A stretch of DNA of 64,000 nt, taken from the sequence record NC_018855.1. One strand, given 5' to 3'. The DNA is from Escherichia phage HX01. Position numbers and translations under genes: made by a program. Numbering within the stretch: position 1 is the first letter of the stretch; every line of letters begins with the position of its first letter. Below are positions 1-64,000 of the stretch, piece after piece. The notes under the pieces were generated by a model. That model made no database searches, was not told where the DNA came from, and worked only from the letters and a program-made list of their open reading frames with translations.

Positions 1-69
1 GTAGCTCAATGGGAGAGCTGTCAGCTCATAACTGATAGGTAGCTGGATCGAAACCAGCCAGGGTCACCA
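1..69 (+). tRNA. tRNA with anticodon CAT (Met or lysidine-Ile type), 5' end cut by window edge
   Basis: D-arm AGCTCAATGGGAGAGC, anticodon stem GTCAG/CTGAT with loop CTCATAA, T-arm GCTGG-ATCGAAA-CCAGC, encoded CCA at 67-69. Confidence 0.7.
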
Positions 70-72
70 ATC

Positions 73-149
<77 letters not shown>

Positions 150-167
150 ACTTTAAGTGAGGAAAAT

Positions 168-512
168 ATGAAAGGCAATATTTATCTGGTAGTTCATGAC
201 TTAACGTTTTATTTTAACGAACGTGAAACAGTTATTTCCGATAGGTTAATTAATTCGCTGTATCAGCATGCTGATTATGTCTATTTTCAAAATGAATTCG
301 GACATTGGAAGTTTCTTAAAAACCGTTCCGGGTTAACTAGTTTTGAATACTTTGACCGTAAAGACCTTTTAAACGAAATTCCATTACAACATCGGTTCCA
401 GAAACGCGAATCACTATACTATTGTCGTCATATACCAAATGCTGAATGTGTTGATGAAGTAATTAATCTATGGCGTAGACGTAGAGAACAAATTGATGAT
501 ATGTCAAAATAA
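168..512 (+). CDS. hypothetical protein in tRNA region
   Basis: ORF track 120..512; start moved to ATG 168 after SD GAGG, since upstream part overlaps tRNA-Arg. Confidence 0.5.
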   Translation: MKGNIYLVVHDLTFYFNERETVISDRLINSLYQHADYVYFQNEFGHWKFLKNRSGLTSFEYFDRKDLLNEIPLQHRFQKRESLYYCRHIPNAECVDEVINLWRRRREQIDDMSK

Positions 513-680
513 GAAGCCGGGTCGCTACCGGCAAGTCGTCGGACTGATGTTCCCTGAGTAAGGACTGGTCTTAATAAATCTTTATGATTTGTTAATATCC
601 CCTTACATCACAGCAGAAACGGCGCAAAGAATTATCGATTCGAGGAAATATCTTTGCCGTAAGCCGAGTAGCGTTTTTGA

Positions 681-771
681 CGGAACGTTCGGATATGGTC
701 GAGATATGGCCTTTTAAAAATATTGAGTAGCGTCAACTGCTTAATAACCGGGTTCGAATCCCGGCGTTTCG
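681..771 (+). ncRNA. candidate tRNA-like small stable RNA
   Basis: Canonical T-arm CCGGG-TTCGAAT-CCCGG at 748-764 and possible acceptor pairing CGGAACG/CGTTTCG; D-arm not canonical; T4 encodes stable RNAs next to its tRNAs. Confidence 0.3.
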
Positions 772-815
772 TACAAACACTTGCCTTAGTAGGTGGAAAC
801 CCCGACAAGGTATAT

Positions 816-846
816 AGCCCCTTCCGAAAGGTTGGGGCTTTTTTGT
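816..846 (+). terminator. rho-independent terminator
   Basis: GC stem AGCCCC..GGGGCT followed by TTTTTT. Confidence 0.7.
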
Positions 847-888
847 ATAAATATAGTAAACAATAAACCTACTTTCTAAGGACCAGCA

Positions 889-1515
889 ATGTATACTTTT
901 AATGAATTTTTAGCCGAAACGGAAGTAATCACCGAAGCCGGTGTACGTATGACAAAAGAGAAATGGCAAGCTGCTTACGATGCTATTTCTGGTACAAAAA
1001 CTAGTACAGAGTTTTTCAAAAACGTTCAAGCCATGTATGGTATCGACACTTCCAGCCAAAAAGAATATTACAGAGCTTCTAAAGCATTCAAAGATATTGT
1101 TAGTGGCGGTGTTTCTGCTAAATCGGGTTCGCCTAAAGTAAAACCTGCTCCTACCGTTCCTAAACCTGCGACCCCTAAAGCAATAGCAAAACCTGAGCCT
1201 AAGCCGGAAGTAAAAGCAACTCCTAAAGCTCCTGCTCTTAAGTTTGATACTTCTAGCCTGGAAAAAAAATATAAACAACTATCTTCGCTTGTTCGTGATA
1301 TTGAATCCGATACATCTTCACTCGTTCGTGAATTCAACAGTCTTCGTAATGGCCAACATATCAACAACCTTGATACCCCAGACCTTTATCGTCTTTATTT
1401 GACTATCGAAGGTTTGAAGTATACTCAACCACTTCACGATGCGATTAAAGAAAAACTTCGTCAGGCAGGTCGTTTGGCTGCTGACGCTGCTCAGTATGCA
1501 AAAACTCGTAAGTAA
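889..1515 (+). CDS. internal head protein-like (N-terminal capsid-targeting-like sequence, K/P-rich)
   Basis: 208 aa; N-terminus MYTFNEFLAE resembles the MKTYQEFI capsid-targeting sequence of T4 internal proteins as I recall it. Confidence 0.5.
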   Translation: MYTFNEFLAETEVITEAGVRMTKEKWQAAYDAISGTKTSTEFFKNVQAMYGIDTSSQKEYYRASKAFKDIVSGGVSAKSGSPKVKPAPTVPKPATPKAIAKPEPKPEVKATPKAPALKFDTSSLEKKYKQLSSLVRDIESDTSSLVREFNSLRNGQHINNLDTPDLYRLYLTIEGLKYTQPLHDAIKEKLRQAGRLAADAAQYAKTRK

Positions 1516-1518
1516 AGA

Positions 1519-1538
1519 ATGGGGACTTCGGTCCCCAT
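1519..1538 (+). other. RNA hairpin with TTCG tetraloop, followed by TTAGGGGG
   Basis: ATGGGGAC-TTCG-GTCCCCAT; no T-run. Confidence 0.5.
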
Positions 1539-1567
1539 TAGGGGGTCTATAACTTACTGAAAAAGTT

Positions 1568-1600
1568 GTTTACTTCTTCCCTAGATGTGTTACTATAGAC
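1568..1600 (+). promoter_or_regulatory. T4-type early promoter (GTTTAC -35, TAnTAT -10)
   Basis: GTTTAC at 1568-1573, 17-nt spacer, TGTGTTACTATAGACC. Confidence 0.55.
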
Positions 1601-1624
1601 CTATAAAAACATGAGGAAAATGTT

Positions 1625-1930
1625 ATGAGTCTTTATACCGAACTGAATAAAAAATCTGAAGAATCTGCTGAAACTATTTTTAAAAACGTGCAAAAGCGTA
1701 TTTTAGAAAAGATGTATAACACTGCAGCTAAAGGTGAAAAATCTTGCCGGTTTCCGATGAGGTGTTCTTCAGATTTATGCGCAAATACTATTGAATGGCT
1801 GGAAAGTGAAGGTCTTACGGTAGAGAAAAACCCGGCGACTTCTATTGACAGTGAATCATATATTAGTATTTCTTGGGATAAACCACGTATGAATGAAGGA
1901 CACTACAAGTTGTTAAGTTGGAAAAAATAA
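1625..1930 (+). CDS. hypothetical protein
   Basis: 101-aa ORF after promoter, SD GAGGAAAA. Confidence 0.55.
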   Translation: MSLYTELNKKSEESAETIFKNVQKRILEKMYNTAAKGEKSCRFPMRCSSDLCANTIEWLESEGLTVEKNPATSIDSESYISISWDKPRMNEGHYKLLSWKK

Positions 1931-1997
1931 AATAATGATGTACAAGCACCAAGGATGGTGATACTATAGACTTATCAACTACAGTGGAGTAAACAAA

Positions 1998-2162
1998 ATG
2001 ACTACTTTAATTATTTGGTTTGACGAAAATGAAGAAACATACTGTGTGAACATTGGCGAAAGCCCAATGCCTGAATTTGAATCCTCAGATAAAAACTCTG
2101 TTGTATCTTGGGCTGAAGGTTATAAAGCCGCTAAAGGTGACGTTGAAATAATTTACATCTAA
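1998..2162 (+). CDS. hypothetical small protein (54 aa)
   Basis: ATG after SD GGAG; below 60-aa track cutoff; read manually. Confidence 0.4.
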   Translation: MTTLIIWFDENEETYCVNIGESPMPEFESSDKNSVVSWAEGYKAAKGDVEIIYI

Positions 2163-2208
2163 GTAAGTTTATGTTATAGTAATCACATCAAATCAAGAGG
2201 AAAACAAA

Positions 2209-2436
2209 ATGGCTAAAGTTAGTATTGATGTCGTTGATTATGAATACACCGAAGAAGTTATTCGCAACCGTCACCCTGAAGTTCGTATCGATTCAGTCCA
2301 AGATTCCAAGTTCTGGACAACTGAGCTTAATCTAAGTGGTCCTTATGAAGCTGTTAAGAAGTTCATGGTTGAAGAATACTGTGAAGGCATGCACCCAGAA
2401 GACGCCGAGTTTTATGTCAATTTGATTAAAAAATAA
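2209..2436 (+). CDS. hypothetical protein
   Basis: 75-aa ORF, SD AGAGGAAAA. Confidence 0.55.
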   Translation: MAKVSIDVVDYEYTEEVIRNRHPEVRIDSVQDSKFWTTELNLSGPYEAVKKFMVEEYCEGMHPEDAEFYVNLIKK

Positions 2437-2465
2437 TTTACAAACTCTTGAGAGCAGAGTATAAT
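2437..2465 (+). promoter_or_regulatory. early promoter (TTTACA -35, perfect TATAAT -10)
   Basis: TTTACA 2437-2442, 17-nt spacer, TATAAT 2460-2465; -10 flanked by inverted repeat GAGAGC/GCTCTC. Confidence 0.55.
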
Positions 2466-2506
2466 GCTCTCGTTGGATAACAAACCACCAATTGAAAGGT
2501 AATAAT

Positions 2507-3100
2507 ATGAACACACTGAAGAAACTTGTTGAATTCATCCGCACTAAACTGGGTACTGCTATGGCTAAAAATCTGACTGTAGAAGAACAGTATAACGCAG
2601 CTGCAGATAAGTTGATTACCCAAATCAAAGAACTAAAAACGGCTTCTGTTAAATCTATTAATGAAGAAAAACGTATTCGCGAACTTGTTAATGAAAAGAA
2701 CAAGCAAGCCGCTTCTAAGGAACGTGAAATTCGTAAGCTCCTGGCTGAAGGACAAGATGTTACCATGCATGCTAAGCTTGGTCTTCTGTATCGTCGAACG
2801 GCTGAACAACTTAATACAAAAGCTGACGGGTATGCCGCTATGCGAATTGAAATTGCTCGTAAGGTGGTTGAACTTGACGATGCTCGTCAGAACCTGGCAA
2901 TCAAACTCGAATACATTCGTGAAACTCGAGCAGCCAATGCCCTTGGTATCTCTACGGCTGATGATGTAATTGAAATCGCTGCACTAACTAAGGTTGATAT
3001 TGAAGACACTCTGACTCGTGTTGAAACGTTCAATGGCACTCCAACCGGTGTCGAAACCACTTCTGCTGATGTACAAGAATATATTAACTCTTTGAAATAA
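2507..3100 (+). CDS. hypothetical protein
   Basis: ORF track 2492..3100; first ATG at 2507. Confidence 0.6.
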
Positions 3101-3108
3101 AATAATAC

Positions 3109-3130
3109 GGAGGACTCCGGTCCTCCTTTT
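3109..3130 (+). terminator. rho-independent terminator
   Basis: GGAGGAC-TCCG-GTCCTCC then TTTT. Confidence 0.65.
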
Positions 3131-3149
3131 GGATAATAAAGGAGTTAAC

Positions 3150-3746
3150 ATGCGAAACCAAAATAATGATATTGACTCAATGTTCGAAGAGTTCCGAAAT
3201 AAGGTAAATCCACCTACGTCTTTAGTTGATTCATTACGATATGTTGCAACTGGACGTAAATGGTATTGGTCGTCTTCTTATGAGACAACTGAATATGCAA
3301 ATAACCGAAAATCTTTATTAGCCCCAGGTATTATGATTCATGATATCGGAGCTATTGCTAAACTAGTTGCAGACCATGATATTAGATTCACTGATTTCGT
3401 TGCTCCTACGTGGTCTGTTTGTTGTTTAAACACTGAATGGGACTATATCAGTGAACGTTCAGATGATTACATAGGCTTTAGAGACAAGCTTTTAAGGTCT
3501 AACATGTTTTATATTGATACAGAAGTTCTGGTCAATAATAAAAAATACTACTTCACTTTAATCGTCGATTCTGAAACTATGTATGAAGGCAAGCCTTTGC
3601 TTAAAAGAGTTGATGCTTTAAGTGCTATTGATGCGCTTTATGAAACCATGGTTGTTAGTCCTAATTTCACTAACAATTTAATCCTTGAGCAATTTATTAT
3701 GGAATGTAGAGAATATGTCAAAGCCAACCCTATACATGCCAAGTAA
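3150..3746 (+). CDS. hypothetical protein containing the EQFIMECR motif
   Basis: ORF track 3129..3746; ATG 3150 after SD AAAGGAG. Confidence 0.6.
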   Translation: MRNQNNDIDSMFEEFRNKVNPPTSLVDSLRYVATGRKWYWSSSYETTEYANNRKSLLAPGIMIHDIGAIAKLVADHDIRFTDFVAPTWSVCCLNTEWDYISERSDDYIGFRDKLLRSNMFYIDTEVLVNNKKYYFTLIVDSETMYEGKPLLKRVDALSAIDALYETMVVSPNFTNNLILEQFIMECREYVKANPIHAK

Positions 3747-4110
3747 GCCCTGGGCGTATGAATACAAGCGTAAATTAATCCCAAATGAAGTACTATTTGG
3801 CCCTATTTTAGCTTTAGCATTTTTAATCTTTATGATTATAGGAGCTGTTTTAGATTCCAATAAAGTTATATCGTCTGATGCAGCGTTTTCATTAATGTTC
3901 GTCGCACCACTTATTGTACCGTTTTTATTAATGCCTATTAATTGGGCAGGATATTGGCACCAAGGCCGTCATCACAGAGCCCGATTAAGAGAATGGAAAG
4001 TTCAGTGCGCAAAAGCCCAAGCTCAGTATGATGAAGCTGTTAAAAAGTATGAATATGAAGAAGCTATGGAATTCGTTAAGGAAATAAGATGCAAAAACCT
4101 CAACTCTTAA
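3715..4110 (+). CDS. small membrane protein, C-terminal EFVKEIRCKN tail
   Basis: ORF track 3685..4110; first ATG 3715; hydrophobic segments. Confidence 0.5.
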   Translation: MSKPTLYMPSKPWAYEYKRKLIPNEVLFGPILALAFLIFMIIGAVLDSNKVISSDAAFSLMFVAPLIVPFLLMPINWAGYWHQGRHHRARLREWKVQCAKAQAQYDEAVKKYEYEEAMEFVKEIRCKNLNS

Positions 4111-4451
4111 CCGTATGGCCTTCTCTTGGTGAGAACATTCTAATTTTTATTATGAGTATTGGCATGGGATTTGCCTTTGGATTAGTTGGATTTCTTATTG
4201 ACGGCGTTGTGTTAGGATTTATAGGGAACACTGGTGGATTCACAGACCAATGGCAGGACTTACGGTATACCCAAGCCTTTGCATCCATCGCATCATTTTG
4301 TACTGTAGTCTATTTTTACTACGATTTTATAAACCATAACAAGAAAAATAAAAAGGTTTACGCTTCTCAAATGATTAGTTATAATGAACTCCTAGCTAGA
4401 CGTGAAAATGAAACAATAGAAAACTTTATTAAGGAATGTAGAAATGAGTAA
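4089..4451 (+). CDS. small membrane protein, C-terminal ENFIKECRNE tail
   Basis: 120 aa, SD AAGGA, hydrophobic N-terminal half. Confidence 0.6.
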   Translation: MQKPQLLTVWPSLGENILIFIMSIGMGFAFGLVGFLIDGVVLGFIGNTGGFTDQWQDLRYTQAFASIASFCTVVYFYYDFINHNKKNKKVYASQMISYNELLARRENETIENFIKECRNE

Positions 4452-4749
4452 GATTATTGAAATTAAAGTACCAGAGTTTAATGATGCCAAATCCGCTTCA
4501 GATGCAATTTATAAACTTCTGAATCAAGCTGAACGTATCGAAGAAGAAGCAACAAAGATCGCAGACCAATATGCCGTATCATTTTCTGTAGGTGATTATG
4601 GTAGCGGTCGTACTTATTATCCTAAGGGTGAAATCGTATCCCAGTGGATGAAAGATGAAATTGAAAATAATGGTGGCGATGTTAAGCGTGAAGGTAATGG
4701 TTACGTTATTACTGAAGGTGCTTGGGTTTCGTCTTCTGCGTTGTGCTAA
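4444..4749 (+). CDS. hypothetical protein, paralog family ending W-V-SSSALC
   Basis: 101 aa; first of three tandem paralogs. Confidence 0.6.
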   Translation: MSKIIEIKVPEFNDAKSASDAIYKLLNQAERIEEEATKIADQYAVSFSVGDYGSGRTYYPKGEIVSQWMKDEIENNGGDVKREGNGYVITEGAWVSSSALC

Positions 4750-4758
4750 GGAATCATT

Positions 4759-5031
4759 ATGTCTAAAGAACAAACCGAACTGGCTGAAGCTGTAGCAAAA
4801 ATCTATGCAGCTATTGAGGCTGCCAAAGAAATTGCTGATAAACAAAACACAACATTCGACTTGTATCCAGCTTATGGTATGGGTGGAACATATCATTCAC
4901 CCGGACAGCTTAAAGCCGATCTTGAACGTTGTACAAAAAACGGCTATGCTGAATGGGCTGACGTTTACCAATACGACTACAACCTGAGCCTCGAAACTGG
5001 TGGTTGGATCGCATCTTCTCACACTTGCTAA
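4759..5031 (+). CDS. hypothetical protein, paralog family ending W-I-ASSHTC
   Basis: 90 aa. Confidence 0.6.
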   Translation: MSKEQTELAEAVAKIYAAIEAAKEIADKQNTTFDLYPAYGMGGTYHSPGQLKADLERCTKNGYAEWADVYQYDYNLSLETGGWIASSHTC

Positions 5032-5040
5032 GGAAACCAT

Positions 5041-5238
5041 ATGTCTCGTGAATTAGATTGTGCTGTACGTACGGCAGTAGCTGCCCTGGAAAACCTGTTC
5101 CAAATTGCAACAGAAGAACGCGAAGAAGTTACATTGTGGATTGAAGATAACGCAGGTCTGAATCTCCAGAACGCGATCTCATTATCCCACAATAGTATCA
5201 CTGTTCAAGGCTGGGTATCATCTAGTTATTCTTGCTAA
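5041..5238 (+). CDS. hypothetical protein, paralog family ending W-V-SSSYSC
   Basis: 65 aa. Confidence 0.55.
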   Translation: MSRELDCAVRTAVAALENLFQIATEEREEVTLWIEDNAGLNLQNAISLSHNSITVQGWVSSSYSC

Positions 5239-5242
5239 AACA

Positions 5243-5272
5243 GTTTACAACAAGATAGGGCTATGTTATAGT
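5243..5272 (+). promoter_or_regulatory. early promoter with inverted repeat around -10
   Basis: GTTTAC 5243-5248; GATAGGGCTA / TAGTCCTATC inverted repeat. Confidence 0.5.
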
Positions 5273-5300
5273 AGTCCTATCAAATTAAATGGAGTCCACA

Positions 5301-5540
5301 ATGATTTATTACGAAAGTATTGGAACCGAAGTGGTTGCTAAAACCATTACTCGTGAAAAGTTTGCAAAGATATTCGATATGCGTTATAAAAAATCTGAAC
5401 ACAAAGGCATCCGATTCGAAGATGCACACTGTACAATTTGCCCTTATAACGAAGACATAAATGGTACAATCGTTCCATTGGTAGAGGCTTCACACGATGA
5501 CCTCTGGGATGAATATGATATCGCATGTCGTGAAATTTAA
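5301..5540 (+). CDS. hypothetical protein
   Basis: ORF track 5289..5540; ATG 5301 after SD GGAG. Confidence 0.5.
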   Translation: MIYYESIGTEVVAKTITREKFAKIFDMRYKKSEHKGIRFEDAHCTICPYNEDINGTIVPLVEASHDDLWDEYDIACREI

Positions 5541-5568
5541 GTTAATGAATTAATCCGAGGAAAATATT

Positions 5569-6525
5569 ATGATGTTAGTTATTGGTTCTCGTGCACTTCA
5601 CTATCACGGTCTTATTGATTCTAACGCTATCAAAAATAGTGACTGGGACTTTATTGCAGACCAAGGTTCTTGGAATGCATTCAAAAATCAAATGATGGGT
5701 GTATATGTTCACCAAGATAACCCTGATGTCCAAGTTTTCAAATGCTTCCATAATGGACGCGAAACTCATTTTGAAGCATATATTGTTCCGGCAATCACTA
5801 ATGTCCGTGAATTAGTAGGTGAACTCACTCCTGAAGATTTCACGTCTTCTTATGACCTTTTAAAATACGCCAAGAAAAATTTGACTAAAGACCGTTTGAA
5901 CGGGTTTTACTGGGCAACTCCTGAGATATGTCTTGCAATTAAGATGTCTCATCGTTTCAAGAAAAATAATCCATTCTTTTTAAAGACTATGAACCATATT
6001 CAGTATCTTCGTGGTAAAGGTGTTACACTGAACGATGAACTTACTGAAATTATGCTAAAACGCCAGAAAGAAACCTTGAACTATGCTCACCCAGTTCTTG
6101 ACACTTCTAAAAGTGCGTTCTTTAAAGATGACATCTATACATATGACCATGATACTATTCATGAAGCCATTGCACTAACAGACCGTCCAGCGTATACATT
6201 TTATATGAAAGACGGTTCTGAAGTCATGACATCACGCGAGAAGTTCGAATCATTACCAGAAATGGTCAAATTGGCCGGTGTATACGAAGAATCATGTGTA
6301 CTAGCATTAGAACGTTCTCAAATTCCTAATGACTTTAAAATTAACCCTGAAGCCAGTTTTATGATGGCATTAGAAAAAGTATGTACAAGCATCACCTCCG
6401 GTTGGTTCCGTGAGTATGCCTGGGAAAACTACAGCAAAGTAGTAAGTATGTACCAAAGCTTAGGACATGATGATTACGTCAAACGTTTCAAACAAAATTT
6501 CCATATGGTAAAACCTTTCAAATAA
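5569..6525 (+). CDS. predicted nucleotidyltransferase-fold protein
   Basis: 318 aa; N-terminal IGSRALHYHGLIDSNAIKNSDWDF resembles the GS...DxD motif of Pol-beta-type NTases; unverified. Confidence 0.6.
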   Translation: MMLVIGSRALHYHGLIDSNAIKNSDWDFIADQGSWNAFKNQMMGVYVHQDNPDVQVFKCFHNGRETHFEAYIVPAITNVRELVGELTPEDFTSSYDLLKYAKKNLTKDRLNGFYWATPEICLAIKMSHRFKKNNPFFLKTMNHIQYLRGKGVTLNDELTEIMLKRQKETLNYAHPVLDTSKSAFFKDDIYTYDHDTIHEAIALTDRPAYTFYMKDGSEVMTSREKFESLPEMVKLAGVYEESCVLALERSQIPNDFKINPEASFMMALEKVCTSITSGWFREYAWENYSKVVSMYQSLGHDDYVKRFKQNFHMVKPFK

Positions 6526-6537
6526 CTTCACAAAACT

Positions 6538-6567
6538 GTTTACACAATTATAGGGCTATATTATAGT
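6538..6567 (+). promoter_or_regulatory. early promoter
   Basis: GTTTAC 6538-6543; near copy of the 5243 promoter. Confidence 0.5.
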
Positions 6568-6595
6568 AGTCCTATTAAAACATGAGGAGAATATT

Positions 6596-6901
6596 ATGAA
6601 ATTAACAGAAACCAACCGAATTGGTCTTTTAACAATATTTGCATCACCTTTTTACGCAGCCCTTTCTGTTGCAGTATTACAAAAGGCTTACGATATGGAT
6701 GGTGTTCCTGGTTTTGTATTCTTATCACCGTTTTTATTATTCGTCGGAGCATTGTTATTATATGCCACGACTAGTTTCGACCATAATGTCTGGGTCAATT
6801 ATAAATGTAAATTGTCTGAAGAAGAACACGCAGAAGCTCGTAAAAAAGCTATTGAATCTACCAATCTAGAAAATTTCATTAAAGAATGTCGAGGAAAATA
6901 A
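6596..6901 (+). CDS. small membrane protein, C-terminal ENFIKECRGK tail
   Basis: 101 aa, SD GAGGAG. Confidence 0.6.
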   Translation: MKLTETNRIGLLTIFASPFYAALSVAVLQKAYDMDGVPGFVFLSPFLLFVGALLLYATTSFDHNVWVNYKCKLSEEEHAEARKKAIESTNLENFIKECRGK

Positions 6902-6902
6902 T

Positions 6903-7589
6903 ATGAATAGTTCTAAAGTGTTTAATAGTCAAGCTCGTGCAGTAGGTGGTTTCGCTGGTAAAATTTCTAACGATAAAATCAAAAACGAACCTATGTTCTT
7001 CAACAGCTCGTTAGCCTTCGCTTTTGATAATGGTGGCCCTATTACTCGCAGCTTCATCATGAACCTACCAGATGATTGGAACACCGACCAGGTTGTATTT
7101 GATTCACGAGTCCACATGCTGATGCCTGGTTGGTATCCTGCTATTCCTGGATATCACCATGATGACGTACCACGCCCTGATATTCCAGTTGGTCAACACT
7201 TTATTACTGCAGGACAACCTGATTATGACAATCCTCGCTATTTGTCTGAACATATTCTTGGTCTTGTTAACGCTGATGTGTGTCCTACTCATTTTGCAAC
7301 AGGAACTGCAGAGTTCAGTCAGATTCCTGATGGCGAACTTATCTATCGTCAGTGGCACAAAGAAGTCCTCGAAAAAATTGAAAAAGGTGAACTAGAGAAA
7401 TGGGAAGCTCCAGATCGTACTCTTCTTCAGTTTGATTGGCAAACATGGCACACTGGTTCTCGTGCAATTAGTAACGGATGGCGTTGGTTCGGACGTGTAT
7501 CTCGTAATACAGACCGAGTTAAAAAGATTACCAATGAAATTCGTGTCAATGCTCAAGTTTATCTGGAATTCCCTATGGAAGGCTGGTAA
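6903..7589 (+). CDS. hypothetical protein
   Basis: 228-aa ORF, translationally coupled. Confidence 0.6.
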   Translation: MNSSKVFNSQARAVGGFAGKISNDKIKNEPMFFNSSLAFAFDNGGPITRSFIMNLPDDWNTDQVVFDSRVHMLMPGWYPAIPGYHHDDVPRPDIPVGQHFITAGQPDYDNPRYLSEHILGLVNADVCPTHFATGTAEFSQIPDGELIYRQWHKEVLEKIEKGELEKWEAPDRTLLQFDWQTWHTGSRAISNGWRWFGRVSRNTDRVKKITNEIRVNAQVYLEFPMEGW

Positions 7590-8080
7590 TGATTAACAAA
7601 ACATATTGGTCTAATATAGACGATAGCAATGAAGGTATTTCATACTATTCAGTAGATTGGACAGGATGTCCATCCTACTTAGTGAAAAATATTTGCCAAG
7701 AATTTAAAATCGACCAGCCAGCAGGTATTATCGTGAACAGATACATTAATGGATATCAACCTATCGATGAAGTAATACGAACAACTCAAGCTGAGCTTGA
7801 AAGGTTTTTCAATAAGTGCCAATGGATAACAGGATGGATTATATTTGTACCATCTATATGGTTTTTCAGTACTAAGGTGAGTTCTTTCGGTTTTGTTGAT
7901 ATTATTGCTATCTTATTAGCATCTAGTATCATAAGTGTTGTTGGTGGCATCATTGGCGGCGGTACCGCCGCCATCATTATTAATCTTGTTAAAAGTAGTT
8001 TACAAGAACATAAAGACAAGATAAAAGCCAAGAATAATGAAGTTGAACGTTTTATTACCGAATGCAGGAATTTGAGATGA
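7589..8080 (+). CDS. membrane protein with glycine-zipper TM segment, C-terminal ERFITECRNLR
   Basis: 163 aa; VVGGIIGGGTAAIII. Confidence 0.6.
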   Translation: MINKTYWSNIDDSNEGISYYSVDWTGCPSYLVKNICQEFKIDQPAGIIVNRYINGYQPIDEVIRTTQAELERFFNKCQWITGWIIFVPSIWFFSTKVSSFGFVDIIAILLASSIISVVGGIIGGGTAAIIINLVKSSLQEHKDKIKAKNNEVERFITECRNLR

Positions 8081-8313
8081 GTATAGCAATTTACATTAAA
8101 TCAGAATCATGTGATTCTTATCTGTATTCCTATGATACCGGAACGTCAGAAGAGAAAATCAAAGAAGATTTAGAAAGCGACTTGGATATGTTCCGACCTA
8201 TTTCTGATTATATGGTCCAAATATCTGATAGTGAAAGTCCGTCAACAGAAACATGTGTTGAAATTATTATACGAGATATCTTTAAACAATCATGGGACCG
8301 AGATGATGAGTAA
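8077..8313 (+). CDS. hypothetical acidic protein
   Basis: ORF track 8062..8313; ATGA overlap start at 8077. Confidence 0.5.
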   Translation: MSIAIYIKSESCDSYLYSYDTGTSEEKIKEDLESDLDMFRPISDYMVQISDSESPSTETCVEIIIRDIFKQSWDRDDE

Positions 8314-8761
8314 GAAAAATAAAGTGAAAGAACTATCAGCCGGTATTATTTTCCTTACCGAAGATAAAGAATTATTCATGGGGCGTGTAACTGGTTCTCG
8401 TCCTAAAGGTTCTTTAGCTCATCGGTGGGATATTCCTAAAGGTCGTGTCGAGCCCGGTGAATCTCCTATCGAAGCCGCTATTCGTGAATGCGAAGAAGAA
8501 ACTGGGTTTACACAATATGACCCTGCCTTCCTGAAAGACCTAGGTGAACATCATTACTCAGACAATAAGAATATTCACCTGTTCCTATATACCATCCCTG
8601 TAGAGCACGAGCAATTCAGAAATAGTGTTTGTAATTCCTATCATACATTCCCAGACGGACGTCAGATTCCTGAATTTGATGCATTCGCTTTAATTAAACC
8701 TTCTCAATGGGAATATGTAATGGGCAAATCATTATATAAGGTGCTCACTACCCTCCTATAA
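8303..8761 (+). CDS. nudE: Nudix hydrolase (T4 NudE / e.1-like)
   Basis: Nudix box GRVEPGESPIEAAIRECEEETG; lies just upstream of lysozyme as in T4; start trimmed to ATG 8303. Confidence 0.8.
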   Translation: MMSKKNKVKELSAGIIFLTEDKELFMGRVTGSRPKGSLAHRWDIPKGRVEPGESPIEAAIRECEEETGFTQYDPAFLKDLGEHHYSDNKNIHLFLYTIPVEHEQFRNSVCNSYHTFPDGRQIPEFDAFALIKPSQWEYVMGKSLYKVLTTLL

Positions 8762-8795
8762 GTAATAAATACCTCCTATAAACGTGGGAGGTATT
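8757..8795 (+). promoter_or_regulatory. late-promoter-like element plus hairpin covering the lysozyme ribosome-binding site
   Basis: AATAAATA 8764-8771 (one mismatch to TATAAATA); 9-bp inverted repeat AATACCTCC 8768-8776 / GGAGGTATT 8787-8795. Confidence 0.5.
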
Positions 8796-9284
8796 ATGAA
8801 TATATTTGAAATGCTTCGTAATGACGAAGGTCTTAGACTGACTTTATACAAAGACACTGAAGGCTTTTGGACGATTGGCATAGGCCATTTAGTAACAAAG
8901 AACCCATCTTTAGCCGTAGCTAAAGCTGAACTTGACAGAATGATCGGCCGTAAATGCAACGGTACAATTACCCTTGATGAGGCTGAAAAGCTATTTAATG
9001 AAGACGTTGATAAAGCCGTTCGCGGAATCTTGGGTAATGCTAAACTTAAACCGGTATACGATTCTTTAGATGCGGTTCGTCGTTGTGCATTGGTCAATAT
9101 GGTCTTCCAAATGGGTGTAGCAGGCGTCGCCGGTTTTACTAATTCTCTTCGTATGCTTCAACAGAAACGTTGGGACGAAGCGGCAGTAAATCTAGCCCAA
9201 TCTAAATGGTATCGTCAGACACCCAATCGCGCGAAACGCGTAATATCAACATTTAAAACAGGAACTTGGAAAGCGTATATATGA
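8796..9284 (+). CDS. e: lysozyme (endolysin), T4 e homolog
   Basis: MNIFEMLR...DEAEKLF...[41 protein letters not shown] matches T4 lysozyme from memory. Confidence 0.95.
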
Positions 9285-9549
9285 AAACATATAGTGAATT
9301 TTTATCAGAATCTATTCTTAACGAAGCTACTGACACATTTGCAACTAAGTTAGGTGCAGCTTTGGTTGAAGCCGAAAGTCTATTAGCACGTATTTTAAGA
9401 TAGATACTCGCAAATTTGAACGTACCAGTGATATCGTTAAGCTTGAAGCCTTGTTGCGTATGTGTGATAAACCGGAAGAAATCGCTAAGAACGGCTCGCT
9501 GATGAAACAACGTCTTGAAAAATATATTTCAGGCGCTTCAGAAAAATAG
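9281..9549 (+). pseudogene. frame-disrupted internal-protein-like gene
   Basis: ATG 9281 (ATGA overlap with e) encodes [10 protein letters not shown]... for 40 codons to TAG 9401-9403; coding-like sequence continues in the +2 frame to TAG 9547-9549. Confidence 0.45.
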
Positions 9550-9550
9550 T

Positions 9551-9605
9551 GTTTACTTCCTCCAAGGGTTTTGATACTATACATTCATCAACTACTTGGA
9601 GGAAA
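9551..9605 (+). promoter_or_regulatory. early promoter with inverted repeat covering the denV ribosome-binding site
   Basis: GTTTAC 9551-9556; perfect 10-bp inverted repeat TTCCTCCAAG 9557-9566 / CTTGGAGGAA 9595-9604. Confidence 0.55.
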
Positions 9606-9607
9606 TT

Positions 9608-10021
9608 ATGACTCGTATCAATTTAACACTTGTTTCTGAACTGACCGACCAACATCTTATGGCTGAGTATCGTGAATTACCACGCGTATTTGGTGCAGTC
9701 CGTAAACATGTTCAAAACGGTAAACGTGTAAAGGATTTTAAAATCTCCCCGACATTTATCTTAGGCACAGGTCATGTAACATTCTTTTACGACAAACTCG
9801 AATTTTTACGTTTACGTCAAATCGAGCTAATCGCTGAATGCTTGAAACGTGGTTTCAAAATCAAGGACACGACTGTCCAAGATATTTCCGACATCCCTGC
9901 CGAATTTCGTAATAATTATGTCCCGACCGAAGCGTCCATTGCGATAAGTCAAGCTCGTTTAGATGAAAAAATTGCTCAACGTCCTACTTGGTACAAATAC
10001 TATGGTAAATCAATTTACTAA
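9608..10021 (+). CDS. denV: endonuclease V, pyrimidine-dimer DNA glycosylase
   Basis: [34 protein letters not shown]... matches T4 DenV from memory; ORF track start trimmed. Confidence 0.93.
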
Positions 10022-10112
10022 GGAAAAAGGTTGCGATGGTAAAGCTTAAACAGTTTACGCTTAAGTATTAATATGGTATAATTACTCTATCAAAACAAAC
10101 AAGGAAACAAAA

Positions 10113-10415
10113 ATGAAAACATATCAAGAATTTATTACTGAAGCGCGAGTGAGTGCAGGTAAATTAGAAGCCGCTATAAATAAAAAGGCCCATTCATTTC
10201 ACGATTTGTCCGATAAAGACCGTAAGAAACTTGTAAGCCTTTATATTGACAAAGAGCGTATTCTCGCTCTTCCTGGCGCTAATGAAGGTAAACAGGCCAA
10301 GCCTTTGAATGCTGTTGAAAAGAAAATTGATAACTTTGCTTCTAAATTCGGTATGTCTATGGATGACCTTCAGCAAGCGGCTATCGAAGCAGCTAAAGTA
10401 ATTAAAGGTAAATAA
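10113..10415 (+). CDS. ipII: internal protein II-like
   Basis: 100 aa, N-terminus MKTYQEFITEARVSA (capsid-targeting-like). Confidence 0.65.
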   Translation: MKTYQEFITEARVSAGKLEAAINKKAHSFHDLSDKDRKKLVSLYIDKERILALPGANEGKQAKPLNAVEKKIDNFASKFGMSMDDLQQAAIEAAKVIKGK

Positions 10416-10417
10416 CA

Positions 10418-10450
10418 GTTTACTTTCTCCTAGAATTGTGATAGTATAAT
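10418..10450 (+). promoter_or_regulatory. early promoter
   Basis: GTTTAC 10418-10423, TATAAT 10445-10450. Confidence 0.45.
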
Positions 10451-10472
10451 CATAATTACTTGGAGAGGTAAA

Positions 10473-10546
10473 ATGACTCGATGAAAAAATTTTAATGAAG
10501 CCACACTGGTATAAGTATTAAGGCAAAAATATTTACATTCAAATAA
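10473..10546 (+). pseudogene. remnant of a denV-like gene (start fused to 3' end)
   Basis: ATG-ACT-CGA (MTR, as denV start) then TGA; following sequence reads DEKILMKPHWYKY*GKNIY, paralleling the denV C-terminus [19 protein letters not shown]. Confidence 0.4.
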
Positions 10547-10687
10547 CATGGGAACAAGCTGGACCTCATGATTCTATGAGGGATTCCCGCCAACCTGTAA
10601 TAAGGTCGAGTCCAAGTGCGGTAATGGGTAAATACAGAAATGGACAATTCATGTGCCATGGAATGGCCCAAACTTAGAGAGAACAAA

Positions 10688-11227
10688 ATGAAAACATTTT
10701 TAACTGGACCTTATCTATCCCTGATGAATGCTTTTACACACCATTCTGATGCTAGAGTAGAAGAAATTTGTAAGAACGGTTATGTCCCACCATTTGAAGA
10801 CATACTCAAGCAGTACTGTACACTTCGTTTAGACGGTGGCAGACAATCAGGTAAATCCACTGCAGTAACTAATTTTGCTGCTAATTGGCTGCACGACGAT
10901 GGAACAGTTATTGTTCTTTCTAATACTTCAGCTTATGCTAAAATTTCTGCTGGCAACATTAAAAAAGAATTTTCTCGTTATTCTAGCGACGATATTCGAT
11001 TCCGTTTATTTACTGATTCTGTCCGTAGTTTTATTGGCAATGAAGGTTCTAAATTCCGTGGATTAACGCTTTCTCGTATTCTGTATATAATTGACGAGCC
11101 TATTAAAGCTCCTGATATGGATAAGATTTACAACATACATATTAAAACAGTCCAACACTGTTGCAAAAGCAAATATTGCATCAGTGGTATTGCTCGTCCT
11201 CAATTTTTTGTGATTGGAATGCAATGA
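10688..11227 (+). CDS. P-loop protein (Walker A GGRQSGKST), function unknown
   Basis: ORF track 10640..11227; ATG 10688 after SD AGAGAGAA. Confidence 0.55.
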   Translation: MKTFLTGPYLSLMNAFTHHSDARVEEICKNGYVPPFEDILKQYCTLRLDGGRQSGKSTAVTNFAANWLHDDGTVIVLSNTSAYAKISAGNIKKEFSRYSSDDIRFRLFTDSVRSFIGNEGSKFRGLTLSRILYIIDEPIKAPDMDKIYNIHIKTVQHCCKSKYCISGIARPQFFVIGMQ

Positions 11228-11532
11228 TGACCACTATTGAAGTTTTTGAGTATTGTTATAACAGCCCAGTATGCAATAAAAGGGCTCTTGTAGAAAATTA
11301 TGAGATTTACCATTTTAAACCTAAACGATACCGTTTGACTAAAGGTCCGTTCGCAGGGCAGCAGGTTCTTTGTACTGCTCCTAATGCACGGTTGATGACT
11401 AGTATTCCGCATTTCAAAATGGAATTTATTGATGGGCCATTTAAAGGATTAATCACTCAAAGTTTAATGGCGTTTAATTCCGACCCATTTTTGATTAAAG
11501 AAAAAACTTGGATAAATTTATTTTCTAATTGA
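11224..11532 (+). CDS. hypothetical protein
   Basis: ORF track 11161..11532; ATGA-coupled start 11224. Confidence 0.5.
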   Translation: MMTTIEVFEYCYNSPVCNKRALVENYEIYHFKPKRYRLTKGPFAGQQVLCTAPNARLMTSIPHFKMEFIDGPFKGLITQSLMAFNSDPFLIKEKTWINLFSN

Positions 11533-11538
11533 GGTTAT

Positions 11539-11901
11539 ATGAAAGCATATCAAATTCTTGAAGGTGTACATAAAGGCACTATTTATTTTGAAGACGGTAC
11601 TCAAGCCCGGATTATCGTCTCTAAGACTTTTAAAGAAGACGCTATTGTAGACCCGGAAATTTTCTACGGTTTGAATGCCCGTGAAATTGAAATTGAACAT
11701 CAACCTAAAGTTAAAATTGAAGGTGGTCAACACCTGAACGTTAACGTTCTGCGTCGTGAAACTCTGGAAGATGCAGTTAAGCATCCGGAAAAATATCCGC
11801 AGCTGACCATCCGTGTATCCGGTTATGCAGTTCGCTTTAACTCTCTGACTCCGGAACAGCAGCGCGACGTTATCGCTCGGACATTTACCGAGAGTCTATA
11901 A
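11539..11901 (+). CDS. grcA: autonomous glycyl-radical cofactor (GrcA/YfiD-like)
   Basis: C-terminal [63 protein letters not shown] with glycyl-radical signature RVSGY; a T4 YfiD homolog (Y06I) is known. Confidence 0.85.
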
Positions 11902-12125
11902 TGGCTAAATTGATTATAGAAGGGTCTGAAGATGTTTTAAAATGTTTTGCCGCCTGGTTTAGTTGCTCAGGCGAGCAATCATTCATTGAAGCATTTAGAA
12001 CGGGTGATATTACTGGAAAATATCCGTCAACCGATATCACTGTACGCGGATATGGTATTAATGAGCCTATCCAATTGGTCGAATATGACCTTGCCACCGA
12101 TGAGGAAATTCCTTATGTCGATTGA
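11901..12125 (+). CDS. hypothetical protein
   Basis: 74-aa ORF, ATGA-coupled. Confidence 0.5.
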   Translation: MAKLIIEGSEDVLKCFAAWFSCSGEQSFIEAFRTGDITGKYPSTDITVRGYGINEPIQLVEYDLATDEEIPYVD

Positions 12126-12360
12126 AGACATCAAAGGCTACAAGCCGCATACCGATGATAAAATCGGTAAAGTGAACGCTATTAAAGATGCCGAAGTTCG
12201 TTTAGGACTTATTCTGGACGCCCTGGCAGAAGAAGCATTATCAGAAAATACTCCTGAAGCTCTGACGGCTTTGTCCCAACTTAACTGTGCTAAAGAGCGT
12301 CTAAAGGAAGCTAGTATGTGGGCGTGTCGTGCGGTATTTCGACCTGAGGAAAAATACTAA
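12115..12360 (+). CDS. hypothetical protein
   Basis: ORF track 11947..12360; start set to ATG 12115 after SD GAGG. Confidence 0.45.
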
Positions 12361-12659
12361 TGGCTCAAATCCTATCAGGCTTTGGAACTCATTATGAAGC
12401 ATCTCGACGCATAACTGAAAGCAATCCTTTTGGCCTTGTTCCGAAGCACAAGAAAATTCAAAGCCTTGATGACTTTGAGAATCGCCTATGGGCCCTCTTT
12501 AATGAGTACAAGGCATATCTGAAAGAAGACGCTGACGATTGTCTTGAAGAAGATGAGATTGCGTATTATGAACAACGCCTTGAACAGCTCAAGAACTTCC
12601 ACCAGGTTCGTGACGAAGTATCTAAAGCAGTTAAAAAGTTAATTCCTTTCAAAGAGTAG
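12360..12659 (+). CDS. hypothetical protein
   Basis: 99-aa ORF. Confidence 0.55.
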
Positions 12660-12708
12660 TTTACTTCTCCTCTAGTTGTGTTACTATAGACCTGTCAACT
12701 AGAGGAGA
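12659..12708 (+). promoter_or_regulatory. early promoter with inverted repeat covering the regB ribosome-binding site
   Basis: GTTTAC 12659-12664; perfect 13-bp inverted repeat TCTCCTCTAGTTG 12666-12678 / CAACTAGAGGAGA 12696-12708. Confidence 0.6.
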
Positions 12709-12715
12709 AATCAAA

Positions 12716-13174
12716 ATGACTATCAATTCAGACGTTTTTATCCGCCGTAATAAACTCCGTCGAATCTTTGAAACGGAGTTCCGCAAAATAAATGCCAGTA
12801 TAAAAGATGCTGCAAAGTCTCTTGGACTACCAGGCTTTCATATCAAGTATTCTCAACATCTCTTAGATCGTGCCATCCAGAGAGAAATAGATGAGAACTA
12901 CGTTTTTGAATTATTTCGTAAAGTAAAAAATCATGTTAAAGAAGTTGCAGAATTTTTATCAATGCCGGCACGTCCAGATGTTGATGAAGATTTTGTCGAA
13001 GGTGTTGAATATCGCCCAGGCCGTTTAGAAATAACTGACGGAAATCTTTGGTTAGGACTTACAGTTTGTCGCGAAAATCCTGCATTCAAAATGAAGACTC
13101 TTCAATGCAGAATGGCTATTATTAACAGTAAACGACTACCAGGAAAAGCTTCTAAAGCAGTGATTAAAATCTAG
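12716..13174 (+). CDS. regB: RegB site-specific endoribonuclease
   Basis: MTINSDVFIRRNKLRR...KYSQHLLDRAIQREIDE...CRMAIINSKRLPGKASKAVIK matches T4 RegB from memory. Confidence 0.9.
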   Translation: MTINSDVFIRRNKLRRIFETEFRKINASIKDAAKSLGLPGFHIKYSQHLLDRAIQREIDENYVFELFRKVKNHVKEVAEFLSMPARPDVDEDFVEGVEYRPGRLEITDGNLWLGLTVCRENPAFKMKTLQCRMAIINSKRLPGKASKAVIKI

Positions 13175-13182
13175 AGGTAAAC

Positions 13183-13725
13183 ATGAGAAAAGCACTACTC
13201 GCTGGTCTATTTGCTCTTTCATTATCAGCACATAGCTCCGAGCATACTTTTAGTAATGTCCAACTCGATAACTTGAATTATGCTTATCAGTTTGGGGAAC
13301 AGTTTTCTAAGGACGGAAAATTTAAAACGCATGAAAATATGCATAAGAAAGGACTTGGATACATAATGGCCGCAATACTATGGCAGGAATCATCTGCCGG
13401 TATTAATCTTAAAGATAAGAAAGGTCACCATGCGTATGGAATGTTCCAAAACTATCTACCAACAATGAGGGCAAGAGTTAACCAGCTTGGTTATAATATG
13501 ACTGATGCCCAAATTAAGAAAATGCTATCTAAGCGGTCTAATTCAGCAAGATGGGCTTATATCGAATTTTCTTATTGGTTAAATATACATAACGGGGATA
13601 TAAGGAAAGCCTTATCCTCATATAATGCGGGATGGAAGACAAGTGCTGGAAGTAAATATGCTTCTGAAGTCCTAGAAAAGGCCAATTACCTTAAATCAAA
13701 TAAACTACTGGAAATAAAAGAATGA
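13183..13725 (+). CDS. secreted lytic transglycosylase-like protein
   Basis: Signal peptide; WQESS and SYNAGW motifs resembling SLT domain. Confidence 0.6.
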   Translation: MRKALLAGLFALSLSAHSSEHTFSNVQLDNLNYAYQFGEQFSKDGKFKTHENMHKKGLGYIMAAILWQESSAGINLKDKKGHHAYGMFQNYLPTMRARVNQLGYNMTDAQIKKMLSKRSNSARWAYIEFSYWLNIHNGDIRKALSSYNAGWKTSAGSKYASEVLEKANYLKSNKLLEIKE

Positions 13726-14069
13726 CCAAAATGTTGGCTTTAATAGTTGGCTTGGTTTCATTTAACGCTCTTGCTAATACTACATATACTGATGTAACGG
13801 AGTATACAAACAGAACGGCGTCTGATTATTGTGGTAAAAGTCAAGAGTGTAAAGTAGATTTTTCACAAAAATTGTTATATGCGTATAAAGACGGAGAAAA
13901 AGATGGGGCGTCTAGTAGGTTCAAGGCGTCTACCTTAATTAAAAGATACTATAAAAAATGGCAAATATTAGAATGCTCGGTGGCGGAACCTAAAGATAAG
14001 GCAGCATGCAATTCTATGGTGGACCGTCTAGTTGACTCTTATAATAGAGGACTTGCAGCAAGTGATTAA
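13722..14069 (+). CDS. small secreted protein (T4 vs position, 115 aa)
   Basis: Signal-peptide-like N-terminus; assignment by position and length only. Confidence 0.5.
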   Translation: MTKMLALIVGLVSFNALANTTYTDVTEYTNRTASDYCGKSQECKVDFSQKLLYAYKDGEKDGASSRFKASTLIKRYYKKWQILECSVAEPKDKAACNSMVDRLVDSYNRGLAASD

Positions 14070-14529
14070 AAACTATATCAAGGGCGATATTGTCGCCCTG
14101 TTTTCTAAAGGTAATAATATTGCTCATGGGTGCAATTGTTTTCATACAATGGGCGCCGGTGTAGCAGGTCAATTAGCAAAGGCTTATCCAAAAATTTTAG
14201 AAGCCGATAAACTTCAAACCGAATTCGGAGACGAGTCTAAACTTGGGACTTATTCGGTTTATGAAAAATATTTTAAGACCCATAAAGCTTATTGCTTTAA
14301 TCTTTATACACAGTTTGAGCCGGGACCTAATTTTGAGTACTCTGCTTTAATGAATTGTATAATAGAATTAAATGAATTCGGAAAAAATAAGATAACAAAG
14401 CCTGTAATTTATATGCCAAGAATTGGTGCGGGTATTGGTGGCGGAAACTGGGATGTCATCGAAGAGATTTTAGATACGTATTCCACTAAACTAGAAATTG
14501 TGATTGTTGATTGGGAACCATTATTATGA
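14062..14529 (+). CDS. macro-domain protein (ADP-ribose binding/processing family)
   Basis: GDIVALFSKGNNIAHGCNCFHTMGAGVAGQLAKAYP resembles macro-domain N-terminal motifs; no in-frame ATG, GTG 14062 assumed. Confidence 0.55.
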   Translation: MIKNYIKGDIVALFSKGNNIAHGCNCFHTMGAGVAGQLAKAYPKILEADKLQTEFGDESKLGTYSVYEKYFKTHKAYCFNLYTQFEPGPNFEYSALMNCIIELNEFGKNKITKPVIYMPRIGAGIGGGNWDVIEEILDTYSTKLEIVIVDWEPLL

Positions 14530-14738
14530 ATATACATTATCCACATCCATATGACCCAAAGAATAAGGCAGTAATTATTCGTCAATGGGAACGCATTTGT
14601 CGTACCAAATGTCCAATTAATAGTCCACATGATGTAGATAAAGACTACATCGGAACATTCGTTGAATATACCTTTATTGATAAGAAAGGCCGTAAACAAC
14701 ATGTAGAAGAATATTGCTTAAAGGTGACATGGTTATGA
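14526..14738 (+). CDS. hypothetical protein
   Basis: ATGA-coupled start. Confidence 0.5.
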   Translation: MNIHYPHPYDPKNKAVIIRQWERICRTKCPINSPHDVDKDYIGTFVEYTFIDKKGRKQHVEEYCLKVTWL

Positions 14739-14920
14739 GTTTAAGTAAAGAACAAAAAGACAGACTCTTTTCTCTTATCCACGAAGTTATGGATAAAAAT
14801 AGCGAATTGGAAAAAGTTTGTAATGAATGCGGTCCTTTTAGCGCAAACGAGTACGAAGAACTTTCTAAAGAATTCGATAATAAAGAACAAGAACTCATTG
14901 ATTATATAAATTCCTTATGA
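14735..14920 (+). CDS. hypothetical protein
   Basis: ATGA-coupled start. Confidence 0.5.
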   Translation: MSLSKEQKDRLFSLIHEVMDKNSELEKVCNECGPFSANEYEELSKEFDNKEQELIDYINSL

Positions 14921-15114
14921 TTACTCGCGAACAAAAGAACGAAATATTATTTTTAGTTGGTGAAATTATTAGTTTAGAAAAGGATTTGTCTTTTGAATTA
15001 TCTTCTGATTATGGAGATGCCGAAACATATTACGAATTAGTAAAATCTATCGATAAAGCTGAAAATGATTTGGAAACATATTTAGAAAATTTAACTAAGG
15101 ACTCTTATGGCTAG
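14917..15114 (+). CDS. hypothetical protein
   Basis: ATGA-coupled start. Confidence 0.5.
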   Translation: MITREQKNEILFLVGEIISLEKDLSFELSSDYGDAETYYELVKSIDKAENDLETYLENLTKDSYG

Positions 15115-15688
15115 TTTAATTTTTACATATGCCGCTATGAACGCTGGTAAGTCTGCTTCATTACTTACTGCCGCACATAACTATAAAGAACGTGGCATGG
15201 GTGTATTAGTTCTTAAACCGGATATTGATACTCGCGATTCAAAAGGTGAAATAGTCTCTCGTATTGGTATTCGTCAGGACGCCAATATAATTACAAAAGA
15301 CATGGATATCTTTGAATTCTATAAATGGGCTGCAGCACAAAAGGATATTCATTGTGTATTTGTTGACGAAGCTCAGTTCTTAACTACTGAAAAGGTGTAT
15401 CAACTTAGTCGTATTGTTGACGTATACAATGTGCCGGTAATGGCATATGGACTACGAACAGATTTTAAAGGTAATCTATTTGAAGGTTCTCAAGCATTAA
15501 TGGCTATTGCCGATAAGCTTGTTGAACTTAAAGGTGTCTGTCATTGCGGTAAAAAAGCCACAATGGTAGCTAGAGTCACGGAAGATGGACTTCCAATTAC
15601 AGATGGCAGTCAAATTGAAATTGGTGATACCGATAGATATGTGTCATTATGCCGGAAGCATTGGAATGATTTGACAGGGTTGTTATAA
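15107..15688 (+). CDS. tk: thymidine kinase
   Basis: MASLIFTYAAMNAGKSASLL...VDEAQFL...CHCGKKA matches T4 Tk. Confidence 0.95.
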   Translation: MASLIFTYAAMNAGKSASLLTAAHNYKERGMGVLVLKPDIDTRDSKGEIVSRIGIRQDANIITKDMDIFEFYKWAAAQKDIHCVFVDEAQFLTTEKVYQLSRIVDVYNVPVMAYGLRTDFKGNLFEGSQALMAIADKLVELKGVCHCGKKATMVARVTEDGLPITDGSQIEIGDTDRYVSLCRKHWNDLTGLL

Positions 15689-15715
15689 ATACTAATATCT
15701 AACCAAGAGGTATAT

Positions 15716-15928
15716 ATGCAGCAATTAAACGAAAGACAACTTCGTAATCTTACTGTAACCCAATTGGACGAAATCCGAAGAGAAATAGGACATTCTATTT
15801 CTCATTTAAACGAGGATATCCGTCAAACTGGTTCTAAAGCTGATTATACACGCAAGCGCAAGCTGGAAAAATACCTCACAGATGTTAAGGCCGTCCAAAG
15901 GCGAAAAATAAATACTGGCCAAAATTAA
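15716..15928 (+). CDS. hypothetical protein
   Basis: 70-aa ORF, SD AGAGG. Confidence 0.5.
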
Positions 15929-15940
15929 CAGGAGGCCTAT

Positions 15941-16243
15941 ATGGCCTTAAGAGCGATAGCTGTCATGGCGATGCTGGGGTTTTTTGCAGCAACAACTCCT
16001 AACGTTGGTACTGCGTACACCGACCCATATTTTGATAACTTTATGGAATCAGGGATTAAAAACGTATATACTTTGTTTGAAATTCAAAATGTCGAGAATT
16101 CTGAAAAATTCTATAAGTATATGGCAAAGCATTACAAAAATAGCCCCTGTGATGATGCATTTGAATGCCATGAACAAGGCATAAAAACTGCCAGACAATT
16201 TGCCGAGTTCATGAAAATAAAATTAGAGCCTACATCTATCTAA
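15941..16243 (+). CDS. rI: lysis-inhibition regulator RI
   Basis: MALRAIAVMAMLGFF...DPYFDNFMESGI...KIKLE matches T4 RI from memory. Confidence 0.85.
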   Translation: MALRAIAVMAMLGFFAATTPNVGTAYTDPYFDNFMESGIKNVYTLFEIQNVENSEKFYKYMAKHYKNSPCDDAFECHEQGIKTARQFAEFMKIKLEPTSI

Positions 16244-16249
16244 TTTACT

Positions 16250-16278
16250 AGCCCCTTCCTTACGGTTGGGGCTTTTTT
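16250..16278 (+). terminator. rho-independent terminator
   Basis: AGCCCC..GGGGC then TTTTTT; near copy of the 816-846 terminator. Confidence 0.7.
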
Positions 16279-16288
16279 GCATTTAGCA

Positions 16289-16340
16289 GTTTACTTCTCC
16301 TCAGGTTGTGTTATAGTAGACCTTACTTACTAGAGGAGAA
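16289..16340 (+). promoter_or_regulatory. early promoter with inverted repeat covering the ribosome-binding site
   Basis: GTTTAC 16289-16294; TCTCCTC / GAGGAGA inverted repeat. Confidence 0.55.
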
Positions 16341-16344
16341 CGTT

Positions 16345-16524
16345 ATGTCACGTAAAGAAAAGATTTCTAAGTTGATGTTTTTGATTGAAGAGTATGCTAA
16401 TGCGGTATCTGATTGGGAAAATGCTCATGGTTGCGAAGATGGAGACATCGACATTAACAGAGCTATGAAAAAGATGGCCGAAGCCCACACCGAATTGCAA
16501 ATGTATGTTAACGAGATTATGTGA
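16345..16524 (+). CDS. hypothetical protein
   Basis: ORF track 16306..16524; ATG 16345 after SD GAGGAG. Confidence 0.5.
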   Translation: MSRKEKISKLMFLIEEYANAVSDWENAHGCEDGDIDINRAMKKMAEAHTELQMYVNEIM

Positions 16525-16531
16525 GGATATT

Positions 16532-16696
16532 ATGCTTTACGATTATACTGGAAAATCTGAAGACGGCGTACTTGAACTTTTACCTGAAAGCGCTGAAGAT
16601 GATATGGTGGTGATATATTGTGTTGGTTGTCAATCAATGCGTGATGAAATTTTTAAACGTGAACCAAGAAACTGTTGGCACAGGAGCATGAGATGA
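16532..16696 (+). CDS. hypothetical protein (MLYD paralog 1)
   Basis: ATG 16532 after SD GAGGA. Confidence 0.5.
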   Translation: MLYDYTGKSEDGVLELLPESAEDDMVVIYCVGCQSMRDEIFKREPRNCWHRSMR

Positions 16697-16788
16697 TTTA
16701 CTATCTTGAACCTTGGGCTTGGTTAACAATGGCTATAGGGCCTGTTTTAATTGGTTTATTCTTTTCATGGTTAGCGAGGAAACTGTAA
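16693..16788 (+). CDS. 31-aa hydrophobic peptide
   Basis: ATGA-coupled start and TAATG-coupled stop; one TM-like segment; read manually. Confidence 0.3.
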   Translation: MIYYLEPWAWLTMAIGPVLIGLFFSWLARKL

Positions 16789-17003
16789 TGCTGTATGACC
16801 CAAGTGGTAATTTTGAAAATGGTGTGATTGTTCTGGAACCTGAGCATCCAGTTGGTGACGTATACCGCCCAGTTGAAGTATGTGAATGTAATTTTGTTGC
16901 AGGTAATACTGGTGGGATTTCCATTGAGCAAGATGATGATGTTATTTACCTGGATGCAAGCCAAGTAGAAGCGCTTTATAGTATTTTAAAACACAATCGG
17001 TAG
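16788..17003 (+). CDS. hypothetical protein (MLYD paralog 2)
   Basis: ATG 16788 after SD GAGGA. Confidence 0.5.
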   Translation: MLYDPSGNFENGVIVLEPEHPVGDVYRPVEVCECNFVAGNTGGISIEQDDDVIYLDASQVEALYSILKHNR

Positions 17004-17045
17004 TTTACGTCTTGGTAGGACTATGATATAGTAATCCTACCAAGA
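17004..17045 (+). promoter_or_regulatory. early promoter with 12-bp inverted repeat
   Basis: GTTTAC 17004-17009; GTCTTGGTAGGA 17010-17021 / TCCTACCAAGAC 17034-17045. Confidence 0.55.
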
Positions 17046-17060
17046 CAAATGGAGAACAAA

Positions 17061-17171
17061 ATGAAACTTTTGCTTATCGCTTATGTTGTAGTACAATACA
17101 ATTATCCGATGTTTACTTATAACATGGTAAACGGCATAGTGAATCTTATTGAAACGAGTATGGTAAAATGA
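17061..17171 (+). CDS. 36-aa hydrophobic peptide
   Basis: First ATG after promoter with SD GGAG; read manually. Confidence 0.35.
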   Translation: MKLLLIAYVVVQYNYPMFTYNMVNGIVNLIETSMVK

Positions 17172-17347
17172 CCCGTGAACAAGCTAATAAATTGATGGAC
17201 CTTATCCATGACTTACGTGAAGCCGATTCAGATTTGAATGATGTAGCTTATCATGCGGTAAATGATAACGGAGACTTTTATGAAAATCAGGTTGATGCTT
17301 GCCAGAATGCTTTGGTGAATTTTGTTGAAACTTTAATTGGTGAATAA
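17168..17347 (+). CDS. hypothetical protein (59 aa)
   Basis: ATGA-coupled start; read manually. Confidence 0.4.
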   Translation: MTREQANKLMDLIHDLREADSDLNDVAYHAVNDNGDFYENQVDACQNALVNFVETLIGE

Positions 17348-17348
17348 T

Positions 17349-17879
17349 ATGAAAACTGTAATTGAAACAACCGAGTTGTTTGGTGATTTATGTATCGAAA
17401 AACGTGGTTATGTGTATGTTCTGACACAAGAAGATGATGCTGCTACTATTCTTCCTATGGAACTGGACAAGATTTTGAAACTCAATCCACCCGGCCATGC
17501 ATCTGTAATTAACATTGATGAAGACCTTCAAGTTCGTTTTTATCACGGACTTTATAGTGGGGTTAATATCGAAACTGAAGACGAATGTTTTTCTATTAAT
17601 AATTGGAAAACATTCGTCACTAAGGTGAAAGAATTCATGGAATCTGAAACAGTCAAAAAAGCCAAACTTCAATGGGCTAAATGCCGTAATGCTTTTATTA
17701 CAAATCAGGACCGCCCTGACTATACAACGATCCTAGGTGTTAATCCTTCTTATGAAGATGGCGATGTTGTAGTTATTCGTCAAATTGATGACCTTCGTCA
17801 GCATATCGTTACATTAGACAAAGATGAAGCAGTTGCTCTTAAAGCTTATCTCGATTCTATTATCCCAACTTTGAAATAA
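17349..17879 (+). CDS. hypothetical protein
   Basis: ORF track 17337..17879; ATG 17349. Confidence 0.6.
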   Translation: MKTVIETTELFGDLCIEKRGYVYVLTQEDDAATILPMELDKILKLNPPGHASVINIDEDLQVRFYHGLYSGVNIETEDECFSINNWKTFVTKVKEFMESETVKKAKLQWAKCRNAFITNQDRPDYTTILGVNPSYEDGDVVVIRQIDDLRQHIVTLDKDEAVALKAYLDSIIPTLK

Positions 17880-17888
17880 GGAATTATT

Positions 17889-18362
17889 ATGATTATCAAT
17901 GAAAACTCTTGGCACTTTAAAATTTACGCCGCGTTCAATAGTACATGGAATCGCCCGAAAACGTTGTGTGCTTATTTTTGGAAAACGTTTCTCCCGGTAT
18001 TGTTTGTTTCGATTATTGGATTTGCGATTTTAGCAGCGGCCACAATCGTTGGCCAGGAAATTTTAACTAAATTCTTTGTCTTTAGTAGTTTATGGACATT
18101 AGTTCCGGCCTCAATTGGTGTAGGTGTTTTATTCATTGCATTATGTGTTGGTATTTCTATAGTTTTAGTATTAGGCATACCGTGGCTAATCGACTTATAC
18201 AGAGAGCGGAAGTATTATAAAGAAGTTGAGCTCATTGCACAAAACCAAGAACGAATTAAAAATGGACTTGAGCCTATTGAACGTAAGAAATCATTAATAG
18301 GTGAATACCTTAAAGCTCGTAAAGAAAAAGTCTGTCCTACTCTTGAATATAAGGCTAAATGA
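17889..18362 (+). CDS. membrane protein
   Basis: 157 aa, multiple hydrophobic segments. Confidence 0.6.
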   Translation: MIINENSWHFKIYAAFNSTWNRPKTLCAYFWKTFLPVLFVSIIGFAILAAATIVGQEILTKFFVFSSLWTLVPASIGVGVLFIALCVGISIVLVLGIPWLIDLYRERKYYKEVELIAQNQERIKNGLEPIERKKSLIGEYLKARKEKVCPTLEYKAK

Positions 18363-19372
18363 TGAAAACAATTGTGAAAACTTATTTTGGTAGTCACCTT
18401 TATGGAACGTCTACTCCTGAATCTGACGTCGATTTTAAAGAAATTTACGTCCCTCATGCTCGTGATATCTTGACCGGTAACGTTAAAGAACATATGAGCA
18501 AGAACACGAATAACACGTCTTCTAAGAACACAAAAGACGACGTGGACCATGAGTTGTATAGTCTCAAATATTTCTTTAAACTAGCTGCAGATGGTGAAAC
18601 AGTCGCATTAGATATGCTTCACACTCCACCAAGTTTAGTAGTTAAATCTGATTTGCCTGACGTGTGGAAGTATATTCAAGACAACAGGTCTCGTTTCTAT
18701 ACTACTAACATGAAATCTTATTTAGGGTATGTCCGTAAGCAAGCTTCTAAATATGGCGTCAAGGGTTCTCGATTGGCCGCATTACGTGATGTATTGAAAG
18801 TAGTTAATCAAATCCCTGACCAGTGGGTTGATTACCAAGAGGGAATTCCAGATCGTTTACGCCGAACTAAGGTAGAAGATATCAAACACCGACTCCCTGA
18901 AAACGAGTTTTGTGAATGGGTATTCCATAATCATGAGAAAACCGGTCCACAAACGTTCTACACTGTGTTGGGTCGTAAATATCAGACAACACTTTCTCTT
19001 ATTGAGCTTAAGCAGTCTTTGAATAAACTTGATGCCGAATACGGTGAACGTGCTCGTAAGGCAGAAGCTAACGAAGGTATTGACTGGAAAGCATTGAGTC
19101 ATGCATGCCGTGGTGGACTTCAATTATTGGAAATTTACAAAACCGGCGACCTGGTTTACCCGCTTCAAGATGCTCCATTTATTCTCGATGTTAAGCTTGG
19201 TAAACATACGTTTAAAACTGTACAAGAATTCCTGGAAGATATTGTTGACCAGGTAGAACATGCGTCAGAACAAGCCGCTAAGAATGGTATGCAGCAAAAA
19301 GTAGATATGAGTTTCTGGGATGACTTCCTTGAACAAGTTTACTTAGAAAACCACAATTCGTACTATAAATGA
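18359..19372 (+). CDS. predicted nucleotidyltransferase-fold protein
   Basis: 337 aa; FGSHLYGTSTPESDVDF resembles the GS...DxD NTase motif; ATGA-coupled. Confidence 0.65.
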   Translation: MMKTIVKTYFGSHLYGTSTPESDVDFKEIYVPHARDILTGNVKEHMSKNTNNTSSKNTKDDVDHELYSLKYFFKLAADGETVALDMLHTPPSLVVKSDLPDVWKYIQDNRSRFYTTNMKSYLGYVRKQASKYGVKGSRLAALRDVLKVVNQIPDQWVDYQEGIPDRLRRTKVEDIKHRLPENEFCEWVFHNHEKTGPQTFYTVLGRKYQTTLSLIELKQSLNKLDAEYGERARKAEANEGIDWKALSHACRGGLQLLEIYKTGDLVYPLQDAPFILDVKLGKHTFKTVQEFLEDIVDQVEHASEQAAKNGMQQKVDMSFWDDFLEQVYLENHNSYYK

Positions 19373-19373
19373 T

Positions 19374-19391
19374 AAGGGCCTGAAGGCCCTT
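19374..19391 (+). other. RNA hairpin followed by TTAGGGGG
   Basis: AAGGGCC-TGAA-GGCCCTT. Confidence 0.45.
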
Positions 19392-19418
19392 TAGGGGGAT
19401 AAAATATTTTTAAAAAGT

Positions 19419-19448
19419 GGTGTACATGCTTTTAGGATATGTTATTAT
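19419..19448 (+). promoter_or_regulatory. early-type promoter (GTGTAC -35, TATTAT -10)
   Basis: 17-nt spacer, TGTTATTATAGACCT. Confidence 0.45.
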
Positions 19449-19486
19449 AGACCTATCGAAACGAAATGAGTAAATTGGAGAATAAA

Positions 19487-20467
19487 ATGTTCAACGTTCA
19501 AATCAAAAAAGGTATCTATCGTAATAACGAAATCTCCGGTTCTTATGTTGCCACAAAGACATGGTTCCCGGCAAAGCTTAATCCTGAATGTTCCCACTTA
19601 GGTGACGGTAAAATTTTCGTTATGATCGATGGTTCTGAACGTGGAGTATGGGTCTTCAAATCAGACATCGTAATGGAAGGAGTTGAGACGTCACCAGTTG
19701 CAGTTGTTGAAAGCACTGAAGATATGAAAACTCGTATCAACAAACGCTTTAAAGTAATGAACATGATGACGAATGGCATTATCGATGGCAAAATTCGTTC
19801 ACTCATTATTTCAGGTGCAGCTGGTATTGGTAAGACGTATTCTCTGGATAAAGCACTTAATAATGCTAATGATAACGGTTTCATCAAATACAAAAGCATT
19901 AATGGTAAAATCTCTGGTATTGGCCTTTACGAACAACTTTGGCTCAACCGTGATGCGGACAGCGTTCTCTTAATCGACGACGTTGACGTATTCTCAGATA
20001 TGGACATCTTGAACCTTCTTAAAGCAGCATTAGATACTGGAGATAAACGCAAAGTTTGCTGGAGCACTGCGTCATCTTATCTCGATGATAAGGGTATTGA
20101 TAAAGAATTTGAGTTTGAAGGTACTATCGTTTTCATTACAAACGTTGATATCGATAAAGAGTTAGAACGCGGTTCGAAACTTGCCCCACACCTTCAAGCT
20201 TTAGTATCTCGTTCAGTGTATCTCGACCTTGGAGTACACTCTAATGAAGAGATTATGGTTCGAGTTGAAGATGTAATATTATCTACTGACATGATGCAGA
20301 AACGTGGTCTGACGGATGCAGAAACGTATAAAGCATTGTCCTGGATGAAGGCCAACGTATCTCGTCTTCGCAATGTATCATTACGTACGGCTCTTTATGT
20401 AGCAGATTTTATTTCAACTGATAAAGATGGTTGGGAAGAAATCTCTGAAGTAACTTTACTGAAATAA
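19487..20467 (+). CDS. P-loop NTPase (Walker A GAAGIGKT, Walker B-like LLIDDVD)
   Basis: ORF track 19466..20467; ATG 19487 has SD GGAG. Confidence 0.65.
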   Translation: MFNVQIKKGIYRNNEISGSYVATKTWFPAKLNPECSHLGDGKIFVMIDGSERGVWVFKSDIVMEGVETSPVAVVESTEDMKTRINKRFKVMNMMTNGIIDGKIRSLIISGAAGIGKTYSLDKALNNANDNGFIKYKSINGKISGIGLYEQLWLNRDADSVLLIDDVDVFSDMDILNLLKAALDTGDKRKVCWSTASSYLDDKGIDKEFEFEGTIVFITNVDIDKELERGSKLAPHLQALVSRSVYLDLGVHSNEEIMVRVEDVILSTDMMQKRGLTDAETYKALSWMKANVSRLRNVSLRTALYVADFISTDKDGWEEISEVTLLK

Positions 20468-20605
20468 GCTTATAGGAAGTTCTGAGGTAACAAAAGCCAT
20501 AAAGATGAATAATCATATGGCTTACCTCAAAGAAGGACACCAGGAACCTACTGAGGGCATAGAAATATTTAAAAATAATGGTGTACAAATCAAAGAGGAT
20601 ATGTT

Positions 20606-20893
20606 ATGGATTTTATGCAAAAAATTAAAGCCGCAGTCGAACTGTATGCTCATCGTATGGTTAGTTCTACGATGCAATATAGCGAGGAGGTTCGCCAGGA
20701 CTCTTCCTTGAAAGGAAAAACTAAAGCCTTAATTACCTTAGACCGTCTACAAAAGAATGCCCTAGAGTTGTTCCAGTACGACAAGGATGCATATAAGAAA
20801 GAACAGGAAGAGAAACTTAAATCCGAAAAATTACAGAAAGTCCCGAAGTCTGTTTGGTTCAGTGGAAAAAATACCGAAAAAAGTTTCTTTTAG
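20606..20893 (+). CDS. hypothetical protein
   Basis: 95 aa, SD AGAGGA. Confidence 0.5.
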   Translation: MDFMQKIKAAVELYAHRMVSSTMQYSEEVRQDSSLKGKTKALITLDRLQKNALELFQYDKDAYKKEQEEKLKSEKLQKVPKSVWFSGKNTEKSFF

Positions 20894-20895
20894 TT

Positions 20896-20925
20896 GTTTA
20901 CAAGGTCTATGGTTATGTTATTATA
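20896..20925 (+). promoter_or_regulatory. early promoter
   Basis: GTTTAC 20896-20901, 17-nt spacer, TATTAT. Confidence 0.55.
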
Positions 20926-20951
20926 GACCTATCAACTACTGGAGGTAAAAC

Positions 20952-21479
20952 ATGAACGCTAAAGATATTTTCAACCTGGTAAATTATAACGACGGTAAAT
21001 TTAAATCTGAAGCACAAAGCAAGTTCTTTAATGACGTTGCTTATGGTAACGAGATTACCGTGGACGGAGGTCAGATTTTCAAATCTCGCTGGAATTGGAT
21101 TGCTATCATCGATTCAGTTGGAATTGTGGAAGTCTACAAAAACACTAACAAAAAACGTACATTATTCTGGTCTCGTGAAACTAACGAGCAGTACAAAAAG
21201 GATAAAGCATCTCGTTTATCCAAAGTAACCCAGGAAGATATCGAGTTTATCAAGAAAGATATCGAGATGTACGAAAATTTAATCGCTGAAGACCAGGCAG
21301 TACTCGATAAGTTTGATGAAATTAAAGCTTCTCGTGAAATCCCTGACTTCATGAAAGAAACAGTAAACGAACGATACGCTCTCACTTCAGAACGTATTGC
21401 AAACTATACAAAACAGAAAGCAGAACGTATTAGTACTCTTCGGAAATTTGAAGAACGTTTAAAGACGGTTCACGCATAA
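20952..21479 (+). CDS. hypothetical protein
   Basis: 175 aa, SD GGAGG. Confidence 0.6.
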   Translation: MNAKDIFNLVNYNDGKFKSEAQSKFFNDVAYGNEITVDGGQIFKSRWNWIAIIDSVGIVEVYKNTNKKRTLFWSRETNEQYKKDKASRLSKVTQEDIEFIKKDIEMYENLIAEDQAVLDKFDEIKASREIPDFMKETVNERYALTSERIANYTKQKAERISTLRKFEERLKTVHA

Positions 21480-21541
21480 ACGCTTTACCCAAGGACGGGT
21501 TATAATGGTTTTGAGTTCCAATTCAATCTGAGGAAATAGAT

Positions 21542-22537
21542 ATGAGCATTACATCTGATGCGGTAAAACATGAAATTAACGGTTTATGTGCTTCACAGAT
21601 TAAAGTATGGTTTAAAGACCATAATGATCGCAGAGCACTTAATTATGAGCAAATTGCTATCCAAGTTCATCAATTACTGACTAGTAAATTTGATTTTCAT
21701 ATGCCGTCTGAAATCTATACTAATCTACCGCGAGCGCTTATTAAAGCGTGTAAAGGTTACGGAAAATCAATGGCCGATGGAATCTTCAGCGCGCTGAATA
21801 AACTTAACGTTCTGTCGATGATTAACTCTAACAACATCCTGCGTAATCTAGGACGTACTGATTTGTTCGGTCGTGAACAGTGTAAAATGCCTTTGAAATG
21901 GATTGTTGCTCATCTTAACGAGAACCAAACACGTTTTATGGCCGTATCAGCACGCTTACAAATGGGCCTAGATCGTCAGATGAACTTTAAAACTCATCCA
22001 CGGTATTCAGGTTCAACAGACTTTTATAAATGTGAGCTTCAAAAGGTTGCAGGTAAAACTGTCTTAGTAGTTCGTGTAACGTTTGAAGGACGACGTCAAG
22101 GATATTTTGACCTAATCGGCTCTGGTCTTAAACATTGTGGATTTATTGACGAAGTTGATATTAAGCGAGACGGCATTGGATACCGTATTGGATATGTTTG
22201 TACTCTTAAAGAAGAGATTTCAGGACCAGCACCAGGACTAAAAGACGTTAGATATAAAGACGAGCTTGTTGAAGAAATAAAAGAAGTTGAATATGATATC
22301 AACCAAGAAGATGCTCTTAAAGACCTTATTGATGAACTAAACCAAGACATTATTCCGGTTCAGAAATTTGAATCAAAACATGTTGAGCAAATCAAATACT
22401 TTGAAGCTTTGATTAACGAACTTAATGTAACTATTCAACAGACTGATGATGAAATCTCACGATTAGCAGGCTTAAATGGTAAAAATAAAACGGAACGAGC
22501 TAATCTTATTCAAGTAGTAAAACTTCTTAAGGAATGA
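21542..22537 (+). CDS. hypothetical protein with C-terminal coiled coil
   Basis: 331 aa. Confidence 0.6.
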   Translation: MSITSDAVKHEINGLCASQIKVWFKDHNDRRALNYEQIAIQVHQLLTSKFDFHMPSEIYTNLPRALIKACKGYGKSMADGIFSALNKLNVLSMINSNNILRNLGRTDLFGREQCKMPLKWIVAHLNENQTRFMAVSARLQMGLDRQMNFKTHPRYSGSTDFYKCELQKVAGKTVLVVRVTFEGRRQGYFDLIGSGLKHCGFIDEVDIKRDGIGYRIGYVCTLKEEISGPAPGLKDVRYKDELVEEIKEVEYDINQEDALKDLIDELNQDIIPVQKFESKHVEQIKYFEALINELNVTIQQTDDEISRLAGLNGKNKTERANLIQVVKLLKE

Positions 22538-22566
22538 TGTACAACCAGGGATGGTTGGAGTATAAT
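22538..22566 (+). promoter_or_regulatory. early-type promoter (TGTACA -35, TATAAT -10)
   Basis: GGATGGTTGGAGTATAAT. Confidence 0.5.
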
Positions 22567-22592
22567 AAATTTTTCAACATGAGGAATATAAA

Positions 22593-23528
22593 ATGGCTTC
22601 TATTACACGTAGAGAACTTATCAAAGAATTTACCTCGAACGCATATACCCCAGGACCTAATCCTATCCGTATGCCTGTAAAGACTCCTGAAGAGATTGAG
22701 GAAATCTGTTCATATTATGGGATTAATTCTCGTAAGTTTACTCAATTTGAATGCGTTACTAACACACCCGTTAAAGAGTTCATTAAAAATGGTGAGTTCA
22801 GCCGTTTATTAGCCAAACAGAAACTTCGTAATTTTTGTATTGGCGGTGAAGGACAATATTTCGCTAAGCAGTTCAGGAATAACCTTAACAATCTGATGGC
22901 CATTGCTTCTCGTATTCGTCCTCAAGCAATTAACATGAAACATTTGAAATATACTTACGATAAGTTAGAAATCATGGTTATCAGTGAGAACGAGTTCACT
23001 CTTACGTATAAACCTAAGAATGATAACGTTGCTCGTGTATTCCACCAAGCGTTGGAAGTGTTAGGTGATAATATCCACCAGATTAAAGCAATTTATTCTC
23101 GTGAGCTTAATATTATCAACCCTATCAAGAATAAGGGCCATATCGCTATCCAGGCTCGTGTATCTATTGGTAAAAAGGTTCCTGCGCCATGGTGGCACAA
23201 AGACTCTGAATACTATCAAAATCTTAAAAAGGAAAATGCAACGTTCGAAGCGTCAATTACTACAACCCCAATTGGCAATGCTGAAGTTCAAGGTGCATAT
23301 TTTACTGCTCCATCTATATACACTTCACCGTCGACTAAACTGGAAATCTCTAACGGTCTTCTTCCTGCCGAAGATTACTATTATAATCAAATCAAAGCCA
23401 CTGTGGACCAACTGTCTGTTGAACTTGACAAAGCACAAGCTAAGCTTCGTGATGCTCAACAAGTAGTTACCAAGCTCCAGTTGCAGTACTCTAAACTTTT
23501 TAACGCAATGAATGCATTAAAATCATAA
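22593..23528 (+). CDS. hypothetical protein with C-terminal coiled coil
   Basis: 311 aa. Confidence 0.6.
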   Translation: MASITRRELIKEFTSNAYTPGPNPIRMPVKTPEEIEEICSYYGINSRKFTQFECVTNTPVKEFIKNGEFSRLLAKQKLRNFCIGGEGQYFAKQFRNNLNNLMAIASRIRPQAINMKHLKYTYDKLEIMVISENEFTLTYKPKNDNVARVFHQALEVLGDNIHQIKAIYSRELNIINPIKNKGHIAIQARVSIGKKVPAPWWHKDSEYYQNLKKENATFEASITTTPIGNAEVQGAYFTAPSIYTSPSTKLEISNGLLPAEDYYYNQIKATVDQLSVELDKAQAKLRDAQQVVTKLQLQYSKLFNAMNALKS

Positions 23529-23532
23529 ATCA

Positions 23533-23562
23533 GTTTACAACCAAGGATGGTTGGAGTATAAT
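23533..23562 (+). promoter_or_regulatory. early promoter
   Basis: GTTTAC 23533-23538; GGATGGTTGGAGTATAAT near-identical to the 22538 promoter. Confidence 0.55.
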
Positions 23563-23590
23563 CTTTCTATCTTAACGAGAGGAAAATATT

Positions 23591-24541
23591 ATGACACGTT
23601 CACATTACATTGATTATTTTGCAGGTCTTATCGCTAACGTTCATGCCCAACGTGCTTCTGGTTCATTAGGATTTGATGTTCCACACCGAGTTGTAGTAAG
23701 TGGTATTCTTCGCGATTTTGGTACATACACAGGCCAAGAAAATCATATCTGTAAAGATACTCAGAATGCATATTCTCATTCATTAGGGACACTGCTTCAA
23801 TGGTTCAAACGTTCTCGTTTATTATCTTCTACTGTAGCTCGCGATAACATTAAAAACTTTATGAAGCCGAGCTTTATTAAATCTGTGACATCTAAAACCG
23901 ATTTGGTTGAATTCACTATTGTTAATGATGTTAAAAAGACTCATTTGGCTGATTGGTTATCTACCATTCCTGAAACTAAATTTGCTGATAAATTTGCTTG
24001 TCAGTTCAATGACCAAGTGAATATGCTTTTTAAGCATGCTCGTAAACTATTTACTGCAGGTGATGACCGTACAAATACAGTTCATGTTAAGGATTGGGTT
24101 ATTGCTGATGAAGTAACACATAAGCCAGGTGGTTCATCAGTATTAATTAATATTCAGGTTCCTTATTATTACTCACGTAATCTCGGCACCATGAACTCTA
24201 AAGAAATTAATAAGCACAACAAAACTATTCGTTCGTTGTCTTATAAACTCCGCATGATGTTAAAAATTATGGACGTAGTGGAAATGTATGACGAAACCGA
24301 AGATAATGGTTCAATGTTATACAGTTCACGCATTCTAATTAAACTGAAGAACCCTAATACATATAAGCCAAATGTAAAAGAACCTAAAGTAGAAAAGGTT
24401 GATAACCTGAGCGAAGAACGTGAATATCTCAAATCTCGACTAGTTGAAGTTGAAGTCCAGATTGCCGAACACACCAAATTGTTAAAAGCTCTTAATGCAA
24501 AAGCAAATGGTTTACGTAATGCTATTGAGGTATTGAAATGA
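23591..24541 (+). CDS. hypothetical protein with C-terminal coiled coil
   Basis: 316 aa. Confidence 0.6.
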   Translation: MTRSHYIDYFAGLIANVHAQRASGSLGFDVPHRVVVSGILRDFGTYTGQENHICKDTQNAYSHSLGTLLQWFKRSRLLSSTVARDNIKNFMKPSFIKSVTSKTDLVEFTIVNDVKKTHLADWLSTIPETKFADKFACQFNDQVNMLFKHARKLFTAGDDRTNTVHVKDWVIADEVTHKPGGSSVLINIQVPYYYSRNLGTMNSKEINKHNKTIRSLSYKLRMMLKIMDVVEMYDETEDNGSMLYSSRILIKLKNPNTYKPNVKEPKVEKVDNLSEEREYLKSRLVEVEVQIAEHTKLLKALNAKANGLRNAIEVLK

Positions 24542-24855
24542 AAAAGCGTCTATTAGAAGATATTGCAGCTTCAAGTAATTCCAGTCTAATTAAAATTATT
24601 ATGGCTGGTGAAGAAGACGATTTAGAAATGCGCGGAAAGATTCATGGTTGTGACGATTTAGATTTTAAACCTCCGGCTTGGGATGCCATTATGGCTATGG
24701 TTAAACGTCGCGAAAGGGCTTCTAAAAACGTTCCTAATTGTCCTGAATGTGGTACTGAACAGGTTCAATTAGTTCATTGGCAGACTAGTAATCTTCGTTA
24801 TAAATGCCGTCATTGTAAACACCGATTTGACCGAGAAGAAAATGACAAAGCGTAA
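24538..24855 (+). CDS. zinc-ribbon protein
   Basis: CPECG...CRHCKH two CxxC pairs. Confidence 0.55.
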
Positions 24856-25084
24856 AGAATATATGGAGACTGCTGAAAAGGCAGTCCGTGAATTAGCAAT
24901 AGCGTATTATAATGAACACGGTAAATTTCCTGATAGATACAGCGTGCTTAAATCTGCTTTAACTCGTTCATATAAAAATATGCTATCAGAAGTAAGTGAT
25001 ATTATATACAAACATAAAGAACAAACAGGTCAAAGTCTTGATTACGACGAGACTTTTAAACAAGTACTAGGAATTAAGGAATAA
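24842..25084 (+). CDS. hypothetical protein
   Basis: ORF track 24827..25084; start uncertain. Confidence 0.45.
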
Positions 25085-25085
25085 T

Positions 25086-25349
25086 ATGTTTAAAGTATAT
25101 GGTTATGATAGCAGCATCCATAAATGTGTGTATTGCGATAATGCAAAACGTCTTTTGACCGTAAAGAAACAGCCGTTTGAATTTATCAACATTATGCCGA
25201 AAAAAGGTGTTTTTGATGATGAGAAAATTGCTGAGCTTCTGACTAAACTAGGTCGTGATACTCAAATTGGACTGACGATGCCACAAGTATTTGCTCCTGA
25301 TGGAAGTCATATTGGTGGATTTGACCAATTGCGGGAATACTTTAAATGA
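25086..25349 (+). CDS. nrdC: glutaredoxin/thioredoxin NrdC
   Basis: MFKVYGYDSSIHKCVYCDNAKRLL...MPQVFAPDGSHIGGFDQLREYFK matches T4 NrdC. Confidence 0.93.
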   Translation: MFKVYGYDSSIHKCVYCDNAKRLLTVKKQPFEFINIMPKKGVFDDEKIAELLTKLGRDTQIGLTMPQVFAPDGSHIGGFDQLREYFK

Positions 25350-25561
25350 TGCTTGAAGGAACTGATTATATCCATGACTACCGCGGAAGCGCGGTATATG
25401 TAGGTGATGAAGTCGCAGTTTATTATGGGTATGGAACTTTGATGACAGCAAAGGTTATTCAAATTAAAAATAATCATGCTAAACTCGAAGTTTATTATTC
25501 TAACGGTGAAAAGTCTATTTCTAAATGGAAATACGGCGATTGTATGGTCAAACTGGGGTAA
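25346..25561 (+). CDS. hypothetical protein
   Basis: ATGA-coupled. Confidence 0.5.
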   Translation: MMLEGTDYIHDYRGSAVYVGDEVAVYYGYGTLMTAKVIQIKNNHAKLEVYYSNGEKSISKWKYGDCMVKLG

Positions 25562-25563
25562 AT

Positions 25564-25734
25564 ATGATTTACGATATTAGTGTATCAAGAACTCCGTCAA
25601 TGGTTACTATTCCTGCTGAAGAATTAGATCGTCTTCAGAAAATTGAAGAGCTTCTTTGGGAAATTGAATCTGATTTGCCATCAGGATTAGAATCCTGGAT
25701 TGATTATGAAGAACTTAATAAATTGCGAAATTAA
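25564..25734 (+). CDS. hypothetical protein
   Basis: ORF track 25525..25734; ATG 25564. Confidence 0.45.
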   Translation: MIYDISVSRTPSMVTIPAEELDRLQKIEELLWEIESDLPSGLESWIDYEELNKLRN

Positions 25735-25744
25735 GTGGTGACAA

Positions 25745-26065
25745 ATGACTATTGAAAATAAATTAGATGTTGATGCAGTTCTGAGTGAAATCATCGAAGA
25801 CCATGACGCATTTTCAGAAAATTATGATTTCGATTTTTCGGATTATCTTAAACCTGTCGAAATAGAAGATTGGGTACAAGATGGCAAATGCCAATATCGG
25901 CAGTGCGTTTATTTTAGTCCAAAACATAACGTTCATGTGTCTGTAAATGAATCTCGCTCAGGTTCTTACCATTCTGACTGGTATTATGCAGTTCCGACTG
26001 TTGAACTAGTTGAGCCTCGTGAACGTGTAGTAACTCAGACAATACGAGAATGGATTACGCTATAA
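25745..26065 (+). CDS. hypothetical protein
   Basis: 106 aa. Confidence 0.55.
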   Translation: MTIENKLDVDAVLSEIIEDHDAFSENYDFDFSDYLKPVEIEDWVQDGKCQYRQCVYFSPKHNVHVSVNESRSGSYHSDWYYAVPTVELVEPRERVVTQTIREWITL

Positions 26066-26205
26066 AACCTTGGTGGGCGGCTAGATGGGAAACAGTAGAG
26101 CCAGAGCCGGAAGAACCGGTTTACACTGATGAAGAAACAGTATATAATGAACCAACGATAAATGACTTAATTGATATGGAGATGGGATATGATTGCAGTA
26201 GATAA
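26050..26205 (+). CDS. possible 51-aa acidic protein
   Basis: Manual read of ORF bridging two neighbours; weak. Confidence 0.25.
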   Translation: MDYAIKPWWAARWETVEPEPEEPVYTDEETVYNEPTINDLIDMEMGYDCSR

Positions 26206-26635
26206 GTGGTTTAGAATTAATCGTGCTGATAAAGGGCTGTGTAATTACTGGCCGGAACTTAGTGCAGGTACTGTCTTTAAAGTTCGTGAACTCGCAAAAG
26301 AATGCGAAGATGATATAGAACCTGATATTGGAATTATTGAAATTGAACTTTCTGATGGAAAGATTATTAACATCTATGATAAGCCAATTACGTATTGGTG
26401 CTTGTGGAATACTGAATCCGCAGAAAATGGCGAGATTGAAGAAGTTGTAGAACGAGTTGATCAAGCTATTCATAAACCTAAAGCTGGATTTCAGGGTGAA
26501 CGTATTTCATATGCATTATCTAAATCGGCGTTGAAAAAAGATATTGATGATTACGAAGGAAATTTGATGCAAGCTGCGGCAGAATATATTGAATGGCTTG
26601 AAACTCAAATTTCTTTTTCTGACCGAGCGTTTTAA
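26189..26635 (+). CDS. hypothetical protein
   Basis: ORF track 26171..26635; ATG 26189 after SD GGAG. Confidence 0.55.
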   Translation: MIAVDKWFRINRADKGLCNYWPELSAGTVFKVRELAKECEDDIEPDIGIIEIELSDGKIINIYDKPITYWCLWNTESAENGEIEEVVERVDQAIHKPKAGFQGERISYALSKSALKKDIDDYEGNLMQAAAEYIEWLETQISFSDRAF

Positions 26636-26684
26636 TACTTGAAAATAATAAATACCTTTATCTATTCAAGGTAAGGGTTTTATT

Positions 26685-27158
26685 ATGTTATTGACTGGCA
26701 AATTATATAAAGAAGAAAAACAGAAATTTTATAATGCACAAAACGGTAAATGCTTAATTTGCCAACGAGAACTAAATCCTGATGTTCAAGCTAATCACCT
26801 TGACCATGACCATGAATTAAATGGACCAAAAGCAGGAAAGGTGCGTGGATTGCTCTGTAATCTTTGCAATGCTGCGGAAGGTCAAATGAAGCACAAATTT
26901 AATCGTTCTGGCTTAAAGGGACAAGGTGTTGATTATCTTGAATGGTTGGAAAATTTACTTACTTATTTAAAATCCGATTACACCCAAAATAATATTCACC
27001 CTAACTTCGTTGGAGATAAATCAAAGGAATTTTCTCGTTTAGGAAAAGAGGAAATGATGGCTGAGATGCTTCAAAGAGGATTTGAATATAATGAATCTGA
27101 CACTAAAACACAATTAATAGCTTCATTTAAGAAGCAGCTTAGAAAGAGTTTAAAATGA
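26685..27158 (+). CDS. 49: endonuclease VII (Holliday junction resolvase)
   Basis: 157 aa; MLLTGKLYKEEKQKFY..CLICQREL..HLDHDHELNG..LLCNLCNAAEG matches T4 gp49. Confidence 0.95.
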   Translation: MLLTGKLYKEEKQKFYNAQNGKCLICQRELNPDVQANHLDHDHELNGPKAGKVRGLLCNLCNAAEGQMKHKFNRSGLKGQGVDYLEWLENLLTYLKSDYTQNNIHPNFVGDKSKEFSRLGKEEMMAEMLQRGFEYNESDTKTQLIASFKKQLRKSLK

Positions 27159-28972
27159 CAATTGAAAAAGAAATTGAAGGATTGATTCATAAAACTAATA
27201 AAGACCTTTTGAACGAGAATGCTAATAAAGATTCTCGTGTTTTTCCAACTCAACGGGACCTTATGGCTGGTATTGTGTCTAAGCACATTGCCAAAAATAT
27301 GGTCCCGTCTTTTATTATGAAAGCACATGAAAGCGGAATTATCCATTTCCATGATATTGATTATTCCCCTGCTCTTCCATTTACTAATTGCTGTTTAGTA
27401 GATTTAAAAGGAATGCTTGAAAACGGGTTTAAGCTAGGTAATGCTCAAATTGAAACGCCTAAATCGATTGGTGTTGCTACTGCAATTATGGCACAAATTA
27501 CCGCACAGGTTGCTTCACATCAGTACGGCGGAACGACTTTTGCTAATGTAGATAAAGTACTTTCTCCTTATGTTAAACGCACCTATGCAAAACATATTGA
27601 GGATGCAGAAAAATGGCAAATCGCTGATGCGTTGAATTATGCCCAATCTAAAACAGAAAAAGACGTATACGATGCATTTCAAGCTTATGAGTATGAAGTA
27701 AATACTCTTTTTAGCTCAAACGGTCAAACGCCTTTTGTAACAATTACATTTGGTACTGGAACTGACTGGACTGAACGAATTATTCAGAAAGCAATTCTTA
27801 AAAACCGCATTAAAGGCCTTGGTCGTGATGGAATAACTCCTATTTTCCCTAAACTTGTTATGTTCATTGAAGAGGGTGTCAATCTTTATAAAGACGACCC
27901 GAACTATGATATTAAGCAGCTTGCTCTAGAGTGTGCAAGCAAAAGAATGTATCCTGATATTATTTCAGTTAAGAACAATAAAGCTATCACTGGTTCATCT
28001 ATTCCTGTTTCTCCAATGGGTTGTCGTAGTTTCTTGAGTGTATGGAAAGATTCGACTGGAAATGAAATTCTTGATGGACGTAATAATCTTGGTGTTGTAA
28101 CACTGAATCTTCCTCGTATTGCGTTAGATTCTTATATTGGAACACAATTCAATGAACAGAAATTTGTTGAGCTATTTAATGAACGAATGGATCTGTGTTT
28201 TGAAGCCTTGATGTGTAGAATTAGTTCTTTAAAGGGTGTTAAAGCAACTGTTGCTCCTATTCTTTACCAAGAAGGTGCATTCGGGGTTCGTCTTAAACCT
28301 GATGACGATATAATTGAGTTATTTAAAAACGGTAGAAGTTCAGTGTCCCTAGGATACATTGGTATTCACGAATTGAATATTCTTGTCGGACGTGATATTG
28401 GACAGGAAATTTTGACTAAAATGAATGCTCGTCTTAAGCAGTGGACTGAAAGAACCGGTTTTGCTTTTAGCTTGTATTCTACTCCTGCTGAAAACCTGTG
28501 CTATCGCTTCTGTAAACTTGATACAGAAAAATATGGAAGTGTAAAGGATGTTACTGATAAAGGCTGGTACACTAACAGTTTCCATGTTTCAGTAGAAGAA
28601 AATATCACTCCGTTTGAAAAGATTTCTCGCGAAGCCCCATATCATTTCATTGCGACAGGTGGTCACATTTCTTATGTTGAACTTCCTGATATGAAAAATA
28701 ACCTAAAAGGTCTTGAGGCTGTATGGGATTATGCTGCACAGCATTTAGATTATTTTGGTGTTAATATGCCAGTAGATAAATGTTTTACATGTGGAAGTAC
28801 CCATGAAATGACTCCTACTGAAAACGGATTTGTTTGTTCTATTTGTGGAGAAACTGATCCTAAAAAGATGAACACCATAAGAAGAACATGCGGTTATCTT
28901 GGAAATCCGAACGAACGCGGATTTAATCTCGGCAAAAATAAAGAAATCATGCATAGGGTTAAACACCAATGA
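27155..28972 (+). CDS. nrdD: anaerobic ribonucleoside-triphosphate reductase
   Basis: 605 aa, C-terminal Cys cluster and glycyl-radical region; matches T4 NrdD size and position. Confidence 0.93.
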   Translation: MTIEKEIEGLIHKTNKDLLNENANKDSRVFPTQRDLMAGIVSKHIAKNMVPSFIMKAHESGIIHFHDIDYSPALPFTNCCLVDLKGMLENGFKLGNAQIETPKSIGVATAIMAQITAQVASHQYGGTTFANVDKVLSPYVKRTYAKHIEDAEKWQIADALNYAQSKTEKDVYDAFQAYEYEVNTLFSSNGQTPFVTITFGTGTDWTERIIQKAILKNRIKGLGRDGITPIFPKLVMFIEEGVNLYKDDPNYDIKQLALECASKRMYPDIISVKNNKAITGSSIPVSPMGCRSFLSVWKDSTGNEILDGRNNLGVVTLNLPRIALDSYIGTQFNEQKFVELFNERMDLCFEALMCRISSLKGVKATVAPILYQEGAFGVRLKPDDDIIELFKNGRSSVSLGYIGIHELNILVGRDIGQEILTKMNARLKQWTERTGFAFSLYSTPAENLCYRFCKLDTEKYGSVKDVTDKGWYTNSFHVSVEENITPFEKISREAPYHFIATGGHISYVELPDMKNNLKGLEAVWDYAAQHLDYFGVNMPVDKCFTCGSTHEMTPTENGFVCSICGETDPKKMNTIRRTCGYLGNPNERGFNLGKNKEIMHRVKHQ

Positions 28973-29439
28973 ATTATGATAGATTTTATCCTTGCGATTT
29001 TGTGAATGGCCCTGGTTGCAGGGTCGTTCTTTTCGTTACAGGTTGTTTGCATAAATGCGAAGGGTGTTATAATAAATCAACATGGAACGCTAGAAATGGT
29101 ATTCCATTCACGGGTGAAACACTGGAACAATTAATTGAATGTTTGAATAATGATTATATAGAAGGATTAACTATAACTGGAGGAGACCCTCTCTATCCTG
29201 ATAACCGAGATGTTGTTCATTGCATTGTTCAAACAGTAAAAAATCTTTATCAAAATAAAAGCATTTGGTTGTGGACAGGATATAAGTTTGAAGATATTAA
29301 ACAACTAGAAATGCTTAAATATGTTGATGTTATTATTGATGGGAAGTATGAGAAAAATCTTCCGACCAAAAAACTGTGGCGAGGATCAGATAATCAGCGA
29401 CTTTGGTCAAATACCGATGGGGTGTGGAAACATGATTAA
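28969..29439 (+). CDS. nrdG: anaerobic RNR activating enzyme (radical SAM)
   Basis: CDFVNGPGCRVVLFVTGCLHKCEGCYN; ATGA-coupled to nrdD. Confidence 0.92.
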   Translation: MNYDRFYPCDFVNGPGCRVVLFVTGCLHKCEGCYNKSTWNARNGIPFTGETLEQLIECLNNDYIEGLTITGGDPLYPDNRDVVHCIVQTVKNLYQNKSIWLWTGYKFEDIKQLEMLKYVDVIIDGKYEKNLPTKKLWRGSDNQRLWSNTDGVWKHD

Positions 29440-29545
29440 ATTGAATTATATTATGGATACTATAAATGATATGATTTTTCATTTTGGTCCAGAATTTTAT
29501 TCGCAGTATAGTTTGGTGTTTATCAATGTTTGGTTAATCAATTAA
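29432..29545 (+). CDS. possible 37-aa peptide
   Basis: ATG overlapping nrdG stop; weak. Confidence 0.25.
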   Translation: MIKLNYIMDTINDMIFHFGPEFYSQYSLVFINVWLIN

Positions 29546-29553
29546 GGGTAAAT

Positions 29554-29769
29554 ATGTATAAATTTCGTAAAGGTTTAGCTGATTTTCTTACAACTGTAAC
29601 GTTCTTTTTGTTTATGGCAGTTGGAGCTATTTTTCTTATTCCTTTTACTGTTGTATTTTTCTTGATTAGTTTAATTTCTCCGGAAAAGGGATTATCCTCC
29701 AGCGAATTCAATGAACGTTTGGACAAAATTACTAATAAACTGAATTCTGTTCTTGATAAAAAGGCTTAA
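29554..29769 (+). CDS. small membrane protein
   Basis: ORF track 29530..29769; ATG 29554; hydrophobic core. Confidence 0.5.
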   Translation: MYKFRKGLADFLTTVTFFLFMAVGAIFLIPFTVVFFLISLISPEKGLSSSEFNERLDKITNKLNSVLDKKA

Positions 29770-29771
29770 TT

Positions 29772-30089
29772 ATGATTAGTTTTGAGCGGTATGTGGTAGA
29801 GAGTTGGAAAGGTTTTGATATGTTCGGTAATGACTATTATTTCTATGAATGTAGTCTAAATCCTAGTTTTTGGGCTGGACGTGAACGAGAACTCGAAGAA
29901 ATTAATAACCGTGCCGAATTGTTAGGTGAATTACCTACGGTTTATTTTACCTTTGATGCATCTGGATTTGTTATCCAGGTTTATTTTCCTGAAGAAAACT
30001 CTGGTGATGATTCTGTTAATCCTCCTTATTGGGCTTACCAAGGAATTATTTCTCGTGGAACAAAACTCGAACTTAAAGAACAAGATTGA
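29772..30089 (+). CDS. hypothetical protein
   Basis: 105 aa. Confidence 0.55.
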   Translation: MISFERYVVESWKGFDMFGNDYYFYECSLNPSFWAGRERELEEINNRAELLGELPTVYFTFDASGFVIQVYFPEENSGDDSVNPPYWAYQGIISRGTKLELKEQD

Positions 30090-30378
30090 AATTTATGGCA
30101 TCCCTGAAGAAGTAGGACGTTGTCCAGGATGTTATACTGTTACAAAACTTTTAAAGGAGCTCAATGCTCCTTATACATTTTATAAAGTCCTCACTAATAA
30201 TGGTAAGATTGAATATGACCGTCCTTTAATCGTATCTCTTGCTAAACGTGCAGGATTCACTTCACTTAATATTCGTTATCCTGTCATATTTTTAAATGAT
30301 AAGAAACAAAAGAATATTGCAGAGTTTAAAAAGTCCTTGATTTCATTAGGATATGACTCTGATATCATAGAAGATTGA
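30085..30378 (+). CDS. nrdH: glutaredoxin-like protein (NrdH-like); start codon unresolved
   Basis: KIEIYGIPEEVGRCPGCYTVTKLL redoxin CxxC; no in-frame ATG near the conserved N-terminus (ATT at 30085, or ATG 30007 giving a hydrophobic extension). Confidence 0.55.
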   Translation: MEIYGIPEEVGRCPGCYTVTKLLKELNAPYTFYKVLTNNGKIEYDRPLIVSLAKRAGFTSLNIRYPVIFLNDKKQKNIAEFKKSLISLGYDSDIIED

Positions 30379-30400
30379 CCAGGTGCCGCCTGGTCTTCTT
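30377..30400 (+). terminator. putative terminator hairpin
   Basis: GACCAGG-TGCCG-CCTGGTC then TTCTTT. Confidence 0.45.
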
Positions 30401-30543
30401 TATCTCATTTCTAATATAATCCATTGGAATCTTCACTTCACTATCTCCTTGTGCCCCTCTCAAATCGAAAATATTTTCATAAAACAGTTTACATCCTCAA
30501 TAGATGTGTTAAGATTAAACCATCTACTATAGAGGAAAATAAA

Positions 30544-30726
30544 ATGACAATTGAAGATAAAGAAATTAAGGTCGACCAGTACTATTCTGTCAATGGTAAT
30601 GCAGTACAGATAACCAGAGTTTCAAGCCTGGATGTTTGGTACCATTCAATCAAATATCCAGAAATTGGTGAAATGCTTTGTGACCGTGGTATCTTCTGTT
30701 CAATTGCGAAGGAAATTAAGCCATGA
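30544..30726 (+). CDS. hypothetical protein
   Basis: ORF track 30424..30726; ATG 30544 after GTTTAC promoter (30486) and SD AGAGG. Confidence 0.5.
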   Translation: MTIEDKEIKVDQYYSVNGNAVQITRVSSLDVWYHSIKYPEIGEMLCDRGIFCSIAKEIKP

Positions 30727-30971
30727 TTAGTTTAGATTCAAAGAAAGTTGTTCTAACTCTTAATGTAAACAACGAACGTCCGATATTCATTACCATTTCC
30801 GATTTGCATGTTGAAATTGCTAATGGCGTCCGTACTTATCAAACGTCTAAAACACAATGGGACTATATCCCAATGTTGACGCTTACTCAGCGTTTAGAAT
30901 CAATCGGTCTTAAAGACCTTTCAGTAAGTGAAGTGAATTTTATCAAACGCATTGTATCAATCAACCTCTGA
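30723..30971 (+). CDS. hypothetical protein
   Basis: ATGA-coupled. Confidence 0.5.
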   Translation: MISLDSKKVVLTLNVNNERPIFITISDLHVEIANGVRTYQTSKTQWDYIPMLTLTQRLESIGLKDLSVSEVNFIKRIVSINL

Positions 30972-30978
30972 GGTACTT

Positions 30979-31272
30979 ATGGGTAAAACATATCGTCGTA
31001 AAGATTTGAAAGTTCGCGATTACGACTATTTTGGTAAACGTAAAGCTCCTGACGGTGTTAGCCACAAAGACATGGTTGAAAACATTTTCCGCTCAGATAA
31101 ATGGAAACGTATGAAAGGCGTTGATTCTGAAGTCAAGAACGAAATGAATCGACAACTTCGCAAAGAAGTTCGTAAGTTGAAAAAAGATGTTTACAGTAAA
31201 GAAGAGTATGATTATAATACTTCTCATACTGAAGCCAAACGTAAAGCTAACGAATGTTATCGTTACAGTTGA
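30979..31272 (+). CDS. hypothetical basic protein
   Basis: ATG 30979 after SD GAGGT. Confidence 0.5.
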   Translation: MGKTYRRKDLKVRDYDYFGKRKAPDGVSHKDMVENIFRSDKWKRMKGVDSEVKNEMNRQLRKEVRKLKKDVYSKEEYDYNTSHTEAKRKANECYRYS

Positions 31273-31279
31273 GGAAATT

Positions 31280-31414
31280 ATGAATATCAAACGAATGCTT
31301 TTTAAGCAGGGATTATATACTTTAAATGTTAATCCAAAGGGTGATACAACTAAATGGTCTGTAAATGACTGGATTAAGTTCATCGATGAAAATGGGGCGT
31401 GGAACACAAAATGA
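31280..31414 (+). CDS. possible 44-aa protein
   Basis: ATG after SD GAGGAAA. Confidence 0.35.
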   Translation: MNIKRMLFKQGLYTLNVNPKGDTTKWSVNDWIKFIDENGAWNTK

Positions 31415-31611
31415 ATCCTGAAAATATTGTGTCATGGCAACTTCGTGAAGAACGTGCCGAATTCTTTGCCAATATGAAACTCAACGGCGTTGAGGACGAA
31501 GACTTCTTACGCTGGTTCTGGATTTACAAATACAAAGAATGTCAACATGCTGTGCTATTGACTTGCGCAGCTATGTACGAAGGCTGGAAAGGCGCTAAAA
31601 AGTTCGGTTAA
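31411..31611 (+). CDS. hypothetical protein
   Basis: ATGA-coupled. Confidence 0.5.
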   Translation: MNPENIVSWQLREERAEFFANMKLNGVEDEDFLRWFWIYKYKECQHAVLLTCAAMYEGWKGAKKFG

Positions 31612-31674
31612 TAATGTACAACGATAGGAAGACATGTTATTATCTTCCTATCGTCTTAAAATGAGGAAAATATC

Positions 31675-31914
31675 ATGGCCCAAGAATTAGATTTTATCAA
31701 ATTCAAAAAACACCTCGACGTTAAAATTGGGGATTCAATTGTTAGGATTGAGTATGACATTTTAACAGATGCTATTACTGTTAGTTGTGATGGAAATAGT
31801 TTCAGCTTCGATACAACAGAAAACAAATACCCAATATATAAAGGTATCTTTGATATGGGTGTCGATATCAGCCCACGCGATACAAATTACTTGCTTTTCA
31901 TGCTTAAAAAATAG
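31675..31914 (+). CDS. hypothetical protein
   Basis: 79 aa; upstream inverted repeat CGATAGGAAGA/TCTTCCTATCG around TGTTATTAT. Confidence 0.55.
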   Translation: MAQELDFIKFKKHLDVKIGDSIVRIEYDILTDAITVSCDGNSFSFDTTENKYPIYKGIFDMGVDISPRDTNYLLFMLKK

Positions 31915-31950
31915 TGTACAGACTCTTGAGAGCAGAGTATAATGCTCTCA
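31915..31950 (+). promoter_or_regulatory. early-type promoter; copy of the 2437 cassette
   Basis: 28-nt identity ACTCTTGAGAGCAGAGTATAATGCTCTC with 2444-2471. Confidence 0.5.
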
Positions 31951-31980
31951 TTGGATAATAAAATAACCGAGGAAAATAAT

Positions 31981-32313
31981 ATGTCTACTAAAATCAAAAA
32001 CGTAGTTAATTCTTTCGCTTTCGATAAAGTTGTTGCTCTTCTGGAATCCGGCAATATTGTTACTCCTCAAGTCCTTGACGCGTGGGAATTCCGTCTTTAT
32101 GAAATCATGCAAAAACACGACCAGAAAATTGGACGTAATTCTATTCGTGAAATTCTAGTACAATATATTCTTTCTGAATTTGACGTTGCTGCATTTGGTG
32201 TTGAATCTAAAGCTTATCAGAAACATGAAATCTCTGAAAAGACTATCCGTCGTATGAAAAATCAACGTAAGAAAAAATTCGTTGACCTGAAAATTGTTAA
32301 GGCGGTAAAATGA
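31981..32313 (+). CDS. hypothetical protein
   Basis: ORF track 31942..32313; ATG 31981. Confidence 0.55.
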   Translation: MSTKIKNVVNSFAFDKVVALLESGNIVTPQVLDAWEFRLYEIMQKHDQKIGRNSIREILVQYILSEFDVAAFGVESKAYQKHEISEKTIRRMKNQRKKKFVDLKIVKAVK

Positions 32314-32537
32314 GCGTATTAACAGAAACTTTGATTAATGACCTGCGTCTAGCTGGTTACGAAGTTGGTACAAATAGTCTAGGTCTTCCTCAGATTGAAG
32401 GGCTTGGATTTATCCTAGAATATGAATTCAAACAATGGTGGTTATATGCTACGGTTGACGATGCGTTGAATATTGATTTCGTTGACCAATTTGATTCGCT
32501 GGATGCTGCTCTTGAAGCAGCAAAGGAACTAGAATGA
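32310..32537 (+). CDS. hypothetical protein
   Basis: ATGA-coupled. Confidence 0.5.
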   Translation: MSVLTETLINDLRLAGYEVGTNSLGLPQIEGLGFILEYEFKQWWLYATVDDALNIDFVDQFDSLDAALEAAKELE

Positions 32538-32803
32538 AATTAACTCGAATCAGTATAACTGAAGAAAAGCTGGGCGAATTCTATGTTGACGAATACATGA
32601 AAGTCACGTATTTTCCATTCGTTAAAGGTGTTGGTTTTTGGGAAACTCATGTATCTCAATTAAACGAAGGCGACTATAACGAAACACATGAGAACTTTTT
32701 AGATTTTCTTTATAATGCCGGTCTTACTGAGCTTTATATCGATATCCATGAGTTCAAACGTTTAATGGAAAAAGTGTTTCAGGCTTATTGTTTGCTCCGA
32801 TAG
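32534..32803 (+). CDS. hypothetical protein
   Basis: ATGA-coupled. Confidence 0.5.
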   Translation: MKLTRISITEEKLGEFYVDEYMKVTYFPFVKGVGFWETHVSQLNEGDYNETHENFLDFLYNAGLTELYIDIHEFKRLMEKVFQAYCLLR

Positions 32804-32875
32804 TATCTCGTGCTTTAAGATAGGTCTCTAAATATTATGATATAATAGACCTATGAATTGAGCTAAGAGGTACTT

Positions 32876-33433
32876 ATGACTGAACAAAAACCTAAAAATA
32901 ACTATGTGAATAATAAAGAGCTTCTCGCCGCTATAATCGAGTGGAAAAAGGAGCTCTTAAATAATAAAGACCCAAACAAAATTATTCGTCAGAATGATAC
33001 CATCGGTTTAGCAATTATGCTTATCGCCGAAGGCCTGTCTAAACGTTTCAACTTTTCAGGATATACCCAGTCTTGGAAGCAGGAGATGATTGCAGATGGG
33101 ATTGAAGCCTCTATTAAGGGACTTCATAATTTCGACGAAACTAAGTACAATAACCCACATGCATACATAACTCGAGCTTGTTTTAATGCTTTTGTCCAAC
33201 GTATCAAAAAAGAGCGTAAGGAAGTTGCAAAGAAATATAGTTACTTCGTTCATAATGTCTACGACAGTCATGACGATGATATGGTAGCGTTGGTAGATGA
33301 AACGTTTATTCAAGACATCTACGATAAAATGACGCATTATGAAGAATCCGCTTATAAAGCTCCTGGGGCTGAAAAGAAGGAAGTTGTTAGCGATTCGCCT
33401 AGTTTGGATTTTTTATATGAGGATGACAATTGA
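32876..33433 (+). CDS. 55: late-transcription sigma factor gp55
   Basis: 185 aa; NYVNNKELL...[39 protein letters not shown] matches T4 gp55. Confidence 0.95.
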
Positions 33434-33632
33434 CATCTCTAACTACTTAGAAGAACCTTTTGACGAAGCAATCCCTTATTTGGTAAAACTGTTGGGTCGT
33501 GAATTTAAAATTAATTTTGACATCGACCCTTTGAACCCACATGACGTGTCATTTTCGATAAATGGGACTCCGGTTGAGTATGAGTTCTGTATTGAAGAGG
33601 ATGGACGTTTTTATTTTAATTTAATGAGATAA
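33417..33632 (+). CDS. hypothetical protein
   Basis: ORF track 33339..33632 overlaps gene 55; start uncertain. Confidence 0.4.
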
Positions 33633-33633
33633 T

Positions 33634-33957
33634 ATGACTACCGAGATTATTGAAAATAAAGAAGCAGAAGATGCAGTAGCTAAAATGCTACAAGAAATCC
33701 AAAAGAAAAATGAAGCTGAAGCACGTAAAAAATCCGAAAAGATTCTTAAAAAGAATCGTTTTGAACTAAACCGTCTTTATGCTCATGCTCAAGAAGCAGC
33801 AATTCAAAACAACTTCGAAGCTTACGAATATGCTATTAAGAAATCTCGGGATATTCTACGACAACCATATAATGACAAGTTAATTAAAATCCAGTGGATT
33901 ACTACTCGTCAGGCTATTGAGGACATCATTAATGGCGCTAGTTCAAACAAAGTTTAA
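33634..33957 (+). CDS. hypothetical protein
   Basis: 107 aa. Confidence 0.55.
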   Translation: MTTEIIENKEAEDAVAKMLQEIQKKNEAEARKKSEKILKKNRFELNRLYAHAQEAAIQNNFEAYEYAIKKSRDILRQPYNDKLIKIQWITTRQAIEDIINGASSNKV

Positions 33958-34138
33958 ACGTCTTAATCTGAACGCAGGGTTCACCCTTAAATTGGGAGGT
34001 CCTCTTTGTGTTAAAATTTCTGAAAAGGAATATCACGACGGTTCTATTACAGAAATTTGTCCGCCTATTGTAAAGGCAGACCCAAAACAACTCGTGTGGG
34101 TTGATTCATTTCAAGTTAAGAAATGGTGGAAACGATGA
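33932..34138 (+). CDS. hypothetical protein
   Basis: ATG 33932 after SD GAGGA. Confidence 0.45.
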   Translation: MALVQTKFKRLNLNAGFTLKLGGPLCVKISEKEYHDGSITEICPPIVKADPKQLVWVDSFQVKKWWKR

Positions 34139-34177
34139 TAGAAATCGATTTAGGTATTTTCTGAGAGGTGATTATGT

Positions 34178-34354
34178 ATGACGAACACCCAGACTTCTGA
34201 AATAGATTATAATAAAATTCGTTCCTCTAAAGTAGAAATGATGAGACGCTTTAAAGAGTCTCATGATAAAGCTAAAGCAGAAGGAACTATAACATATAAG
34301 CCCATTCGATTTAAAAGTTCAAATGAGCCTCTGTACGGTGTACTATGTGGATAG
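34178..34354 (+). CDS. hypothetical protein (58 aa)
   Basis: ATG after SD GAGAGG; read manually; followed by terminator. Confidence 0.45.
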   Translation: MTNTQTSEIDYNKIRSSKVEMMRRFKESHDKAKAEGTITYKPIRFKSSNEPLYGVLCG

Positions 34355-34378
34355 GAACTCTTCGGAGTTCCTTTTTTG
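34353..34378 (+). terminator. rho-independent terminator
   Basis: AGGAACTC-TTCG-GAGTTCCT then TTTTTT. Confidence 0.75.
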
Positions 34379-34423
34379 CTTTATAAACGGATGATAGAAT
34401 GAATTAACTAATGAGGAAATAAT

Positions 34424-35443
34424 ATGAAAATTTTGCACTTAGGCGACTTCCATATCGGAGTCAAACAAGACGACCCATGGGTTCAAGATATTCAACGTGA
34501 TGGTATTCGTCAAGCAATTGAATACTCTAAGAAACATGGGATTAAAACTTGGATTCAGTACGGTGATTGGTTTGACGTCCGTAAAGCAATAACACATCGT
34601 ACAATGGAATTCAATCGTGAAATTGTTGATATGATTTCTAAAGCAGGCATTCACGTTCATGTCACGATAGGAAACCATGACATGGCGTTTAAGAATACAA
34701 TAACACCTAACACTGTTTCTGAATTGTTAACTCAATTTGAAAACTTTACTATTTACGAGCATCCAACTACTGTTGATTTTGACGGATGTCTGATTGATAT
34801 CGTTCCATGGATGTGCGAAGAAAATACAGGTGAAATCTTAGAGCACATCAAGACTTCTTCTGCCGCGTATTGTGTTGGGCACTGGGAACTGAACGGCTTT
34901 TATTTCTATAAAGGAATGAAGTCTCATGGGCTTGAACCTGATTTCTTAAAGACCTACAAACAAGTCTGGTCCGGCCACTTCCACACAATCTCTGAAGCTG
35001 CTAACGTCAAATATATTGGGACACCATGGACCCTTACTGCAGGTGATGAGAACGACCCACGCGGATTCTGGGTATTTGACACTGATGTTGAACGTATGGA
35101 ATTTATTCCTAATGAAACAACATGGCATCGACGAATCACTTATCCGTTTAAAGGCAAAATCAATTATTCTGATTATACTAATCTAGCCGTACGTGTTATA
35201 GTATCAGAAATTGATTCAGAGTTGACTAAGTTTGAATCTGAACTTGAAAAAGTAGTTCACTCTCTTCGTATGGTTTCTAAAGTTGATAACAGTGTTGAAT
35301 CTGATGACGACCAGGAAATCGAGATTAAATCACTTCAAGATATCATTAAAGAATATATTGACGCGATTCCAGATATCTCAGACGAAGACAGAGAAGCGCT
35401 GGTCAAATATTCCAACGAACTTTATATTGAGGCAACACAATGA
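34424..35443 (+). CDS. 47: recombination nuclease subunit gp47 (Mre11-like)
   Basis: MKILHLGDFHIG...GNHD phosphoesterase motifs. Confidence 0.93.
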   Translation: MKILHLGDFHIGVKQDDPWVQDIQRDGIRQAIEYSKKHGIKTWIQYGDWFDVRKAITHRTMEFNREIVDMISKAGIHVHVTIGNHDMAFKNTITPNTVSELLTQFENFTIYEHPTTVDFDGCLIDIVPWMCEENTGEILEHIKTSSAAYCVGHWELNGFYFYKGMKSHGLEPDFLKTYKQVWSGHFHTISEAANVKYIGTPWTLTAGDENDPRGFWVFDTDVERMEFIPNETTWHRRITYPFKGKINYSDYTNLAVRVIVSEIDSELTKFESELEKVVHSLRMVSKVDNSVESDDDQEIEIKSLQDIIKEYIDAIPDISDEDREALVKYSNELYIEATQ

Positions 35444-35697
35444 CTTTAGATGAATTTAACAATGCTGGTCTCAGGCTTGAAGTCGAAATGGGCGTTAAAG
35501 ATGATGATGGATTCGAGAACACTATCAAGTATTGGATTGAGCCATTACGCGTTGAAGGTAATGAAGTTAAAGCAGTTCATGTCTGCACCGACTGGGCTAT
35601 TGAATTTAGCTTTAATATAATGGACAACGATACTCCTGGCTCTATTCTTAAAATGGCTGAAGCGTGTATTGAGGATGCGTATAATGACGAAGACTGA
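35440..35697 (+). CDS. hypothetical protein
   Basis: ATGA-coupled. Confidence 0.5.
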   Translation: MTLDEFNNAGLRLEVEMGVKDDDGFENTIKYWIEPLRVEGNEVKAVHVCTDWAIEFSFNIMDNDTPGSILKMAEACIEDAYNDED

Positions 35698-35923
35698 TTA
35701 TGAAATCCATCGTCATGAATTTAGTATTGGTGACGGTTATATTGGTATCGTTGAATGGACTGAGAATTACGAGGAATCAACTCCTCGTTTCTTTGGAACA
35801 ATGTATGTTACCTGTGAGTACGCACCGGGTGTTGTTATGTATGCAGAACTAGATGAATATTTTGCTGATAGAGATGACATGTTAAAATATGTAGAGGACT
35901 TCATTCGAAGAGAATACATATGA
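35684..35923 (+). CDS. hypothetical protein
   Basis: ORF track 35669..35923; ATG 35684. Confidence 0.45.
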   Translation: MTKTDYEIHRHEFSIGDGYIGIVEWTENYEESTPRFFGTMYVTCEYAPGVVMYAELDEYFADRDDMLKYVEDFIRREYI

Positions 35924-37608
35924 AATCATTTAAATTAAATCGTGTTCGTTATCAAAACATCATGTCGGTAGGTGGGAATCCTATTGACATCCAATTAGAT
36001 AAAGTCCAAAAGACATTAATCACTGGTAAAAATGGTGGTGGTAAATCTACGATGTTAGAAGCCATTACTTTCGGACTTTTCGGTAAACCATTTCGTGATG
36101 TTAAGAAAGGGCAAATCATTAATAGCACGAACAAGAAAGAACTCTTAGTTGAGCTTTGGATGGAATTCGATGGTAAAAAATACTTCATTAAACGTGGCCA
36201 AAAGCCCAATATTTTCGAAATCTCCGTTGACGGTGTTCGTCTTGATGAATCTGCCAGCAGTCGTGACTTCCAAGAAGAATTTGAACGTAGCATCGGAATG
36301 TCATACGCGTCTTTTAAACAAATCGTTGTGCTTGGGACGGCAGGGTATACCCCTTTCATGGCTCTTAGCACCCCTGCTCGTAGAAAACTTGTCGAAGACC
36401 TTTTAGAAGTCGGCACACTCGCTGAAATGGATAAAATCAATAAGTCTCAAGTTCGAGAACTTAATTCCCAGGGACAAGTTCTCGATGCCAAGAAAGACGG
36501 TGTTATCCAACAAATTAAGATTTATAACGAGAATATCGAACGTCAAAAGAAATTATCTGGTGATAATGTAGCGCGTCTACAGAATATGTATGACGACCTA
36601 GCCAAAGAAGCTCGTTCATTAAAAGCAGAAATCGAAGAAGCTAATGAGCGACTACTTAATATCGTTCTTGATGAAGACCCTACTGAGGCATTCAACAAGA
36701 TAGGACAAGAAGCATTCTTGATTAAATCTAAAATTGACTCATATAACAAAGTTATTAAGATGTATCATGATGGTGGTACATGTCCTACTTGTGCATCACA
36801 GTTGCACCAGGGTGATCCTATTGTCTCTAAGATTACCGATAAGCTTCATGAATGTAATCACTCATTCGAGCAACTTACATGTCACAGAGATAATCTGAGT
36901 GTCCTAGTGGACGAATATAGAGCTAATGTTAAGACTAAACAGGACCTTGCATCTGATATTCGTACCAAGAAACAAGCAATGATTGCCACTATTGATAAAG
37001 CTAAGAAAGTTAAAGCTGCAATAGAACAAGCCTCGGCGGAATTTATCGACCATGCTGATGAGATAGCTTTGCTTCAAAAAGAACTTGATAAAATCATTAA
37101 AACAAAATCAGATATCGTTCTTGAAAAATATCATCGTGGTATTATCACAGATATGTTAAAAGATTCTGGTATTAAAGGTGCTATCATTAAAAAATATGTG
37201 CCTCTGTTCAACAAGCAGATTAACCATTATCTTAAAATCATGGAAGCTGATTACGTGTTTTCTATTGACGAAGAATTCAATGAATCTATAAAATCACGTG
37301 GTCGTGAAGATTTTAGTTATGCTTCATTTAGTCAAGGTGAAAAGGCACGTATCGATATCGCATTGTTGTTTACATGGCGAGATATTGCTGAAAAGGTCTC
37401 TGGTGTTAGAATCAATACGTTAATTATGGACGAAGTCATGGATTCCGCGACTGATTCTGAAGGTATTAAAGCTATTTCAACAATTCTTAACTCTCTAACC
37501 GATGCAAACGTGTTTATAATTAGTCACAGAGACCATGACCCACAAGCTTATGGACAGCATCTTCAAATGAGCAAAGTTGGACGATTTACGGTAATGACTG
37601 TTTCATAA
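35920..37608 (+). CDS. 46: recombination nuclease subunit gp46 (Rad50/SbcC-like ATPase)
   Basis: Walker A GKNGGGKST, coiled-coil middle, CPTC zinc hook, C-terminal ABC signature. Confidence 0.93.
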   Translation: MKSFKLNRVRYQNIMSVGGNPIDIQLDKVQKTLITGKNGGGKSTMLEAITFGLFGKPFRDVKKGQIINSTNKKELLVELWMEFDGKKYFIKRGQKPNIFEISVDGVRLDESASSRDFQEEFERSIGMSYASFKQIVVLGTAGYTPFMALSTPARRKLVEDLLEVGTLAEMDKINKSQVRELNSQGQVLDAKKDGVIQQIKIYNENIERQKKLSGDNVARLQNMYDDLAKEARSLKAEIEEANERLLNIVLDEDPTEAFNKIGQEAFLIKSKIDSYNKVIKMYHDGGTCPTCASQLHQGDPIVSKITDKLHECNHSFEQLTCHRDNLSVLVDEYRANVKTKQDLASDIRTKKQAMIATIDKAKKVKAAIEQASAEFIDHADEIALLQKELDKIIKTKSDIVLEKYHRGIITDMLKDSGIKGAIIKKYVPLFNKQINHYLKIMEADYVFSIDEEFNESIKSRGREDFSYASFSQGEKARIDIALLFTWRDIAEKVSGVRINTLIMDEVMDSATDSEGIKAISTILNSLTDANVFIISHRDHDPQAYGQHLQMSKVGRFTVMTVS

Positions 37609-37662
37609 ACGCTTTAACACGATGTGGTTATAATGACCACATCAAATTAAATGGAGAACAAC

Positions 37663-37851
37663 ATGGAGTATTCAACCGGTCAACATCTTCTCGTTGTCCC
37701 TGAAATTAAAAAATATGTTTTGACCAATACGTTTTCAGGTGAAGAACATATTGTTACTGAACAAATGCTCAAATCTGCTTTTAAAGATGAGTATAATAAA
37801 ATAATGTCTAATCGCAATTCCGCATGGACAGTTACCGACTTCTACGAATAA
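37663..37851 (+). CDS. hypothetical protein
   Basis: ATG 37663 after SD GGAG. Confidence 0.5.
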   Translation: MEYSTGQHLLVVPEIKKYVLTNTFSGEEHIVTEQMLKSAFKDEYNKIMSNRNSAWTVTDFYE

Positions 37852-37863
37852 GAGAGAAATAAT

Positions 37864-38280
37864 ATGTTTACTACTGCTAAAGGTTTCACTGCTGCTGATC
37901 TGAAAGTTACTTCTATCCGTACTGACGCTAACCCACATAACCATAATCGTGTTCGTAAAGCATGGGTCCTGCATTGTGATGACGCAAGTGCTAAAAAACT
38001 CCAATCTTTGCCACAAGAAACTCGTTTTATGATTTATGGTTTTATTGATAACGATGTATCTGATATGTGGATTCATCTGATGCGTAAGCACTATAAAGAT
38101 TCTATTGAAGCCGGCGGAAAAATCGTTCTTGATAAAGATGGTTCTGAGCGTCTGGAAGATCTCTACTGTGTTGATGCCGACGAACAACTAATTGCAGCTG
38201 GCGAAATTGTTGCTTCTAAAATTCCAGAATATATTGAATCACTGCCTGAAGCTATTAAAAAGCAGATGGTTGCTGCATAA
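37864..38280 (+). CDS. rpbA: RNA polymerase-binding protein RpbA-like (by position)
   Basis: 138 aa between genes 46 and 45 as in T4; sequence not verified. Confidence 0.6.
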   Translation: MFTTAKGFTAADLKVTSIRTDANPHNHNRVRKAWVLHCDDASAKKLQSLPQETRFMIYGFIDNDVSDMWIHLMRKHYKDSIEAGGKIVLDKDGSERLEDLYCVDADEQLIAAGEIVASKIPEYIESLPEAIKKQMVAA

Positions 38281-38322
38281 TAAATTTGTTATAAACTTTG
38301 AATTGTCTTGAAAGGAAATAAA

Positions 38323-39009
38323 ATGAAACTGTCTAAAGATACTATCGCTATTCTGAAAAACTTTGCCTCTATTAACTCCGGCATTCTGCTGAGTCAAGGT
38401 AAATTTATTATGACTCGTGCAGTTAATGGCACAACTTATGCGGAAGCAAATATCTCTGATGAAATTGATTTTGACGTAGCACTTTATGATTTGAATAGCT
38501 TCTTAAGCATTTTGAGTCTAGTGTCTGACGATGCTGAAATTTCAATGCACACCGATGGCAATATTAAAATTGCAGATACACGTTCCACAGTTTATTGGCC
38601 TGCTGCTGACAAGAGCACCATTGTTTTTCCTAATAAGCCAATTCAATTCCCAGTGGCTTCTGTGATTACTGAAATTAAAGCTGAAGACCTTCAACAATTG
38701 CTTCGAGTTTCACGTGGTCTTCAGATTGATACAATTGCTATTACAAATAAAGATGGTAAAATTGTTATCAATGGTTATAATAAAGTTGAAGATTCTGGAC
38801 TAACTCGTCCTAAGTATTCTTTGACTCTTACCGATTATGATGGTTCTAACAATTTTAACTTCGTAATCAATATGGCTAATATGAAAATCCAGCCAGGTAA
38901 CTATAAAGTAATGTTGTGGGGAGCTGGTGATAAAGTTGCAGCCAAGTTTGAAAGCTCTCAAGTAAGTTATGTTATTGCGATGGAAGCCGATTCTACTCAC
39001 GACTTCTAA
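38323..39009 (+). CDS. 45: sliding clamp gp45
   Basis: 228 aa MKLSKDTIAILKNFASINSGI; position upstream of 44/62. Confidence 0.93.
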   Translation: MKLSKDTIAILKNFASINSGILLSQGKFIMTRAVNGTTYAEANISDEIDFDVALYDLNSFLSILSLVSDDAEISMHTDGNIKIADTRSTVYWPAADKSTIVFPNKPIQFPVASVITEIKAEDLQQLLRVSRGLQIDTIAITNKDGKIVINGYNKVEDSGLTRPKYSLTLTDYDGSNNFNFVINMANMKIQPGNYKVMLWGAGDKVAAKFESSQVSYVIAMEADSTHDF

Positions 39010-39084
39010 GTCAAAGCTTTACGTTTAATGTAGTACTATTATGGAGGAGAAATCCTCCAGTTTAATGATAATGAGGAAAATTAC

Positions 39085-40047
39085 ATGATTACTATCAATT
39101 CCAAAGAACACATTCTAGAACAGAAATATCGTCCTTCTTCCATTGACGAATGTATTCTGCCTGCGTATGACCATGAAACATTCAAGTCTTTAGTATCTAA
39201 AGGAAAACTTCCTCATATTATTTTGCACTCTCCTTCTCCTGGTACAGGTAAAACAACCGTAGCAAAAGCATTATGTAATGATATCAATGCCGAAATGATG
39301 TTCGTCAACGGTTCTGATTGTAAGATTGATTTTGTGCGTGGTCCGTTAACTGCATTCGCTCGTTCAGTCTCAATGGAAGGCAAGCCGAAAGTTATCGTTA
39401 TCGATGAATTTGACCGTAGCGGCCTCGCCGAATCACAACGTCACCTTCGTACGTTTATGGAAGAATTCTCTAGTAACTGTTCTATTATTATTACTGCTAA
39501 CAACATCGATGGAATTATTGAACCATTACGTAGTCGTTGTCGAGTTATCGAATTCGGACGTCCAACCGAAGAAGATAAAATCTCGATGATGAAGAAAATG
39601 ATTCATCGTATGGTTGAAATCTGTAAGAATGAAAATATCGAAATCGCTGATATGAAAGTTGTTGCAGCTCTGGTTAAAAAGAACTTCCCGGACTTTCGTC
39701 GTACAATTGGTCAATTAGACCAGTACTCGTCTAAAGGTGTTCTTGATGCAGGTATTCTGTCTATCGTAACTAATGACCGTGGCACAGTCTCTGATGTTAT
39801 CGAAGCAATGAAGAACAAAGATATCAAACAACTTCGTGCATTAGCTCCAAAATATGCCGCAGATTATTCATGGTTCATCGATAAATTAGTTTCAGAATGT
39901 TATGACCAAGTTGCACCTGGTAAAAGTATTATTTCGCTTTATGAAATTGCAGGCGAAAACAATAAGTTTCATGGATTAGCAAGTAATATTGAATTACATG
40001 TTATGTATATGCTTCTTCAATTGACTTGTGAACTGACTTGGAAATAA
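39085..40047 (+). CDS. 44: clamp loader large subunit gp44
   Basis: Walker [15 protein letters not shown] box, SRC motif. Confidence 0.93.
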
Positions 40048-40048
40048 T

Positions 40049-40612
40049 ATGAACTTATTCGATGATGACGTCCAGCTTAACGAGCACCAAATTGCATGGA
40101 AGTCTAATGACGCTGATGCGATTCAAAAATGTGCTGATATGTTTAAAGAAAAACCTGAGAATGAATTCTTTAAAATCATTAATGCTATTAATGAAAAGAA
40201 ATCTATGTCAATTGCTCAGGTCGACTACTCAAAATTTATGGTTGAGAACTCATTATCCCAGTTCCCAGAATGTATGCCAGCTGTTTACATGATGAACTTA
40301 GTCGGTTCTGAATTAAGTGATGAAGCGCACTTCAACTATATGATGGCGGCAATTCCGCGTGGTCGTCGATTCTCTAAATGGGCTAAACTAGTCGAAGACA
40401 CTTCAGAGTTACTAGTTATCAAACTGTTGATGAAACATTACACAATCAACATGAATGATGCTACTGAGTATAAGCGGCTCCTTGAAAAAAATAACAAGTT
40501 GCCAATAGTCCTTAAAGAACTGAAGGCCATGGTCACTGATGAGTTTCTCAAAGAAGTTACAAAAAATGTGAAAGAACAAAAACAATTTAAAAAATTAGCA
40601 TTGGAATGGTAA
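40049..40612 (+). CDS. 62: clamp loader small subunit gp62
   Basis: 187 aa immediately after gene 44. Confidence 0.9.
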
Positions 40613-40614
40613 AA

Positions 40615-40983
40615 ATGATTGAAATTAAATTGAAGAACCCTGAAGATTTTCTGAAAGTCAAAGAGACTTTGACCCGTATGGGCATCGCTAATAACAAGGA
40701 TAAAGTCCTTTACCAGTCTTGTCATATCCTCCAAAAGCAAGGTAAGTACTATATCGTCCACTTTAAAGAAATGCTGCGTATGGACGGACGTCAGGTTGAT
40801 ATTGATGGTGAAGACTATCAGCGACGTGATTCGATTGCTCAGTTGCTTGAAGACTGGGGATTGATTGTTATTGAAGACTCTGCCCGTGAAGATCTGTTTG
40901 GTCTGACTAATAACTTTCGTGTTATCTCTTTTAAACAGAAAGATGACTGGACTTTGAAAGCAAAATATACAATTGGTAATTAA
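40615..40983 (+). CDS. regA: translational repressor RegA
   Basis: 122 aa MIEIKLKNPEDFLKVKETLTRMGIANNKDKVLYQSCHILQK matches T4 RegA. Confidence 0.93.
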   Translation: MIEIKLKNPEDFLKVKETLTRMGIANNKDKVLYQSCHILQKQGKYYIVHFKEMLRMDGRQVDIDGEDYQRRDSIAQLLEDWGLIVIEDSAREDLFGLTNNFRVISFKQKDDWTLKAKYTIGN

Positions 40984-40987
40984 AGCA

Positions 40988-41017
40988 ATGGGACTTCGGT
41001 CCCATTTGGAGTATAAT
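40988..41017 (+). other. TTCG-loop hairpin followed by TATAAT, upstream of gene 43
   Basis: ATGGGAC-TTCG-GTCCCAT; TTGGAGTATAAT at 41006-41017. Confidence 0.5.
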
Positions 41018-41064
41018 AAGTTCATCAACAAACAAAAGACAATAACTCGTCTAAAGGAAATTAA

Positions 41065-43776
41065 ATGAAAGAATTTTACTTAACGGTTGAACAGATTGGT
41101 GATTCAATTTTTGAACGTTACATCGATTCTAACGGCCGTGAACGTACTCGTGAAGTAGAATATAAACCATCACTGTTTGCTCATTGCCCGGAAAGTCAGG
41201 CTACGAAATATTTCGATATCTACGGTAAGCCGTGTACTCGTAAGTTGTTCGCCAATATGCGTGATGCCTCCCAATGGATTAAACGCATGGAAGATATCGG
41301 ACTTGAAGCACTTGGCATGGACGATTTCAAATTGGCGTATTTGTCTGACACTTATAACTATGAAATCAAATACGACCATACAAAAATTCGTGTGGCTAAC
41401 TTCGACATCGAAGTAACATCTCCAGACGGGTTCCCTGAGCCGTCACAAGCAAAACATCCGATTGATGCTATCACTCATTATGACTCAATTGACGACAGGT
41501 TCTACGTATTTGATCTATTGAATTCTCCATACGGTAATGTAGAAGAATGGTCTATTGAAATCGCTGCTAAGCTTCAAGAACAAGGCGGTGATGAAGTTCC
41601 ATCCGAAATTATCGATAAAATCATTTATATGCCGTTCGATAACGAAAAAGAATTGTTGATGGAATATCTCAACTTCTGGCAACAGAAAACTCCTGTCATT
41701 TTGACTGGATGGAACGTTGAGTCATTTGATATTCCGTATGTGTATAACCGAATCAAGAATATTTTTGGCGAATCCACAGCAAAACGGTTGTCACCACATC
41801 GTAAAACTCGTGTTAAAGTTATCGAAAACATGTATGGTTCTCGTGAAATCATTACATTGTTCGGTATCTCTGTTCTTGATTACATTGACCTTTACAAAAA
41901 ATTCTCTTTTACCAATCAACCGTCATATTCTCTGGATTACATTTCAGAATTTGAATTGAACGTTGGTAAACTGAAATATGACGGCCCTATTTCTAAGCTT
42001 CGTGAAAGCAATCACCAACGATATATTTCTTATAACATTATCGACGTGTATCGTGTATTGCAAATTGATGCTAAACGTCAGTTCATTAACTTGAGCTTGG
42101 ACATGGGTTATTATGCTAAGATACAGATTCAATCTGTGTTTAGCCCAATTAAAACATGGGATGCTATTATTTTTAATAGCCTTAAAGAGCAGAACAAGGT
42201 GATTCCACAAGGTCGTTCTCACCCGGTTCAACCTTATCCCGGCGCTTTTGTTAAGGAACCTATTCCAAATCGATACAAATATGTAATGAGTTTCGACCTT
42301 ACATCTCTGTATCCAAGTATTATTCGCCAAGTGAATATTAGCCCAGAAACAATAGCAGGAACGTTTAAAGTAGCTCCATTGCATGATTATATTAACGCTG
42401 TTGCTGAACGTCCTTCTGATGTGTACAGTTGTTCTCCTAACGGCATGATGTATTATAAAGATCGTGATGGTGTAGTTCCAACTGAAATCACTAAGGTCTT
42501 TAATCAACGTAAAGAACATAAAGGTTACATGCTTGCAGCTCAACGTAATGGTGAAATAATTAAAGAGGCATTGCATAATCCTAATCTTTCTGTTGACGAA
42601 CCATTAGATGTTGATTATCGTTTCGACTTCAGTGATGAGATTAAAGAAAAGATTAAAAAGTTGTCTGCTAAATCTCTTAATGAAATGTTGTTTAGAGCTC
42701 AACGTACTGAAGTTGCAGGTATGACTGCCCAAATTAACCGTAAATTGCTTATCAACTCACTTTATGGTGCACTTGGCAACGTTTGGTTCCGTTATTATGA
42801 TTTGCGTAATGCTACTGCAATCACAACATTCGGGCAAATGGCTTTACAGTGGATTGAACGTAAAGTTAATGAATATCTGAATGAAGTTTGTGGCACAGAA
42901 GGTGAAGCTTTCGTTCTTTATGGTGATACAGACTCTATTTACGTATCTGCTGATAAAATTATCGATAAGGTTGGTGAATCTAAATTCCGTGATACCAACC
43001 ATTGGGTAGACTTCTTAGATAAGTTTGCACGTGAACGTATGGAACCAGCTATTGATAGAGGTTTCCGTGAAATGTGTGAATACATGAACAATAAACAACA
43101 CTTAATGTTCATGGACCGAGAAGCTATCGCTGGGCCTCCACTCGGTTCTAAAGGTATTGGTGGATTCTGGACTGGTAAGAAACGTTATGCATTAAACGTG
43201 TGGGATATGGAAGGAACCAGATACGCCGAACCTAAGCTTAAAATCATGGGTCTAGAGACTCAGAAATCTTCGACTCCTAAAGCAGTACAGAAAGCTCTTA
43301 AAGAATGTATTCGTCGTATGCTTCAGGAAGGCGAAGAATCATTACAAGAATATTTTAAAGAGTTTGAAAAAGAATTCCGTCAATTGAATTATATTAGCAT
43401 CGCGTCGGTATCTTCTGCGAATAACATTGCTAAATATGATGTAGGTGGATTCCCTGGTCCTAAATGCCCGTTCCATATTCGTGGAATTCTGACGTATAAC
43501 CGGGCTATCAAAGGTAATATCGATGCACCGCAAGTTGTAGAAGGTGAAAAAGTATATGTTCTGCCTTTACGTGAAGGAAACCCATTCGGTGATAAATGTA
43601 TCGCATGGCCTTCTGGTACTGAAATCACAGATTTAATTAAAGACGACGTACTTCATTGGATGGACTACACTGTTCTCCTTGAGAAGACATTTATTAAACC
43701 ACTTGAAGGATTCACATCAGCAGCGAAACTCGATTACGAGAAGAAAGCATCTCTGTTCGATATGTTCGATTTTTGA
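41065..43776 (+). CDS. 43: DNA polymerase gp43 (family B)
   Basis: 903 aa; exonuclease and polymerase motifs (YGDTDS); N-terminus matches my recollection of RB69 gp43. Confidence 0.97.
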   Translation: MKEFYLTVEQIGDSIFERYIDSNGRERTREVEYKPSLFAHCPESQATKYFDIYGKPCTRKLFANMRDASQWIKRMEDIGLEALGMDDFKLAYLSDTYNYEIKYDHTKIRVANFDIEVTSPDGFPEPSQAKHPIDAITHYDSIDDRFYVFDLLNSPYGNVEEWSIEIAAKLQEQGGDEVPSEIIDKIIYMPFDNEKELLMEYLNFWQQKTPVILTGWNVESFDIPYVYNRIKNIFGESTAKRLSPHRKTRVKVIENMYGSREIITLFGISVLDYIDLYKKFSFTNQPSYSLDYISEFELNVGKLKYDGPISKLRESNHQRYISYNIIDVYRVLQIDAKRQFINLSLDMGYYAKIQIQSVFSPIKTWDAIIFNSLKEQNKVIPQGRSHPVQPYPGAFVKEPIPNRYKYVMSFDLTSLYPSIIRQVNISPETIAGTFKVAPLHDYINAVAERPSDVYSCSPNGMMYYKDRDGVVPTEITKVFNQRKEHKGYMLAAQRNGEIIKEALHNPNLSVDEPLDVDYRFDFSDEIKEKIKKLSAKSLNEMLFRAQRTEVAGMTAQINRKLLINSLYGALGNVWFRYYDLRNATAITTFGQMALQWIERKVNEYLNEVCGTEGEAFVLYGDTDSIYVSADKIIDKVGESKFRDTNHWVDFLDKFARERMEPAIDRGFREMCEYMNNKQHLMFMDREAIAGPPLGSKGIGGFWTGKKRYALNVWDMEGTRYAEPKLKIMGLETQKSSTPKAVQKALKECIRRMLQEGEESLQEYFKEFEKEFRQLNYISIASVSSANNIAKYDVGGFPGPKCPFHIRGILTYNRAIKGNIDAPQVVEGEKVYVLPLREGNPFGDKCIAWPSGTEITDLIKDDVLHWMDYTVLLEKTFIKPLEGFTSAAKLDYEKKASLFDMFDF

Positions 43777-43816
43777 TATAATGACATGGACGGTAAACTA
43801 ATTAAATGAGAGAAAT

Positions 43817-44452
43817 ATGAAAACTACTCCTATTACTATCGCTATTGACGCAATCATAAAACAAGCTTCTTCTTTGGTCGCTATGGCCAAAGTAATTAGT
43901 CAAAACCCTGCTCGTTATAATGCTATTCTAGAAACTCTTCGACGCCCAGGACTTAGTAATTATGAAAGCCGAGTAATTATTACAGGTGTTGGTAAGAATG
44001 CTAATATTGCAACTAAAGCTTCTGAGACATTTGCTTCACTCGGTATCCCGAGTATGTACTTGAACACTGGACATTATTCTCACGGTGATGCAGGATTCAT
44101 TGCGCCTAATGATGTGTTGATTCATATTAGTCGTTCTGGTAAAACTGAAGAAATGATAGGCGTGGCTAAGCATCTTAAAATGATTCGTCCGAACGTCAAA
44201 CAGATTCTGTTGCATTGTAACCCGGACATTCCACAAGAATACGAAGCTCTTTTTGATTATACGTTCTGTACAGGCATCGCAGTAGAGGTTGATGAGAATT
44301 CTCTGGCTCCGACCATGTCCACTACATTGTTGTTAGCGCTTATCGATACGTTTGCTATCAACCTTTCGTCTGAACGTGGATTTACCTCTAATGACTTCCT
44401 TAAGTTCCACCCTGGCGGTGCACTAGGTGCCATGTTACGAGGCGAACAATGA
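43817..44452 (+). CDS. SIS-domain sugar-phosphate isomerase (arabinose-5-phosphate isomerase / phosphoheptose isomerase-like)
   Basis: ITGVGKNANIATKASETF and HISRSGKTEE match SIS-domain signatures. Confidence 0.75.
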   Translation: MKTTPITIAIDAIIKQASSLVAMAKVISQNPARYNAILETLRRPGLSNYESRVIITGVGKNANIATKASETFASLGIPSMYLNTGHYSHGDAGFIAPNDVLIHISRSGKTEEMIGVAKHLKMIRPNVKQILLHCNPDIPQEYEALFDYTFCTGIAVEVDENSLAPTMSTTLLLALIDTFAINLSSERGFTSNDFLKFHPGGALGAMLRGEQ

Positions 44453-44592
44453 AAGCAATAACAATAGGACTTTTACTATTGATGCTTGTCATGACTATCT
44501 ACTGGAGCTTAACGACTCCAGTAATGATTCCGACTCTTATAATCGGATGGATTATGATTGGACTACAAGCAAAGTATGAATGCTTTAACTAG
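44449..44592 (+). CDS. 47-aa membrane peptide
   Basis: ATGA-coupled to SIS gene; two hydrophobic stretches; read manually. Confidence 0.4.
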   Translation: MKAITIGLLLLMLVMTIYWSLTTPVMIPTLIIGWIMIGLQAKYECFN

Positions 44593-44633
44593 AATAGTGT
44601 ACAATACTCCTACTTACCAATGAGGACCACAAC

Positions 44634-46319
44634 ATGAAAAAAGCTGTTATTCTTGGTGCTGGACTGGCAACTCGTTTGTATCCAATAACGCATCATATTC
44701 CTAAGGTGCTTGTTAACTATAAACAAGACACTATTCTGAGCAATTTGTATACAATTTATTCTGACCTTGGCGCAGATGAAATTATTGTAGTAGTTCATTC
44801 AAAATTTGCTGAAACTGTTCGAGCTTATTGTGAGCAAGAAGGGTTCAATGTGACTATTCGTACAGTTGATGAAGCGTATGGTTCTGCTTATGCTCTTGCT
44901 AAATTGCACAAAGATTTAGACGGCCATAATGTAATTGTTAACTGGTGTGATATTATTCCTGATTTTGGTTCATGGTCTTGGAATGTTAACGCAATCTATG
45001 TTAAAGGTGACGAATGTCGATATAATTTCGACGGTGAAAATATCACTAACGTAGGTTCAACAGGTGGTAATGTTGTAGGAATTTATCAGTTCAAAGACTG
45101 GGAATTCTATATGGGTTCTACCGATGAGGAAATTCATGAATACTGCAAAGGACGTGATTTCGTAGAATTCCTTTACGGCAGTGCATTCAATAAATCAGAG
45201 CTTATGAATCTAATTGATTTAGGTGATATGCCTAAACTTGAAAAGGCTCATGAAGTTCGTGAACTTAATCGTAGTTTTAATGCCGTTGAAATTGGTGAAG
45301 AAACTGTAACTAAATTCGCATTAACCGAACAAGGCCGAGCTCTTCAGAAAGATGAGATTTCATGGTATCTTAAAGTGAAATCAGATTCAGTTCCTCAGTT
45401 AGTTTCTGTTAATGAAAATAACTTTGAAATGGAACGCATTAAAGGTAAGCCGGCATTTGAATATATTAAATCCAAATCGAGTCTTGCTCGTCCACAAATT
45501 GTTGATGCAATTTTAGATGCACTGAAATTCAGCACAGACACTTATTTTGTAAGTCCTGAAACTGTTCGTCGTGATTTCACTAAAGAATTCTATACTAAAG
45601 TTATTGATCGTTGTGAAAGTATTCAACCATTGATTGATTCATTTGGTAAAATCACACATGTGAACTACACTAAGATTGGGCGTCTGAAGCCAATGTTGAA
45701 ACAAGCTTTAGAACACCTTATTCGTTATCATAACCGTTCTCAGGGACAGTACTCTGTTATTCATGGTGACCCGAACTTCAGTAATACTATGATTACTGAT
45801 AATGGTGAAGTCAAGTTTATCGACCCTCGTGGATATTTTGGTGAAACCAAGATTTATGGACCAAAATTGTACGACGAAGCTAAAGTGCTTTATGCTGTTT
45901 CAGGTTATGATGAATTCAACGCTAATCCGACCTGGGGACAGTTTACTATTGACGAAACAACTTGTAATGTGTCTATTAACATCAATCCATTAGTTTACAA
46001 ATATGGAAAGATGAGTTCGTTTAACGAGTATCATCATTTGGCAGTGGCAATTATCTGGATTGCATTAGGTGGTTATTTCAAGAATAATCCACTTAAAGCG
46101 GTAGCCGCATATTATAAAGGTATGGAACTTCTGACTAAGCAATTACGTAACATGGGCCGTGTACTTCAGGACGGCTCTATTAGTTATGACGTAGCAGAAC
46201 CTGTAACGGCTACTCTGATTACAAAAAATCCTGGTAAATGGGTACTAACTGATAAAGAAACTGGTGTTTCCTATCGTCCAATCGGTGGCGATATCACTCA
46301 TCAATGGGAACGAATCTAA
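44634..46319 (+). CDS. bifunctional sugar-1-phosphate nucleotidyltransferase / sugar kinase
   Basis: N-terminal GAGLATRLYPITHHIPKVL (G-x-G-T-R-x-x-P motif); C-terminal HGDPNFSNTMI and FIDPRGYFG (APH/ChoK-like kinase motifs). Confidence 0.75.
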   Translation: MKKAVILGAGLATRLYPITHHIPKVLVNYKQDTILSNLYTIYSDLGADEIIVVVHSKFAETVRAYCEQEGFNVTIRTVDEAYGSAYALAKLHKDLDGHNVIVNWCDIIPDFGSWSWNVNAIYVKGDECRYNFDGENITNVGSTGGNVVGIYQFKDWEFYMGSTDEEIHEYCKGRDFVEFLYGSAFNKSELMNLIDLGDMPKLEKAHEVRELNRSFNAVEIGEETVTKFALTEQGRALQKDEISWYLKVKSDSVPQLVSVNENNFEMERIKGKPAFEYIKSKSSLARPQIVDAILDALKFSTDTYFVSPETVRRDFTKEFYTKVIDRCESIQPLIDSFGKITHVNYTKIGRLKPMLKQALEHLIRYHNRSQGQYSVIHGDPNFSNTMITDNGEVKFIDPRGYFGETKIYGPKLYDEAKVLYAVSGYDEFNANPTWGQFTIDETTCNVSININPLVYKYGKMSSFNEYHHLAVAIIWIALGGYFKNNPLKAVAAYYKGMELLTKQLRNMGRVLQDGSISYDVAEPVTATLITKNPGKWVLTDKETGVSYRPIGGDITHQWERI

Positions 46320-46705
46320 TGCACCGTGTAGAAAACATGCTTAATCTTTGTTTTGATGTCGATGATTGTATAACAGAGTGGAATAACAACCGTGATTACG
46401 TGAACTTCAAACCAGACGTCGAAATGGTGACTGCCATTAATGCCCTGTACGATGCAGGGCATACCATAACGCTTTACACTGCTCGCGGTATGAAGTCAGT
46501 CGGTCCTGGTCGTATAGCAATTGACATTCTCCCAAGTCTGATTCAGAACTTGGCAAACATTGGATTGAAGTACCATAATTTGCTAACACATAAACCAGTA
46601 TATGATTGGATTATCGACGACAAAGCTATGCGTCCTGACGAATTCAAAGCTCTTATGAATAAAGGCGAATTCGAAACATTTAAATCATATAAACCGAATC
46701 TATAA
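46319..46705 (+). CDS. HAD-superfamily phosphatase
   Basis: Motif I FDVDDCIT; TAATG-coupled start at 46319. Confidence 0.65.
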   Translation: MHRVENMLNLCFDVDDCITEWNNNRDYVNFKPDVEMVTAINALYDAGHTITLYTARGMKSVGPGRIAIDILPSLIQNLANIGLKYHNLLTHKPVYDWIIDDKAMRPDEFKALMNKGEFETFKSYKPNL

Positions 46706-46762
46706 TAATTTAAGTAAGACCTGCAAAAACCATCGCGTCAATTAACGTGAGATGCAAAAAAA

Positions 46763-47923
46763 ATGAATACTTTTAAAATCGGAACGAATTTTGATTTAGC
46801 TCTTCTTGATAAAATCGTAGAGCTCAATAAAACTTATCCTAATAGCTTGATAAACGAAGTATACGGCTCTACAAGAGAAATGGCTTTTGTAGCAGCCAGA
46901 CCTGATTTTAGGCTTCCTGACGTTGACAAAAAGATGTTAGAAGATTATGTTAAACGTTGTAACGAATTAGGTATTTGCTTTAACTATACACTCAACACGA
47001 TAAATCCTGGTTCAAAAAGAGAACTAGTTGAGTGGAAGAAGAAAGCTATTCAGGATTATGTTCAGTATCTTTGGTCAATAGGCGTATGGCGTATTACTAT
47101 CGCTAACCCTGTTGTTATGGAAATTGTTCGTGAAGTCAATAAAGACATTGAGATTGAAGTTTCAACAATTCTACATGTCGATGCTGTAACTCAAATCAAA
47201 TACTTGCATGACCAATATAATATCAAAAAGGTCTGCTGTGGAATTCATAAGAACCGTTCAGTTTCTTTCCTGAAACGTGCAGCAGAGTTTTGTAATAAGA
47301 ACAATATAATATTTGAAGTTCTTGTAAATGAGTTCTGTTCTAATGCTGGTAAAGGGTACACAACACATTGTAGCTATCGTGACTCTTGCTATATTTTCCA
47401 TAGCACCGATGTTACAGTAGATGATGCCAAATCCTTAAATGGATATCCAATGCAACACTGTATTAAAGCTCGTGATACAGATCCATTTAACTGGTTGAGA
47501 ACTCGTTTTGTTCGTCCTCAAGATTTGAAACTTTATAATGATATTGGTATCACTCAATTTAAAGTTTCGGGACGTACAGGTAGCACAGACTACATTTTGA
47601 AAGTTCTTGAAGCTTATGCTTCTGAAAAGTTTGAAGGCAATTTGTTGGAATTGTGGAAGCCTTTAGAGACCATTTTCACTCTTGAAAATGAGACCGAGTT
47701 TTCACATACAGTAAATATTGAAACCTCTTTGTTAGACGGCTTTTTAGAAAAAAGGTGGTTCAAACATCCAGATTTCGATTGTGCTAATGAAATCTGCGGG
47801 ACGACGTGTACATATTGTGAAAGATATTATAAACGTCAGTTATCTAAAAATGGGTTATCAGAAAACTCTATATCTATTATTGATATAACTAACTCTGATG
47901 ACGCTTTGAGGTACCCAGAATGA
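46763..47923 (+). CDS. peptidase-U32-family-like protein with Cys cluster
   Basis: FKVSGRTGS resembles the U32 LKIEGRTKS motif; EFCSNAGKGYTTHCSYRDSC and C-terminal CANEICGTTCTYC. Confidence 0.5.
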   Translation: MNTFKIGTNFDLALLDKIVELNKTYPNSLINEVYGSTREMAFVAARPDFRLPDVDKKMLEDYVKRCNELGICFNYTLNTINPGSKRELVEWKKKAIQDYVQYLWSIGVWRITIANPVVMEIVREVNKDIEIEVSTILHVDAVTQIKYLHDQYNIKKVCCGIHKNRSVSFLKRAAEFCNKNNIIFEVLVNEFCSNAGKGYTTHCSYRDSCYIFHSTDVTVDDAKSLNGYPMQHCIKARDTDPFNWLRTRFVRPQDLKLYNDIGITQFKVSGRTGSTDYILKVLEAYASEKFEGNLLELWKPLETIFTLENETEFSHTVNIETSLLDGFLEKRWFKHPDFDCANEICGTTCTYCERYYKRQLSKNGLSENSISIIDITNSDDALRYPE

Positions 47924-48000
47924 TTTCTAGAAAAACTTTTAACCACCAACTTAACGAAGAGATTTTGACTATTAAAATTAACAGCAACGAACAAATTCTT

Positions 48001-48025
48001 AAAAAGGCCCATAAGGGCCTTTTTG
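48001..48025 (+). terminator. possible terminator
   Basis: AAAAAGGCCC-ATAA-GGGCCTTTTT; lies inside a possible 51-aa ORF. Confidence 0.4.
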
Positions 48026-48161
48026 AAACTAAAGCGGCTAAAGTGATTAAAGAACCTGTTCAACTAGAATACTAAGCCGAAGCTCTACGTTATATCAACA
48101 TCGCTAAGAAATTCAAATAAGCTTTATGAATTGAGTATATAATAACTGTATTGAGGTAAAC

Positions 48162-48878
48162 ATGGGAAAACATAACACAATGAAATATATTAAAGCCGCA
48201 GATTTTCAATCCGCATTTAAAGCTGTCAATCGTGAAATTTTAGAAAATCCACAGTTCATTACTGATTCTCGTATTGGACGTTGTAATGAAATTGGGTCTA
48301 TGACAGTAGTTGTTGATACCCCTTCATCATTCAAAATGACCGACCCACGTATTAATCGCATCTCTTATGAATATGCTGAAGATTTCTGGAAATTTATGAT
48401 TTCTGGTGGTACTGATGCAAAAGAAGCATTTAAGGCATATCCTAACGTCGCTAAATTTATTTCTAAACCTAAATCAGACGCTTTGCCTGCAAACTTCAAC
48501 ACTTTCTATGGTCCACGAATTGCGGCCCAGTTACCAACTCTTCTAAAAGAACTTAAAGAAAAACCTAACTCTCGAAGAGTTGTGTTCCAAATTCTAGAAA
48601 GTTCTGATCAGGCTTTGCTTGATTCAGACGAAACACTTGAATATCCATGTACTGACTCAGTGACTTATTATATTCGTGATGGTAAGCTTTATACCCACTG
48701 TCATATGCGTTCTCAGAACTGTGCTGTTGTTATGCAGTTGGATTTTTATCTCCAAGGAAAATTACTTCATTATATCGCTAACGAATGTGGTGTAGAAGTT
48801 GGTGATTATACTCATACCATGGTAAGTGCCCATGTGTTTGAACGTGATTTTGATTATGTTAAAGGATTCCTTGACTAA
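48162..48878 (+). CDS. 42: thymidylate-synthase-fold pyrimidine hydroxymethylase (gene 42-like, divergent)
   Basis: RRVVFQI, PCTDSVTYYIRDGKLYTHCHMRSQN, QLDF align to TS / dCMP-hydroxymethylase core motifs, with Asp at the cytosine-specificity position. Confidence 0.65.
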   Translation: MGKHNTMKYIKAADFQSAFKAVNREILENPQFITDSRIGRCNEIGSMTVVVDTPSSFKMTDPRINRISYEYAEDFWKFMISGGTDAKEAFKAYPNVAKFISKPKSDALPANFNTFYGPRIAAQLPTLLKELKEKPNSRRVVFQILESSDQALLDSDETLEYPCTDSVTYYIRDGKLYTHCHMRSQNCAVVMQLDFYLQGKLLHYIANECGVEVGDYTHTMVSAHVFERDFDYVKGFLD

Positions 48879-49777
48879 TGGCTATTTTCCGCGTACCTAT
48901 TTTGAGTATGCGGTCTTATGAAACTGGACAGTATGCTATCCTTAAGGATGGCAACTTCCAACTTCATTTGCACCGTGCTAATCCGGGTGATGTGATTACA
49001 TATCCACGTAATGCATCTGATATTAAAGAATGTGAACGTCTTTTCCCAGAATTTAAGTTTGTTCCATTATGGTATAAAGATAACGCATATAACACTCGTA
49101 AATATTTCTGGTCTGAAAATGAATTTGTGGTTGATTCATTAATTGATTATTATGATTGTGATTTTCTAATCACAGATATCACTGGATATGACGGCACTTT
49201 TGACGTAGAATTCAATTTCAATATCACTGCAGACCCTAATAAACCACGTTTTTATATTGACGAATTCTTAAAAACCGACATGTTGTCTGTTAATCGTTCA
49301 CTTCAAACTACTGTGTTGAATGAACGTCAAAAAGAAGTGCTGGTTAACGCAGGTGCAGATGGTAATAAGATTATCGTAACGCAGAAAGTTATACGTCCTT
49401 CCATCATGCAGCGTCTTGTAGGTGATTTGGCCCCTATTCATCTAGATGGTATTTTTCATCCATTTCGAATTAGTGACCCGTGTTATCGTTTTGAACAAGT
49501 GGTTGAATGCGCAATTCAATTAGGTCAACCGCTTTATATAACCGATCCAAATAATAGCTTCGACAGAAATAAGTATCCTGAAGAAGCACTGATTCGAATT
49601 TTTAAACCAACTAAAACTGAGTACTATCAAATTCTTAAAGGAAGACCGAAGATTCAATATTTCGAAAATCCTGAAGAAGTATTCCATCCAGGTCTTGGCG
49701 AGTTCATCTACTTTAACGCTTTAATTTCTTCACCGTATAATATACCTAAATATGAAGATGTCGTAATCGAGGAATAA
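48878..49777 (+). CDS. hypothetical protein; candidate DNA glycosyltransferase by position
   Basis: 299 aa in the slot where T4 has beta-gt; no diagnostic motif recognised. Confidence 0.35.
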   Translation: MAIFRVPILSMRSYETGQYAILKDGNFQLHLHRANPGDVITYPRNASDIKECERLFPEFKFVPLWYKDNAYNTRKYFWSENEFVVDSLIDYYDCDFLITDITGYDGTFDVEFNFNITADPNKPRFYIDEFLKTDMLSVNRSLQTTVLNERQKEVLVNAGADGNKIIVTQKVIRPSIMQRLVGDLAPIHLDGIFHPFRISDPCYRFEQVVECAIQLGQPLYITDPNNSFDRNKYPEEALIRIFKPTKTEYYQILKGRPKIQYFENPEEVFHPGLGEFIYFNALISSPYNIPKYEDVVIEE

Positions 49778-49778
49778 A

Positions 49779-50327
49779 ATGGCTAAAATTATTTTAGTAG
49801 ATGGCCCAGATAATGCTGGTAAAACAACTTTCATTAATGACATAATGGAAATTAGTGAAAGATATGTAAAGATTGATTTCCCTAAACGAACAGTTGATGG
49901 ACGTTTCGATGTTAAGTCTCGAAATGAAGTTGGCTGTTTCGAAACGATGTTGAATTATTTAGACCCTACTAAGATTTATCTGTTAGACCGTGGATATATT
50001 AGTAACTGGGTTTATGGACGTATTCGACAAGATGCGGACTCGGTTCTTGACGTTTATGAACAGGATTATGTTCGTCTTTGCCAAAACCATGATGTGTTCA
50101 CAATTATTTTAACACGTAACGAAATGACTGAAAGTTTTGAAGACGACCTTATTACTTTGTCTTCATTCGGTTTTAATACAGTCATTTCATATTTTGAAGA
50201 GTTTGCAATTCATAACGAAATCCAAACGTATCAATTACTTAATCATGATGGTGCTAACAAAGTTATAGGATTTAATGCAAGCGAACGTAATGGTTTGATT
50301 ACAGAAATTATCAAATGGGCTCGTTAA
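49779..50327 (+). CDS. P-loop kinase (nucleoside/nucleotide or small-molecule kinase-like)
   Basis: Walker A VDGPDNAGKTT, LLDRGY motif. Confidence 0.6.
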   Translation: MAKIILVDGPDNAGKTTFINDIMEISERYVKIDFPKRTVDGRFDVKSRNEVGCFETMLNYLDPTKIYLLDRGYISNWVYGRIRQDADSVLDVYEQDYVRLCQNHDVFTIILTRNEMTESFEDDLITLSSFGFNTVISYFEEFAIHNEIQTYQLLNHDGANKVIGFNASERNGLITEIIKWAR

Positions 50328-50426
50328 GAGCCTGTTTAAAGTTTTAAATGCTGTATAACCCTTAGTATATAATCATTTTATCTTTTAAACATGAGTAAAA
50401 TATAATGATGCCTATGGAAAAATACA

Positions 50427-51599
50427 ATGTCTGATTTAAAATCTCGTCTGATTAAAGCTTCTACTTCTAAAATGACTGCAGACTTGACTAAGTCTAAGCT
50501 GTTTAATAATCGTGATGAAGTCCCTACTCGTATTCCGATGTTGAATATTGCATTAGGTGGTGCACTGAATGCCGGGTTGCAATCAGGCTTAACTATTTTT
50601 GCTGCTCCTTCTAAACACTTTAAAACGTTGTTTGGACTGACCATGGTTGCAGCGTATATGAAGAAATATAAAGATGCAATCTGTTTGTTTTATGACTCAG
50701 AATTCGGTGCTTCGGAATCTTATTTTCGTTCAATGGGTGTTGATTTAGACCGTGTAGTTCATACACCAATTCAGTCAGTCGAACAACTTAAAGTTGATAT
50801 GACTAATCAGCTTGACGCGATTGAACGCGGTGATAAAGTTATTATCTTTATCGATTCAATCGGTAATACTGCATCTAAGAAAGAAACTGAAGATGCATTG
50901 AACGAGAAAGTTGTAGGTGATATGTCTCGTGCTAAGGCACTTAAATCTCTTTTCCGTATTGTGACCCCGTATCTGACTATTAAAGATATTCCGTGTGTTG
51001 CAATTAACCATACCGCAATGGAAATTGGCGGATTGTATCCTAAAGAGATTATGGGCGGTGGTACAGGTATTCTTTATTCTGCTAACACTGTATTCTTTAT
51101 CTCTAAACGTCAGGTTAAAGAAGGTACAGAATTGACCGGTTACGACTTCACGTTGAAAGCAGAAAAATCTCGTACAGTTAAAGAGAAATCTACTTTCCCG
51201 ATCACGGTTAATTTCGATGGTGGTATCGACCCATTCAGTGGCTTGCTAGAAATGGCAACTGAAATCGGTTTTGTGGTTAAGCCTAAAGCTGGTTGGTATG
51301 CTCGTGAATTCCTTGACGAAGAAACAGGTGAAATGATTCGTGAAGAAAAATCATGGCGTGCTAAAGCTACTGATTGTGTAGAATTCTGGGGACCTTTGTT
51401 TAAACACAAACCTTTCCGAGATGCAATTGAAACTAAATATAAACTAGGTGCTATCTCTTCTATTAAAGAAGTTGATGACGCTGTTAACGACCTTATTAAT
51501 TGCAAAGCAACAACTAAAGTTCCGGTTAAAACTTCTGATGCTCCGTCTGCAGCAGATATAGAAAACGACCTTGACGAAATGGAAGATTTCGATGAATAA
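50427..51599 (+). CDS. uvsX: recombinase UvsX (RecA-like)
   Basis: MSDLKSRLIKASTSK...AREFLDEETGEMIREEKSWRAK matches T4 UvsX. Confidence 0.96.
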   Translation: MSDLKSRLIKASTSKMTADLTKSKLFNNRDEVPTRIPMLNIALGGALNAGLQSGLTIFAAPSKHFKTLFGLTMVAAYMKKYKDAICLFYDSEFGASESYFRSMGVDLDRVVHTPIQSVEQLKVDMTNQLDAIERGDKVIIFIDSIGNTASKKETEDALNEKVVGDMSRAKALKSLFRIVTPYLTIKDIPCVAINHTAMEIGGLYPKEIMGGGTGILYSANTVFFISKRQVKEGTELTGYDFTLKAEKSRTVKEKSTFPITVNFDGGIDPFSGLLEMATEIGFVVKPKAGWYAREFLDEETGEMIREEKSWRAKATDCVEFWGPLFKHKPFRDAIETKYKLGAISSIKEVDDAVNDLINCKATTKVPVKTSDAPSAADIENDLDEMEDFDE

Positions 51600-51933
51600 T
51601 CTCGATGATTTAAATCTAGAAATCGTTGATGAATCCCCTTCTTTGGAAGGGGAGGACATTCGCAAAGAACGAGTGTTTAATGAATCTCTTAAAATTGTCC
51701 GTTCAGCAATGGAAAATGTCATTCAAGAGATTCTGATTACACTTGAAGACGGTTCCCATCATATAGTCTATATTACAAAACTAGACTGGGTTGATGGTAA
51801 AATCGTAATGGACTTTGCAGTTCTTGACCAGGACAGAAAAGCAGAACTTGCACCACATGTTGAAAAATGTGTTACAATGCAAGTACAACAAGCTTTTAAT
51901 GAACGGACCAAGAAAAAATTTAAATTCTTTTAA
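51592..51933 (+). CDS. 40: gene 40-like protein (by position)
   Basis: 113 aa between uvsX and 41. Confidence 0.6.
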   Translation: MNNLDDLNLEIVDESPSLEGEDIRKERVFNESLKIVRSAMENVIQEILITLEDGSHHIVYITKLDWVDGKIVMDFAVLDQDRKAELAPHVEKCVTMQVQQAFNERTKKKFKFF

Positions 51934-51942
51934 GGAGTTATC

Positions 51943-53385
51943 GTGGTAGAAATTATTTTGTCTCATCTAGTATATGACCAGGCTTATTTTTCTAAGGTCT
52001 GGCCTTATATGGATTCTGAGTACTTTGAGCGTGGACCGGCAAAAAATGTCTTTAAAATTATAAAGAGCCACGTTAACGAATATAATGCAATGCCGTCTAT
52101 CAATGCATTAAAGGTGGCTTTAGATAACAGTTCTTTAACTGAAGCCGAATATAAAGGAACTTCAGACCTAATTGAAAAATTGGCTGATACTCCTGAAGAC
52201 CATGAATGGTTGGTTAAAGAAACTGAGAAATATGTCCAGCAAAAAGCGATGTATAATGCTACGTCCAAAATCATTGAGATTCAGTCTAATGCTGAACTAC
52301 CTCCAGAACAACGTAACAAGAAAATGCCTGATGTAGGAGCTATTCCTGATATTATGCGTCAAGCACTTTCAATTTCGTTTGATAGTTATGTTGGACACGA
52401 CTGGATGGAAGACTATGAAGCACGCTGGCTTTCTTATCTAAACAAAGCACGTAAGGTCCCGTTCAAATTAAACATTCTGAATAAAATCACTAAAGGTGGT
52501 GCTGAAACCGGTACACTGAATGTTTTAATGGCCGGTGTTAACGTTGGTAAATCTTTAGGCCTTTGTTCACTTGCTGCAGATTATCTTCAAACAGGTCATA
52601 ATGTTCTTTATATTTCTATGGAAATGGCTGAAGAAGTTTGTGCTAAGCGTATAGATGCAAACATGCTTGACGTATCACTCGATGATATTGATGATGGTAA
52701 CGTATCTTATGCTGAATATAAAGCCAAGATGGAAAAATGGCGTTCAAAATCCACATTAGGACGTTTAGTAGTTAAACAGTATCCTACTGGCGGAGCTAAT
52801 GCTAATACATTCCGTGCATTGCTTAATGAATTGAAACTCAAGAAGAACTTTGTGCCATCTGTAATCATGGTTGATTACTTAGGTATTTGTGGGTCTTGTC
52901 GTATCAGAGTTTACACTGAAAATAGTTACACATTAGTTAAAGCTATCGCAGAAGAACTTCGTGCATTAGCAGTAGAATCTGAAACAGTTCTATGGACTGC
53001 AGCTCAAGTAGGACGTGCAGCATGGGATGCTTCGGATATGAACATGAGCGATATTGCAGAATCAGCAGGTTTACCAGCAACGGCAGATTTCATGTTGGCC
53101 GTAATTGAAACCGAAGAACTTGCACAAGCTGAACAACAACTTATCAAACAAATCAAATCACGTTATGGTGATAAGAATAAGTGGAATAAATTCCTGATGG
53201 GTGTACGTAAAGGCAACCAGAAATGGATTGAGATTGAGCAAGAAGGCATGAACACACCTAACACAGTAAATGAAAACGCAGGTGCTCAGATGCGTCAGGC
53301 AGAGGTGAATCGTACGGAACGCGTAGGTAAAGCCAAAGCAACACGTGCTGACCTAGATAGCTTAGCCAATGAGTTAAAATTTTAA
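51943..53385 (+). CDS. 41: replicative DNA helicase gp41 (DnaB-like); GTG start
   Basis: MVEIILSHLVYDQAYFSKVWPYMDSEYFE; Walker A GVNVGKS; GTG 51943 after SD AAGGAG. Confidence 0.95.
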   Translation: MVEIILSHLVYDQAYFSKVWPYMDSEYFERGPAKNVFKIIKSHVNEYNAMPSINALKVALDNSSLTEAEYKGTSDLIEKLADTPEDHEWLVKETEKYVQQKAMYNATSKIIEIQSNAELPPEQRNKKMPDVGAIPDIMRQALSISFDSYVGHDWMEDYEARWLSYLNKARKVPFKLNILNKITKGGAETGTLNVLMAGVNVGKSLGLCSLAADYLQTGHNVLYISMEMAEEVCAKRIDANMLDVSLDDIDDGNVSYAEYKAKMEKWRSKSTLGRLVVKQYPTGGANANTFRALLNELKLKKNFVPSVIMVDYLGICGSCRIRVYTENSYTLVKAIAEELRALAVESETVLWTAAQVGRAAWDASDMNMSDIAESAGLPATADFMLAVIETEELAQAEQQLIKQIKSRYGDKNKWNKFLMGVRKGNQKWIEIEQEGMNTPNTVNENAGAQMRQAEVNRTERVGKAKATRADLDSLANELKF

Positions 53386-53390
53386 TAAAA

Positions 53391-53408
53391 AGGAGACTTC
53401 GGTCTCCT
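53391..53408 (+). other. TTCG-loop hairpin after gene 41
   Basis: AGGAGAC-TTCG-GTCTCCT. Confidence 0.5.
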
Positions 53409-53414
53409 TTCGGG

Positions 53415-53444
53415 GTTTACATCTTCCTCTAGGCGTGATATGAT
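53415..53444 (+). promoter_or_regulatory. early promoter
   Basis: GTTTAC 53415-53420. Confidence 0.45.
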
Positions 53445-53473
53445 GTACTTACACAAACCAAGAGGAAAACATT

Positions 53474-53848
53474 ATGAATATGTCTCAAGCAATTTTTACT
53501 GCAATCACCGAAAACACAACTGTTGAAGTAGTTTCTCCGCTGGCAACCTACGTTATTCTTGCACCTAAAACTATTGTATCTCGTATGGAAAACATGGGCA
53601 AACGTATCGTACAAATTGTTGGAGCCGGAAATCAAAAACTTGATTATCTACGAACCATCAAAGCTTATGAACATTTCCAACTCGAAAAAGGTTCTCCTAT
53701 CCAGGTAGAACTCGTAAATGGTGATATCGTTCGAGCAATGTTCCATCATTTCTATGCATTGAATGACCCGTCTAAAGCGGTTCGTTTAATTGCATACGAC
53801 GCAAACCAAAACGAAATCAACGCAGATGTATCTAAATTACGTTTTTAA
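53474..53848 (+). CDS. hypothetical protein
   Basis: 124 aa, SD AGAGGAAAA. Confidence 0.6.
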   Translation: MNMSQAIFTAITENTTVEVVSPLATYVILAPKTIVSRMENMGKRIVQIVGAGNQKLDYLRTIKAYEHFQLEKGSPIQVELVNGDIVRAMFHHFYALNDPSKAVRLIAYDANQNEINADVSKLRF

Positions 53849-53899
53849 GTTTACTTCTCCGGTAGTTGTGTTATTATAGACCTATCAACTACTGGAGAA
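53849..53899 (+). promoter_or_regulatory. early promoter with inverted repeat covering the ribosome-binding site
   Basis: GTTTAC 53849-53854; 14-bp inverted repeat TTCTCCGGTAGTTG 53855-53868 / CAACTACTGGAGAA 53886-53899 (one G-T pair). Confidence 0.55.
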
Positions 53900-53903
53900 C
53901 AAA

Positions 53904-54221
53904 ATGAAAACCATCGATTGTAAAGCAGAATTTAAGATTTTTTATCACGGTTCAAGTAGTTCAGCTAACATCGAAAACATGCTTTGTCCTCCTGAGGAAA
54001 CAGGAGTTCTGTCTGAAACTGGACGTAAGAAAAACTTGGATCGTGTATTCTTTACTGAAGATATCGGTTTAGCAAAGATTTATGCAGGACGAGCAGCACG
54101 CTCTTATGGAGGTGAACCACGTCTCTATCGAGTAATTTCTCCGGTAGACGTAGTTCAAATGAATAATACTAAAGGTGCTACAGTTTATCACGCTGAATGG
54201 GCATTTTGCGAGGAAATATGA
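53904..54221 (+). CDS. hypothetical protein
   Basis: 105 aa. Confidence 0.55.
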   Translation: MKTIDCKAEFKIFYHGSSSSANIENMLCPPEETGVLSETGRKKNLDRVFFTEDIGLAKIYAGRAARSYGGEPRLYRVISPVDVVQMNNTKGATVYHAEWAFCEEI

Positions 54222-54409
54222 GCAAATTAACTAAAGTTACTTTTACCGGTTGGTTTAAAAGCGGTGAGATGTTCACTAAAGATATCATGTTATCAGGTGA
54301 TCGCGAAGAAATCGAGTGGGTTGCGGTACAACTTGCTGAAGTGAACAAAGCATTAGTTAAAGCATTTGTTAATGACGAGAAAGTTTTTGAAGCTGATTTC
54401 AGAGGATAA
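54218..54409 (+). CDS. dmd: Dmd (antitoxin against host RnlA/LsoA)
   Basis: MSKLTKVTFTGWFKSGEMFTKDIMLSGD...EVNKALVKAFVNDEKVFEADFRG matches T4 Dmd from memory; ATGA-coupled. Confidence 0.85.
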   Translation: MSKLTKVTFTGWFKSGEMFTKDIMLSGDREEIEWVAVQLAEVNKALVKAFVNDEKVFEADFRG

Positions 54410-54410
54410 T

Positions 54411-54623
54411 ATGTATTCAACCGTGTTTAAACCATCAACATACGAATTTGCATCAACTACACAATGGAAAGCTCTTATTCTGGAAGGATGGGAACTAATG
54501 ATGGACTGTGAAGCATCTGAAAAGTTTCCACACGGCAAAGTGGACTTCGTTAAATTTGCTGTACGTCCGACTAAACGACAGATTCGTCAAGAAAAACGCA
54601 AATTTCGCAAAAGTTTAAAATAG
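54411..54623 (+). CDS. hypothetical protein
   Basis: ATG 54411 after SD AGAGGA. Confidence 0.5.
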   Translation: MYSTVFKPSTYEFASTTQWKALILEGWELMMDCEASEKFPHGKVDFVKFAVRPTKRQIRQEKRKFRKSLK

Positions 54624-54625
54624 CT

Positions 54626-54655
54626 GTTTACAAGCATCGCATACTGTGTTACTAT
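54626..54655 (+). promoter_or_regulatory. early promoter
   Basis: GTTTAC 54626-54631, TGTGTTACTAT. Confidence 0.5.
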
Positions 54656-54683
54656 CTTTCTATCAACTACAGAGGAAATTGAA

Positions 54684-55052
54684 ATGAAAAAATTAATCGC
54701 TTTAGCAATGGTATTTGGATTAACCGGATGTGGTGCCAACGGCTTTATCCCTAATAATGTTGGGCAACTGATTTACAATCCGAATGTTAAACAGTATGAC
54801 CAACCTAAAGTTGAAGTGGAAGACCCGGTTACTGTAGGTAATCGAATGATTCAAGCTGATGCCCATGCTCAACATTATCGTGACTCTGATACTGTAGCAT
54901 TGCCAAAAGAACAACGCGTTAAAGAACATTGTCTACAGGCTACTGAAATCGCATTCATTCGCTATGTTGAAACAACTGGTAAAGAGCCTACCCAGAAACA
55001 AATCGCAAATAACTACGTCCAGTGTATTGAACGTTTAAACAAATTTAATTAA
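54684..55052 (+). CDS. predicted lipoprotein
   Basis: Signal peptide with lipobox LTGC. Confidence 0.6.
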   Translation: MKKLIALAMVFGLTGCGANGFIPNNVGQLIYNPNVKQYDQPKVEVEDPVTVGNRMIQADAHAQHYRDSDTVALPKEQRVKEHCLQATEIAFIRYVETTGKEPTQKQIANNYVQCIERLNKFN

Positions 55053-55113
55053 TTGGTTTACGCCAAAGTTAAAACAAGATATTATAAACATAACAAATCA
55101 AGAGGAAATTAAC

Positions 55114-55362
55114 ATGGAATTATTCGTAGCTAGTTCAGTAGCGGTTTTAATCGCAGGTATTGGTTCAATCATCATTTACATGTTGCCTTGGGTAATCGCA
55201 CTTATTCGTGGCACAAAAAGCACAACAGCAATCTTTTTTGTATCTTTACTCTTTAACTGGACGATGATTGGTTGGATTGGAACTTTAATTTGGTCTATCG
55301 TTGCCGAAAAGAAATCTGCCCAGCAGCCTCAACAAGTAATTATTATTCGCGAAAAAGAATAA
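55114..55362 (+). CDS. small two-TM membrane protein
   Basis: 82 aa, two hydrophobic helices. Confidence 0.6.
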   Translation: MELFVASSVAVLIAGIGSIIIYMLPWVIALIRGTKSTTAIFFVSLLFNWTMIGWIGTLIWSIVAEKKSAQQPQQVIIIREKE

Positions 55363-55366
55363 ACTT

Positions 55367-55400
55367 GTTTACATTATAGATGGACTATAGTATAGTAGTC
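55367..55400 (+). promoter_or_regulatory. early promoter
   Basis: GTTTAC 55367-55372; GGACTA/TAGTCC inverted repeat. Confidence 0.5.
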
Positions 55401-55425
55401 CTATCAAATCAACTAAGGAGTTAAA

Positions 55426-55719
55426 ATGAAAAAGTTATCATTGGCAGCAATCTTACTTGCAGTATCATGTGCACCAGCTCCAGTTACGGCAGGTTATGAT
55501 AAAGACCTCTGTGAGTGGTCAATGACTGCAAATCAAGAAGATGTTGAACAACAAATCTTCTCTGATATCATGAACATCACTAAACGAGACCGTCCTAATA
55601 TGGTTAATAAAGTTGTTGAACAACTTAAGTCTGGCGGTATCATGCAGTACAACTATGTTTTGTATTGTGACCCTAATTTCGATAACAAAGATATCGTAAC
55701 CGAAATCACAGGTGAATAA
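55426..55719 (+). CDS. sp: Spackle periplasmic protein
   Basis: 97 aa, signal peptide, GYDKDLCEWSMTA...SGGIMQYNYVLYCD matches T4 Sp from memory. Confidence 0.8.
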   Translation: MKKLSLAAILLAVSCAPAPVTAGYDKDLCEWSMTANQEDVEQQIFSDIMNITKRDRPNMVNKVVEQLKSGGIMQYNYVLYCDPNFDNKDIVTEITGE

Positions 55720-55720
55720 T

Positions 55721-56371
55721 ATGATTTATTATATGCACAAAAATGCGCCATTTAAATATGGTAAATTTCCTAATGCACAATGTTATAATATAACGCCGAA
55801 CGAAAATAATAACGGATATCATATTGGTGTAATTTTTGTAATTGTTAAAGATAACGAAATCGTTGCCTGGGCAGATTTTAAAGGTACAACATATGATGTT
55901 AATCCTGTGCCTTTCACATATTACAATATAATGGATTTGGCATATGATTATAATTGGTTTAATCATGACACGTTGGCTCATATTGAAGGTGTAGGATTTG
56001 ACATCTCTTATTCTAGCTATTCATTATGTCCTATGAGCCGAGCTCACGGTAAAGATGCCTCATATTTTTCATTTCGGAAACGTGTAAACTTCAAACGTAG
56101 TACAGAGTATGTTGGTGGACTCTTTGTTAAAGATAATAAAATAACCCGTATTAGTTATCCTCTAAGTGTAGGTCAAAAAGATGTTGATGTTGATTTAGAC
56201 TTAACCGAAAATAACATTAATCATATTGCTTCTGTATATTTTGATATCGATGAAAAAATTGTAGTGTGTGGATACGAATTACCACCTGAAGAAAAGGCTG
56301 AAGCAATTGAAGTCGAATTAGAAATTTCTGTTGACGACCAAATATTTAATGCATTTATGAATCGAGGTTAA
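55721..56371 (+). CDS. hypothetical protein
   Basis: ORF track 55712..56371; ATG 55721. Confidence 0.55.
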   Translation: MIYYMHKNAPFKYGKFPNAQCYNITPNENNNGYHIGVIFVIVKDNEIVAWADFKGTTYDVNPVPFTYYNIMDLAYDYNWFNHDTLAHIEGVGFDISYSSYSLCPMSRAHGKDASYFSFRKRVNFKRSTEYVGGLFVKDNKITRISYPLSVGQKDVDVDLDLTENNINHIASVYFDIDEKIVVCGYELPPEEKAEAIEVELEISVDDQIFNAFMNRG

Positions 56372-56372
56372 A

Positions 56373-56570
56373 ATGACTACTGCAATTTGCACTGGTTCTA
56401 AAATTAGTGTTTTTACAAGTTTTGAAGATTATGAAGTTGTTTCAAAACACCAATACCATATTAGCGTAAAAGCTAATGATGGTGTAATTTGGAATATTCC
56501 ACAGTATGAAGGCACTACATATGAAGTCACAGATATAAATGGTGACAAAGCAATCTTTGTAATTGATTAA
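56373..56570 (+). CDS. hypothetical protein
   Basis: 65 aa. Confidence 0.5.
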   Translation: MTTAICTGSKISVFTSFEDYEVVSKHQYHISVKANDGVIWNIPQYEGTTYEVTDINGDKAIFVID

Positions 56571-56589
56571 ATATACTCAGGAGGTACCT

Positions 56590-57057
56590 ATGGGTATTAT
56601 TAACACTGCAATAGATTCTGTTTATGCATATAAGTTTATTCGACTAATGCAAAAACCTTTTACCGAATGGAAAGCGTACGAAGCCAAAATCATCGATGAA
56701 CGTGGAAGTGTTCTTAAACGTCCTTCTACTCCTGAAGAGAAAGCGGCTTATACACCTTTTCATGCTTCAGTTCGTTCAATGAAGCGAATGATGAGCACTG
56801 TTCCCGGTCTTAATGGAATGGCCTCAATGATGTCTGCCTGGAGTGCTGTAGCTTCACGCTATAACATTACGGAAGAACAACAGAAAGAAATATTTAAAGA
56901 ACTCCCTTTATTTGAGGATATGGTTGCTGGTGATTCAGGCGGCAGTCCTCAAGCTATTGCATCAGGAACAACTACAGGTGCAGTCGTAAATAAAGGTCCA
57001 GAACAAATTCCTTCCAAGAAAAGAAAGCGAATTAAAGTAAATATTAATAAGTTGTGA
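56590..57057 (+). CDS. hypothetical protein
   Basis: ATG 56590 after SD AGGAGG. Confidence 0.55.
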   Translation: MGIINTAIDSVYAYKFIRLMQKPFTEWKAYEAKIIDERGSVLKRPSTPEEKAAYTPFHASVRSMKRMMSTVPGLNGMASMMSAWSAVASRYNITEEQQKEIFKELPLFEDMVAGDSGGSPQAIASGTTTGAVVNKGPEQIPSKKRKRIKVNINKL

Positions 57058-57096
57058 TATGATGGCCTTATTAATTTAAGGCCTCTGGAGAATACT

Positions 57097-58119
57097 ATGG
57101 CTGAATGGATAGATAATGAATTTGCTTATCGTGCGTTTTCTCACCTCCCTCGTTTTAGACAAATCAATAATTCAAGCACATTTAAATTAACATTTCGTTG
57201 TCCAGTTTGTGGCGACTCCCAGACAGATGCAATGAAAGCTCGCGGATGGTATTATGGCGGTACTCCTGGTAATGTACATTGCTATAACTGCCAATACCAC
57301 AATACAATTTCCGGATACTTAAAAGAGTATGATGAAGAGCTTTACCGCGAATATCTAATGGAAGTTCGTAAAGAAAAAGCTAGAATGGAACCAAAGATTG
57401 AAAAGGTTCCTGAACATAAACCAGAACCGGAGAAAAAGACTATAAATTCTTTGCCGTCTTGTTCTCGTCTGGACAAGCTGCCTGAAGAGCATCCTATTGT
57501 GAAATATGTTAAGTCTCGATGCATTCCTAAAGAATCATGGAACAGATTATGGTTCACATTAGAATGGCCCAAATTGGTCAACAAGATTCAACCCGGTACG
57601 TATAAGAAAGAGATTCCGGAACCACGTTTAGTGATTCCTATTTTTAATAAAGACGGGAAGGCTGAATCATTCCAAGGGCGTGCACTTCGTAAAGATGCTC
57701 CTCAGAAATATATCACTATTAAAGCGTTTGAGTCTGCAACAAAAATTTATGGTGTTGAACGTGTTAAGGAAGGAGACGTCTGGGTAATGGAAGGCCCTAT
57801 TGATAGTTTATTCATACCCAACGCAATCGCTATTACAGGCGGCTCAATAGATTTAGATGTGGTACCATTTAAAGAACGTCGGGTATGGGTAATGGATAAT
57901 GAACCTAGGCATCCGGATACTATAGCTCGCATGAAGCGATTAGTTGATGCAGGCGAACGTGTCATGTTCTGGGACCGAGCTCCGTGGAGATCAAAGGATG
58001 TGAATGATATGGTAATGAAAGAAAATGCAACACCACAAGAAATTTTAGAATATATGAAACAGAATATTTCAAGTGGGTTGCATGCTAAAATGAGATTATC
58101 TCGTTATTCGAAGATTTAA
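57097..58119 (+). CDS. 61: DNA primase gp61
   Basis: Zinc ribbon CPVCGDS...CYNCQYH and TOPRIM region; 340 aa. Confidence 0.93.
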   Translation: MAEWIDNEFAYRAFSHLPRFRQINNSSTFKLTFRCPVCGDSQTDAMKARGWYYGGTPGNVHCYNCQYHNTISGYLKEYDEELYREYLMEVRKEKARMEPKIEKVPEHKPEPEKKTINSLPSCSRLDKLPEEHPIVKYVKSRCIPKESWNRLWFTLEWPKLVNKIQPGTYKKEIPEPRLVIPIFNKDGKAESFQGRALRKDAPQKYITIKAFESATKIYGVERVKEGDVWVMEGPIDSLFIPNAIAITGGSIDLDVVPFKERRVWVMDNEPRHPDTIARMKRLVDAGERVMFWDRAPWRSKDVNDMVMKENATPQEILEYMKQNISSGLHAKMRLSRYSKI

Positions 58120-58313
58120 ACAAGCCCTATAATAGCAAAGGCCAAATCAACTACAGTATCCAATGGAACAGAAGGAACTATAATACCATGGGCAACTAAC
58201 AATGGTGCAATCCCGAAGTTCCATGAAATAATGCCACCTACAACTATTGCAGCGATAGCAGTTTTCTTTTTATTGCCTTTAATAGCGTTGATTAACGATG
58301 GAAGTTTAAACAT
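58116..58313 (-). CDS. small two-TM membrane peptide on the opposite strand
   Basis: Minus-strand ATG at 58313 preceded by SD AAGGAG with 6-nt spacer; hydrophobic with GG motif; overlaps primase stop by 4 nt. Confidence 0.6.
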   Translation of the reverse strand: MFKLPSLINAIKGNKKKTAIAAIVVGGIISWNFGIAPLLVAHGIIVPSVPLDTVVDLAFAIIGLV

Positions 58314-58403
58314 AATATCTCCTTAGTTACCTTATTATTTATTACGCTTTATAAAATTAATGTTAGAATTAACTTCTCTTATACTGAATTGAAAGGAAAA
58401 ATA

Positions 58404-58925
58404 ATGGCACACTTTAACGAATGTTCACAACTTATTTCTGGTGTTGATAAAGCAGAAGAAGCTTATTTTAATGCTCTGATTCACGAAGATAAAGACCCAC
58501 TGCAGGTAATGCTTGATATGCAGAAATCTTTACAGGTTCGTCTGGCAAATGACAAGCCTGAACATAACAAACATCCTGATGAATTAGCCACTGCTGGCGA
58601 TGTTGTTGATTGGCTGCGTAATCAGAAAGATTATATTGATGATGAATTCCGTGAACTGCTGACTTCACTTGGTGGTATGAGCAATGGTGAAAAAGCCGCT
58701 AGCTCTGTATGGAAGCCGTGGAAGGCACAACATGCTGAATATCGAAATCGTCGTATCGATGAACTGTCTCCTGAAGACCAGCTTGAAATTAAATTCGAGA
58801 TGATTGATATCCTCCACTTTGTTCTGAATATGTTCCAAGGTCTGGGTCTTTCCGCTGAAGAAATCTTTAAACTGTATTACCTGAAAAACCAACACAACTT
58901 TGAACGCCAGGATAATGGTTACTGA
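58404..58925 (+). CDS. 56: dCTPase/dUTPase gp56 (MazG-like)
   Basis: MAHFNECSQLISGVDKAEEAYFNAL...; position after primase as in T4. Confidence 0.85.
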   Translation: MAHFNECSQLISGVDKAEEAYFNALIHEDKDPLQVMLDMQKSLQVRLANDKPEHNKHPDELATAGDVVDWLRNQKDYIDDEFRELLTSLGGMSNGEKAASSVWKPWKAQHAEYRNRRIDELSPEDQLEIKFEMIDILHFVLNMFQGLGLSAEEIFKLYYLKNQHNFERQDNGY

Positions 58926-58970
58926 TTAAGTTATAAATACACCTGTAATTAAACAACAAAGGAGTTAATT

Positions 58971-59207
58971 ATGGGTGGTTACGTTAATATTAAAACCTTT
59001 ACACGTCCGGCTGGTGAAGGCAAAGAAGTTAAAGGTATGGAAGTTTCTGTACCGTTTGAGATTTATTCAAACGAACATCGGATTGCGGATTCTCATTACC
59101 AAATCTTTCCATCAGAAAAGGCAGCATATTCTACTGTAGTTTCTGATGCAGCTGATTGGAAAACTAAGAACGCTGCAATGTTTACCCCTACACCAGTAAG
59201 CGGTTAA
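58971..59207 (+). CDS. soc: small outer capsid protein Soc
   Basis: GYVNIKTF...YQIFPSEKAAYSTV matches T4 Soc. Confidence 0.9.
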   Translation: MGGYVNIKTFTRPAGEGKEVKGMEVSVPFEIYSNEHRIADSHYQIFPSEKAAYSTVVSDAADWKTKNAAMFTPTPVSG

Positions 59208-59215
59208 ATAATTTA

Positions 59216-59242
59216 AGGAATCCTTCGGGATTCCTTTTTTTG
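59216..59242 (+). terminator. rho-independent terminator
   Basis: AGGAATCC-TTCG-GGATTCCT then TTTTTTT. Confidence 0.8.
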
Positions 59243-59250
59243 TTTCTACA

Positions 59251-59285
59251 GTTTACATCCACTAAAAACTGTGTTAAGATATTCT
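59251..59285 (+). promoter_or_regulatory. early promoter
   Basis: GTTTAC 59251-59256. Confidence 0.5.
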
Positions 59286-59308
59286 TACTTACTCAAGAGG
59301 AGAACAAT

Positions 59309-59536
59309 ATGTTAAATCGCTGGATTAAACCTAATAACACATTAGGTGCTTTGATTGCTCAAGAAGTTTCGTTGAAATATGGTCTTGGATATTATGATGA
59401 TGTAGTCGTACACTCATTCATGATGGATGGTGAAGACATCAAATTTAATGCCGAAATTCGTTGGGACGATGGTGGTGTTCGTTTTGTTCGAGGAACAATT
59501 AATGCTTACAATGCTGAAGAAGTTGTTTGCTGTTAA
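59309..59536 (+). CDS. hypothetical protein
   Basis: ATG 59309 after SD GAGGAG. Confidence 0.55.
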   Translation: MLNRWIKPNNTLGALIAQEVSLKYGLGYYDDVVVHSFMMDGEDIKFNAEIRWDDGGVRFVRGTINAYNAEEVVCC

Positions 59537-59549
59537 ACCAGGCGAAGGT

Positions 59550-59750
59550 ATGATGCCTATTCCTGATACACACGAAAAAAGTTGGGAATATATCGGCGAC
59601 GGAATGATGGAAGAAGTTGTTCGTCCAAAAACAAAACAGGTTAATGCTTCAAGCTCTTCAAGTTATAATCATTCATACGTATCGTCTTGGCCTGGCGATT
59701 CTGGGTCAAGTTATTCTGATTGTGGTTCAAGCTCAGGGAGCTGTGAATGA
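59550..59750 (+). CDS. hypothetical Ser-rich protein
   Basis: ORF track 59427..59750; ATG 59550 after SD GAAGG. Confidence 0.45.
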   Translation: MMPIPDTHEKSWEYIGDGMMEEVVRPKTKQVNASSSSSYNHSYVSSWPGDSGSSYSDCGSSSGSCE

Positions 59751-59926
59751 ACAAAATAGTAAAATGGTTTAAAAGCTGGAATGATGGAGTCGAACCAGAA
59801 GATTGGTTGGATGTTCTTGAAGAGAATATGGCTAAAGAATTCCAGAAACACGAAGAGAAGCTCGTCGAAGATGAAGGCGAACGTATCGTAAAACTTTATA
59901 TGGGTGAACCATCGAGGAAATTATAA
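59747..59926 (+). CDS. hypothetical protein (59 aa)
   Basis: ATGA-coupled start, TAATG-coupled stop; read manually. Confidence 0.4.
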   Translation: MNKIVKWFKSWNDGVEPEDWLDVLEENMAKEFQKHEEKLVEDEGERIVKLYMGEPSRKL

Positions 59927-60390
59927 TGGATGCTATGTTATTTAAAATGTATTTGCTTGAAGCCAAGTCGTTTAAACATATACCAGTAGAAGATAAGACT
60001 CCACTAGAAATAGCTATTCTCATTAACAAAAGTCTAAATAATCCGCAATATATCGTAGAAGAATTCTGCAAATTGCAGATTCCTAAAGGTTACAAAATTC
60101 GTGTAGAGCGAGTTGGAGCTATTACTCGTTCTAAAAATTCTCCGTTTAGTCTTGAAGAAGGCATAAAGGATTTAGGTTATGAATCTACTGAAAATGCAGT
60201 TTATGTGAATCCTGAAAAGCGTTTAGACCTGTTTGAAAAGCGAGACCATAAGTACTTTGCCAAAAAATACTTTATTACATCATTAGCAGATTTAATCCAT
60301 TTGCAGCGAGCTATTTGGAAATTTTTTAAGACAAAAGGTGTAGCACTAGAAACATTCTCTGAACCGGCTAGTTTTTATCTTGGTGAATAA
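59926..60390 (+). CDS. hypothetical protein (T4 mrh position)
   Basis: 154 aa. Confidence 0.55.
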   Translation: MDAMLFKMYLLEAKSFKHIPVEDKTPLEIAILINKSLNNPQYIVEEFCKLQIPKGYKIRVERVGAITRSKNSPFSLEEGIKDLGYESTENAVYVNPEKRLDLFEKRDHKYFAKKYFITSLADLIHLQRAIWKFFKTKGVALETFSEPASFYLGE

Positions 60391-60391
60391 T

Positions 60392-60571
60392 ATGGACCTT
60401 ATGAGTATGTTTGACGAGCCTGAAGTTGAGGCTCCTAAAGTGCATCGTAGTGAACTTGTTGATGAACTAGATAGTATTATACAACGACACGGCTTTAGTT
60501 TACCTGTTGAAGCCCTGAAAGACCTTGCATCTTATTATGACGACCCTCCACCATGGAGTCCTTGGAAATGA
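60392..60571 (+). CDS. hypothetical protein
   Basis: ATG 60392. Confidence 0.45.
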   Translation: MDLMSMFDEPEVEAPKVHRSELVDELDSIIQRHGFSLPVEALKDLASYYDDPPPWSPWK

Positions 60572-60732
60572 AAGAGAAATTGAAAGAGAAATTCTTACTA
60601 GAAATCAAGGAAAAAGACTTTGAGACATGGTATCGAATGGTGAAAGGGTTGACATTGCTTTTTAAAGCATCCTTATTCATGTTAGAACAACCTGGTCCTG
60701 ATGGACCTTTAGTAGGAAAGCTTAAAAAATAG
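60568..60732 (+). CDS. hypothetical protein (54 aa)
   Basis: ATGA-coupled; read manually. Confidence 0.4.
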   Translation: MKEKLKEKFLLEIKEKDFETWYRMVKGLTLLFKASLFMLEQPGPDGPLVGKLKK

Positions 60733-60760
60733 TTTACATTCCCTCCTCTCGTGTTATGAT
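60732..60760 (+). promoter_or_regulatory. early promoter
   Basis: GTTTAC 60732-60737, TATGAT -10. Confidence 0.5.
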
Positions 60761-60787
60761 AGGCTTATCTTTAAATGGAGGTCTATC

Positions 60788-61369
60788 ATGACATGTCAAT
60801 CTGAACTTCAAGAACGTGAATACCTAACAAATCTGATTGATAGCAAATTCACCCACCAAGAACAAAACATTCTCTGGGCTTGCACCGATTCTAAGGAAGA
60901 CCCGGATTTCCACTATGAATTAGACCATCTTGTTCGTAAGCATATGACTTCTACAGTACCAGTAGAACTCTACCGTGGTGTAACTCCAGAAGAAGTAGAA
61001 CGTCTTTCCCTTCTTTCTGTTGGATGCCATTGGTCTCCTGGACGAGTAACATCGTTCACAACTGATTTCAGTACAGCTCGTCAATTCTCTGGGAGATGGG
61101 AATATCAGACGTACACTATTCTTAGTCTCAGGAATGCTCCATTCATTTTTGATTACTACCAAAACATGGTTAATATTGTACTCGCCGGAAAGAACCCTAA
61201 GCATGTTATGGAAGAAACACGTGTTGATGTCCTAGATATGATTGAATCTGAACAAGAGTACATGGTTTCAAGTATCTCTAGATTTGAGATTGTGGAAATC
61301 GAAGAGTTAGAGTATGACCCTTTGTCTCGAGTATACAAAATCATTCACTTAAAGATGTTGAATTTTTAG
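60788..61369 (+). CDS. modA: ADP-ribosyltransferase (ModA/ModB family), copy 1
   Basis: R-S-E type motifs: LYRG, SFTTDFSTA, ESEQEY; position before srd/dda. Confidence 0.7.
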   Translation: MTCQSELQEREYLTNLIDSKFTHQEQNILWACTDSKEDPDFHYELDHLVRKHMTSTVPVELYRGVTPEEVERLSLLSVGCHWSPGRVTSFTTDFSTARQFSGRWEYQTYTILSLRNAPFIFDYYQNMVNIVLAGKNPKHVMEETRVDVLDMIESEQEYMVSSISRFEIVEIEELEYDPLSRVYKIIHLKMLNF

Positions 61370-61400
61370 TTTACAACCACCACAGACGGTGTTATGATTA
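61369..61400 (+). promoter_or_regulatory. early promoter
   Basis: GTTTAC 61369-61374. Confidence 0.5.
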
Positions 61401-61428
61401 CTTTATCGAAACGTGAGGAGAAACCTAA

Positions 61429-62037
61429 ATGTTTATGCCGTATAACGAGTGTGAAATTGAAGAAATGGTTCGTCGTGCTCAAAACCCCGAATATCAAGAT
61501 GTATTGCAGTACGAAATTGATAGTCAATTCAGCGACATTGAACAAAGTGTACTGTGGCAGTGTATGGAAAACAAGCCAGACTGTATTCAACAGGAGTTAA
61601 GTTCAATCGTTCGTAGAAATTGGACGTCTTCTGTTCCTGAGACAATGTATCGTGGAATCTCTAAGAAAACTATGGCCACACTCGATGATAAAGGTATTGG
61701 TAGTATTATTAAATTTGACAGAGTAATGAGCTTCAGCCCAGTGTTCGGTGTAGCACGTAACTTTGCTTCGTATAATTTTTACGGAACATTTAATATGTTC
61801 TGCATCAAAGATGCACCATTTGCTTTCAACTTCCGTGAACATATGCTTAACATGATTCTGGCTGCGCCATCTTGTGAGTTCAATGGAGCTTTCCCTGAAG
61901 CGACAAGACGGTCTAATGCTAGACTTATATCTGACGAATGTGAATTTATGCTCCCTATAGGGACTACACTGCGTGTAGATTCTATTATTCAGGATGGACG
62001 TTATACAATCTGGAATCTGTCTATTGTCAGTTACTGA
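61429..62037 (+). CDS. modB: ADP-ribosyltransferase (ModA/ModB family), copy 2
   Basis: MYRG, SFSPVFGVA, SDECEF; paralog of the preceding gene. Confidence 0.7.
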   Translation: MFMPYNECEIEEMVRRAQNPEYQDVLQYEIDSQFSDIEQSVLWQCMENKPDCIQQELSSIVRRNWTSSVPETMYRGISKKTMATLDDKGIGSIIKFDRVMSFSPVFGVARNFASYNFYGTFNMFCIKDAPFAFNFREHMLNMILAAPSCEFNGAFPEATRRSNARLISDECEFMLPIGTTLRVDSIIQDGRYTIWNLSIVSY

Positions 62038-62190
62038 CTGAATTGGAATAACCGGATGGAACTCAGAACCATTATAACACATAAAAAATTAAAGCATTTT
62101 ATGAAAAAAGAGTGTACACTACCTGAGGGCATGATATTATAAGCTTATCAGCTAAATGACCTTAACGTCCGTAAGACAGAGGAAAATATT

Positions 62191-62937
62191 ATGTTATCAA
62201 ATAATAAAATTAACAAAATTAATCGTCGTCTTGACCACACCAGAGCTTCTGCGAAGAGACGCTCTAAGGATTTTAACTTAGACTTTAATTACCTTAAAAA
62301 CATTCTTGATCAAAAGGTCTGCGCTTACTCAGGTGAATCTTTCAATAACTCTGTTGAAGGTGAGAAATTATCCTTAGAACGTTTTAATAATGATATCGGC
62401 TACATTAAAGGTAATGTTATCCCAGTTAAGAAAAAATATAACACGGCTCGTTCTGATTTAACATTAGAAGAACTTATTGAGAAACGTGATGCCATTGCAA
62501 GACGTATCGCTAATCCTTCTGTTCGTAAAGTAGAGAAACTTAATCTCGACGAGAAGAAATGGGCCCAAATTAAAAAGGTTTATGGTACTATTTTAAAAAT
62601 CCGAGCAAAACGTGAAAATCGTGTTAAGCATATGGCGAACATGATGAAAAATCAACCTTTATCTAACGAATCTAAACTTAGAATTGTTGCTTTGAAAGCA
62701 CGCATTAACGGCTCACATCAAGCAGAAGGCCATGAACTTACTAAACTCAACGTTCTTCTTAAAGGCTCTGACTGGAAAACTAAAACTAAATTAACTGACG
62801 CTGAATCGCTTTTCGATACATATGATAAAGTTATCCAAGGTCTGCAACGTTTTGAAAAGATTGGTTTCATTGGTAAATTAAAATTGAAACGTGGCTTACC
62901 ACTTAGCGCATCATTATTCCAACTGGTTAAAGGTTAA
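62191..62937 (+). CDS. srd: Srd-like protein (by position and size)
   Basis: 248 aa upstream of dda; contains LSLERFNNDIGYIKGNV, possibly HNH-like; unverified. Confidence 0.5.
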   Translation: MLSNNKINKINRRLDHTRASAKRRSKDFNLDFNYLKNILDQKVCAYSGESFNNSVEGEKLSLERFNNDIGYIKGNVIPVKKKYNTARSDLTLEELIEKRDAIARRIANPSVRKVEKLNLDEKKWAQIKKVYGTILKIRAKRENRVKHMANMMKNQPLSNESKLRIVALKARINGSHQAEGHELTKLNVLLKGSDWKTKTKLTDAESLFDTYDKVIQGLQRFEKIGFIGKLKLKRGLPLSASLFQLVKG

Positions 62938-62939
62938 TT

Positions 62940-63251
62940 ATGGTTTATGTATATGCAATAGTTTATCGAGATATGGAAGGATTTACTGTCCCGGTTCCAC
63001 TTGATGAGCATCGTCCTGCGGTATTTTTTAGAAAGGATATTGCAGATAAAGTTTTCGATACTTTGAAAACACAGTATAAAACAGATTTAAAAATGGGAGT
63101 TCTAAGAATGGTCGAAACTCCGCGTAAGTTCTGGTTTAATAAGCTTGAAATGAAACACGTTAAACTAGATGCGGAGACGCAAAGATTGTATCAACGAATC
63201 CTGGACACAGGCCGTATTGTTAGTATTCCAATTGCAGGGACTTTACGATGA
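62940..63251 (+). CDS. hypothetical protein
   Basis: 103 aa. Confidence 0.55.
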   Translation: MVYVYAIVYRDMEGFTVPVPLDEHRPAVFFRKDIADKVFDTLKTQYKTDLKMGVLRMVETPRKFWFNKLEMKHVKLDAETQRLYQRILDTGRIVSIPIAGTLR

Positions 63252-64000
63252 CATTTGATGATTTGACTGAAGGCCAGAAAAACGCCTTCAACGTTGTTAT
63301 GGAAGCTATTAAAGAAAAGAAACATCATGTAACTATTAATGGACCTGCTGGTACAGGTAAAACAACCCTTACTAGATTCATCGTTGAAGCCCTTATTTCT
63401 TCTGGAGAATCAGGTATTATTTTAGCAGCCCCTACACATGCTGCTAAAAAGGTTCTAAGCAAACTTGCAGGTCAAGAAGCATCGACTATTCATAGCATTC
63501 TTAAAATCAACCCAACTACATACGAAGAAAACGTATTGTTTGAACAGAAAAAGGTTCCCGACTTAGCCTTGTGTCGTGTACTGTTATTTGATGAAGCGTC
63601 AATGTGCGACCGTTCTCTGTTTAAAATAATGTTAGCTAGTATCCCTAAATGGTGCACAGTAATTGGAATCGGCGACCGATGTCAAATTCGACCGGTAGAC
63701 CCAGGCGAATCAACTGCGTATCTAAGTCCTTTCTTCACTCACAAAGACTTCGTGCAATGCAACCTTACAGAAGTTAAACGTAGTAATGCACCAATTATTG
63801 ATGTTGCGACTGATATTCGTAATGGCAAATGGATTTACGATAAAGTAGTTGATGGACACGGTGTTCATGGATATACAGACCTTAAATCGTATATGATGAA
63901 CTATTTTAACGTCGTTAAAACTCCTGAAGACCTTTTCGAAAATCGAATGATGGCATTCACAAATAAGTCGGTGGACAAGTTAAATTCAATTATTCGCCGA
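63248..64000 (+). CDS. dda: Dda DNA helicase (SF1), 3' end beyond window
   Basis: MTFDDLTEGQKNAFNVVMEAIKEKKHHVTINGPAGTGKTT matches T4 Dda; no stop before window end. Confidence 0.93.
   Translation, partial: MTFDDLTEGQKNAFNVVMEAIKEKKHHVTINGPAGTGKTTLTRFIVEALISSGESGIILAAPTHAAKKVLSKLAGQEASTIHSILKINPTTYEENVLFEQKKVPDLALCRVLLFDEASMCDRSLFKIMLASIPKWCTVIGIGDRCQIRPVDPGESTAYLSPFFTHKDFVQCNLTEVKRSNAPIIDVATDIRNGKWIYDKVVDGHGVHGYTDLKSYMMNYFNVVKTPEDLFENRMMAFTNKSVDKLNSIIRR

What the first reader, a model, noticed from the sequence alone, without database searches (positions are those of the whole stretch)
44634..46319. Fused sugar-nucleotidyltransferase and anomeric sugar kinase
One polypeptide carries the G-x-G-T-R-L-x-P signature of sugar-1-phosphate nucleotidyltransferases at the N-terminus and HGDxxxxN plus DxxG kinase motifs at the C-terminus. 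This architecture lets the phage make an NDP-sugar from a free sugar without host salvage enzymes. Fusions of this kind are known in bacterial glycan pathways but not as a standard T4 gene.
Basis: seen in the sequence. Interest (0 to 1): 0.7.

Follow-up and report, generated by a model that had tools for sequence, protein, structure and literature searches.

The report
Phage UDP-arabinose synthase (AfhE ortholog)
This gene of an RB69-like T-even phage encodes a real two-domain enzyme, a sugar kinase fused to a nucleotidyltransferase, that makes the UDP-arabinose used to decorate the phage's DNA, but it is already described in the literature.

Summary

It is not new. It is about 97.5% DNA-identical to RB69 ORF53_52c, recognised as one 561-aa gene in 2018. 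It is 97% protein-identical to the syntenic HY126 protein that I take to be AfhE. A 2026 NAR paper, citing He et al. [quoted passage not shown]

The reported substrate is arabinose-5-phosphate, not a free sugar. The pathway is Ru5P, A5P (SIS isomerase, 43817..44452), Ara-1,5-bisphosphate (kinase domain), Araf-1-P (HAD phosphatase, 46319..46705), then UDP-Araf (NTase domain). The sugar is transferred to 5-hydroxy-dC in phage DNA.

The literal GxGTRLxP motif is absent; the sequence reads GLATRLYP. Homologs occur in 367 phage records. They also occur next to, or fused with, SIS and HAD domains in bacteria, archaea and giant-virus contigs. Interest is low and the feature is already known.

The parts
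44634..46319 (+). Bifunctional gene, ortholog of HY126 AfhE and RB69 ORF53_52c (gp52:53), 561 aa plus stop codon
   Evidence: ORF. 97% aa identity to HY126 XAN60479.1. About 97.5% DNA identity to RB69 ORF053c+052c, with a single 1-nt indel. Full-length match to phrog_4098.
44634..45254 (+). N-terminal domain (aa 1 to about 207): sugar-1-phosphate nucleotidyltransferase, inferred to convert Araf-1-P plus UTP to UDP-Araf
   Evidence: Pfam PF00483 E=8.5e-10. Family profile against PDB sequences: HddC E=4e-13, LicC 1.6e-11. Foldseek: MurU, RmlA, LicC, HddC at E about 1e-8, TMt 0.66-0.72.
44661..44705 (+). Nucleotide-binding signature G10-L-A-T-R14-L-Y-P17 ... P23-K24
   Evidence: G10, R14 and K24 are invariant in 42 homologs. 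The second Gly of the canonical GxGTRLxP is Ala here.
45216..45236 (+). D195-L-G-D198-M-P-K201, an invariant acidic/Lys motif at the end of the NTase domain. Its equivalence to the D-x-G-T metal/phosphate motif of RmlA and MurU is inferred.
   Evidence: Invariant columns in alignment A1. The correspondence to RmlA/MurU is inference.
45255..46154 (+). C-terminal kinase domain (aa about 208-507), APH/choline-kinase-like fold; reported activity in the ortholog is D-arabinose-5-phosphate 1-kinase
45312..45356 (+). N-lobe K227 ... E241, the ATP-anchoring Lys and alpha-C Glu pair
   Evidence: Both residues are invariant. They lie on strand E224-229 and helix H232-247 of the model. Their roles are inferred.
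45762..45785 (+). Catalytic loop H377-G-D379-P-N-F-S-N384 (Brenner motif HxDxxxxN)
   Evidence: H377, G378, D379 and N384 are invariant.
45819..45833 (+). Mg-binding I396-D397-P-R-G400, the DFG equivalent of APH/ChoK kinases
   Evidence: all five residues are invariant.
46155..46316 (+). C-terminal extension of about 54 aa (aa 508-561), found only in the Straboviridae-type enzymes; function unknown
   Evidence: Present down to the roughly 36-44% identity homologs and absent from the shorter, more distant ones in alignment A1. Lower pLDDT, 77-87.
43817..44452 (+). SIS-domain arabinose-5-phosphate isomerase (Ru5P to A5P), which supplies the kinase substrate
   Evidence: Pfam SIS E=1.7e-10. KpsF/GutQ and KdsD NCBIfam models at E 2e-32 and 1e-30, below the equivalog cut-offs. 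phrog_5670. Directly upstream of the fused gene in most phage loci and in 41 of 80 cellular loci.
46319..46705 (+). HAD-family phosphatase (128 aa; AfhF / RB69 gp51 ortholog). Its start codon overlaps the AfhE stop (TAATG). Reported to remove the 5-phosphate from Ara-1,5-bisphosphate.
   Evidence: Translation shows the DVDDC motif I. TIGR01689 capsule-biosynthesis phosphatase E=4e-13. Immediately downstream of the fused gene in all Straboviridae-type loci. Function from PMC13326640.
48162..48878 (+). Thymidylate-synthase homolog, the dCMP 5-hydroxylase (RB69 gp48 ortholog), which makes the acceptor base
   Evidence: Pfam Thymidylat_synt E=2e-15. Syntenic with RB69p048. Function shown experimentally for RB69 and DLP3 in PMC13326640.
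48878..49777 (+). Putative DNA arabinosyltransferase (RB69 gp46:47 ortholog), the consumer of UDP-Araf
   Evidence: phrog_3891 full length. Syntenic with RB69p046/047. Assignment from PMC13326640 Table 1.
49779..50327 (+). Thymidylate-kinase-like nucleotide kinase (RB69 gp45 ortholog)
   Evidence: phrog_761. Synteny. PMC13326640 Table 1.

Best explanation
The gene encodes the Mosigvirus ortholog of AfhE (RB69 gp52:53), a bifunctional enzyme in the phage's own route to UDP-D-arabinofuranose.

1. The upstream SIS isomerase converts ribulose-5-phosphate to D-arabinose-5-phosphate.
2. The C-terminal APH/choline-kinase-like domain of this protein uses ATP to phosphorylate the anomeric C1-OH, giving arabinofuranose-1,5-bisphosphate.
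3. The HAD phosphatase encoded immediately downstream removes the 5-phosphate.
4. The N-terminal nucleotidyltransferase domain condenses Araf-1-P with UTP to give UDP-Araf plus PPi.
5. Phage glycosyltransferases then attach arabinofuranose to 5-hydroxy-deoxycytidine in phage DNA, which protects it from host nucleases.

Keeping the 5-phosphate on until after C1 phosphorylation locks the sugar in the furanose ring; this point is my inference.

Shown here: the ORF, the two folds, the catalytic residues, the orthology and the gene linkage. Taken from the literature: the substrates and the reaction order, measured on the 97%-identical HY126 enzyme. Inferred: that the same holds for this protein.
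For: - ORF and motifs. Invariant catalytic residues of both domains in 42 homologs.
- NTase domain: Pfam above cut-off; family profile hits HddC at 4e-13 and LicC at 1.6e-11; Foldseek hits MurU, RmlA and LicC.
- Orthology: 97% aa identity to the syntenic HY126 protein; about 97.5% DNA identity to RB69 ORF053c+052c.
- Biochemistry of AfhE and AfhF as reported in PMC13326640 section 27. D-Araf on 5-hydroxy-dC in RB69 DNA.
- Linkage: the HAD gene is directly downstream, and the ThyA-like, glycosyltransferase and nucleotide-kinase genes lie in the same cluster, in all 27 Straboviridae-type loci; SIS is directly upstream in 17 of them.
- SIS is adjacent in 41 of 80 cellular loci. In Trichodesmium a KpsF/GutQ-type SIS+CBS gene lies upstream; in Dakarella a ribulose-phosphate 3-epimerase does.
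- Single polypeptides carry HAD-SIS-NTase-kinase.
Against: - I could not read the primary biochemical paper (He et al. 2026 is not held). The substrate order is second-hand.
- The same NAR paper's Table 1 still lists the older order, phosphatase first and then phosphorylation of free arabinose.
- That XAN60479.1 is the protein named AfhE is inferred from synteny and from the NAR paper's statement of equivalence to RB69 gp52:53. It was not read from the HY126 annotation, which says 'hypothetical protein'.
- The kinase domain is below Pfam thresholds in this protein.
- No activity, nucleotide specificity or sugar specificity can be tested with these tools.
Confidence: 0.85

Rival explanations
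1. This is the free-sugar route, as the first reader proposed and as Table 1 of PMC13326640 lists. The HAD phosphatase first converts arabinose-5-phosphate to free D-arabinose. The C-terminal domain then acts as an anomeric kinase on the free sugar, and the N-terminal domain makes the NDP-sugar.
For: Structural neighbours include kinases that act on free sugars at C1: NahK, maltokinase and MTR kinase. Table 1 of PMC13326640 annotates gp51 as 'dephosphorylates Araf5p to Ara' and the C-terminal domain as 'phosphorylates Ara to Araf1p'. Gene content alone (SIS, kinase-NTase, HAD) fits either order.
Against: [quoted passage not shown] Free D-arabinose is mainly pyranose in solution (my knowledge), whereas the DNA sugar is furanose. 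The NTase domain's best profile match is HddC, from a heptose pathway that runs through a bisphosphate with the same SIS, kinase, HAD, NTase logic (the pathway is my knowledge). Ten phage loci have no SIS gene within 10 kb, which fits drawing on the host's A5P pool made for Kdo synthesis rather than on free D-arabinose (inference).
Confidence: 0.1
2. The protein is a LicC/LicA-type phosphocholine or phosphoethanolamine activation enzyme (choline kinase plus CTP:phosphocholine cytidylyltransferase), or a GlmU, as several GenBank records annotate it.
Against: Identities to those structures are only 9-20%. GlmU NCBIfam models score about 22 bits against cut-offs of 367-505 (TIGR01173 and NF010933), and the C-terminal half is a kinase fold rather than an acetyltransferase domain. 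The conserved neighbours are a pentose-phosphate isomerase, a HAD sugar phosphatase, a dCMP hydroxylase and a glycosyltransferase. RB69 DNA carries arabinose, not choline.
Confidence: 0.02
3. The chemistry is the same but the carrier nucleotide or sugar differs in this particular phage, for example CDP-, GDP- or dTDP-arabinose, or another pentofuranose.
For: Nucleotide specificity cannot be read from the sequence here. The nearest NTases use UTP, dTTP, CTP or GTP.
Against: The protein is 97% identical to the enzyme reported to make UDP-D-arabinose. UDP-Araf was used as the donor in the DLP3 glycosyltransferase assays on RB69 DNA (methods).
Confidence: 0.03

Closest known systems
AfhE of Escherichia phage HY126 (He et al., Nat Chem Biol 2026, as reported in PMC13326640), equivalent to RB69 ORF53_52c / gp52:53 (Thomas et al. 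2018, PMC6024577) and DLP3 gp82
   Same: Same length (561 versus 562 aa), 97% aa identity, the same two domains, and the same position between the SIS isomerase and the HAD phosphatase downstream of DNA polymerase gp43.
   Different: Sixteen amino-acid differences, clustered at aa 241-263. The RB69 reference record splits the gene in two because of one extra C, which the window sequence lacks.
ADP-/GDP-heptose pathway: GmhA (SIS isomerase), HldE or HddA (kinase), GmhB (HAD bisphosphate phosphatase), HldE C-terminal domain or HddC (nucleotidyltransferase)
   Same: The pathway logic is identical: ketose-phosphate, aldose-phosphate, anomeric phosphorylation to a bisphosphate, removal of the distal phosphate, then NDP-sugar. 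In HldE the kinase and NTase are also fused. HddC is the best profile match for the N-terminal domain.
   Different: The HldE kinase is a PfkB/ribokinase-fold enzyme and its NTase is a cytidylyltransferase-fold enzyme, with the kinase N-terminal (my knowledge). Here the kinase is APH/ChoK-like and C-terminal. The sugar is a C5 furanose, not a C7 heptose.
AmgK-MurU (MurNAc/GlcNAc anomeric kinase plus MurNAc-1-P uridylyltransferase) and LicA-LicC (choline kinase plus CTP:phosphocholine cytidylyltransferase)
   Same: The same pair of folds does the same two jobs: an APH/ChoK-like kinase makes the phosphate ester that an RmlA/MurU-like NTase then activates. MurU, LicC and LicA are among the top structural hits.
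   Different: These are usually separate proteins and act on a free sugar or on choline. Identity is only about 12-20%. No phosphatase step is needed.
Fkp (Bacteroides L-fucokinase/GDP-fucose pyrophosphorylase) and similar salvage fusions
   Same: One polypeptide combines an NTase with an anomeric sugar kinase, with the NTase N-terminal.
   Different: The Fkp kinase is a GHMP-family enzyme acting on a free sugar in a salvage route. Here the kinase is APH-like and is fed de novo with a sugar phosphate.

Membership tests
Sugar-1-phosphate nucleotidyltransferases (Pfam PF00483; RmlA/MurU/LicC/HddC type) | Profile match above the curated threshold | tested here: met
   PF00483 scores 39.1 bits against a cut-off of 21.2, E=8.5e-10, but covers only profile positions 1-101 of 245.
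Sugar-1-phosphate nucleotidyltransferases (Pfam PF00483; RmlA/MurU/LicC/HddC type) | N-terminal G-x-G-T-R-L-x-P-x-T-(x)n-P-K signature | tested here: met
   Present as G10-L-A-T-R-L-Y-P-I-T ... P23-K24. The second Gly is Ala, so the literal pattern fails, but G10, R14 and K24 are invariant in 42 homologs.
Sugar-1-phosphate nucleotidyltransferases (Pfam PF00483; RmlA/MurU/LicC/HddC type) | Complete nucleotidyltransferase fold | tested here: met
   AF2 pLDDT 93.8. Foldseek matches MurU 4y7v (TMt 0.72), LicC 1jyl (0.68) and HddC 5xhw (0.64), probability 1.00.
Sugar-1-phosphate nucleotidyltransferases (Pfam PF00483; RmlA/MurU/LicC/HddC type) | NTP plus sugar-1-P to NDP-sugar plus PPi activity | not testable with these tools
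   Reported for the HY126 ortholog as UDP-D-arabinose pyrophosphorylase (PMC13326640).
APH/choline-kinase-like small-molecule kinases (Pfam PF01636 and relatives) | Profile match above the curated threshold | tested here: not met
   The window protein has no APH hit. Fructosamin_kin scores 17.1 against 22.4, EcKL 16.2 against 22 and RIO1 16.1 against 22. Homologs do pass: Trichodesmium L132 scores 32.1 bits on APH against 23.2, and P0051, P0055 and P0056 carry PF01636.
APH/choline-kinase-like small-molecule kinases (Pfam PF01636 and relatives) | Catalytic loop HxDxxxxN and Mg-binding Asp (IDxxG), plus an N-lobe Lys/Glu pair | tested here: met
   H377-G-D379-PNFS-N384, I396-D397-P-R-G400, K227 and E241 are all invariant.
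APH/choline-kinase-like small-molecule kinases (Pfam PF01636 and relatives) | Bilobal kinase fold | tested here: met
AfhE / RB69 gp52:53 orthologous group | Full-length high identity and conserved synteny (SIS, fused gene, HAD, ThyA-like, glycosyltransferase) | tested here: met
   97% aa identity to HY126. About 97.5% nt identity to RB69. Synteny.
AfhE / RB69 gp52:53 orthologous group | D-arabinose-5-phosphate 1-kinase activity coupled to AfhF dephosphorylation | not testable with these tools
   Known only second-hand from the literature. The primary paper is not held.
GlmU (the annotation carried by several GenBank records) | Match to GlmU equivalog models and a C-terminal left-handed beta-helix acetyltransferase domain | tested here: not met
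   The best-scoring GlmU NCBIfam models reach about 22 bits against cut-offs of 367 (TIGR01173) and 505 (NF010933). The C-terminal half is a kinase fold. The 'GlmU' label is a misnomer.
HldE (bifunctional heptose kinase/adenylyltransferase) | PfkB-family kinase domain plus cytidylyltransferase-family NTase domain | tested here: not met
   No PfkB or CTP_transf_like hits in Pfam or NCBIfam. The folds are APH-like and RmlA-like. The protein works like HldE but is not a member.
Free-sugar anomeric kinases (NahK, AmgK, maltokinase) | Substrate is an unphosphorylated sugar | not testable with these tools

The most novel reading that the evidence does not exclude
The phage enzyme may be only the visible tip of a much wider, largely unannotated pentofuranose-activation module: an SIS isomerase with an NTase/APH-kinase fusion, with or without a HAD. 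The module turns up in many bacteria (Sutterella, Dakarella, Massilia, Trichodesmium, Campylobacterales, Clostridia), in archaea (Micrarchaeota, Thermoplasmata), in jumbo phages, and as single 890-955-aa HAD-SIS-NTase-kinase polypeptides in giant-virus-like contigs and a eukaryotic transcriptome. If these all make NDP-D-Araf or a related NDP-pentofuranose, a bisphosphate route to furanosyl nucleotide sugars would be a general pathway for glycans well outside phage DNA modification. He et al. 2026 may already have surveyed this; I could not read that paper.
Probability: 0.4. Interest if true: 0.5.

Novelty: already known. Interest (0 to 1): 0.15.

Why it matters
Arabinosylated 5-hydroxycytosine lets RB69-like phages escape restriction enzymes and other DNA-targeting defences, and it changes their sensitivity to type IV systems. 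This enzyme supplies the activated sugar, so it is a determinant of phage host range, of how easily the phage can be engineered (Cas cleavage), and of how its DNA behaves in sequencing and cloning. For this scan, the practical value is a correct annotation. Most of the 367 phage records call the gene 'hypothetical', 'GlmU' or 'nucleotidyl transferase', and the RB69 reference still splits it in two. No new biology follows from this window.

Tried and rejected
- **Primary paper.** Reading He et al. 2026 failed because it is not held. The substrate order therefore rests on the NAR 2026 summary. Searches for 'AfhE'/'HY126' and for 'arabinofuranosylation' found only citing papers.
- **Solved structure of the enzyme.** A PDB sequence search found none. 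The best hit was LicC at E=2e-5, covering the N-terminal domain only.
- **Full-length model.** The top 50 Foldseek hits were all N-terminal-domain matches. A profile search of PDB sequences gave only RIO2 at E about 0.03 for the C-terminal half. I therefore remodelled aa 208-561 alone.
- **NCBIfam.** All hits fell far below the equivalog cut-offs, so no equivalog name can be transferred.
- **Promoters and terminators.** The scan found 26 promoter-like sites against 26 expected and 5 terminator-like sites against 3.5 expected, so nothing can be said about transcription units.
- **RNA genes.** Rfam and ARAGORN found nothing in or near the gene; the only RNA genes are at the window's 5' end.
- **GlmU and LicC/LicA readings.** Considered and rejected; see the rival explanations.
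- **Kinase substrate pocket.** I wanted to look for a 5-phosphate site, but model coordinates are not exposed to the sandbox.
Full report
**1. What is in the sequence**

The window is a T-even-type phage genome of the genus Mosigvirus (RB69-like). The 6.7 kb around the finding matches about 150 Escherichia and Shigella phage records at 95-99% DNA identity over at least 80% of its length; the best listed is phage F2 at 98.6%. Gene order is gp44, gp62, RegA and DNA polymerase gp43 (41065..43776). A block follows that T4 is not known to carry (my knowledge), and then UvsX (50427..51599).

The finding's coordinates are exact. An uninterrupted ORF runs 44634..46319 on the + strand (ATG start, 561 aa) with a GAGGA ribosome-binding site upstream.

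**2. Are the motifs real?**

- HGDxxxxN is present as H377-GDPNFS-N384.
- A DxxG lies within I396-D-P-R-G400. DxxG alone occurs three times in the protein and means little by itself.
- The literal G-x-G-T-R-L-x-P is absent. The sequence reads G10-L-A-T-R-L-Y-P17, then P23-K24, so the second glycine is alanine.

The motifs are supported by independent evidence.

- Pfam NTP_transferase matches aa 3-99 at 39.1 bits against a cut-off of 21.2.
- In an alignment of 42 full-length homologs reaching down to about 28% identity, the invariant residues are the expected catalytic ones. For the NTase they are G10, R14, K24, D106 and D195/G197/D198/K201. For the kinase they are K227, E241, H377/G378/D379/N384 and D397/P398/R399/G400.
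- The kinase half is below Pfam thresholds in this protein: Fructosamin_kin, EcKL and RIO1 score 16-17 bits against cut-offs of 22. More distant homologs pass the APH model.

**3. Structure**

- The AF2 model of the whole protein is confident (pLDDT 93.8, pTM 0.90).
- Foldseek against the PDB returned only N-terminal-domain matches among its top hits: MurU, RmlA, LicC, HddC and IPCT, at E about 1e-8 and target TM up to 0.72.
- A family profile against PDB sequences gives HddC at 4e-13 and LicC at 1.6e-11.
- A separate model of aa 208-561 (pLDDT 94.7) matches APH(2'')-IIa 3ham at E=8.8e-8, choline and ethanolamine kinases, and LicA.

In addition, a 54-aa C-terminal extension (508-561) is present only in the Straboviridae-type enzymes.

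**4. Identity with known proteins**

- The gene aligns to RB69 ORF053c+ORF052c at about 97.5% nucleotide identity (about 42 substitutions, counted from the alignment). The one indel is an extra C in the RB69 record.
- Thomas et al. 2018 showed that this C is a sequencing error and that the region encodes one 561-residue protein, ORF53_52c. They proposed it as a candidate for UDP-arabinose synthesis (PMC6024577).
- The protein is 97% identical (546 of 562 positions) to the syntenic protein XAN60479.1 of phage HY126.
- Lee et al. (NAR 2026, PMC13326640) cite He et al. (Nat Chem Biol 2026). They state that HY126 AfhE is the equivalent of RB69 gp52:53 and DLP3 gp82. [quoted passage not shown] They also state that AfhF, the HAD protein, is a Mg-dependent phosphatase acting on the 1,5-bisphosphate.
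- I could not read He et al. directly. That XAN60479.1 is AfhE is inferred from synteny and from the stated equivalence.

**5. How it most likely works**

The cluster reads as follows:

| Window coordinates | Gene |
|---|---|
| 43817..44452 | SIS arabinose-5-phosphate isomerase |
| 44449..44592 | 47-aa hydrophobic ORF |
| 44634..46319 | this gene |
| 46319..46705 | HAD phosphatase (DVDDC motif I; start overlaps this gene's stop) |
| 46763..47923 | Peptidase_U32-family protein |
| 47920..48075 | 51-aa ORF |
| 48162..48878 | ThyA-like dCMP 5-hydroxylase |
| 48878..49777 | glycosyltransferase |
| 49779..50327 | thymidylate-kinase-like kinase |

The best-supported pathway is this:

1. Ru5P is converted to A5P by the SIS isomerase.
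2. A5P is converted to Araf-1,5-P2 by the kinase domain.
3. Araf-1,5-P2 is converted to Araf-1-P by the HAD phosphatase.
4. Araf-1-P is converted to UDP-Araf by the NTase domain.
5. The sugar is transferred to 5-hydroxy-dC in DNA.

RB69 DNA carries D-arabinofuranose on 5-hydroxy-dC, shown by NMR and GC-MS.

Phosphorylating C1 while O5 is still blocked keeps the sugar in the furanose form. This is my inference, and it explains why a phosphatase is needed at all. The logic copies the ADP- and GDP-heptose pathways (GmhA, HldE or HddA, GmhB, HddC; my knowledge) with different protein folds. Fittingly, HddC is the best profile match for the N-terminal domain.

**6. Independent support from gene linkage**

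- *Viral loci.* Among 63 viral loci carrying a homolog, all 27 Straboviridae-type loci have the HAD gene directly downstream. They also carry the ThyA-like, glycosyltransferase and nucleotide-kinase genes in the same cluster. SIS is directly upstream in 17 of the 27. The other ten, a JS98/KIT01-like subgroup at 42-45% identity, have no SIS within 10 kb. Those phages can plausibly draw on the host's A5P pool made for Kdo synthesis (inference).
- *Cellular loci.* Among 80 loci from bacterial and archaeal genome assemblies (24-35% identity; the top one or two look like phage contigs binned with bacteria), 41 have a SIS gene immediately adjacent on the same strand.
  - In Trichodesmium erythraeum the neighbour is a KpsF/GutQ-type SIS+CBS protein.
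  - In Dakarella it is a ribulose-phosphate 3-epimerase, with a PMI-type isomerase on the other side.
- *Fusions.* Single polypeptides of 890-955 aa combine HAD, SIS, NTase and kinase. One sits among giant-virus hallmark genes (MutS with HNH, Rpb2, RNA_pol_N).

These fusions tie all four activities into one pathway fed by a pentose phosphate.

**7.

The enzyme does not appear to start from a free sugar or to replace a salvage route. It starts from a sugar phosphate made de novo and needs a partner phosphatase.

The free-sugar order cannot be excluded from sequence alone. Table 1 of the NAR paper still lists it. The reported HY126 biochemistry, the furanose argument and the heptose-pathway parallel all argue against it. 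I give it about 0.1.

The 'GlmU' and 'CTP:phosphocholine cytidylyltransferase' labels in some GenBank records fail their membership tests.

**8. Novelty and score**

The gene is present in 367 of 50,697 phage records, 132 of them at 99% amino-acid identity or more. It forms a full-length PHROG, phrog_4098, labelled 'unknown function'. It was described in 2018, and according to the 2026 literature it has been characterised biochemically in a 97%-identical ortholog.

The finding is real and was well spotted from raw sequence, but it is already known. Interest is 0.15.

The residual open points are these:

- the role of the C-terminal extension;
- the breadth of the cellular and giant-virus family;
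- outside the finding, the function of the neighbouring U32-family protein.

Noticed in passing
window 46763..47923 (+): A Peptidase_U32-family ORF (386 aa) sits between the HAD phosphatase and the O2/flavin-dependent ThyA-like dCMP 5-hydroxylase. All 13 Cys are invariant in 15 phage homologs, including a C-terminal C340-x4-C345-x3-C349-x2-C352 motif. The protein is 83-89% identical even between phages whose AfhE is only 44% identical. It is absent from the Acinetobacter- and Pseudomonas-type loci and from JS98-like loci. U32 proteins include O2-independent hydroxylases: RlhA makes 5-hydroxycytidine in rRNA, and there are also TrhP and UbiU/V (my knowledge). It could therefore be an anaerobic route to 5-hydroxycytosine. 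The NAR 2026 paper labels it only 'sugar or heterocycle reductase', and no held paper links U32, 5-hydroxycytosine and phage.
   Followed up: partly
L003 8001..10781 (NCBI GCA_013558355.1 contig JACCDH010973257.1); proteins P0084, P0088, P0089, P0092, P0095, P0109, P0091: Distant homologs (31-35% identity) exist as single polypeptides of about 890-955 aa with domain order HAD, SIS, NTase, kinase. P0084 is flanked by giant-virus hallmark genes: MutS with HNH, RNA polymerase Rpb2 and RNA_pol_N. P0091 comes from a eukaryotic transcriptome. Many GVMAG contigs also carry homologs. Other variants carry a C-terminal cupin or mannose-6-P-isomerase-like region (P0106) or a nucleoside deoxyribosyltransferase-like insert (P0118).
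   Followed up: partly
L023-L029, L033, L037, L051 (JS98-, KIT01-, VR5- and Klebsiella-phage-type loci): A subgroup of T-even-like phages, whose AfhE homolog is 42-45% identical to the window protein, keeps the HAD, ThyA-like, glycosyltransferase and kinase genes but has no SIS isomerase within 10 kb. This suggests reliance on host A5P from KdsD or GutQ, or a different sugar.
   Followed up: partly
L132 6798..9485 (Trichodesmium erythraeum IMS101, NC_008312.1); L084 7307..10803 (Dakarella massiliensis): Cellular NTase/APH-kinase fusions of 506 aa sit next to pentose-phosphate enzymes. In Trichodesmium the neighbours are a KpsF/GutQ-type SIS+CBS gene upstream, plus an ABC transporter, a TylF-like methyltransferase and a TauD dioxygenase nearby. 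In Dakarella they are a ribulose-phosphate 3-epimerase upstream and a PMI-type isomerase downstream. A SIS gene is adjacent in 41 of 80 cellular loci.
   Followed up: partly
window 44449..44592 (+): A 47-aa strongly hydrophobic ORF (MKAITIGLLLLMLVMTIYWSLTTPVMIPTLIIGWIMIGLQAKYECFN) lies between the isomerase and the fused gene. It looks like a small two-helix membrane protein, and its start overlaps the SIS stop codon (ATGA). Related phages annotate it as hypothetical or mislabel it 'phosphosugar isomerase'. It is too short (47 aa) for the 50-aa cut-off used, so the ORF list shows only a 50-aa GTG ORF (44427..44579) in another frame.
   Followed up: partly
window 46155..46316 (aa 508-561 of the fused protein): A C-terminal extension with conserved pattern T-K-x-P-x-K-W-x-L-x-D-x-E is present only in the Straboviridae-type enzymes. 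It is missing from the more distant viral and metagenomic homologs and lies beyond the matched region (ending near residue 500) in most cellular loci. It is modelled as a few short strands with lower confidence, pLDDT 77-87. Its function is unknown; it might be a docking or oligomerisation element.
   Followed up: no
L006 4595..6281 (RB69 NC_004928.1 28094..29780, complement): The RB69 reference record still splits this gene into ORF052c and ORF053c because of one extra C (column 655 of alignment A2). It also labels the HAD phosphatase 'phosphoheptose isomerase'. Among the records listed, the fused gene is called 'hypothetical', 'GlmU' or 'nucleotidyl transferase'.
   Followed up: yes
window 47920..48075 (+): A 51-aa ORF overlaps the U32 stop codon and matches phrog_8601 (unknown function) over its full length at E=3e-29. 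It is conserved within the cluster in related phages.
   Followed up: no
window 1..149 (+): tRNA-Arg(tct) lies at 73..149, and a 5'-truncated second tRNA at 1..66 sits at the window edge. This is the end of the phage tRNA cluster.
   Followed up: no

Follow-up and report, generated by a model that had tools for sequence, protein, structure and literature searches.

The Escherichia phage HX01 encodes a U32-family protein of 386 aa (positions 46763..47923, + strand) within its cytosine-modification island, and we propose that this predicted Fe-S protein, the ortholog of RB69 gp50, is a prephenate-dependent, O2-independent pyrimidine C5 hydroxylase. The phage U32 subfamily would most likely hydroxylate C5 of a pyrimidine deoxynucleotide, here converting dCMP to 5-hydroxy-dCMP, in parallel with the adjacent flavin- and O2-dependent ThyA-type synthase (5hodCMP synthase), and the hydroxyl oxygen would come from prephenate instead of O2, as proposed for UbiU/V, RlhA, and TrhP. 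Judging from the gene context, we give this full mechanism, an O2-independent and prephenate-dependent route to 5-hydroxy-dCMP parallel to the ThyA-type synthase, a probability of about 0.5, and consider it likely that, whatever its pyrimidine substrate, the protein is a prephenate-linked hydroxylase of the U32 type.

The window (64,000 nt of the HX01 genome, NC_018855.1) belongs to a Mosigvirus, an RB69-like T-even phage of E. coli, and 149 phage records are 95-99% identical to it over positions 44000-49000. The island genes are all co-directional and tightly packed, in the order DNA polymerase, arabinose-5-phosphate isomerase, AfhE-like protein, AfhF-like protein, U32 protein, a small ORF, ThyA homolog, GT1, NK, and UvsX; this RB69-type array around U32 bears out the preliminary description, which had placed the gene in a phage cytosine-modification island. 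Upstream of U32, on the + strand, are the isomerase (SIS domain; RB69 gp55; 43817..44452), the AfhE-like bifunctional sugar kinase/nucleotidyltransferase (RB69 gp52:53; 44634..46319), and the AfhF-like HAD phosphatase of the UDP-arabinose pathway (RB69 gp51; 46304..46705). Downstream, on the same strand, a 51-aa ORF (47920..48075) overlaps the U32 stop codon by 4 nt, and the ThyA-homolog 5-hydroxy-dCMP synthase gene (48162..48878; Pfam Thymidylat_synt, 57 bits; 233/238 residues identical to RB69 gp48) lies 240 nt downstream of U32. It is followed by GT1, a homolog of DNA arabinosyltransferase-1 assigned by position and by correspondence to RB69 gp46:47 (48878..49777, + strand), and by NK, a thymidylate-kinase-like nucleotide kinase assigned by correspondence to RB69 gp45 (49779..50327, + strand). 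The window also encodes NrdD/NrdG (anaerobic ribonucleotide reductase), and promoter and terminator scans gave background levels only.

The HX01 U32 protein is identical to RB69p050 (RB69 gp50) at 383 of 386 residues and matches Pfam Peptidase U32 (PF01136) over residues 94-286 with 42.4 bits (GA 22.4); the RB69 ortholog scores 42.2 bits. Its TIM-barrel fold matches that of 5d88, the only solved U32 member. This structure was reached by fold comparison only, as searching the PDB by sequence yielded no relatives, and a fold search of BFVD returned the same phage ortholog and nothing else. Among characterised proteins, the nearest relative by profile is RlhA (hhalign E 7.5e-6 over 204 columns), while the match to TrhP is weak (hhalign probability 8%, E 4e-3, N-terminal 131 columns only), as is that to UbiU, which is confined to the N-terminus; profile comparison detected no similarity to UbiV. 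The score against the UbiU equivalog (NCBIfam NF047963) was 19.4 bits, below the cut-off of 440, and NCBIfam returned no RlhA-type or TrhP match. The layout of the RlhA subfamily (U32, DUF3656, and a C-terminal Cys region in ∼650 aa) is absent from the phage protein, in which PF01136 alone was detected, and the full-length similarity that marks the TrhP subfamily (453 aa, U32 plus a C-terminal domain) is likewise lacking. No family in the PADLOC anti-phage defence models matched at E ≤ 0.01. By HMM and fold, the HX01 protein therefore belongs to the U32 superfamily and lies outside the RlhA, TrhP, UbiU, and UbiV subfamilies. The preliminary description had recognized a U32-family-like protein with a Cys motif and had pointed to the U32 TIM barrel and to RlhA as the comparisons to make; the PF01136 score, the fold match, the RlhA profile hit, and the conserved cysteines all support that assignment.

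Ten cysteines are invariant in the phage U32 protein. Four of these (C192, C203, C209, and C233) lie in the cluster-binding region of the family, and a second group is found at the C-terminus (Cx4Cx3Cx2C), a region in which RlhA also has required cysteines (PMC5727448). C203 and C209 occupy the columns of the second and third cluster cysteines of UbiU, UbiV, RlhA, and TrhP, C192 falls one column off the first cluster cysteine of the E. coli U32 enzymes, and C233 is distal, like C232 of UbiU. The resulting spacing, Cx10Cx5Cx23C, differs from the canonical Cx6Cx15Cx3-4C of the 4Fe-4S ligands, and because the hhalign register departs from that of the other alignment, the two disagree on which phage cysteines correspond to the cluster cysteines of the E. 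coli enzymes. The phage protein is predicted to bind an Fe-S cluster.

RB69 and the Acinetobacter phage DLP3 replace cytosine by mono- or poly-arabinosylated 5-hydroxycytosine (Lee et al., NAR 2026, PMC13326640), and in RB69 this replacement is complete and proceeds via the mononucleotide pathway (PMC13326640). The ThyA homolog, RB69 gp48, hydroxylates dCMP, binds flavin, and takes its oxygen from 18O2 (PMC13326640), and He et al. 2026, as cited there, is reported to confirm O2 as the oxygen source in vitro. The nucleosides of RB69, which has U32, and of DLP3, which does not, have the same mass (m/z 376, 508) and the same retention time, and NMR and MS of the RB69 nucleosides revealed only arabinosylated 5-hydroxy-dC (PMC13326640). 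In the Acinetobacter phage Lazarus, the gene order is that of the window except that U32 is cleanly absent and AfhF abuts the synthase. The preliminary description had suggested that the base or sugar might be oxidised in an additional step, which would give a further-decorated nucleoside. Although hydroxylation is the chemistry of the family and the gene sits inside the modification island, such a step is very improbable because RB69 and the U32-less DLP3 give identical nucleosides, and these data would still be compatible with an additional product made solely under anoxia. What the evidence fits instead is a second, oxygen-independent route that achieves the same 5-hydroxylation in parallel.

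The product of chorismate mutase is prephenate. In most related genera, a chorismate mutase gene directly follows U32 with a 4-nt overlap; for example, Enterobacter phage Entb_45 and Serratia phage LC53 encode U32, chorismate mutase, and the ThyA homolog in succession, with 4-nt overlaps, and the small proteins of these two phages, which are positional equivalents of the 51-aa ORF, pass Pfam CM_2 (41 and 45 bits, respectively; GA 27). Of 50,697 phage records, only 54 have the T-even-type chorismate mutase; these are without exception T-even-like phages of Enterobacterales or Shewanella, and the gene always lies between genes labelled 'peptidase' and 'thymidylate synthase'. Viral contigs, many as large as jumbo-phage genomes, encode more distant relatives of U32 (45-58% identity), and here the linkage takes other forms, each verified with Pfam: a DAHP-synthase+CM_2 fusion adjoins U32 on its upstream side (L041, L042, L044, and L045) or its downstream side (L014 and L055), stand-alone CM_2 genes overlap the U32 3′ end (L047, L049, L057, and relatives), a chorismate mutase lies two kb from U32 (L120), or DAHP synthase alone lies beside it (L030). 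This linkage in unrelated viral contigs thus comprises at least four different arrangements, and a chorismate mutase or DAHP-synthase neighbor is present in 10 of the 33 non-redundant U32 clusters.

For other members of the family, prephenate is the demonstrated oxygen donor (UbiU/V; PMC10990095) or is required for the modification (RlhA-dependent ho5C, PMC5727448; TrhP-dependent ho5U, PMC6599085), while direct hydroxylase activity has so far been reconstituted for no U32 protein (PMC10990095). Because the chorismate mutase neighbors make prephenate, the phage U32 protein probably carries out the hydroxylation chemistry of its family and does not act as a reductase or protease; we regard this as the strongest argument for the proposed function. 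The recurrent linkage with chorismate mutase and DAHP synthase strengthens the idea of an Fe-S, O2-independent pyrimidine hydroxylase and suggests, by analogy with the characterised enzymes, that prephenate is used by the phage protein as well.

In the HX01 window, no chorismate mutase of the phage's own was found, and the corresponding slot holds the unrelated 51-aa ORF. This ORF and its RB69 counterpart, ORF049c, were considered as an intact or decayed chorismate mutase and rejected: they gave no Pfam CM_2 signal even at E 10, and ∼0 bits in all frames against a profile of the T-even-type phage enzyme. The 51-aa ORF is also indel-polymorphic with respect to RB69 ORF049c and 308Ecol101PP. If prephenate is the oxygen donor, the Mosigvirus lineage must therefore use host prephenate, which would be supplied by PheA/TyrA, in contrast to most sister genera with their own enzyme encoded directly after U32.

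The gene neighborhoods of divergent U32 loci (with neighbors labelled by their similarity to the window's genes) share a core module of a hydroxylase, GT1, and NK. In type A loci, GT1, the isomerase, AfhE, and in some cases a DAHP synthase-chorismate mutase precede U32, whereas type B loci have no arabinose genes and consist of a thymidylate-kinase-like gene, overlapping GT1 and U32 genes, and then DNA polymerase. Type C loci, from Phocaeicola, Tannerella, BRC1, and Bacillota genomes, encode a guanylate-kinase/SAM-methyltransferase fusion beside U32. GT1 homologs identified by blastp adjoin U32 in both type A and type B loci, NK homologs beside U32 in divergent loci match Pfam Thymidylate_kin, and further U32 loci adjoin genes for dCMP deaminase, NT5C, dNK, or a YfbR-like nucleotidase. 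What accompanies U32 is thus a nucleotide kinase together with a transferase that has a hydroxyl as its acceptor, and not arabinose synthesis; a pyrimidine mononucleotide would fit this association as the substrate.

The same chemistry could instead be directed at a polymer, namely cytosine within DNA, where residual unmodified C would be hydroxylated after replication, or host or phage RNA (e.g., tRNA U34 or an rRNA C2501-like position). RNA polymers, and not mononucleotides, are the substrates of all U32 enzymes characterised as pyrimidine hydroxylases (PMC5727448, PMC6599085), RlhA is the best profile match, and the linkage to prephenate and chorismate mutase would fit a polymer substrate equally well. 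We nevertheless consider a polymer substrate unlikely, given that the phage protein (386 aa, PF01136 only) is without the extra domains of RlhA and TrhP, that U32 consistently adjoins nucleotide kinases, dCMP deaminase, NT5C, and dNK and not RNA-related genes, and that the complete replacement of cytosine in RB69 proceeds at the mononucleotide level (PMC13326640).

A different function is implied by the published label of the gene. RB69 gp50 appears solely in Table 1 of Lee et al., as a 'sugar or heterocycle reductase', a label derived from fold matches to 5d88 with no accompanying text or experiment, and the Discussion of that study mentions RlhA- and TrhP-type pyrimidine hydroxylation without tying it to gp50 (PMC13326640). 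The preliminary description had called a U32 protein in this setting unexpected, which is only partly fair: the U32 match was published in 2006 (PMC1524935), and the gene itself is listed, under its untested label, by Lee et al. 2026. A reductase might act on a sugar intermediate of the arabinose pathway, for example, or might provide reduced flavin for the ThyA-type synthase; the TIM barrel is distantly similar to methylenetetrahydrofolate reductase and other oxidoreductases by fold comparison, and the gene lies between the sugar-activation genes and the synthase. However, the proposed UDP-arabinose route from ribulose-5-P has no redox step (PMC13326640) and needs no reduction, and the same pathway operates in DLP3 and is encoded by Lazarus, neither of which has U32. 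Type B loci, moreover, combine U32 with GT1 and NK in the absence of arabinose genes or a ThyA-type synthase, and a reductase would leave the linkage to chorismate mutase and DAHP synthase unexplained. We also know of no U32 member that is a reductase, and this function therefore appears quite unlikely for the phage protein.

The two hydroxylases, U32 and the ThyA-type synthase, occur both separately and together. Acinetobacter phage Lazarus, Rhizobium phage RL38J1, and ∼25 divergent viral loci have modules with the ThyA-type synthase only (5hoCsyn > GT1 > NK), while U32-only modules comprise types A to C, in uncultured phages and anaerobe genomes. No ThyA-type synthase was found within ±8 kb of the U32-only modules (the ThyA at locus L032 is a canonical thymidylate synthase, 244 bits), and a motif-seeded scan of limited sensitivity found none in ∼35 divergent U32 contigs. 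Both hydroxylases are present in enterobacterial Straboviridae (T-even-like phages); some enterobacterial T-even-like phages have the synthase without U32 (L078, L080-83, and L092), and U32 is therefore not universally needed in such hosts.

Phages of Enterobacterales or Shewanella account for all 220 records with U32, and elsewhere in the phage collection no U32 match of <80% identity was found. The synthase-bearing records of Acinetobacter (57) and Rhizobium (20) phages are absent from this list. Among 100,044 species genomes, only 8 matched U32, all from anaerobe lineages. This distribution is consistent with U32 hosts following oxygen physiology, with U32 in facultative and obligate anaerobes only and the ThyA-type synthase alone in phages of obligate aerobes, and it would fit an oxygen-independent phage U32 protein.

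No other island protein is as conserved across genera as U32 (83-86% amino acid identity, compared with 78-81% for the synthase), which has a dN of ∼0.12 with saturated dS and is under strong purifying selection. U32 is dispensable for the modification chemistry in aerated culture yet strongly conserved, as a condition-specific alternative route predicts. These data also bear on the historic name of the family and on the annotations as 'peptidase' or 'putative protease', which would favor a true collagenase-type protease (PrtC-like); a non-functional relic is a related possibility. None of the characterised U32 proteins of E. coli is a protease (PMC10990095, PMC5727448, PMC6599085), and the phage gene is surrounded by nucleotide metabolism with no virion or lysis genes nearby. 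With the ten invariant cysteines, the low dN, and an intact gene (at least 80% coverage) in 220/220 phage records, a protease or relic is the least probable of the functions considered here.

Phages with 5-hydroxycytosine break down dCTP and rely entirely on the modified base, and their hosts live largely in the anoxic gut; to our knowledge, the only 5hoC synthase described needs molecular oxygen. An O2-independent route through U32, if true, would resolve this paradox. In the proposed parallel pathway, the replacement of cytosine by glycosylatable 5-hydroxycytosine would continue when the enteric host grows without oxygen, and the U32 product would join the same downstream steps, i.e., the nucleotide kinases, DNA polymerase, and arabinosyltransferases. 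More tentatively, and at somewhat less than even odds, the phage-specific U32 subfamily as a whole may be a prephenate-dependent C5 hydroxylase of pyrimidine deoxynucleotides that serves as the sole hydroxylase in uncultured phages of obligate anaerobes and as the anaerobic half of a dual pathway in enteric T-even-like phages. In the phages of anaerobes, U32 would then found a glycosylated (types A and B) or possibly O-methylated (type C) hydroxypyrimidine DNA, and DAHP synthase and chorismate mutase would be auxiliary genes supplying an estimated ∼10^7 prephenate per burst (∼62,000 C per genome and a burst of 100-200).

If this proposal is correct, the phage protein would be the first U32 enzyme in DNA biosynthesis, with the first organic oxygen donor, and prephenate-dependent hydroxylation would reach from RNA and quinones to DNA precursors. 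It would also offer a reason for shikimate-pathway genes in phages, provide a small, soluble, single-substrate enzyme for in vitro study of the as yet unreconstituted U32 chemistry, and suggest that Bacteroidales and Clostridia phages hold hypermodified DNA as yet unexplored. For phage therapy, the DNA protection of RB69-like candidates in the gut may depend on the U32 gene and on host aromatic metabolism. In the literature covered here, no link of U32, chorismate mutase, or prephenate to phage 5-hydroxycytosine was found (He et al. 2026 and Mahler et al. 2025 lie outside this scope and may contain or contradict it), and the Thanatos and Durham papers contain no discussion of the U32 gene.

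The phage U32 protein can be compared with several known systems. The solved structure, Mk0906 of Methanopyrus kandleri (PDB 5d88), is 14% identical, has 247 aa, and is without the C-terminal Cys-rich extension of the phage protein. RlhA (YdcP), the 23S rRNA 5-hydroxycytidine-2501 synthase, shares the U32 TIM-barrel core, makes a 5-hydroxy-cytosine, needs prephenate and Fe-S biogenesis, and has essential cysteines in both the U32 motif and a C-terminal group (PMC5727448). However, RlhA is a 653-aa protein with DUF3656 that acts at one rRNA position, whereas the phage protein has 386 aa, no DUF3656, another Cys spacing, and a context of deoxynucleotides and DNA modification. The partner synthase (RB69 gp48, DLP3 gp80, and HY126) would have the same product as that proposed for U32 and shares the gene array and the GT1 and NK partners; this experimentally verified member of the ThyA superfamily differs from U32 in its unrelated fold and cofactor (flavin) and in its dependence on oxygen.

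Two pairs of enzymes offer precedents for such a division of labor. In the formation of tRNA ho5U34, one hydroxypyrimidine is made by two unrelated enzymes, the prephenate-dependent, O2-independent U32 protein TrhP and the O2-dependent TrhO, and organisms have one or both according to lifestyle (PMC6599085), which matches the U32-only, ThyA-type-only, and combined patterns in phages. This pair differs from the phage case in its tRNA uridine substrate and in its aerobic partner, which is a rhodanese protein and not a ThyA homolog. UbiU and UbiV, U32 Fe-S proteins for which prephenate is the proven oxygen donor, replace the flavin- and O2-dependent hydroxylases UbiI/H/F under anoxia (PMC10990095), and the distal fourth cysteine of the phage protein (C233) resembles C232 of UbiU; their substrate, however, is a quinone, and they form a heterodimer that works with UbiT. 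By analogy, the pattern of U32 and ThyA-type hydroxylases in phages mirrors both TrhP/TrhO and UbiUV/UbiIHF.

In the phage HX01 window, the gene for Endonuclease VII (26685-27158) is followed by those for NrdD (27155-28972), an anaerobic ribonucleotide reductase that scores 571 bits against Pfam NRDD, and for NrdG (28969-29439), the radical-SAM enzyme that activates it. With NrdD and NrdG, the phage has the gene equipment for oxygen-free dNTP synthesis.

The enterobacterial contigs L078, L080-L083, and L092 break the host-physiology pattern, in which the peptidase-U32-family protein (U32; the proposed O2-independent pyrimidine hydroxylase) occurs in phages of facultative or obligate anaerobes. 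These T-even-like contigs of about 170 kb, which are probably Dhakavirus-like, carry the HAD phosphatase AfhF, a nucleotide kinase, and the 5-hydroxy-dCMP synthase (∼80% identical), in that order, without U32 and without chorismate mutase. The place of the thymidylate-kinase-like gene in the modification island also differs by lineage (L074, L075, L087, L089, and L112, versus 49779-50327 in the window): Klebsiella- and Proteus-type phages have it between AfhF and U32, whereas in Mosigvirus it follows the arabinosyltransferase homolog GT1.

Two small ORFs were observed within the island. The one 3' of U32 (within 47920-48161) is indel-polymorphic between phages that are >97% identical: relative to the 79-aa ORF049c of RB69, the window's version carries a 39-nt deletion, and a 1-nt insertion is present in phage 308Ecol101PP. 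Its product does not resemble the chorismate mutase occupying this slot in other genera. The other, a 47-aa ORF (44449-44592), overlaps the end of the isomerase gene; its position is kept in RB69 (ORF054c), 308Ecol101PP, and LC53, where the annotation gives it a transmembrane segment. In the record of Escherichia phage OLB35, U32 itself is in two pieces (269 aa and 108 aa; BFVD matches A0A3G3MCS7 and A0A3G3MCT7), the split being due to a frameshift or to an error in the sequencing.

In more divergent loci, U32 has other neighbors. A dCMP deaminase (L002 9447-10004; L005 8279-8704) lies directly upstream on huge-phage-like contigs of up to 466 kb, which also carry a UDG-fused DNA polymerase III alpha subunit and a MazG/dUTPase-like gene; here, the U32 substrate could be dUMP instead of dCMP. 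At L038, the gene after U32 (9086-9979) has a weak match to TET-associated DNA glycosyltransferase (TAGT; 22.6 bits, below the GA of 27.5).

The Type C module (L126 2996-7089; L125 3872-7080; L124 3810-7086; also L121/L003) comprises GP88, a guanylate-kinase and SAM-methyltransferase fusion, a ∼267-aa protein of no assigned function, and U32, in that order, in genomes of anaerobes (Phocaeicola faecalis, Tannerella, BRC1, and Bacillota). By analogy with the conversion of ho5U to mo5U, the module may serve to make an O-methylated hydroxypyrimidine nucleotide. Several lineages encode a radical SAM/SPASM protein of ∼340 aa at a distance of 1-5 kb from U32 (L003 14160-16360, equivalent to L121 10151-12360; L002 1314-2249; L012 7972-9000). 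At L003/L121, another U32 paralog, divergent and 377 aa long, comes after this gene, and the two paralogs recall the UbiU/UbiV pair.

Follow-up and report, generated by a model that had tools for sequence, protein, structure and literature searches.

The stretch of DNA analysed here, referred to below as the window, comprises 64,000 nucleotides of Escherichia phage HX01 (sequence record NC_018855.1). It contains an open reading frame (ORF) of 299 codons, beginning with ATG, which is located between a gene of the ThyA family and a gene encoding a 182-aa protein that resembles thymidylate kinases (Table 1). The start codon of the 299-aa ORF and the stop codon of the upstream gene overlap by one base (TAATG), and the 182-aa gene begins one base past the stop codon of the 299-aa ORF (TAAAATG). 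The 299-aa gene is translationally coupled to the upstream gene, which, as outlined below, encodes a 5-hydroxy-dCMP synthase. A scan for sigma-70 promoters and terminators around this three-gene unit remained at chance level (13 sites, compared to 10.8 expected).

Table 1. Genes of the arabinosylation island and of the adjoining three-gene unit in the window.
Feature	Position	Strand	Assignment and supporting matches
SIS-domain arabinose-5-phosphate isomerase	43817..44452	+	Pfam SIS, PHROG 5670, NCBIfam KpsF/KdsD; putative first donor step
561-aa bifunctional sugar kinase and sugar-1-P uridylyltransferase	44634..46319	+	Pfam NTP_transferase, weak kinase matches; AfhE-like, RB69 gp52:53
133-aa HAD-like phosphatase	46304..46705	+	PHROG 1238, NCBIfam capsule biosynthesis phosphatase; AfhF-like, RB69 gp51
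386-aa U32-family protein	46763..47923	+	Pfam Peptidase_U32 (E 6e-11), weak UbiU match; RB69 gp50
51-aa ORF	47920..48075	+	chorismate mutase slot of related phages; truncated relative to RB69p049 (79 aa)
ThyA-family dCMP 5-hydroxylase (5-hydroxy-dCMP synthase)	48162..48878	+	putative supply of the acceptor base; identity to PDB 9iqc/9ir2, D169N
299-aa GT-B-fold protein (predicted)	48878..49777	+	candidate first (base-proximal) arabinosyltransferase; PHROG 3891
182-aa thymidylate-kinase-like P-loop protein	49779..50327	+	PHROG 761 (E 1e-44); RB69 gp45

In the window the genes are ordered ThyA homolog, 299-aa ORF, 182-aa ORF, uvsX, gp40 and gp41, while the order in the T4 record is 43, imm, 42, beta-gt, (segA), uvsX, 40 and 41. 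The initial annotation placed the ORF in the position of the T4 beta-glucosyltransferase gene and noted that the product is shorter and shares no obvious sequence with that enzyme. These statements agree with the present data: the T4 record itself places beta-gt between gene 42 and uvsX, the two proteins have 299 and 351 residues, respectively, and an hhalign comparison of the 299-aa family with T4 beta-gt gave a probability of 0.09%. A tblastn search with beta-gt across the window gave no match, and the 299-aa gene is the sole glycosyltransferase-type gene found in these 64 kb.

The 299-aa protein matches PHROG 3891 (E 4e-156). It is 100% identical in Escherichia phage AV117 and about 99% identical in other Mosigvirus (RB69-like) phages. 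Its orthologs include RB69 gp46:47, which differs at four amino-acid positions, HY126 XAN60474 (99.3% identical, annotated as hypothetical), DLP3 gp79, as well as Thanatos TH1_063 (48% identity over the full length, E 7e-87), the gene of which likewise follows a ThyA homolog. In the RB69 reference genome the gene is split into two annotated ORFs, RB69p047 and RB69p046. Alignment of the two loci revealed an extra T at ORF position 545 of the RB69 record in addition to 22 substitutions over 900 nt, and therefore the window holds the intact version of gp46:47, the RB69 reference copy being split by the additional base. Because the codon changes between the window and RB69 are mainly synonymous (17, compared to 4 non-synonymous) and because homologs are found in 347 phage genomes, the ORF is evidently a real gene under purifying selection.

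The family was found in 347 phage records and the ThyA-family hydroxylase in 344, in the same genera, with equal counts for the two families in Escherichia, Acinetobacter, Klebsiella, Shigella, Proteus and Yersinia phages, i.e., the two proteins co-occur almost one-to-one across about 345 annotated phage genomes. More distant homologs (37-39% identity) are encoded on two viral contigs of 122 kb and 355 kb (metagenomic loci L005 and L006), where the order of a ThyA homolog carrying D169N, the glycosyltransferase (GT) homolog and a protein of about 183 residues is preserved. When 1.84 billion representative proteins were searched exhaustively with a profile, only 227 relatives were obtained; a Pfam GT domain is absent from all relatives that were scanned, so that no link by sequence to known GT families was found. 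In GenBank, members of the family carry the product names "hypothetical protein" or "RNA polymerase binding protein", and in a few recent entries "glycosyltransferase".

The initial annotation described the gene as lying directly downstream of a hydroxymethylase, and the neighbouring gene is labelled "dCMP hydroxymethylase" also in GenBank. The adjacency to a ThyA-family gene stands, while the assigned activity does not. The upstream enzyme is identical at 236 of 238 positions to the HY126 enzyme (PDB 9iqc/9ir2) and is 97.9% identical to RB69 gp48; an alignment with E. coli ThyA and T4 gp42 revealed the changes D169N and N177D. The residue equivalent to E. coli ThyA D169 is Asn in the window enzyme, RB69 gp48, Thanatos TH1_062 and the metagenomic neighbour, and Asp in T4 gp42 and in gp42 of Serratia phage PS2. 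D169N is the published diagnostic residue of 5-hydroxy-dCMP synthases. According to published work, RB69 gp48 forms 5-hydroxy-dC in vivo with flavin and O2, and RB69 DNA carries beta-D-Araf-(1-3)-alpha-D-Araf joined directly at O5 of 5-hydroxy-dC (PMC13326640). An earlier assignment of the RB69-type base as arabinosyl-hydroxymethylcytosine was corrected there, and a second paper agrees. Given this 99% identity to the flavin-dependent dCMP 5-hydroxylase of HY126/RB69, together with D169N in the upstream enzyme, the acceptor base is, as judged by sequence, 5-hydroxycytosine rather than hydroxymethylcytosine (hmC). The suggestion that the sugar is attached to hmC is thus refuted by the identity of the upstream enzyme.

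It had also been suggested that the gene is part of an island that provides an NDP-sugar, which is borne out, and the sugar can now be named. The isomerase, the 561-aa enzyme and the phosphatase (43817-46705) match the published UDP-D-arabinofuranose (UDP-Araf) pathway of HY126, the phage used for its biochemical dissection, in which AfhE acts as a kinase and UDP-arabinose pyrophosphorylase (He et al., as cited in PMC13326640), an AfhF-like phosphatase has a role and UDP is the carrier of D-arabinofuranose (PMC13326640). The island would thus supply UDP-Araf, and the 299-aa gene belongs to this island.

The island also harbors a U32-family gene, the product of which is tabulated in RB69 (gp50) as "sugar or heterocycle reductase", without discussion (PMC13326640). 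All 220 phage matches to this protein are at least 80% identical to it, including that of Thanatos (81%). The gene is found in enterobacterial and Shewanella phages; the 57 Acinetobacter phage records with the remaining genes of the module all lack it. A chorismate mutase gene lies immediately downstream of the U32 gene in Serratia phage LC53 and in Thanatos. The U32 family includes RlhA, which forms 5-hydroxycytidine in rRNA, as well as TrhP and UbiU/V, which perform O2-independent hydroxylation with the chorismate mutase product prephenate (PMC5727448, PMC6599085, PMC10990095). A direct comparison of the phage protein with RlhA using BLASTP gave no significant similarity. By analogy, a possible O2-independent route to the 5-hydroxyl group, involving the U32 protein, is suggested for phages of facultative anaerobes.

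A structure prediction and a fold search had been proposed as a check of the transferase assignment of the 299-aa protein, and the predicted fold is indeed that of a GT-B glycosyltransferase. The AF2 model (pLDDT 94.9, pTM 0.89) displays two Rossmann-like beta/alpha/beta domains across a cleft. Foldseek returned matches at a probability of 1.00 with a top TM-score of 0.62, to MshA; the scores to GT4 transferases were 0.58-0.62, compared to 0.45-0.52 for GT-B-fold UDP-sugar 2-epimerases. The closest structural matches include enzymes that act on small phosphorylated acceptors (sucrose-phosphate synthase and MshA). The protein is thus predicted to be a compact GT-B-fold glycosyltransferase. Residues that are invariant in the family are found in both halves, i.e., S10-M11-R12-S13 and K23-D24-G25-N26 in the N-terminal (acceptor) half and R197, D200, Y203, T222, P224-N225, K246 and H270-P271-G272 in the C-terminal (donor) half. 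R197, which follows the first strand of the C-terminal domain, K246, H270-P271-G272 and the near-invariant E275 are at topologically suitable positions for a donor site, where the assignment to donor and acceptor sites is based on the GT-B topology and not on superposition on ligand complexes.

At the level of sequence, the initial annotation reported that no diagnostic motif was found, which still holds, and a point that weighs against a transferase role is that no sequence method assigns the family to any GT family. NCBIfam and Pfam returned nothing for the 299-aa protein, and none of the Pfam GT models matched any of 49 diverse family members at E<=10. Searches of PDB sequences with the single sequence or with the 49-member family profile gave no significant match, the family does not match the CAZy GT4 / Pfam Glycos_transf_1 profile, and hhalign of the family against the GT4-like RB69 ORF003c gave 0.7%. 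The overall charge was also considered as an indicator of DNA binding (median pI 5.15 for the family and 9.05 for T4 beta-gt); it does not settle the matter, since acidic pI values also occur among known or presumed DNA glycosyltransferases (PS2 beta-gt, 5.85; ORF003c, 6.33).

From the combination of predicted fold, orthology and genomic context we infer that the 299-aa protein is probably the first arabinosyltransferase on 5-hydroxycytosine and that it acts on DNA. In this scheme the isomerase, kinase/uridylyltransferase and phosphatase encoded upstream would provide UDP-Araf, from which the 299-aa protein would move D-arabinofuranose to the 5-hydroxyl of 5-hydroxycytosine (5hoC). This transfer would yield the base-proximal alpha-D-Araf-O5-dC found in Mosigvirus DNA, to which a second arabinose would be added by a separate ORF003c-type transferase, encoded outside the window. 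The acceptor is most likely 5hoC that is already part of phage DNA, where the base would be flipped out of the helix, in the manner of the T4 glucosyltransferases. The ORF003c-type transferase was put forward in 2018 as an arabinosyltransferase; this family was found in only 210 records, which are confined to Mosigvirus and Acinetobacter phages, and the Acinetobacter phages have two copies. The number of GT genes also follows the published number of sugars, i.e., one in the mono-arabinosylated Thanatos, two in the di-arabinosylated RB69 and three in the tri-arabinosylated DLP3. Because the ORF003c type is restricted to di- and tri-arabinosylated phages, the 299-aa protein is the candidate for addition of the first, base-proximal sugar.

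This role is already known as a proposal from papers of 2025-2026. RB69 gp46:47 was proposed independently, from structure and synteny, to be "arabinosyltransferase 1" (PMC13326640, Nucleic Acids Res 2026), and a biochemical proof of the first transfer was not found in the accessible literature. When purified individually, the DLP3 transferases, including gp79, did not arabinosylate 5hoC-DNA with UDP-Araf or UDP-Arap, and the authors state that their own experiments do not separate a first arabinosylation at the mononucleotide level from one that takes place after replication (PMC13326640).

Other functions have to be considered for a protein at this position. The genomic location is that of beta-gt in T4 and both proteins have a GT-B fold, which would fit a diverged equivalent of T4 beta-glucosyltransferase that glycosylates hydroxymethylcytosine; this reading is hardly tenable, because the upstream enzyme is a 5-hydroxylase and not a hydroxymethylase, RB69-type DNA has arabinose on 5-hydroxycytosine (PMC13326640) and the hhalign comparison noted above detected no relationship. 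It is very improbable that the 299-aa protein makes the donor as a UDP-pentose pyrophosphorylase, as reported for Thanatos TH1_063, of which the purified protein formed UDP-xylose from UTP and xylose-1-P (PMC12838424). TH1_063 is a true homolog of the 299-aa protein, but the predicted fold is GT-B and not that of a nucleotidyltransferase, the NTP_transferase domain of the island is found in the 561-aa neighbour, and both the kinase and the UDP-arabinose pyrophosphorylase activities are ascribed to AfhE in HY126. Transfer assays with TH1_063 were negative; however, the acceptors (unmodified plasmid, dCMP, dCTP and cytosine) do not have a 5-hydroxyl group (PMC12838424), and these assays are therefore uninformative about transferase activity. 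Furthermore, with a pyrophosphorylase in this position Thanatos-like phages would be left without any transferase. A similar deficit, i.e., a missing transferase for the first sugar, would arise if the protein were a GT-B-fold non-transferase such as an NDP-sugar 2-epimerase with the donor as its substrate, which we regard as slightly less probable still than a pyrophosphorylase. The structural similarity to epimerases is lower than that to GT4 transferases, Pfam Epimerase_2 was unmatched among the family and the published UDP-Araf pathway does not require an epimerase (PMC13326640).

The question of whether the substrate is DNA or a nucleotide is linked to the gene that follows. The 182-aa kinase-like family was found in 342 phage records, as compared to 347 for the GT, in the same genera, and its gene always adjoins that of the GT in phages. 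In addition, four fusion proteins (P0234, P0237, P0256 and P0259) were identified in which a phrog_3891 GT is N-terminal and a phrog_761/Thymidylate_kin domain is C-terminal; the gene of one of the four lies among SIS, NTP-transferase/kinase and U32 genes, in what can be recognised as an arabinosylation island. BLASTP of the 182-aa protein of the window against the fusion proteins gave nothing, and the link is through the PHROG 761 and Pfam Thymidylate_kin profiles only. What is new here is that the GT is always paired with a kinase-like protein, to which it is fused in four distant relatives.

Because of this constant pairing and the fusions, both DNA and nucleotides are in play as GT substrates. 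The GT could arabinosylate a free nucleotide before replication, followed by the action of the kinase, or act on DNA only when in complex with the kinase, a pair of options that we consider unlikely when taken together. Slightly less likely is the specific route in which the first arabinose is set on free 5-hydroxy-dCMP by the GT, the paired kinase phosphorylates the product and the polymerase uses the glycosylated dCTP analogue. Apart from the invariable adjacency, with a gap of one base between the two genes, and the fusions, the gene order of hydroxylase, GT and kinase parallels the order of reactions at the nucleotide level. The gp1-type dNMP kinase of these phages already accepts 5hodCMP, which leaves a second kinase without an obvious job, and DLP3 gp79 alone is inactive on 5hoC-DNA (PMC13326640). 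The small phosphorylated acceptors of the closest structural matches are also consistent with such a route, as is Rhizobium phage RL38J1, where a kinase-GT-hydroxylase trio is retained with different sugars. On the other hand, expression of the hydroxylase together with a gp1-type kinase suffices to obtain unglycosylated 5hodC in DNA, i.e., there is a GT-free route, and the later arabinoses go onto DNA (PMC13326640). Adjacency and fusion indicate a shared pathway rather than a specific step, and the kinase could be a dedicated 5hodCMP kinase. [quoted passage not shown] The pairing and fusion with a kinase-like protein suggest why the GT failed when used alone in vitro.

Among the characterised systems, T4 beta-glucosyltransferase belongs to CAZy family GT63 and the alpha-glucosyltransferase to GT72. 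The proposed likeness of the 299-aa protein to these enzymes is that of a phage GT-B enzyme that glycosylates a substituent at C5 of cytosine with a UDP-sugar as donor. In T4 these are the hydroxymethyl group and glucose, whereas 5-hydroxycytosine and a pentofuranose are proposed here; in contrast to the T4 glucosyltransferases the 299-aa protein is acidic, 50-100 residues shorter and has a kinase-like partner, and no relationship to T4 beta-gt was detectable. Retaining GT4 enzymes (sucrose-phosphate synthase, BshA, MshA and PimA) are 7-12% identical to the 299-aa protein, which is about 60-100 residues shorter. RB69 ORF003c and the HY126 glycosyltransferase (PDB 9iqz, and 9ir0 with UDP), i.e., the proposed second-sugar enzyme, display no detectable sequence similarity. 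The 299-aa protein is a member of the RB69 gp46:47 / DLP3 gp79 family by orthology, where the function is a proposal (PMC13326640). Thanatos, a mono-pentosylated phage, has TH1_063 as its sole GT-fold gene, and the UDP-xylose pyrophosphorylase activity reported for TH1_063 (PMC12838424) conflicts with the GT-B fold.

With arabinosylated 5-hydroxycytosine in their DNA, many T4-like phages are protected from restriction enzymes as well as from CRISPR systems that target DNA; some of these phages are candidates for therapy against E. coli, Klebsiella and Acinetobacter. Attachment of the first sugar is the key step, and with a working first transferase glycosylated DNA could be synthesised enzymatically. 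Hundreds of GenBank records, covering the GT family and the hydroxylase neighbour, could gain a new annotation.

A relative of the GT is also found in Serratia phage PS2, a phage with hmC and beta-gt, where a degenerate, full-length homolog is encoded right after gene 42. This homolog was detected by hhalign at 99% with a sequence identity of 19%, and most of the invariant motifs are gone.

The U32-family protein of the island (RB69 gp50) displays at least 80% identity throughout 220 phages whose hosts are enterobacteria and Shewanella. It is missing in all Acinetobacter phage records that harbor the remainder of the module (57 of 57); Acinetobacter is a strict aerobe. Members of the U32 family such as RlhA, TrhP and UbiU/V are prephenate-dependent hydroxylases that operate independently of O2, and the product of RlhA is 5-hydroxycytidine (PMC5727448, PMC6599085, PMC10990095). 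The island protein may allow 5-hydroxycytosine to be formed anaerobically. The gene directly 3' of the U32-family gene in Serratia LC53 and Thanatos encodes a chorismate mutase. At this position the window harbors a 51-aa ORF, which a deletion has shortened in comparison with the 79 aa of RB69p049. Neither copy gives a CM_2 match, so that the gene at the chorismate mutase position looks as if it is decaying within Mosigvirus. On two large metagenomic viral contigs, Flavodoxin_2-type genes, which are NAD(P)H-dependent FMN reductase-like, are located near the D169N ThyA homolog, an arrangement that would fit a supply of reduced flavin to the flavin-dependent hydroxylase.

Immediately 3' of the gene for the GT-B-fold protein (GT, the candidate arabinosyltransferase), the window encodes a thymidylate-kinase-like protein with an intact P-loop (GPDNAGKT), which occurs in 342 phage records and is distributed among phages in the same way as the GT. 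Phages carrying this protein also encode a gp1-type dNMP kinase (PMC13326640). The same protein type constitutes the kinase-like half of natural fusions in which it is joined to a GT domain (PHROG 3891), as seen in family members P0234, P0237, P0256 and P0259. Other architectures of the GT family include a long-form subfamily (P0079−P0120; about 345−380 aa), which is located on viral contigs of very large size, reaching 355 kb, and is characterized by an internal insert and a C-terminal extension of ~50 aa. Some further distant members harbor an N-terminal extension of ~185 aa with weak similarity to HAD hydrolases.

Serratia phage PS2 glucosylates hmC and encodes a true hydroxymethylase, beta-gt and beta-alpha-gt. 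Directly 3' of gene 42 it also harbors FF83_gp042, which is homologous to the GT family along its full length (hhalign 99%, 19% identity). Because the SMRS, KDGN, PFRxxD, DPN and HPG motifs of the family have all been lost, this homolog is, judged from its sequence, either a relic or a protein that has acquired a new function.

In the RB69 reference record, the GT gene is broken into RB69p047 and RB69p046 by a single additional T at position 545 of the ORF. The nearly invariant Asn113 of the family is Ile in the same record, which may reflect a second sequencing error. Inconsistent labels are widespread in public records, where the GT is named "hypothetical protein" or "putative RNA polymerase binding protein" (LC53, vB_EcoM_005) and the 5-hydroxylase "dCMP hydroxymethylase" or "thymidylate synthase".

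Coordinates of the features discussed (L001, RB69 locus; L005 and L006, metagenomic viral contigs; L007, Serratia phage PS2 locus; L004 and L012−L014, further compared loci)
Feature	Location	Strand	Family or record
U32-family protein	window 46763-47923	+	U32 family
U32-family, further loci (side observation)	L012:4992-6502; L004:36927-38317; L013:11024-12124; L014:2605-3552		
51-aa ORF, chorismate mutase position	window 47920-48075	+	
182-aa thymidylate-kinase-like protein	window 49779-50327	+	PHROG 761
GT/thymidylate-kinase-like fusions and N-terminally extended GT members (side observation)	L013:6001-7725; L014:762-2561		
Long-form GT, example	L005:8001-9146		
Flavodoxin_2-type genes	L005:1-523; L006:6739-7293		
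FF83_gp042 (308 aa)	L007:4001-4927		Serratia phage PS2
RB69 GT locus	L001:3598-4498		RB69 NC_004928 24597-25497
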